Shown piece by piece: positions 1 to 11,962 of a DNA stretch of 11,962 nt. The DNA lies in IMG/VR virus record IMGVR_UViG_3300045988_013335, positions 1 through 11,962 of that record, one strand, 5' to 3'. The DNA comes from a virus. The notes beneath the pieces are model-generated. The model searched no databases, had not been told where the DNA came from, and saw only the letters and a list, made by a program, of their open reading frames with translations. Made by a program: the position numbers and the translations under genes. Numbering within the stretch: the first letter of the stretch is position 1; each line of letters begins with the position of its first letter.

Positions 1-216
1 GTATACAAATGACCCATTTTTAACGTTTCCCAACACACTTTTAACAGTTGTTAGCACAGTTTGGCACGCTTTTTGTTGTGAGCCGTGCCAACTGAGCCGA
101 TGAAACAAAGTTTAACAGGTCGTTAAGATAGTTTAACAAACGCATATAAAGATGCGACTTCGCCTTAGAAATTGCATATTTATGCGACTTTGTACCGATG
201 TATAATTATTCAGATT

Positions 217-307
217 AAGCCACGATGAGCCACCACCGCCACAGACCGCCACATATTTAGCTATGCTAAATACGCCACCATAGCCACAGAAGCCAAATGA
301 GCCACCT
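217..307. repeat. Phased GCCAC iteron-like array with central palindrome (left ITR copy)
   Basis: GCCAC starts at 219, 229, 238 and 248. An 8-bp-arm palindrome TATTTAGC-tat-GCTAAATA follows at 254-272. GCCAC then starts at 274, 283 and 301, with a GCCAA variant at 292. Spacing is 9-10 bp and all copies have the same orientation. Confidence 0.8.
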
Positions 308-317
308 ACAGGGCGTT

Positions 318-355
318 AAAAAAGACCCCGTGGGCAATAACACCTCACAGGGTCT
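318..355 (-). terminator. Intrinsic terminator of the late (structural) operon, located inside the left ITR
   Basis: The minus strand reads AGACCCTGTG-aggtgttattgcc-CACGGGGTCT followed by TTTTTTAAC. This is a 10-bp GC-rich stem with one U-G wobble plus a T6 tail. It begins 22 nt after the TAG stop (377-379) of the last gene. Confidence 0.75.
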
Positions 356-376
356 AATAAGGGCACAGGGCTTATT

Positions 377-2335
377 CTATAAGGTGAAGCCGTTGCGCAA
401 AATGTTTATAATAGTGTTAACATCGTCCATCAACATATTTGAAGTGTCTGCAAATTTGACGTTCACCAACTTTGTAAAGCCTACAACGTCTTTGACCTTA
501 GTCAGACGTGAAGAAGCGGTTTCAACGCCTGTGCTTGTGATGGTCTTCTTTTGCAAAATGATGTAAGGTGTCAGACCCATAAGATAAGTTGAATCGAACT
601 TTGAACCACCAAGCACTCTTACTTCTTGTTTCTGAGTTCTGAAAAGAACATCGGTACACGGTTCAACTTCTTTCGTATATACAATTCTGTCTTCACAGGT
701 CAACACATACATACCACCGCCACCAATTATGTTGACCCTCAGTTCAAGTTCAACGGTGTGCCCTATAAGGTCAACAGGCAACGTTTCAAGACCGATGAAC
801 GGCACAAACATATTCAAGTCTGTATCATAGTCAGCCGTGCTTTGTGTGACGTTTGGAATGTCAACAGAACCGAACGAAATCACCTTTGTATCAGAAGTTA
901 AGTTAAACACGTTTGTATCTACTTGGAAATTACCACACATCAGTTTTGACGTAGAACCTTTTTCAACAGGGAAGAAGAATCTTTTGACCCTGTTAACATA
1001 GTCGCCAAGGTCATAAGAAATGGGGTCTTCTTTCGTACTTGCCGAATCACCTGTGTATGGTACAAAACGAGCGGTGGCAAAGTCTTCAAGATTCTGTTCA
1101 TTCAACACATAAGCGTTGATAAAACCATATTTCTTTGTCGGGGTTGAAGTCGGTGTCGCTTCACCCTCAACTTCAATATACCAATCGTGTTCGATTGCTA
1201 TCTGCGGGGTTATTGTGCCTGTGGCGGTCAGCATATCGTCGCTTACCGTCATATATACCACACGACCACCTGTTAAACTGTTGTAGCCTGTTATTTTGCA
1301 CTTCTTAGCGTCATAGAATTTGTTTCCTGCATCAGCGTTCAAAGTGAATGTGACAGGCTCACCAACGAAACAGTACGTAGGCTTTTCAACAGGTGTGCAC
1401 CCCGATAAATAATAATCAATACGCAAAGCCTTTTTGGTTTCGCCTGTTACAACTACATCGTGTTTTAAATCAACGTCAGCCAACACCACAGAAGCGTTTG
1501 AAATAACGTTATCTTCATCTACAAGCGGTTTCACAACAACGTTGACAGGTACGGACACATTCTTGTTGCTTCCATCTTTGCCAACGTAGGCACAGGACAC
1601 GTTCAACATTACCTTTTTAGAAGACAGGTTAACAGTCACAGAAGAACCGTTCACGGTGTGTGAAATTAAAGTATCTGGAACTTTATTAATAACGGTCACG
1701 TCTGTAGGCTCAACGGCTTTGGTGTTACCGTCCAACGTAGCATAGCCACCATAAGAAGCGGTCGCAAGGGTGAATGTTGCAACGTTATCCGAAACGGTCA
1801 TATTTTCCGTGGTTGCATCTGCAAACGGGTCTTCGGGGTCTGCACCATAAGTTACGGTCGGCACACCGTCAAAGGTGAATCCGTTTTCACACGTCAACGT
1901 TATAACGGTATTGTCGCCCTGTACTTCTGTTTTATATGTGGTGTGTTGAACGTTGTTTGTGACTGCTAAGGGTTCAACAGGCGAACCACCGCCGGCATAA
2001 AGGGTGAATCTTGCGGTATCTGTAAACAGTGATGTTGGTTTGAATCGCCAAGAGATAAACGTTCCATCGCTTGTGATACCTGTCATACCGCCATTAATAA
2101 CGGTTTGGTCTTCATCAGCCGTTACCTTTTTGGCTGTTACGTTAAAGGTTTGTGGCGCACCGTTATAAGTAACTTCAAACGTACCTGTTTTCACGTTGTC
2201 TTCAAAAAAGCAACCGTTAACGGCTTTCGCTTTCATAGCGACCCAATCCGAACCATCGTTTGTGTATGTCGTGGGGTTATTTTCAACGCCTGTACACTTG
2301 TCAAAATTGTATATAATATCGTAAGTACTTGCCAT
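377..2335 (-). CDS. Tail protein: N-terminal beta-repeat (Ig-like or InlB-B-repeat-like) adhesin region fused to a phi29 gp9 (tail knob)-like C-terminal half. Probable receptor-binding tail knob.
   Basis: 652-aa ORF, last gene of the operon. The C-terminus ...FTKLVNVKFADTSNMLMDDVNTIINILRNGFTL resembles my recollection of the phi29 gp9 C-terminus (...DLQEIRTIFDNGITLW). The first ~400 aa are T/V/N/G-rich with recurring strand motifs (TFEVTYNG, VITLTCENGFTFDG, VATFTLATASYGG, PVTFTLNADAGNKF). The ATG overlaps the upstream stop (TAATG). Confidence 0.6.
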   Translation of the reverse strand: MASTYDIIYNFDKCTGVENNPTTYTNDGSDWVAMKAKAVNGCFFEDNVKTGTFEVTYNGAPQTFNVTAKKVTADEDQTVINGGMTGITSDGTFISWRFKPTSLFTDTARFTLYAGGGSPVEPLAVTNNVQHTTYKTEVQGDNTVITLTCENGFTFDGVPTVTYGADPEDPFADATTENMTVSDNVATFTLATASYGGYATLDGNTKAVEPTDVTVINKVPDTLISHTVNGSSVTVNLSSKKVMLNVSCAYVGKDGSNKNVSVPVNVVVKPLVDEDNVISNASVVLADVDLKHDVVVTGETKKALRIDYYLSGCTPVEKPTYCFVGEPVTFTLNADAGNKFYDAKKCKITGYNSLTGGRVVYMTVSDDMLTATGTITPQIAIEHDWYIEVEGEATPTSTPTKKYGFINAYVLNEQNLEDFATARFVPYTGDSASTKEDPISYDLGDYVNRVKRFFFPVEKGSTSKLMCGNFQVDTNVFNLTSDTKVISFGSVDIPNVTQSTADYDTDLNMFVPFIGLETLPVDLIGHTVELELRVNIIGGGGMYVLTCEDRIVYTKEVEPCTDVLFRTQKQEVRVLGGSKFDSTYLMGLTPYIILQKKTITSTGVETASSRLTKVKDVVGFTKLVNVKFADTSNMLMDDVNTIINILRNGFTL

Positions 2336-2766
2336 TATCTATTACCTTTAATCGTTATCATAACTATCGAACCATCGTCCGTTAATTCATTCAAAGGGAA
2401 CGGTATCTTTTCTTTCTGCGTCCTAACGTCACATATAGGCTTGTAGTCACCATCGTACTTATGTGGCGAATCGGTGGCGTAAATCTCGCCTGTAGCTTCA
2501 AGAATCTGTTCTTTGAACGTAGTAAGAGAATCACAGGACAAAGACAAATAAGCCTTGTCACCGTCATATTTTACGGAATCAATAAAGTAATAACGCCCTA
2601 TTGGTTCAACGTAACACATCGTAAAGCCATCGACCTTACCACGAACGCAAATAACAGGCGTTAAAAAGTCCATTTCTGAAATCTTGCCTGTGATAGTAAC
2701 AGGGTCGCCAAGAACCTTGTTTATCTTGTTGCGTTCACCATTGTATTTATAAAACAGTACGTTCAT
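2335..2766 (-). CDS. Tail protein resembling the N-terminal domain of phi29 gp9 tail knob
   Basis: 143-aa ORF. The segment YVEPIGRYYFIDSVKYDGDKAYLSLSCDSLTTF resembles my recollection of the gp9 N-terminal region (NKWFYAFVTELEF...FEIDVLQTW). The gene is translationally coupled to the 652-aa tail ORF. Confidence 0.5.
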   Translation of the reverse strand: MNVLFYKYNGERNKINKVLGDPVTITGKISEMDFLTPVICVRGKVDGFTMCYVEPIGRYYFIDSVKYDGDKAYLSLSCDSLTTFKEQILEATGEIYATDSPHKYDGDYKPICDVRTQKEKIPFPLNELTDDGSIVMITIKGNR

Positions 2767-3148
2767 AGTTCTGCACTTTTATAGTTACCGAACCGTGCAA
2801 ATTCACGATTCCTTGAATGATTGCGTTTACGTTCTGAAACGTCTGCTTTGAATTTGAAACAGAACCCTTTGCAAGATTCCGTCCAACCAATATGCAGCCC
2901 TGTGTGTCCTTTGGGTAATTACCTGGATGAATCATAATTCCGGCACGTCCGTCAACTTGCAACAGGAACGGCATTTTCCGACCGAACTTGTTTGAATATT
3001 GATACCCGATTCTGTACGTACCCGGATCAATACAAGGGTGGTTCACGTTCTTGGGTGGTTCAAGAGTATCGCACAGGTAAGTATCACTATCATATAACTT
3101 ACCAATAGTGTATTTGTCATTCTGAAAGATTCTTTCCAATACTAACAT
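2747..3148 (-). CDS. DUF5675 / YkuD-fold-like small cell-wall enzyme (candidate endolysin or virion peptidoglycan hydrolase)
   Basis: 133-aa ORF. The motif IMIHPGNYPKDTQGCILVG (His74 ... Thr-x-Gly-Cys85-Ile) matches the L,D-transpeptidase-type catalytic signature H...(S/T)xGC(I/V). It is the only candidate peptidoglycan-active protein in the genome. Confidence 0.5.
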   Translation of the reverse strand: MLVLERIFQNDKYTIGKLYDSDTYLCDTLEPPKNVNHPCIDPGTYRIGYQYSNKFGRKMPFLLQVDGRAGIMIHPGNYPKDTQGCILVGRNLAKGSVSNSKQTFQNVNAIIQGIVNLHGSVTIKVQNYERTVL

Positions 3149-3162
3149 AATTAATCAATTTT

Positions 3163-3202
3163 AAAGTAAAAACGGTGGCACACCGTAAGAATGCGCCACC
3201 GT
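3163..3202 (-). terminator. Intrinsic terminator or attenuator immediately downstream of the capsid gene
   Basis: The minus strand reads ACGGTGGCGCA-ttcttacgg-TGTGCCACCGT, an 11-bp stem with one G-U, followed by TTTTACTTTAA. It starts 7 nt after the capsid protein stop (3209-3211). Confidence 0.65.
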
Positions 3203-3208
3203 CCAAAA

Positions 3209-4384
3209 TCAGGCAACAAAGAACACTACAAAATTCTCGTTGGTGTCGTTGAAGTAACCTGCATCGAACTTATAATAATTGTTGAAGAACTCAGCCTTTG
3301 CGTTGTAGTTGGTAGTTACACGCTTATCAAGATTGCAAACACCGAGTGCGTCACGGTCGAACATCACACCAAGCACACCACCGATTTTGATGTCGTGGTT
3401 TCCGCTTGTCTTGATGTTGATAGCAGAAGTATGAGCAAAGCCGTAATCTTTGCCTGTACCTTGCCAAGAAGCAACGGTTTCAGCGTTTGGCAACAGAACC
3501 TGTTCTTTGTTGTAGGTGTCTGCGTACAAGTACGCCTGTGCGCCCTTTGCAAAGTCAGACAACAGGACGGTGTGCAACGAATCCTTTGGGGTGAAACGTT
3601 CCTTACCACCAACGTTGAAGAGTGTAGAGATAGACTGCAAACGGTCTGCATACAATCCCATCTGATAAGAAGCAAAGCGAATGAAATCGCCATCGGTCAA
3701 ACACTTGTCAGCGGTCAAAGTTGTGCCCTTTGCCTTGTTGTAGAGATACAACAGGTTCACGCATCTTACAGTTGAAGTTGACCCGTAGTTCACGGCTTTG
3801 CCTGTGCCTGTGAATGCTGCTGTATCAGCAAACAGGGTTTCGCCCACCATATTGTTGATAGTGCGCATAATAAGAGCGTCTGTCTTGATAGTCATTGACT
3901 TCTCAACGGCTGCGTAAATCATAGACAAGAAGCCGTTCAACTGTGCTGCACTGCTGAAAGATTCCTTTACCTGTCGTTCTGTGATGGAAACAGGAACTTC
4001 AAAAGTTACCTTAGAGTTGAAGAACTTAGCGGAAACAACAGGCTTGTGGAAAATGTCCTGTTTGTATTCCTGTCCGTCTGTAAGATTCCAAGTGTCGTTC
4101 TCTGTAGCCTTTGGAACGTCAGCGGAAATCTTTTCAAGTACAGAACCAAATTCCCAAGCGTCCATCAATACAGACGGAATCTTGCCTGCATAAGGGCGGT
4201 TTACGAAAATCACCTTACCGATGTGGTTTACAAGTGACTTCACGTAGTTATCAACTGCACCTTGGTTGAATACTTCTGTACCAAGGTCAACAACGCCTGT
4301 AAGGTCTTCTGCTACGATGTCGGTTTTACCGAGAACCTCACCACTTACTGAGTTAATCAGTTCATAAATCTGTTTTACTTCCAT
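3209..4384 (-). CDS. Major capsid protein, phi29 gp8-like (HK97 fold expected)
   Basis: 391-aa ORF. AVDNYVKSLVNHIGKVIFV and SSAAQLNGFLSMIYAAVEKSMTIKTDALIMRTINNM resemble remembered phi29 gp8 segments ([53 protein letters not shown]). Its size and its position after the portal and a scaffold-like gene fit, and it is followed by a strong terminator. Confidence 0.8.
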   Translation of the reverse strand: MEVKQIYELINSVSGEVLGKTDIVAEDLTGVVDLGTEVFNQGAVDNYVKSLVNHIGKVIFVNRPYAGKIPSVLMDAWEFGSVLEKISADVPKATENDTWNLTDGQEYKQDIFHKPVVSAKFFNSKVTFEVPVSITERQVKESFSSAAQLNGFLSMIYAAVEKSMTIKTDALIMRTINNMVGETLFADTAAFTGTGKAVNYGSTSTVRCVNLLYLYNKAKGTTLTADKCLTDGDFIRFASYQMGLYADRLQSISTLFNVGGKERFTPKDSLHTVLLSDFAKGAQAYLYADTYNKEQVLLPNAETVASWQGTGKDYGFAHTSAINIKTSGNHDIKIGGVLGVMFDRDALGVCNLDKRVTTNYNAKAEFFNNYYKFDAGYFNDTNENFVVFFVA

Positions 4385-4398
4385 TTTAAAATAATTAA

Positions 4399-4956
4399 TT
4401 ATTCGTAAATACTTAATGTTAAATAACTTACTAAAGTGTTGATGATGTCTTCACGAACGTTCATCAAACGTGCACGGTATTCGTCCAACATAGCCTGTGT
4501 TACGTTACCGTTGAATCCTGTACGTGAAACTGTGCCTGTTTCCGTTTCCGTTCGGTTCTTGGCGTTTGACTTGTCTTCTTTGGAATCGTCCTTGAAGCCA
4601 TCATCGTTGAACGCCTTATCACTCTTTGTGATTCCGTCCGTATTGGATTCCTGTACTGTCACGGTCTTGTCGGTCGAAGTACTTTGAAGCACAGGTTTCA
4701 GAAAATCGTACTTCTTGGTGAAGACTTCAAACTGATTCTTGAACGTATCTACGCACATATCAAGAACCGCGCCTGTGAAGTCTTTGCAGTTGGATTCCGT
4801 GAATGAATCAAGAACCGTTCTGTTTCCGAACTTCACCAAAGCAAAGGTATCGGGCTTTGTTTCCCCGAATATCTCAGCATAAATTTCGGGGTAACGTTCT
4901 TTAAAGATTACGCCAAAAAGTTGGTTTTCCCCGATGAATAATTCTTTGAATAACAT
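4399..4956 (-). CDS. Structural-module protein of unknown role (candidate scaffold or lower-collar/adaptor)
   Basis: 185-aa ORF between the portal and capsid genes. It has a central acidic, Lys-rich low-complexity stretch (DDGFKDDSKEDKSNAKNRTETETG) and a helical C-terminus. I recognise no motif, so the assignment rests on position only. Confidence 0.4.
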   Translation of the reverse strand: MLFKELFIGENQLFGVIFKERYPEIYAEIFGETKPDTFALVKFGNRTVLDSFTESNCKDFTGAVLDMCVDTFKNQFEVFTKKYDFLKPVLQSTSTDKTVTVQESNTDGITKSDKAFNDDGFKDDSKEDKSNAKNRTETETGTVSRTGFNGNVTQAMLDEYRARLMNVREDIINTLVSYLTLSIYE

Positions 4957-4969
4957 ACGCTATAACGAA

Positions 4970-5974
4970 TTAAGTTTCTTTTTCTTCTTTTTCTTCTGTT
5001 TCAGAAGTTTCTTCTTTTTCTTCTGTTTCAGAAGTTTCTTCTTTTTCTTCTGTTTCGGTCGTTTCTTTGGTTTCTTCTGTTTCCTCAGTTTCAACCTTTT
5101 CGATGTCCTTAGACAACGCCAAGAAGTTTTCGTGTTCCAACTTCCAAGAAGAATTTAAATCCACGGTGATGTCAGTTCCGAACATTTCATTTACCTGTTT
5201 GATTGCGTCACGTCTGCTATTCAGCATATTTTCCACATAAGGCAAAAGCACGTCCACGTTCATTGAAACTTCACCAAGGTTCAAACGTTCACGCTTCATA
5301 TTATAGTTGGCGTTCAAGCCAAGTTCGTTGAGCATTGAACCCCTGTAATACTGTACGAGTTCAACCAGTTGTGTTATGTATTGACTGTTTGAAACGTTGG
5401 CGGTCTGCATTGATACGCCCTTGAAGAAACTGTTTTCACCGATTACTGAAAAGTCACCGTTGAGAATCTTTTTCAAGAACTCGTCTGCACTCTGTTTGGT
5501 CTTATCATCAGAAGCACTTATCAGCATAGTGATGCGTGTCAGAATTGAAGCTGTGTTCAACGAAATAAGACCGTCTGTGTACAGAACCGCAAATTTGCCG
5601 ATGACAGGCAGCAGGCTTTGACCGTTGGTGTCGTTCTTCATCAGAACACAATCAGAACCGATTCTGTACGTCTTGTTCAACTTTAACCAAGGGTTCGCCA
5701 CGATGTAATCAACAGGGCGACCGTATGCGTCACAATCGCCACCTGTAGAACCACCAAGGGCGTACAGGTCATTTCCTACCTTTGCTATAGCACAGTTTCC
5801 ACTTTCCTGTAACAGGCGTTCAAGTTCCACATGTGGAATAGTTTCGGGAAGACCATCGTACTTGAACATCGACTGAGTAATAGCCAAAGTATGTTCCATA
5901 AAAGACGTTACGGCAACGTCCTTTGTCTTCACCTGTGCTTGGTAGTGCGTATAGATATTATCTAATTTTTTCAT
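4970..5974 (-). CDS. Portal (connector / upper collar) protein, phi29 gp10-like, with acidic repeat C-terminal tail
   Basis: 334-aa ORF. [30 protein letters not shown] resembles phi29 gp10 [48 protein letters not shown] resembles [31 protein letters not shown] resembles INELYGLNVKVKF. These comparisons are from memory. Confidence 0.85.
   Translation of the reverse strand: [334 protein letters not shown]
4981..5057. repeat. 27-bp tandem repeat (~2.9 copies) encoding the acidic portal tail
   Basis: Full units GAAGTTTCTTCTTTTTCTTCTGTTTCA occur at 5004-5030 and 5031-5057 (one mismatch). A 23-nt partial copy lies at 4981-5003. On the minus strand these encode (S/T)ETEEKEET repeats. Confidence 0.9.
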
Positions 5975-6165
5975 TTTACCAAAGTTTTAATTAATGTGCA
6001 AAGTTCCGTCAAAACTTTCGTGTTTGCTTCAACCGTAGCACTTAGCTTGTCGGTTTCGTCTTTGTGCTTGTCTTCCTGTTTCATCATAAAATAAAACAGG
6101 GCGACACATACCGCAATCGGAAAACCAACGTTACTGATTAATGATATAACTTCGTTCATACTCAT
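5971..6165 (-). CDS. Small single-pass membrane protein (holin candidate)
   Basis: 64-aa ORF with one hydrophobic segment (VISLISNVGFPIAVCVALFYFMM) followed by a charged helical tail. It is the first gene after the late promoter, and its stop overlaps the portal start (ATGA). Confidence 0.4.
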   Translation of the reverse strand: MSMNEVISLISNVGFPIAVCVALFYFMMKQEDKHKDETDKLSATVEANTKVLTELCTLIKTLVK

Positions 6166-6190
6166 AATTTCTTATTATTTTAACTATTTG

Positions 6191-6198
6191 CAAAGATA
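6191..6198 (-). promoter_or_regulatory. Late promoter -7 element (TATCTTTG), Bacteroidota type
   Basis: The minus strand reads CGTATCTTTGCA. It matches TAnnTTTG and lies 25 nt upstream of the ATG at 6165. The 12-mer is identical to the one at 11474-11485. The -33 region has only CTTG (6221-6224). Confidence 0.5.
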
Positions 6199-6217
6199 CG
6201 AATAAAAATTCGTATCT
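6194..6217 (-). terminator. Perfect 10-bp hairpin after the ATPase gene (possible terminator, overlapping the late promoter)
   Basis: The minus strand reads AGATACGAAT-tttt-ATTCGTATCT followed by TTGCAAAT. It lies 14 nt after the ATPase stop (6232-6234). The U-tail is weak, and the 3' arm forms part of the -7 box. Confidence 0.4.
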
Positions 6218-6231
6218 AAGCAAGATTTATA

Positions 6232-7356
6232 TTATTTAACACTCAAAATGTTGTTTTTTGCGCTTGTCATAATATAATTGCGTACAATTTCACCTATTTC
6301 GTTGTTCTGATAGAAAACCTTATCGGTTGCGAAGAATCGGGCGACCTTGGCTTCAAGTTCCGTCGCAGTACTTATCAACTTTCTTTTGTAGTTCGGTTTT
6401 CCGTTCATCGTAAGCGAATAAATCAAACTGTTGTCGGTGTCCTTGATAGGTGTCGTTTTGGCGTGAATGTAGGTGAAGCACTCATCATCAACCTGTATGA
6501 TATTCGCCTGTAACACCGTACCGTTGAACTCTATAAAGTAAGTGAAAAGCACGTCCTTTGGCTTGTACTTCTTTGGCAGGTGCGGATAAACTGCAAGTTC
6601 CCATTTACCGCCCGTAATCATCTGCAAAGCCTCATTTCCAAAGCAGAAGTACTTGTTTGACGGCTTTTCCTTTTCCAAGGTGTCGCAATATTCCACCGCC
6701 ACCGTTGCACCGTCTTCACCGAATCGGTACAGGTCGATATTTCCCTGTGGCATATTCTGTATGTTATTCAGACCCATTTCACCAAAGTACGGACAGAACT
6801 TGTTCACCGTGTTACCAAGCATAAACACACGGACGTTGGAACGGTTTCTGATAATCGTACTAAGTACGTTCATAAATAACATAAATTCATCGGGCAAATA
6901 ATAACGCCTTGTTATGAACTCATCAAACACGACCGTGGTTATCATCGGGTAACTTGTTGACTTGTCGTGTTCCTGTTCTGACAGACAGAATCCATAACAG
7001 AACGGCTTATCATCGGGGAAGCGTTTGCCCTTGTTGCTATCGTAGTAAGACAAAAACCATTTACCCGATAAATAAAATACTTCGTTGTACTTACCGTTCG
7101 TTACCTGTGACACAAAGCCGTTGGCAACGTGACCCGCAAACAGGGATTCAGCACGTTTTCCCCTCAAGTCTTCACGCCATCGTCTGACGTATGCACTTTG
7201 TTCACCTGTTTCAACGTAGTTGATAATCATATACGCCAAACACGCATAAGTCTTACCGTTGGAACGTTCACCGAAAATGATGTTATAGTCAGCATTCTTT
7301 TCAAGAATAGCTGATAAACTGTAATACTGCGGTTTTTTACTTTTCTTTCCAAACAT
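6232..7356 (-). CDS. DNA packaging (encapsidation) ATPase, phi29 gp16-like
   Basis: 374-aa ORF. Walker A GERSNGKT lies at 7249-7272, followed by SAYVRRW (phi29 has GARGIGKSY ... FIYVRR). Walker B is TTVVFDEF. Confidence 0.85.
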   Translation of the reverse strand: MFGKKSKKPQYYSLSAILEKNADYNIIFGERSNGKTYACLAYMIINYVETGEQSAYVRRWREDLRGKRAESLFAGHVANGFVSQVTNGKYNEVFYLSGKWFLSYYDSNKGKRFPDDKPFCYGFCLSEQEHDKSTSYPMITTVVFDEFITRRYYLPDEFMLFMNVLSTIIRNRSNVRVFMLGNTVNKFCPYFGEMGLNNIQNMPQGNIDLYRFGEDGATVAVEYCDTLEKEKPSNKYFCFGNEALQMITGGKWELAVYPHLPKKYKPKDVLFTYFIEFNGTVLQANIIQVDDECFTYIHAKTTPIKDTDNSLIYSLTMNGKPNYKRKLISTATELEAKVARFFATDKVFYQNNEIGEIVRNYIMTSAKNNILSVK

Positions 7357-7360
7357 ATCT

Positions 7361-9553
7361 TTAATCTTTAAATTTGATACCCATTAAAAAGTTTAAATAC
7401 ATAACAGACAGCGAAAGTGAATAACCTGTTGCTTCAAGATGCACGCCCGAAAGTTCGTGAAATTCACCCTGTTCGCCTGTGTAGTCAGTTAACACGCCCT
7501 GTTGCTCATAGTCAATATAGGTGTGGATATTCTTGCCTGTAGCCTGTGGAGGTATCGCCAAATAGTTAGTGAATGCTTCAAAGATTCCGTCCTGTCCGTA
7601 AGTTTCAAGTAACCACGGGATAGCACTTTTCTTGTTCACACCGCTTACTGTCAAAGATACAGGATAACTTTTACCGCCAACGGTCAAAGCGTCTTCTTCT
7701 TCCATCATATAACGTTTTGCGCCAAGGGTCTTGAACCGACTGTAAACACCCTCAAAGTCCCAAACGCCCATCAACTTGTTAATGCCCTTTATGGTCTTTG
7801 GTTCAAACAGTTCAAAGTCTATCTTATGATATTTCGCAGCCTGTCTTAGCTTATATTCTACCATCGTGTTATATTCTTTGAAGTACTGTGCGTGTGCTTC
7901 ACCGTTCTGCAATTTAACGGAATCGGTGTCTGAATATATGTAATCGTCACCGCATTCGTAAATTCCTGTAAACAGGTTTCTTCTTGCATAAGCCGTTACA
8001 AACACACCCCAAGGGTAAAACAGGAATCGGTTTCGACTGCCGTTGTACTTCACCAAGGTTTCATTTATCTTGTCCGATGTAAGGTGTAAAACATCCCATT
8101 CACCGTTATAAGTAAATTCGTCACGTAGTGGATTCGTCACACACATACCGTAACAACTGTTTAACATTTCCTTGAAATTTAAATATTCCACTTCTTTTCC
8201 TTTTACGCCCTTTAACGTTGTCTTGTTGGCATACAGGTGAAGAATAGACTTTACGAACTCTGTGGGCAAATACGCCTTTTTATAGCACCACATATCGACC
8301 ACCTTTTCATCTTCCCAAGTGTAGAACATTTTAAACACGTTATAGTCAACGTTCGTGATGGTAGTCACTACCTTGTCAGCCGAAAAGACACGACCGTTAT
8401 TTTCCACTACGTTTTCTTTGTAGAAGCACTTAGAAACAGACAAGGGCGTGTCCTGTACCTGTGAACTCATTATCTTTGTAAATTCGATGTCGAAGATACA
8501 ACAGTAAGCAGACAGGAAAAATTCAAATTGCTTCTTACTTTTTACCTGTACGTGTACGCCCGAACTCATCGGGAACTGTTCTGCAACCATCACATAAGGA
8601 TAACTGCTTGTGAAATCGTAACTGCTGACGTTCGTCATAACATCGTCTGTGTGGTTCGCATTTGCGTGTGTGAAGCCACCACTAAAAGCCCTTTGCAACG
8701 TGTTGAACTCGTCAACACCGCTTATGTTTAGGTCGTGAATCGTGTTTATATAAGACCAATTTTGCACGGTCTTCCCGAACTCGTCTTCACAGTACAGACA
8801 ATGTTTGCGACAATACTTTCTCACAAAGCCTGTTTTGGTAATCGGCAAATGTGTGATTCCCTTATAACGTTCTATCATTTCCTGTATGTAGCACATCACT
8901 ACTTTTACGTCATTAAGGCAATAGCCCATTTCTTTTTCTGTTAGCGGTGTCTTACTGTGACGTAACAGGGAATAATCAAGATCGCCCACCATCTTTTCAC
9001 ATTTGTACTTCATAAGTTGACCGCCCAACTTTGCCAAGGAATAACCCGACAATAGATAGCTGCAACGAAATTCGATACCCGATTCCGTGATAGCGTAAAT
9101 CGGTTTTCTTAGGTCTATTGAAAATACTTTGTTCCACGTGAAACGTTGTCTGATAAATTGGAACTCATACGCCAAGTTATGAACGTACACTATCAAACGC
9201 CTGTTTTCTGATAGCTGCAAGTAGTCAGAAATCGTTTCCATCATTTCGGTAAACTCTTCCCAAGTACGACCGACTACACAATAACCGTTTATTCCAAATT
9301 GCCAAACATACATACAGGAACACTTTTCCAACTTCACGCCTAATTTGGTGTATTGCTCATAGGACAGATATTCGTCACCGTTCTTGTAGAATGAAGTGGT
9401 TTCTATGTCAAAGCATACAGGAATATCAAAGAACTTTTGTTTTTTGTTGTTTCCACGCAAACATGATTCATCGACCGCCAAATTAAGGACGGTTATTATT
9501 TCTTGGGGTGAATAGACTTCACCGTGCAAACAAAAATTCTTTTTCTTTTTCAT
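7361..9553 (-). CDS. Protein-primed family-B DNA polymerase
   Basis: 730-aa ORF. Motifs: ExoI FDIETT (D48, E50); ExoII HNLAYEF (N126); ExoIII YCLNDV (Y211, D215); motif A YDFTSSYP (D313); motif B KEMLNSCYG (K461); motif C YSDTDS (D542, D544; nt 7919-7936); KxY GAKRY (K613). The start overlaps the upstream stop (ATGA). Confidence 0.93.
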   Translation of the reverse strand: MKKKKNFCLHGEVYSPQEIITVLNLAVDESCLRGNNKKQKFFDIPVCFDIETTSFYKNGDEYLSYEQYTKLGVKLEKCSCMYVWQFGINGYCVVGRTWEEFTEMMETISDYLQLSENRRLIVYVHNLAYEFQFIRQRFTWNKVFSIDLRKPIYAITESGIEFRCSYLLSGYSLAKLGGQLMKYKCEKMVGDLDYSLLRHSKTPLTEKEMGYCLNDVKVVMCYIQEMIERYKGITHLPITKTGFVRKYCRKHCLYCEDEFGKTVQNWSYINTIHDLNISGVDEFNTLQRAFSGGFTHANANHTDDVMTNVSSYDFTSSYPYVMVAEQFPMSSGVHVQVKSKKQFEFFLSAYCCIFDIEFTKIMSSQVQDTPLSVSKCFYKENVVENNGRVFSADKVVTTITNVDYNVFKMFYTWEDEKVVDMWCYKKAYLPTEFVKSILHLYANKTTLKGVKGKEVEYLNFKEMLNSCYGMCVTNPLRDEFTYNGEWDVLHLTSDKINETLVKYNGSRNRFLFYPWGVFVTAYARRNLFTGIYECGDDYIYSDTDSVKLQNGEAHAQYFKEYNTMVEYKLRQAAKYHKIDFELFEPKTIKGINKLMGVWDFEGVYSRFKTLGAKRYMMEEEDALTVGGKSYPVSLTVSGVNKKSAIPWLLETYGQDGIFEAFTNYLAIPPQATGKNIHTYIDYEQQGVLTDYTGEQGEFHELSGVHLEATGYSLSLSVMYLNFLMGIKFKD

Positions 9554-10188
9554 TATAGACCAAATTTCTTTAAAGTGCCCATTATTCCGCTTTTAATACT
9601 GTTGGCATAGTCCAGCACATTTTGAGCGTCTTTTTCCAAATCCTGTTCGATAGCCTGTTCCAACCTTGCAGCGTCTGTTTCTATTTGTTCGGAAACGTCT
9701 GCTGCTTCTGTTTCAAGTTCACCTGTGAAATCCTTGTATCTCATCAAGTACTGTTCCACGAAGTTTTCATCAGACACAGACAAGAACTTTTCCTGTATCT
9801 TGTCAGCCATCAGATTAAATTCGTCTTCTGTAAGGTCGTAGGCATCCATCAAATGTTCGTTGTACTCTCGTACACCTGTGGCGGTTGATGTAGGTTGACG
9901 TAAGAACCCCACCGCTTTTGCATACTCGGCTTTTAGGTCTTCCCAATCGTGTTTCATTGAAAACTTGGTGAAACCCTTTATATCACCCTTGTTTAACGCC
10001 ATAACTGAGGGTGATACAAGCCCTTTTGATTCGATGTTCTGAATACGTCTGTTTGCCTGTTGAAAGATTCTTCTTATCTCGGCTTTGTATTCTGGCGAAC
10101 TCATCTTTGCTTCGATGATTCTTTGCTTAATTACGGCTTTGTTGAACGAGAACGTCCTATCACTAAAGCCAATAGGATTCATACCCAT
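9553..10188 (-). CDS. Candidate terminal protein (replication primer)
   Basis: 211-aa ORF immediately upstream of the polymerase and translationally coupled to it, as in phi29 gene 3 and gene 2. PEYKAEIRRIFQQANRRIQNIESKG resembles phi29 TP AEYARLVKNTKAKIARTKKKYG. GFTKFSMKHDWEDLKAEYAKAVGF resembles SFETRAQFNKWKEQASSF. It has an acidic helical C-terminal half and ends ...LKKFGL (phi29 ends ...LKGF). All comparisons are from memory. Confidence 0.55.
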   Translation of the reverse strand: MGMNPIGFSDRTFSFNKAVIKQRIIEAKMSSPEYKAEIRRIFQQANRRIQNIESKGLVSPSVMALNKGDIKGFTKFSMKHDWEDLKAEYAKAVGFLRQPTSTATGVREYNEHLMDAYDLTEDEFNLMADKIQEKFLSVSDENFVEQYLMRYKDFTGELETEAADVSEQIETDAARLEQAIEQDLEKDAQNVLDYANSIKSGIMGTLKKFGL

Positions 10189-10189
10189 A

Positions 10190-10235
10190 ACTACTTAAAA
10201 TTAAAGGGCACACCTAAAAAGAATAAGTGCGCCCT
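10190..10235 (-). terminator. Hairpin plus U-rich tract between the 116-aa gene and the terminal protein/polymerase genes (attenuator candidate)
   Basis: The minus strand reads AGGGCGCAC-ttattctttttag-GTGTGCCCT, a 9-bp stem with one G-U, followed by TTAATTTTAAG. It lies 18 nt after the stop at 10254-10256. Confidence 0.4.
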
Positions 10236-10253
10236 ATGTGTGAAACTTCAATA

Positions 10254-10604
10254 CTACTTAATATCAACGAAGTTGATACCGTAACAGGTCTTAGCGTGTG
10301 ACTCATAAGTGTAGATTGTGTAACCTACCTTACCATCCTTTATTGCCTGTACTGCTTCTGTGTTTGCGAGAATCTCACGGAATGTCTCACCCATGTGTTT
10401 TGGCATATTTACCAACTTCTTCGCCTGTACGTCAATAACTACAGGTGAATCACCCAAAGCAGAACCGTGGACGTACAGACCGTTGATAGGATGAATCTCA
10501 TCGGGTGATGAACCCTTTGCCACGTCTGCTAACTTGATGTACTCGTAATCCTTGGTATCAATACCAAAAGAAGCCTTGTTGAATGTGTTACTGAAACTAA
10601 ACAT
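10254..10604 (-). CDS. Early protein, candidate ssDNA-binding or genome-end-binding protein
   Basis: 116-aa ORF just upstream of the replication genes, where phi29 has gp5 and gp6. Its size is similar to gp5 (124 aa). Sequence resemblance is only vague, so the call is positional. Confidence 0.3.
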   Translation of the reverse strand: MFSFSNTFNKASFGIDTKDYEYIKLADVAKGSSPDEIHPINGLYVHGSALGDSPVVIDVQAKKLVNMPKHMGETFREILANTEAVQAIKDGKVGYTIYTYESHAKTCYGINFVDIK

Positions 10605-10645
10605 AATTGTAAAAATTTAAATGTTAAACTTATTATAAACTGTTA

Positions 10646-10813
10646 TTACTCACTCACATTTTCAGATTCGATTCGGTCTATCAACCATTTACGGAATCTG
10701 TTCACCTTGATAACGGCTTTGTCATCGTTGCACATTTCTTTGGTCTGTAGCAGACCATTAAGAGCGGTCAAAGCGTTAAACAGGTTTTCTTGATAATCGT
10801 TTCTTTCTTCCAT
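10646..10813 (-). CDS. Small hypothetical early protein (55 aa), absent from the supplied ORF track
   Basis: My translation is MEERNDYQENLFNALTALNGLLQTKEMCNDDKAVIKVNRFRKWLIDRIESENVSE, with a TAA stop at 10646-10648. Its ATG overlaps the TGA of the upstream ORF by 1 nt (TGATG). It fills an otherwise unexplained 200-nt gap in a densely packed genome. Confidence 0.5.
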   Translation of the reverse strand: MEERNDYQENLFNALTALNGLLQTKEMCNDDKAVIKVNRFRKWLIDRIESENVSE

Positions 10814-11010
10814 CACTTTTGAAACTTAATGTAACCACCGTGATTTACTACGGTGGTGTCCGTTGTTACTATTACTGTGCGCCCTTTTGCTTCCACGTTC
10901 TGTGAAGTGGTGCAAGAACCAAAGACGCTAATTACTACAAAGCAGATAACCGTCCAAAGGACAAATGCACAGGTGGATTCTATCACCCCAATCTTTTCTT
11001 TTCTATCCAT
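10813..11010 (-). CDS. Small predicted lipoprotein (early gene)
   Basis: 65-aa ORF with a charged N-region (MDRKEK), a hydrophobic core (CAFVLWTVICFVVISVF) and a lipobox-like F-G-S-Cys33. The mature part is a 33-aa T/V-rich peptide. Confidence 0.5.
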   Translation of the reverse strand: MDRKEKIGVIESTCAFVLWTVICFVVISVFGSCTTSQNVEAKGRTVIVTTDTTVVNHGGYIKFQK

Positions 11011-11302
11011 CGTACTTACTTTTATGTTTGATAAACTCAGACATCAGTCTGTTTTCTGATAAGAAATCAAGAACCTGTGTAAACTCATCTTGAAGTTTAT
11101 TCACCAGCAGACCATCTTTCTTATCTTGCATCAGAACATCTTGAACCACGATTCTTGCTTCTAAAACCGTATTATTTACGGCATTTAACAGGTTCTTTTG
11201 TTCTGTGTTCAAGCCCTGTGCAATAATGTCCATATCGTCACAGGCTCTGTCCAATACTTGAAGCAACATCAACAATGCTTCTTCTTTCTTCTTTGTGTCC
11301 AT
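11003..11302 (-). CDS. Hypothetical early protein (helical, 99 aa), first gene of the early operon
   Basis: ORF with coding-like composition. It overlaps the next gene by 8 nt. I recognise no motif. Confidence 0.6.
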   Translation of the reverse strand: MDTKKKEEALLMLLQVLDRACDDMDIIAQGLNTEQKNLLNAVNNTVLEARIVVQDVLMQDKKDGLLVNKLQDEFTQVLDFLSENRLMSEFIKHKSKYDG

Positions 11303-11475
11303 ACGCCTTTATTTTGTGCCTGTAGCTTTTACACTACAGGCGTTAAACTTATCCTACACGCTCACTTTTAACACGTTTACCGTTAACTGATAAAACGGTT
11401 TCACATTCTAAAGTAATTTTATATGTTGCAATAATTTCTAATTTTAATTAATAACTCATTTTCTGAATCACGGTG

Positions 11476-11507
11476 CAAAGATACGGCGATTTTTTGAACC
11501 TACCAAA
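11476..11507 (-). promoter_or_regulatory. Early promoter, Bacteroidota type (-33 TTTG / -7 TATCTTTG)
   Basis: On the minus strand, TTTG (11507-11504) is followed by a 20-nt spacer and then TATCTTTG (11483-11476). This fits the TTTG-N19-21-TAnnTTTG consensus of Bacteroides sigma-ABfr promoters. The core 12-mer is identical to the one at 6189-6200. GGCGATTTTTT copies at 11485-11495 and 11533-11543 bracket the -33 element. Confidence 0.6.
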
Positions 11508-11607
11508 TTATTTTTGTTAAAAAGTCTTAATTGGCGATTTTTTCTTTTTTTCTCTGTTTTTTGCGCTTTTCGGCTTCACCTTATAGAATAAGCCCTGTGC
11601 CCTTATT

Positions 11608-11645
11608 AGACCCTGTGAGGTGTTATTGCCCACGGGGTCTTTTTT
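11608..11645 (+). terminator. Mirror copy of the ITR terminator, facing outward on the plus strand
   Basis: Same hairpin and T6 tail, read on the plus strand in the right ITR. It would stop any transcript heading toward the right terminus. Whether it is used is unknown. Confidence 0.45.
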
Positions 11646-11655
11646 AACGCCCTGT

Positions 11656-11746
11656 AGGTGGCTCATTTGGCTTCTGTGGCTATGGTGGCGTATTTAGCAT
11701 AGCTAAATATGTGGCGGTCTGTGGCGGTGGTGGCTCATCGTGGCTT
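11656..11746. repeat. Phased GTGGC iteron-like array with central palindrome (right ITR copy)
   Basis: Mirror image of 217-307 inside the right ITR. Confidence 0.8.
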
Positions 11747-11962
11747 AATCTGAATAATTATACATCGGTACAAAGTCGCATAAATATGCAATTTCTAAGG
11801 CGAAGTCGCATCTTTATATGCGTTTGTTAAACTATCTTAACGACCTGTTAAACTTTGTTTCATCGGCTCAGTTGGCACGGCTCACAACAAAAAGCGTGCC
11901 AAACTGTGCTAACAACTGTTAAAAGTGTGTTGGGAAACGTTAAAAATGGGTCATTTGTATAC

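Follow-up and report, generated by a model that had tools for sequence, protein, structure and literature searches.

A 12-kb linear genome from an uncultured human-gut branch of phi29-like mini-phages, most likely with a Bacteroidota host

Gene content and layout

The window, that is, the whole stretch of 11,962 nucleotides analyzed here, carries 14 ORFs that tile positions 377-11302 on the minus strand and leave 1036 nt of non-coding DNA at the two ends (1-376 and 11303-11962). An earlier note on this DNA had described this layout, together with the near-minimal size of the genome and the use of TGA as a stop codon. An ENA gene call made independently on an identical contig returned the same 14 genes on a single strand, TGA closes three of the ORFs, and the small size also stands. 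Genes and other features, including the inverted terminal repeats (ITRs), are as follows.

1..392, no strand: left ITR; the given end lies about 4 nt (AAAG) inside the probable true end
1..82, plus (mirror 11881-11962): candidate replication origin block, (AAAG)GTATAC...TTTTAACGTTTCCCAAC...TTTTAACAGTTG...TTTGGCACGCTTTTTG
219..305, plus (mirror 11658-11744): GCCAC array, seven same-orientation repeats, phased at 9-10 nt spacing
317..355, minus: intrinsic-terminator-like hairpin and U-run, inside the ITR, 22 nt past the last gene
377..2335, minus: g14, 652 aa, distal tail-knob protein; repeated beta-rich (Ig-like) modules, conserved C-terminal part
2335..2766, minus: g13, 143 aa, proximal tail-knob protein, like the N-terminal part of phi29 gp9 / C1 gp12
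2747..3148, minus: g12, 133 aa, DUF5675 protein, candidate endolysin of the C82 / YkuD-like L,D-peptidase type
3170..3204, minus: terminator-like hairpin after the capsid gene, 15 pairs and a T-run
3209..4384, minus: g11, 391 aa, phi29-type major capsid protein (Pfam Phi29_MCP, 2e-53)
4399..4956, minus: g10, 185 aa, candidate short lower collar protein, from position and weak homology
4970..5974, minus: g09, 334 aa, gp10-type connector (portal), from Pfam, PHROG and phmmer
5971..6165, minus: g08, 64 aa, single-pass membrane protein, candidate holin (phrog_4898 holin, 5e-9)
6191..6224, minus: late promoter, the second of Bacteroidota type (cTTG-N22-TATCTTTG), within the 66 nt of intergenic DNA ahead of g08
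6232..7356, minus: g07, 374 aa, gp16-type packaging ATPase; Walker A GERSNGKT, Walker B VVFDEF
7361..9553, minus: g06, 730 aa, protein-primed family-B DNA polymerase, from Pfam, PHROG, phmmer and relatives
9553..10188, minus: g05, 211 aa, candidate terminal protein, from coupling to the polymerase and relatives' homologues
10205..10235, minus: hairpin resembling a terminator or attenuator, between g04 and g05
10254..10604, minus: g04, 116 aa, conserved early protein with homologues in sister clades
10646..11302, minus: g03, g02 and g01, small early genes, from homology searches
11318..11349, minus: AGTTTAAC motif, then hairpin GCCTGTAG-N8-CTACAGGC, just upstream of g01
11476..11507, minus: early promoter of Bacteroidota type (TTTG-N20-TATCTTTG), some 60 nt to the interior of the ITR boundary
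11571..11962, no strand: right ITR, at the gene-upstream end of the genome

Gene identities

Homology searches agreed with the earlier reading of a gp16-type ATPase, a gp10-type portal, a gp8-type capsid protein and gp9-like tail proteins, and identities are established throughout, except for the terminal protein, collar and lysin. The ATPase matched Podovirus_Gp16 in Pfam (7e-23) and, by phmmer, gp16 itself (5HD9, 1e-19). The portal matched Phage_connector (7e-13), phrog_2038 (7e-39) and, by phmmer, the connector 1H5W (7e-7), and has an acidic tandem repeat at its C-terminus, encoded at 4954-5115. For the polymerase, matches to DNA_pol_B_2 (7e-11), phrog_1907 (3e-73) and the phi29 polymerase 1XHX (phmmer, 4e-8) accompany a translation that, as previously claimed, holds all motifs (FDIETT, HNLAYEF, YCLND, DFTSSYP, KEMLNSCYG, YSDTDS, KRY). 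The suggested comparison with phi29 proteins gave direct phmmer matches for polymerase, gp16 and connector, and no similarity of g05 to phi29-family terminal proteins or of g04 to p5.

The case for g05 as the terminal protein comes from its place and its relatives: it is homologous to astrithr/Phanie gp02 (3e-7) and abuts the polymerase gene at a TAATG junction with a 1-nt overlap, not the ATGA previously reported. It gave no match to Pfam Phi-29_GP3 or, as a profile, to the PDB, and hhalign against the phi29/GA-1/B103/Cp-1 terminal proteins returned a probability of 2%; its predicted structure is all-helical and of low confidence (pLDDT 53), an unusable model. We therefore treat g05 as a candidate whose identity and priming role are presumed. 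Upstream of it, g04 is 60-64% identical in sister clades, is also found in L092, L115 and L124, and matched neither the phi29 p5 SSB nor any library searched; its position suggests a DNA-binding replication accessory protein. Among the small early genes, g03 (55-56 aa) is conserved, while the lipoprotein-like g02 (65 aa) and g01 (99 aa) are clade-specific.

The collar role of g10 and the distal-knob role of g14 were assigned after PMC11476376. The former has the same length and position as Phanie gp07 (E 0.02) and homologues in sister clades (1e-25 to 1e-37), with no match in the PDB; the latter aligned with astrithr gp10 (E 7e-4) and with sister-clade homologues at 27-31% identity (E to 1e-59), with no match in the PDB or Pfam. 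The proximal knob g13 resembles astrithr gp09 (1e-8), and its family profile matched the C1 knob 4EO2 (1.4e-4) and phi29 gp9 5FB4 (0.059).

Lysis would fall to g08 and g12. The small membrane protein g08 matched Phanie gp05 (9e-9), and its position is conserved across the whole group. The g12 match to DUF5675 (1.5e-33) includes the invariant residues H74 and G84-C85 (His, Gly-Cys), and its model is confident (pLDDT 93), with weak matches to YkuD-type folds that fall below significance. DUF5675 has been classed as C82-like (bioRxiv 10.64898/2026.04.11.717860), and homologues of g12 in Bacteroides crAss-like phages are annotated as L,D-carboxypeptidase/transpeptidase, some adjoining a holin. A peptidase-M15-like lysin is present in a sister clade and missing from the window's clade.

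A branch of a known mini-phage group

The nearest described relatives are Salmonella astrithr/Astrid, Pectobacterium DU_PP_III and Acinetobacter Phanie, of the 11-12 kb Astrithrvirus group, with identities of 59-61% for the capsid, 45-47% for the polymerase and 53-56% for the ATPase. Across the wider group, including assan and Enterobacter/Shigella/Vibrio phages, the values are 55-61% for capsid, 53-56% for ATPase, 42-47% for polymerase and 40-43% for connector, with no similarity at the nucleotide level. This group has been reviewed as 'cluster 23' among phi29-like phages of Gram-negatives (PMC11476376). Window and group share a linear 11-12 kb genome with ITRs, the lack of a tail-fiber gene, and the same succession of core genes, namely candidate terminal protein, polymerase, gp16 ATPase, small membrane protein, connector, collar candidate of about 185 aa, capsid protein, proximal knob of about 145 aa and large distal knob. 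The proposal of a distinct lineage does not survive these identities and this gene order, and the supposed peculiarities of a roughly 12-kb genome and an ATPase directly after the polymerase are common to the whole group.

With hundreds of relatives in IMG/VR, the window is part of a large uncultured human-gut branch of this known kind of virus, from which it differs in host signals, strand use, lysin and ITR length. It carries Bacteroidota-type promoters and lacks Shine-Dalgarno sites. All its genes lie on one strand, whereas the Astrithrvirus group has 2-4 leftward genes at the far end; the unidirectional layout noted earlier is real, but it is derived and confined to the window's immediate clade. 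Its DUF5675 lysin sits within the late block, in contrast to a terminal CHAP or amidase, and its ITRs measure 392(+4) nt as against 84 nt in Astrid and 171 nt in Phanie. Four early genes also differ.

Promoters and the probable host

The early promoter occurs at the same position in 30/30 members of the window's clade and is shared by most genomes of sister clades, compared with 0/3 Astrithrvirus and 1/15 distant relatives, which bears out the earlier call of a Bacteroidota-type promoter. At the late site the -33 element is imperfect in the window, and the full TTTG-N20-22-TATCTTTG stands at this site in L005, L012, L014 and the whole low-GC sister clade. Promoters and synteny are both conserved; the split into early and late transcription presumably follows these two sites. 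The hairpin at 317..355 appears in both the MFE and centroid folds and is followed by UUUUUU. The long leader corresponds to an accessory-gene slot that has decayed. The AGTTTAAC motif occurs 7 times against 0.94 expected, and motif and hairpin are conserved in relatives; in L013 and L025 an A:T pair is replaced by G:C, a compensatory change.

Three lines of evidence, namely the conserved promoter, the lack of Shine-Dalgarno sites and a lysin also present in crAss-like phages of Bacteroides, lead us to infer that the host is most likely a member of Bacteroidota. We consider it unlikely that the phage instead infects gut Pseudomonadota or Bacillota and that the promoter-like motifs are coincidental. 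Every cultured relative does infect Pseudomonadota, and scattered TAnnTTTG shows no genome-wide enrichment (13 found, 13.3 expected), so the promoter argument rests on position and conservation; yet the two-box promoter keeps its two positions in dozens of genomes despite diverged flanks and is absent from the enterobacterial relatives. Strong Shine-Dalgarno sites precede 0/345 ORFs in the window's clade versus 15/29 (52%) in Astrithrvirus. DUF5675 also occurs in Vibrio phages (50 records), but outside the group the nearest homologues are those of crAss-like genomes, and where the phage host is known the closest copies all belong to Bacteroides phages (DAC15, DAC17, crAss001, PhiCrAssBcn). MAG labels of co-binned related contigs spread over many phyla and are uninformative.

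Tail architecture and autonomy

Searches of the window's ORFs with Pfam and PHROG recognized no tail fiber or appendage gene, and the knob is split as in Phanie, one of the nearest relatives in culture (capsid 61%, ATPase 56%, same gene order), which is reported to need the helper myophage Aci01-1 (PMC11476376; PMC13587820). The window might therefore represent a non-autonomous virus whose capsids bear only a knob-type tail stub and which would have to dock on a helper phage's tail, the helper being unrelated, in order to infect; we regard this as quite improbable. The equally related Salmonella phage Astrid is described as non-satellite (bioRxiv 10.1101/2025.06.18.659913), the variable Ig-like modules of g14 could bind receptors directly, and the sequence holds no sign of a helper; what it has in common with crAss-like phages is the lysin gene, most simply explained by gene exchange within the same host.

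Genome ends

The ITR arms are 392 nt long and 100% complementary, as first reported. The window was also said to end at the repeat termini with no host flank. Host flank is indeed absent, but genome ends of relatives from independent assemblies start AAAG|GTATAC, 4 nt past the window's limits, which probably brings the true ITR length to 396 nt. Among 160 contig ends of relatives, 27 stop exactly at AAAG, 22 show AAAG joined to Illumina adapter and 24 lack the outermost 1-6 nt through trimming; the frequent direct joining of adapter to AAAG marks a fixed physical DNA end, one that would suit phi29-style sliding-back initiation. An ENA contig of 100% identity, from a human fecal metagenome, spans exactly 393-11570 and thereby independently confirms the inner repeat boundaries. 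The window is an essentially complete linear genome, short only of 4 nt (AAAG) per end.

Many public relatives have 'ITR' lengths that match assembler k-mer sizes (55, 99, 119, 141), so that some reported repeat lengths are artefactual truncations, but the reading of the ITRs and linear ends as assembly artefacts of a circular or concatemeric genome is largely refuted, and its probability very low, given the single terminal nucleotide to which adapter is joined in many contigs assembled independently by separate projects, a terminal 24-mer with 17 matches in 9 contigs, all <=30 nt from contig ends and none internal (the end-sequence search proposed earlier), direct terminal repeats in 0/80 relatives examined, the ENA contig breaks at both repeat boundaries, and terminal inverted repeats annotated in cultured relatives.

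Within the ITR, the terminal block (about 85 nt) is kept in 29 distinct termini from three subclades whose polymerases are 66-69% identical. The GCCAC repeats, with 7 copies in the array versus at most 2 per 100 nt elsewhere, number 3-7 per ITR in the window's clade and 0-1 in sister clades, and are candidate protein-binding iterons.

Proposed life cycle and comparison with other systems

Overall, we put at roughly 80% the probability that the window is a virulent phi29-like protein-primed podophage from a human-gut clade near the Astrithrvirus group, most likely on Bacteroidota. Host RNA polymerase with a Bacteroidota sigma factor would start at the early promoter just inside the upstream ITR, producing a transcript of the small early genes, g05, g06 and g07; the second promoter of the same type would boost g08 to g14, from the holin candidate through to the tail knob, and the terminator inside the far ITR would close the single transcription direction. 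Replication would begin at both ends, the polymerase joining dAMP to the terminal protein opposite an internal T of the 3'-TTTCC template end, sliding back as in phi29 and then copying the genome by strand displacement. The ATPase would package protein-capped unit-length DNA via the connector into a small phi29-type capsid, a short tail would be assembled from the collar and two-gene knob, and lysis would proceed through g08 and the peptidoglycan peptidase g12.

With phi29/Salasmaviridae (GA-1, B103, Cp-1) the window shares a family-B protein-primed polymerase, gp16 ATPase, gp10 connector, phi29-type capsid protein, gp9-type knob and ITRs, and the genome ends of phi29, B103 and Cp-1 start 5'-AAAG like those of the window's relatives. 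It differs in genome size (12 kb versus 18-21 kb), ITR length (about 396 nt versus 6 nt in phi29 and 236 nt in Cp-1), a knob split over two genes, the lack of divergent early/late operons and of appendage or head-fiber genes, and a probably Gram-negative host. Homologues of phi29 p3, p5 and p6 were not recognizable in the window. Unlike phi29, it yielded no pRNA in an Rfam search, so packaging may differ in pRNA use. Mycoplasma phage P1 (Delislevirus), previously offered as an analogy, is similar in size (11,660 bp), in its 350-bp ITRs and in having a protein-primed-type polymerase, but the analogy fails: its genes are convergent on two strands, it uses the Mycoplasma code while the window reads TGA as a stop, and among its proteins only the polymerase matched the window, distantly (25% identity, E 6e-9).

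The sole phi29-like phage earlier suggested for Bacteroidales is 'Bacteriophage sp. isolate 2692_55609' (cluster 30, PMC11476376), which resembles the window in its source (human feces), size (12.1 kb), GC content (42.5%), split knob and suggested host. On the basis of capsid protein and polymerase, it was placed there beside Amedibacillus phage AD70P2, with which the window has a capsid identity of only 28%, as against 59-61% with cluster 23; 2692_55609 therefore probably belongs to a different lineage.

A linear genome with fixed physical ends

The window represents a genuine and essentially complete genome, that of a phi29-like, protein-primed mini-podophage. Self-comparison returned the perfect 392-nt inverted terminal repeats (ITRs) described in the earlier note, with positions 1-392 and 11571-11962 being 100% complementary, and the non-coding ends summed to the 1036 nt it had counted. 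Fourteen ORFs (g01 near the right ITR to g14 near the left) tile the minus strand from 377 to 11302 with small gaps and overlaps. An ENA contig of 11,178 bp is 100% identical to 393-11570, exactly the unique region, indicating that a second assembly broke at both repeat boundaries; its independent gene call gave the same fourteen genes on one strand, matching the orientation claimed before. As also claimed, TGA serves as a stop, ending three genes. No tRNA genes were found in the window.

Capsid-protein searches revealed 355 relatives in IMG/VR, and the best 80 of these were examined. Most of the 80 carry perfect ITRs, and many start AAAGGTATAC..., that is, 4 nt outside base 1 of the window. 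An exact AAAG terminus was present at 27 of the 160 contig ends, and at 22 of the 160 an Illumina adapter (...GCTCTTCCGATCT) was joined straight onto AAAG; 24 ends were trimmed by 1-6 nt, like those of the window. The same adapter-AAAG fusion occurs in a GenBank MAG contig from another project. Ligation of adapter to a single, unvarying nucleotide is the mark of DNA that physically ends at a fixed point. Relatives and adapter fusions together give AAAGGTA as the true terminus of a linear genome with ITRs, of which the window itself falls 4 nt short; the template strand would accordingly read 3'-TTTCCATATG at the genome end. A metagenome search for contigs sharing the terminal sequence, suggested earlier, recovered the terminal 24-mer in eight IMG/VR contigs (at both ends in 8/8) and one further metagenome contig, always at most 30 nt from an end and never internally in these nine. 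Direct terminal repeats were found in none of the 80 relatives checked.

The established sliding-back mechanism of phi29-type initiation requires AAA-type reiteration at the ends. Such reiterated terminal nucleotides (3'-TTT in the template) are present, as read from the AAAGGTA termini of the relatives. Comparison of genome starts (phi29 and B103, AAAGTAAG; Cp-1, AAAGCATG; GA-1, AAATAGAG) showed that the AAAG start is the same in phi29, B103 and Cp-1; the phi29 terminus is given in a 2024 review (PMC11476376). The terminal 85 nt are kept across subclades with polymerases only 66-69% identical, as would be expected of a replication origin. Because the adapter-marked AAAG termini fix the genome ends exactly and define the origin sequence, they make protein-priming biochemistry directly testable in a Bacteroidota system.

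Many public relatives (L006-L067, many loci) have reported 'ITRs' of exactly 55, 99, 119 or 141 nt. These are assembler k-mer sizes, so such lengths are truncation artefacts, and ITR-based 'completeness' calls for these contigs overstate completeness. Among genomes with full termini, the window's clade has ITRs of 376-490 nt, apart from its member L021 with 212 nt, and the sister clades have ITRs of about 180-410 nt.

Untrimmed Illumina adapter was seen on contig ends of L005, L014, L015, L043, L046, L056, L058, L070, L072, L074, L082 and L086; its retention in public IMG/VR and GenBank contigs is database contamination, here marking true genome termini. Two relatives, L078 (11,191 bp) and L026 (11,425 bp), have AAAGGTA at both ends, yet fall below the 11.6 kb quoted for the smallest tailed phage that has been isolated.

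Replication, packaging and structural genes

Profile and sequence searches bore out the protein-primed polymerase, gp16-type ATPase, gp10-type portal and gp8-type capsid protein that had been read from the sequence. All catalytic motifs claimed for the polymerase (Exo I-III, A, B, C and KxY) are readable in the g06 translation.

Assigned genes of the window (all minus strand) and the matches behind each assignment
g06, protein-primed family-B polymerase: phrog_1907, 3e-73; Pfam DNA_pol_B_2, 7e-11; phi29 polymerase 1XHX, 4e-8
g07, gp16-type ATPase: Pfam, 7e-23; 5HD9, 1e-19
g08, holin-like membrane protein, 64 aa: phrog_4898, 5e-9
g09, gp10-type connector: phrog_2038, 7e-39; phi29 connector 1H5W, 7e-7
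g11, phi29-type capsid protein: Pfam, 2e-53
g13, proximal tail knob: family profile against the N-terminal part of the C1 knob 4EO2, 1.4e-4; phi29 gp9, 0.059 (weak)
g14, distal knob protein: homology to astrithr gp10; repeated beta-rich modules

A gp9-type tail knob is thus represented by g13, with g14 tied in only via gp10 of the Salmonella phage astrithr. Family profiles of g14 and g10 had no PDB matches, and g04 gave no signal against the phi29 single-stranded DNA-binding protein p5. In the connector, tandem 27-nt repeats (4954-5115, minus strand) encode a strongly acidic C-terminal tail (...EEKEETSETEEKEETSETEEKEEKET). Connectors range from 333 to 386 aa in related metagenomic genomes and reach 425 aa in astrithr, which suggests varying repeat copy number.

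The candidate terminal protein, g05 (211 aa), is indeed coupled to the polymerase gene, as had been claimed, but through a TAATG overlap rather than ATGA. Its positional counterpart in astrithr and the Acinetobacter phage Phanie, gp02, is a homologue (3e-7), and g05 has 3,342 database clusters. Searches of Pfam for a terminal-protein match and of PDB with profiles were negative, and hhalign against four genuine phi29-family terminal proteins gave a probability of 2%. The structure is predicted to be all-helical at low confidence (AlphaFold pLDDT 53), and the model was too poor for structure searching. Its likeness to phi29-family terminal proteins lies in gene position and helical content, with no detectable sequence similarity, so that its role is inferred.

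The 65-aa product of g02 (10813-11010), specific to the window's clade, carries a signal peptide and a lipobox-like VFGS|C. A lipoprotein of this kind might act like a spanin or in superinfection exclusion, in keeping with a Gram-negative host.

A member of the Astrithrvirus-like group

By protein, the closest deposited phages are astrithr, Astrid and assan (Salmonella), DU_PP_III (Pectobacterium) and Phanie (Acinetobacter), followed by similar Enterobacter, Shigella and Vibrio phages of 10.4-11.9 kb. Identity to the Astrithrvirus-type phages is 55-61% for the capsid, 53-56% for the ATPase and 42-47% for the polymerase, and in their annotated maps the core genes run, as in the window, from the terminal-protein candidate through to the distal knob. 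This shared order and the orthology of the core proteins place the window in a family-level Astrithrvirus-like cluster, to which metagenomic lineages form a bridge (capsid identity 80%, 70% and 53-66%). ICTV practice sets a genus at a nucleotide similarity of about 70% across the genome. Megablast found no nucleotide-level match to any deposited phage, and with protein identities of 42-61% the window lacks genus-level similarity to Astrithrvirus. It is a new member of this known group, and probably a new genus or higher taxon.

The earlier note had proposed a distinct lineage of near-minimal tailed phage and had remarked on the placement of the ATPase. Since the relatives share both size and order, the small genome and the ATPase following the polymerase are traits of the Astrithrvirus group. 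The 2024 review already describes its phages as phi29-like and infecting Gram-negative bacteria, with genomes of 11-14 kb, a short collar and a knob encoded by two genes (PMC11476376). The likeness to Mycoplasma phage P1 held for size and for a long ITR (350 bp), but failed for layout and orthologous proteins: P1 has convergent genes, and of its proteins the polymerase alone shows similarity, which is distant, so we rejected P1 as a close analogue.

The branch is very large in public data, with 355 IMG/VR contigs and more than 3,000 candidate-terminal-protein clusters, and is uncultured and essentially undescribed.

One-strand layout and a probable lysin exchange

Opposite-strand coding is absent from the window's clade (30 genomes with capsids at least 90% identical), whereas sister clades and Astrithrvirus retain a small leftward module at the far end. 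In Astrithrvirus a CHAP or amidase lysin accompanies this module; in the sister-clade genome L040 the module encodes a peptidase-M15-like lysin. The window has neither the module nor a lysin of the CHAP, amidase or M15-like types. The layout of the low-GC sister clade is intermediate between Astrithrvirus and the one-strand clade; there, L040 (10989-12062) and other sister-clade loci show the module facing inward with its M15-like lysin.

Between its capsid and knob genes, the window instead carries a DUF5675 protein (g12), with invariant residues His74 and Gly84-Cys85. The g12 model is confident (pLDDT 93), and its only recurrent fold matches, all sub-significant, are YkuD-type L,D-transpeptidases; PDB searches by sequence and by fold returned nothing significant. 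In crAss-like genomes, DUF5675 is annotated as L,D-carboxypeptidase/transpeptidase, sometimes adjoining a holin, and a 2026 preprint independently called it C82-like and listed it as a candidate lysin (bioRxiv 10.64898/2026.04.11.717860).

Among deposited phages, the best DUF5675 matches (up to 45% identity) are small gut microviruses of 6.4-6.8 kb (H54-H58, H90; Dulem virus 260 and bajarodmic viruses). The lysin type is therefore common to microviruses, crAss-like phages and the window's mini-podophage clade.

Probable adaptation to a Bacteroidota host

Most likely adapted to a host in the Bacteroidota, the phage is an abundant one in metagenomes from the gut. Three independent lines read from the genomes point to this host, namely promoter, absence of Shine-Dalgarno motifs and lysin. 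The TTTG-N20-TATCTTTG consensus is established for Bacteroidota. All 30 genomes of the window's clade, and most of those from sister clades, have the full promoter about 60 nt in from the ITR boundary; in the low-GC sister clade the opposite end bears a mirror copy, and a second promoter of this type precedes g08. The pattern occurs in 0/3 Astrithrvirus genomes and 1/15 more distant relatives, so that the Bacteroidota-type promoters proposed earlier were upheld by their constant position within the clade and their absence from Astrithrvirus. As TAnnTTTG is not enriched genome-wide in the window, position and conservation carry this argument. As for Shine-Dalgarno sites, GGAG or GAGG precedes 0/345 ORFs in the window's clade, versus 52% in Astrithrvirus and 25% in distant relatives. 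The nearest DUF5675 copies outside the group lie in tail modules of crAss-like genomes and, among phages of known host, in Bacteroides phages; a caveat to this line is that Vibrio phages also have the domain.

The smallest known autonomous-looking tailed phages (11-12 kb, phi29-like, of Gram-negative hosts) are thereby extended from Pseudomonadota to what seems to be the phylum that dominates the human gut, and the family allows a clean natural comparison of how a single compact genome plan is adjusted to hosts that differ in cell wall, promoters and translation initiation. Tools for Bacteroidota might come from its minimal protein-primed replicon and from the C82-like lysin candidate.

MAG taxonomy was discarded as a host indicator because whole phage genomes are binned into MAGs of many phyla, rendering the labels uninformative. 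Whole family genomes (L085-L126) sit in MAGs labelled Melainabacteria, Prevotella, Christensenellaceae, Bifidobacteriaceae and others, and an assembly from a Herbiconiux daphne isolate contains fragments of the family; such placements are mis-binning or contamination rather than host evidence.

It is very improbable that the gut clade lacks, as Phanie does, a receptor-binding tail and reaches Bacteroidota cells by docking onto the tails of co-infecting helpers such as crAss-like phages or myophages: this analogy draws on relatedness and the absence of a fibre gene, and the need for a helper tail is known from experiments on Phanie only (PMC11476376). If true, tail-hijacking satellite podophages would be a common feature of the human gut virome.

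Early leader and ITR motifs

No pRNA gene, a Salasmaviridae feature, was found in the window: Rfam gave no match with the E-value limit relaxed to 10. According to the 2024 review, only phi29 and its relatives among Bacillus phages are known to have a pRNA (PMC11476376). Two candidates were rejected: the ITR interior folds equally on both strands, and the leader of 170 nt that follows the early promoter, though it folds well (z -3.3), is not conserved in relatives. Relatives begin an ORF at an ATG directly after ...AAATTAGAAATT, where the window reads ATT (11432-11430), and close relatives hold about 240 nt extra there; the leader (11303-11472) is thus a decayed accessory-gene slot.

Each ITR contains seven GCCAC repeats in one orientation at 9-10 nt spacing (219-305 and 11658-11744), and such a phased array (3-7 copies) occurs only in ITRs of the window's clade. 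Each ITR also holds an inward-facing terminator and two copies of AGTTTAAC, a motif found seven times in the window versus 0.94 expected, six of the copies being non-coding.

Copies of the AGTTTAAC motif
109-116
130-137
10623-10630
11342-11349
11826-11833
11847-11854

A hairpin follows the copy preceding g01, and relatives show a compensatory change in this hairpin. The motif might serve as a site for a regulator or as a promoter element specific to the phage.

Follow-up and report, generated by a model that had tools for sequence, protein, structure and literature searches.

What is a cluster of short direct repeats with the core GCCAC for, when it lies inside both inverted terminal repeats (ITRs) of a small linear phage genome? 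The window, that is, the whole stretch of DNA analysed (11,962 bp), is a complete virus record bearing ITRs. Its genes run on the minus strand throughout, and the identified products comprise a phi29-type major capsid protein, a connector, a gp16 packaging ATPase, a protein-primed family-B polymerase (pPolB), a holin, and a DUF5675 protein; a 211-aa candidate terminal protein (TP) is encoded directly upstream of the polymerase gene. Four small orphan early genes (e99, e65, e56, and e116, of 99, 65, 56, and 116 aa) occupy the right end. Upstream of them, about 150 bp inside the right-end array, is an early promoter of the Bacteroidota type (TTTG-N20-TATCTTTG; 11476-11507, minus strand). A near-identity search of GenBank phages returned no match, and the nearest cultured relatives belong to the Astrithrvirus group (roughly 11.5 kb; polymerase about 46% identical).

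Two sets of relatives were compared with the window. Clade 1 consists of 32 IMG/VR genomes, all but a few of them from a single metagenome, with polymerase identities of 90-99%. Clade 2, the sister clade, consists of 48 genomes from a profile search, with polymerases 68-69% identical, together with related contigs binned in gut metagenome-assembled genomes (MAGs); over the whole set, the identities are 66-69%.

Position and architecture of the repeats

The left ITR (1-392, plus strand) and the right ITR (11571-11962, minus strand) form a perfect 392-bp inverted repeat. In three clade-1 contigs and one clade-2 contig (L008, L007, L035, and L167), an Illumina adapter (...CTCTTCCGATCT or ...GCTCTTCCGATCT) directly abuts AAAGGTA, the adapter joining AAAGGTATAC or AAAGGTACAC (L008:1-35, L007:1-33, L035:1-58, and L167:1-45). 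These junctions place the physical end at 5'-AAAG followed by window base 1, so that the window is without the terminal 4 nt. The array had been estimated to lie about 220 bp from the end; this is nearly correct, the distance from the true end being about 223 bp. The terminus resembles that of phi29 (5'-AAAGTA) in its reiterated AAA and would fit sliding-back initiation.

From the end inward, the ITR is composed of a terminal core, GCATA..TATGC-GACTT repeats, a hypervariable outer half-array, a palindrome, an inner half-array, a terminator, and the end of the tail gene. The terminal core (1-95) contains TTTAACA repeats, TTTCCCAAC, and the inverted repeat TTGGCACG (61-68)/CGTGCCAA (85-92). These roughly 95 bp are nearly invariant between clades 1 and 2, despite polymerases that are 69% identical, and the core is likely the minimal origin. 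An intrinsic terminator, directed outward and at the left end serving the late operon (318-354, minus strand; copy at 11609-11645), is predicted from the sequence and the minus-strand fold, with stem arms at 346-354 and 324-332 followed by a T-run. The 652-aa tail gene has its stop codon at 377-379 and its last five codons inside the ITR.

Several smaller elements were noted in the terminal part of the ITR. The invariant block TTGGCACGCTTTTTG(C/T)T, at 61-92 in the window, matches the sigma54 -24/-12 consensus (TGGCACG-N4-TTGC) and points inward; the sigma54-like element itself, TGGCACG-N4-TTG(C/T), is at 62-77, and its -12 C is replaced by T in 14 of 46 genomes. The right half of CGTGCCAA, the inverted-repeat partner of TTGGCACG, is an array-like GCCA(A/C) unit. 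Inward of the terminal core and before the array, a small palindrome that is followed by GCGACTT occurs as a direct repeat (GCATATAAAGATGCGACTT and GCATATTTATGCGACTT, at 142-160 and 174-190).

The array consists of two half-arrays in the same orientation. The outer one (219-252, plus strand), in the hypervariable part of the ITR, has four GCCAC copies, starting at 219, 229, 238, and 248, and its copy number varies among relatives; the inner one (274-305, plus strand), in a conserved part, has GCCAC at 274, 283, and 301 and the variant GCCAA at 292. All these positions agree with those listed in a sequence-only reading, as does the mirrored array in the right ITR (11658-11744), where GTGGC occurs at 11658-11740. 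Start-to-start spacings in the window are 10, 9, and 10 bp, then 26 bp across the palindrome, then 9, 9, and 9 bp.

The array is not a product of chance. Sixteen GCCAC or GTGGC pentamers occur over about 11.2 kb of background on both strands, which predicts 0.06 per 87 bp, and seven were observed; outside the ITRs, 8 GCCAC are balanced by 8 GTGGC, with neither enrichment nor orientation bias. Base composition, which had been named as a possible source of the periodicity, does not account for the cluster: 300 dinucleotide shuffles of the genome gave at most 5 copies of any 5-mer per 90 bp, and 5,000 shuffles of region 200-320 gave at most 4 copies of GCCAC. Elsewhere in the genome, only one 5-mer cluster is comparable, and it is part of a coding sequence, as a repeat in the 3' end of the connector gene. 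For the array, a coding repeat is ruled out, as the 10- and 11-bp spacings disrupt every frame. The only open reading frame here (297-566, plus strand) had been dismissed as an implausible shadow, and rightly so: it lies antisense to the 3' end of the 652-aa tail gene, with which it overlaps, it matches no family, and its ATG is missing in relatives, which read ...aataaGCCAC. A search for known RNAs, including packaging RNA (pRNA), gave no Rfam match above noise, and no tRNA was found. DnaA boxes were rejected by inspection; G-C-C-A-C is invariant, while a DnaA box needs T where the G stands and accepts any base next.

Between the half-arrays lies the perfect palindrome TATTTAGC-tat-GCTAAATA (254-272; mirror copy at 11691-11709), whose 8-bp arms were as first described and which occurs nowhere else in the window. 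It fills about two 9-bp units, so that the flanking GCCAC copies are 26-28 bp apart and the register is preserved. Among relatives, the arms are TATTTAGC/GCTAAATA, TATGTAGC/GCTACATA, or (T)ATGTAAC/GTTACAT(A), and the loop is 3-4 nt. Two of the eight arm pairs co-vary on both sides, with no one-sided change, and 98.4% of cells are paired. Such covariation would fit a hairpin or a symmetric operator alike. Subclades 1a and 1c have the palindrome; subclade 1b does not, and its array is contiguous.

Register and conservation in clade 1

Conservation of the motif in related genomes had been proposed as a check on its function, and the array passed it: every clade-1 genome whose contig keeps that part of the ITR has the array, in all three subclades (1a, 1b, and 1c), with ITRs that are just 75-85% identical to those of the window and contain many indels. 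These genomes have 3-8 exact GCCAC cores. Over 28 related arrays, adjacent cores are 9 bp apart in 49 of 65 pairs, 10 bp in nine, and 11 bp in seven, and the longer gaps (18-19, 26-28, and 35-38 bp) fall near multiples of 9. Units that have degenerated in register are mostly one-mismatch variants (GCCAA, GCCGC, and TCCAC). The 5-bp core stays constant, while the spacers between neighbouring exact cores come in 22 versions over 19 distinct arrays. Conservation of core and register alongside drifting spacers argues against a neutral slippage tract. Block duplications still change the copy number, and the two ends of a single genome can come to differ in this way (37 bp in L017 and 22 bp in L033).

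These counts change the picture of the helical geometry. The 9-10-bp spacing reported for the window is accurate, but its equation with about one helical turn is not, since the dominant period is 9 bp rather than 10.5 bp. Same-face phasing must accordingly be given up: a 9-bp period on B-DNA rotates successive sites by about -51 degrees, and seven units complete one turn. Proteins that contact a single face of the helix seldom follow such a period, a point that counts against the docking of a protein on the array.

The array is positioned from its inner side. The distance from the last GCCAC to the terminator stem is 25 bp in most genomes, becomes 34, 43, or 52 bp (25 + 9n) where terminal units are degenerate, and is 22-24 bp in three contigs. 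The distance from the first GCCAC to the physical end, by comparison, ranges from 191 to 396 bp. The fixed terminator distance (25 bp + 9n) against the variable end distance indicates that the array is anchored to the inner side of the ITR, and it probably lies outside the minimal protein-primed origin.

Other repeats share the region. Besides the array, the clade-1 slot between the terminal core and the early-promoter block contains the terminator and repeats of further families, among them GCCTGACG and TGCAGC, which counts against reading the slot as a docking site alone. The motif (A/T)GCAGC occurs in the same 9-bp register as GCCAC (L005:90-150, L028:360-395, L034:325-365, and L030:318-347), where it either alternates with GCCAC (an 18-bp unit repeated three times in L005) or precedes it. 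In subclade 1b, the stretch from the terminal core to the array has additional families (GCCTGACG, GATGTG, and GGGTGT) as well as GTGGCAC copies in inverted orientation.

Exchange with parS in clade 2 and candidate binding proteins

No GCCAC array was found in the 48 clade-2 genomes. These phages have the same terminal core and a homologous early-promoter block flanking the slot; the early promoter of the window is homologous to the one that lies within the clade-2 ITR. Their slot holds 1-5 copies per ITR of the box TGTTTCACGTG(G/A)AAC(A/G), spaced 27-39 bp apart and situated 90-115 bp upstream of the ITR-borne early promoter. The boxes are canonical chromosomal parS sites (TGTTTCACGTGAAACA) with 0-2 mismatches (L159-L206, L208-L210, and L214), parS being the chromosomal centromere of Bacteroidota. 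In most clade-2 phages, a further single parS, in many cases a perfect one, lies internally between the ATPase and holin genes, where a longer GGGG...CCCC inverted repeat encloses it (examples of ITR and internal sites in L161 are at 150-230, 5080-5095, and 11945-12025). The ParB-parS palindrome is thus a feature of clade-2 ITRs, whereas a search for the 16-bp palindrome TGTTNCACGTGAAACA found no ITR match in the window or in any of 33 clade-1 genomes. Across about 80 genomes, the array and ITR parS are mutually exclusive. No earlier description of parS in the ITRs of a phage turned up in a literature search. A shared slot is not proof that the array functions as parS does.

Two features of the window resemble parS in sequence or in position. 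Inside the polymerase gene, the near-parS CGTTTCACGTGGAACA (9130-9145), which encodes RFTWNK, differs from the clade-2 box by 1 mismatch; it is exact in 26 of the 33 clade-1 genomes and one base off in the rest, and the chance expectation of a parS match with at most 2 mismatches in 12 kb is about 0.003. No evidence of selection at the DNA level on 9130-9145 was found. In the ATPase/holin intergenic region, the same intergenic position as the internal parS of the sister clade, a perfect hairpin with 10-bp arms (AGATACGAAT-tttt-ATTCGTATCT; 6191-6217, minus strand) overlaps a TATCTTTG -7 box.

The 116-aa and 99-aa early proteins had been suggested as binders of the array. The former does not fit, since e116 is 59-66% identical in clade 2, which is without the array; it has 662 homologs, all unnamed, in clusters of up to 1,700 member sequences. 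For the 99-aa protein, the evidence is divided. The e99 gene (11003-11302, minus strand) is present in 32 of 32 clade-1 loci and 0 of 48 clade-2 loci, and its product is the sole soluble phage protein whose presence tracks the array; e65 is likewise absent from clade 2, and e56 and e116 are common to both clades. Against e99, the protein is acidic (pI 4.8), its AlphaFold2 model is all-helical (pLDDT 79), and no DNA-binding fold was matched. The e56 model is a helical hairpin (pLDDT 86). Foldseek comparison of both models with PDB and BFVD gave nothing at E below 0.3, HMM searches with both proteins against PDB, Pfam, and PHROGs gave no match, and neither model matched a DNA-binding fold or had an N-terminal strand. 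In hhalign comparisons of e116, e99, and e56 profiles with phi29 p6, and of e116 with p5, probabilities were below 1%. We therefore regard e99 as a weak candidate for the array binder.

The 65-aa product of e65 (10813-11010, minus strand) has a lipoprotein-like signal (…VFGSC), and homologs are found in a third clade (L214 and L219), which carries parS. It may be a superinfection-exclusion lipoprotein.

The host was approached through the MAGs. Assignment from MAG bins was rejected, as the labels conflict (Gastranaerophilales, Prevotella, Alistipes, and Clostridia). With at most 1 mismatch, parS was present in 36 of 41 sampled genomes from the phylum of a Prevotella-labelled MAG and in none of the controls; in the five phage-bearing MAGs searched, most parS matches come from the phage contigs. 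A gut member of the Bacteroidota that forms no spores is the probable host. Searches for (GCCACN4)x3 in 5 MAGs that include contigs of related phages, and likewise in 401 genomes from the candidate host phylum, yielded coding-like matches at control level only; with no excess of the array in those 401 genomes, no host regulon is visible. A search of IMG/VR for (GCCACN4)x4 was uninformative, giving more than 120 unrelated matches, none with a homolog of the core proteins of this phage.

A docking site for a sequence-specific protein and its alternatives

The array withstood both the comparison with relatives and the shuffles, and the original suggestion of a protein-binding platform is still the best reading of it. 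On the strength of the constant core and strict register, it is likely that a protein binds the array as double-stranded DNA. More specifically, we propose, with a probability of about one half, that a sequence-specific protein docks on the array, which would then be a cis-acting module comparable to parS or 0A boxes and not part of the origin. The closest known arrangement is that of phi29, in which five parS sites are used with the host Spo0J and four consecutive Spo0A (0A) boxes at both origins block the p6 complex (PMC2731898). Both are TP-primed viruses with pPolB, and both have clusters of short boxes near the two ends, consecutive as in the 0A type of host-regulator site. The phi29 boxes are bound by a non-replication protein that governs the fate of the genome, and by analogy the array probably serves a like role. 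The differences are that the motif is GCCAC rather than TGTCGAA or parS, that it is present in 4-8 or more copies with a 9-bp period, and that it lies 190-400 bp from the end, inside a long ITR. Taken together, parS in the clade-2 slot and the host-site clusters of phi29 favour, as the leading functional reading of the slot, a role akin to that of a centromere or a host-factor site, a possibility absent from the sequence-only reading.

Plasmid centromeres built of direct repeats offer a further comparison. Those of R1 (parC/ParR), TP228 (parH/ParG), pSM19035 (omega heptads), and R388 (stbS/StbA) consist of at least four short boxes in the same orientation with a fixed sub- or near-helical period, sometimes as two sets flanking a core; the number of boxes varies, and the bound protein forms a helical coat on the DNA. 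The array likewise has at least four boxes in one orientation at a fixed period (4-8 exact cores per ITR, 9 bp). It differs in lying in the ITR of a linear phage genome, and no open reading frame of the window matched a ribbon-helix-helix, ParA, or ParM family.

An origin-organising complex was the function to which the sequence-only reading had inclined, with a phage early protein coating both ends and activating protein-primed initiation in the manner of phi29 p6 or of iterons. The p6 protein is a real precedent for an end-coating activator, and the complex proposed here would likewise be a multimeric protein-DNA assembly near both ends of a phi29-type genome; the array lies inside the ITR, hence at both origins, its direct repeats share a conserved core, and e99 is specific to the array-bearing clade. 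But p6 binds without regard to sequence, at intervals of 24 bp, and starts its complex no farther than about 125 bp from the ends, whereas the GCCAC motif is sequence-specific with a 9-bp period and keeps a fixed distance on its inner side, not from the DNA end (191-396 bp). No p6 or p5 homolog was found, e99 is acidic and helical without a DNA-binding fold, and clade 2, with the same terminal core and homologous TP and polymerase, has no array. Iterons of plasmids and lambdoid phages, which are also directly repeated sites at an origin region, are 17- to 22-bp units spaced by roughly 22 bp (about two helical turns) and recruit a Rep or O initiator; the unit of the array is a 9-bp one, with 5 bp of core and 4 bp of spacer, and no Rep family was matched in a genome made up of TP, pPolB, structural, and lysis genes plus the four small orphans. 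We consider a p6-like or iteron-like role unlikely. A packaging signal is also suggested by position, since the adenovirus A-repeats (TTTGN8CG) lie 200-380 bp from a TP-capped end and the array, too, is a set of several short phased repeats, subterminal and a few hundred base pairs (some 200-400 bp) from such an end; a gp16-type ATPase or a partner could read it, as a phi29-type ATPase and connector are present and no pRNA was detected. The A-repeats, however, lie outside the ITR, at one end only, have another consensus, and are read by viral packaging proteins without a counterpart here. Packaging of the phi29 type depends on recognition of TP-DNA and not of a sequence signal, the array has no set distance from the end, and clade-2 ATPases are 71-73% identical, yet the array is missing there, all of which makes a packaging signal very unlikely.

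Three further explanations dispense with a docking protein on duplex DNA or with function altogether. The GCCAC strand is strongly richer in C than in G, and the C-rich, G-poor (GCCACNNNN)n strand with its hairpin could act as RNA, as a protein-binding or Rho-loading leader of an inward transcript, or as a hairpin in the displaced strand during replication. The co-varying palindrome arms with no one-sided intermediates, the 3- to 4-nt loop, and the inward-pointing sigma54-like element at 62-77 would suit such an element. Its transcription is difficult to arrange, with no Bacteroidota-type promoter upstream within the ITR, the -12 C of the sigma54-like element replaced by T in 14 of 46 genomes, and the array lying beyond the intrinsic terminator for outward transcripts; in addition, the plus-strand fold is no better than that of shuffles (z = -1.1) and no Rfam family matches, so that an RNA or single-stranded role appears quite unlikely. 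The array could alternatively be a functionless by-product, a slippage-prone, microsatellite-like tract in a tolerant non-coding region that is homogenised between the ends. Block duplication that changes copy number, even between the ends of one genome, and hypervariable surroundings rich in other short repeats are what such a tract would produce; cores identical across 22 different spacers, a register that persists across degenerate units and the palindrome, and presence in all three subclades are not, and this explanation is very unlikely too, if anything more so than a packaging signal. The least probable is Chi-like end protection, in which GTGGC on the 3'-ending strand, toward each end, would attenuate a nuclease of the RecBCD/AddAB type that enters there. 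In favour of this, the motif is short and asymmetric, has its G/T-rich sequence on the strand that Chi would need, and is constant in orientation to the end, but Chi has no need of a strict 9-bp register, the 8 GCCAC and 8 GTGGC outside the ITRs show neither enrichment nor bias, and TP-capped ends are poor substrates for such nucleases.

If the array is a docking module for a sequence-specific protein, its variable subterminal position in the ITR, between the conserved terminal origin core and the early-promoter block, would allow the following scheme. Protomers would bind head to tail, one per 5-bp core, every 9 bp, and 4-8 or more copies would give a short protein coat that follows a left-handed spiral over 40-130 bp of DNA; in most lineages, the co-varying palindrome with 8-bp arms would interrupt or nucleate this coat. 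The partner to which both genome ends would thereby be tied could come from the host or be a phage protein with a new fold, and the outcome of such tethering might be maintenance or segregation, or silencing of replication and early transcription. A more speculative extension, which we put forward tentatively and think improbable as it stands, is that the ITR slot is an exchangeable hitch-hiking module. Clade 2 would use host parS/ParB, and clade 1 would use GCCAC with a different centromere-binding or silencing protein, and with either one a linear, TP-capped genome that is nominally virulent could be maintained and segregated as an episome (a carrier state) in dividing Bacteroidota. If true, this would correspond, in hosts that form no spores, to the spore entrapment of phi29.

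Gut metagenomes are rich in small phi29-like phages, which are assumed to be strictly lytic. The comparison of the two clades suggests that these phages may couple their genome ends to host DNA-organising proteins, and such coupling would bear on carrier states, on gut phage persistence, and on the control of protein-primed linear replicons. The array also offers a defined 90-bp probe for fishing out a DNA-binding protein, whose recognition of direct repeats at 9 bp would be an unusual mode.

Short repeats near the ends were also seen in more distant genomes. In the Salmonella phage Astrid (L001:40-85), a 6-bp periodicity in CGATAACGGTAACGAGGGCGAGGGCTAGGGTTCGG (autocorrelation, 0.59-0.62) lies inside an 84-bp ITR; none was seen in DU_PP_III or Phanie. 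In a more distant relative with a polymerase 48% identical, whose contig is binned with a Clostridia MAG (L216:140-200), five tandem 11-bp repeats (CTGGGGAACTT) are located near the contig end, directly upstream of a TTGACA-type promoter.
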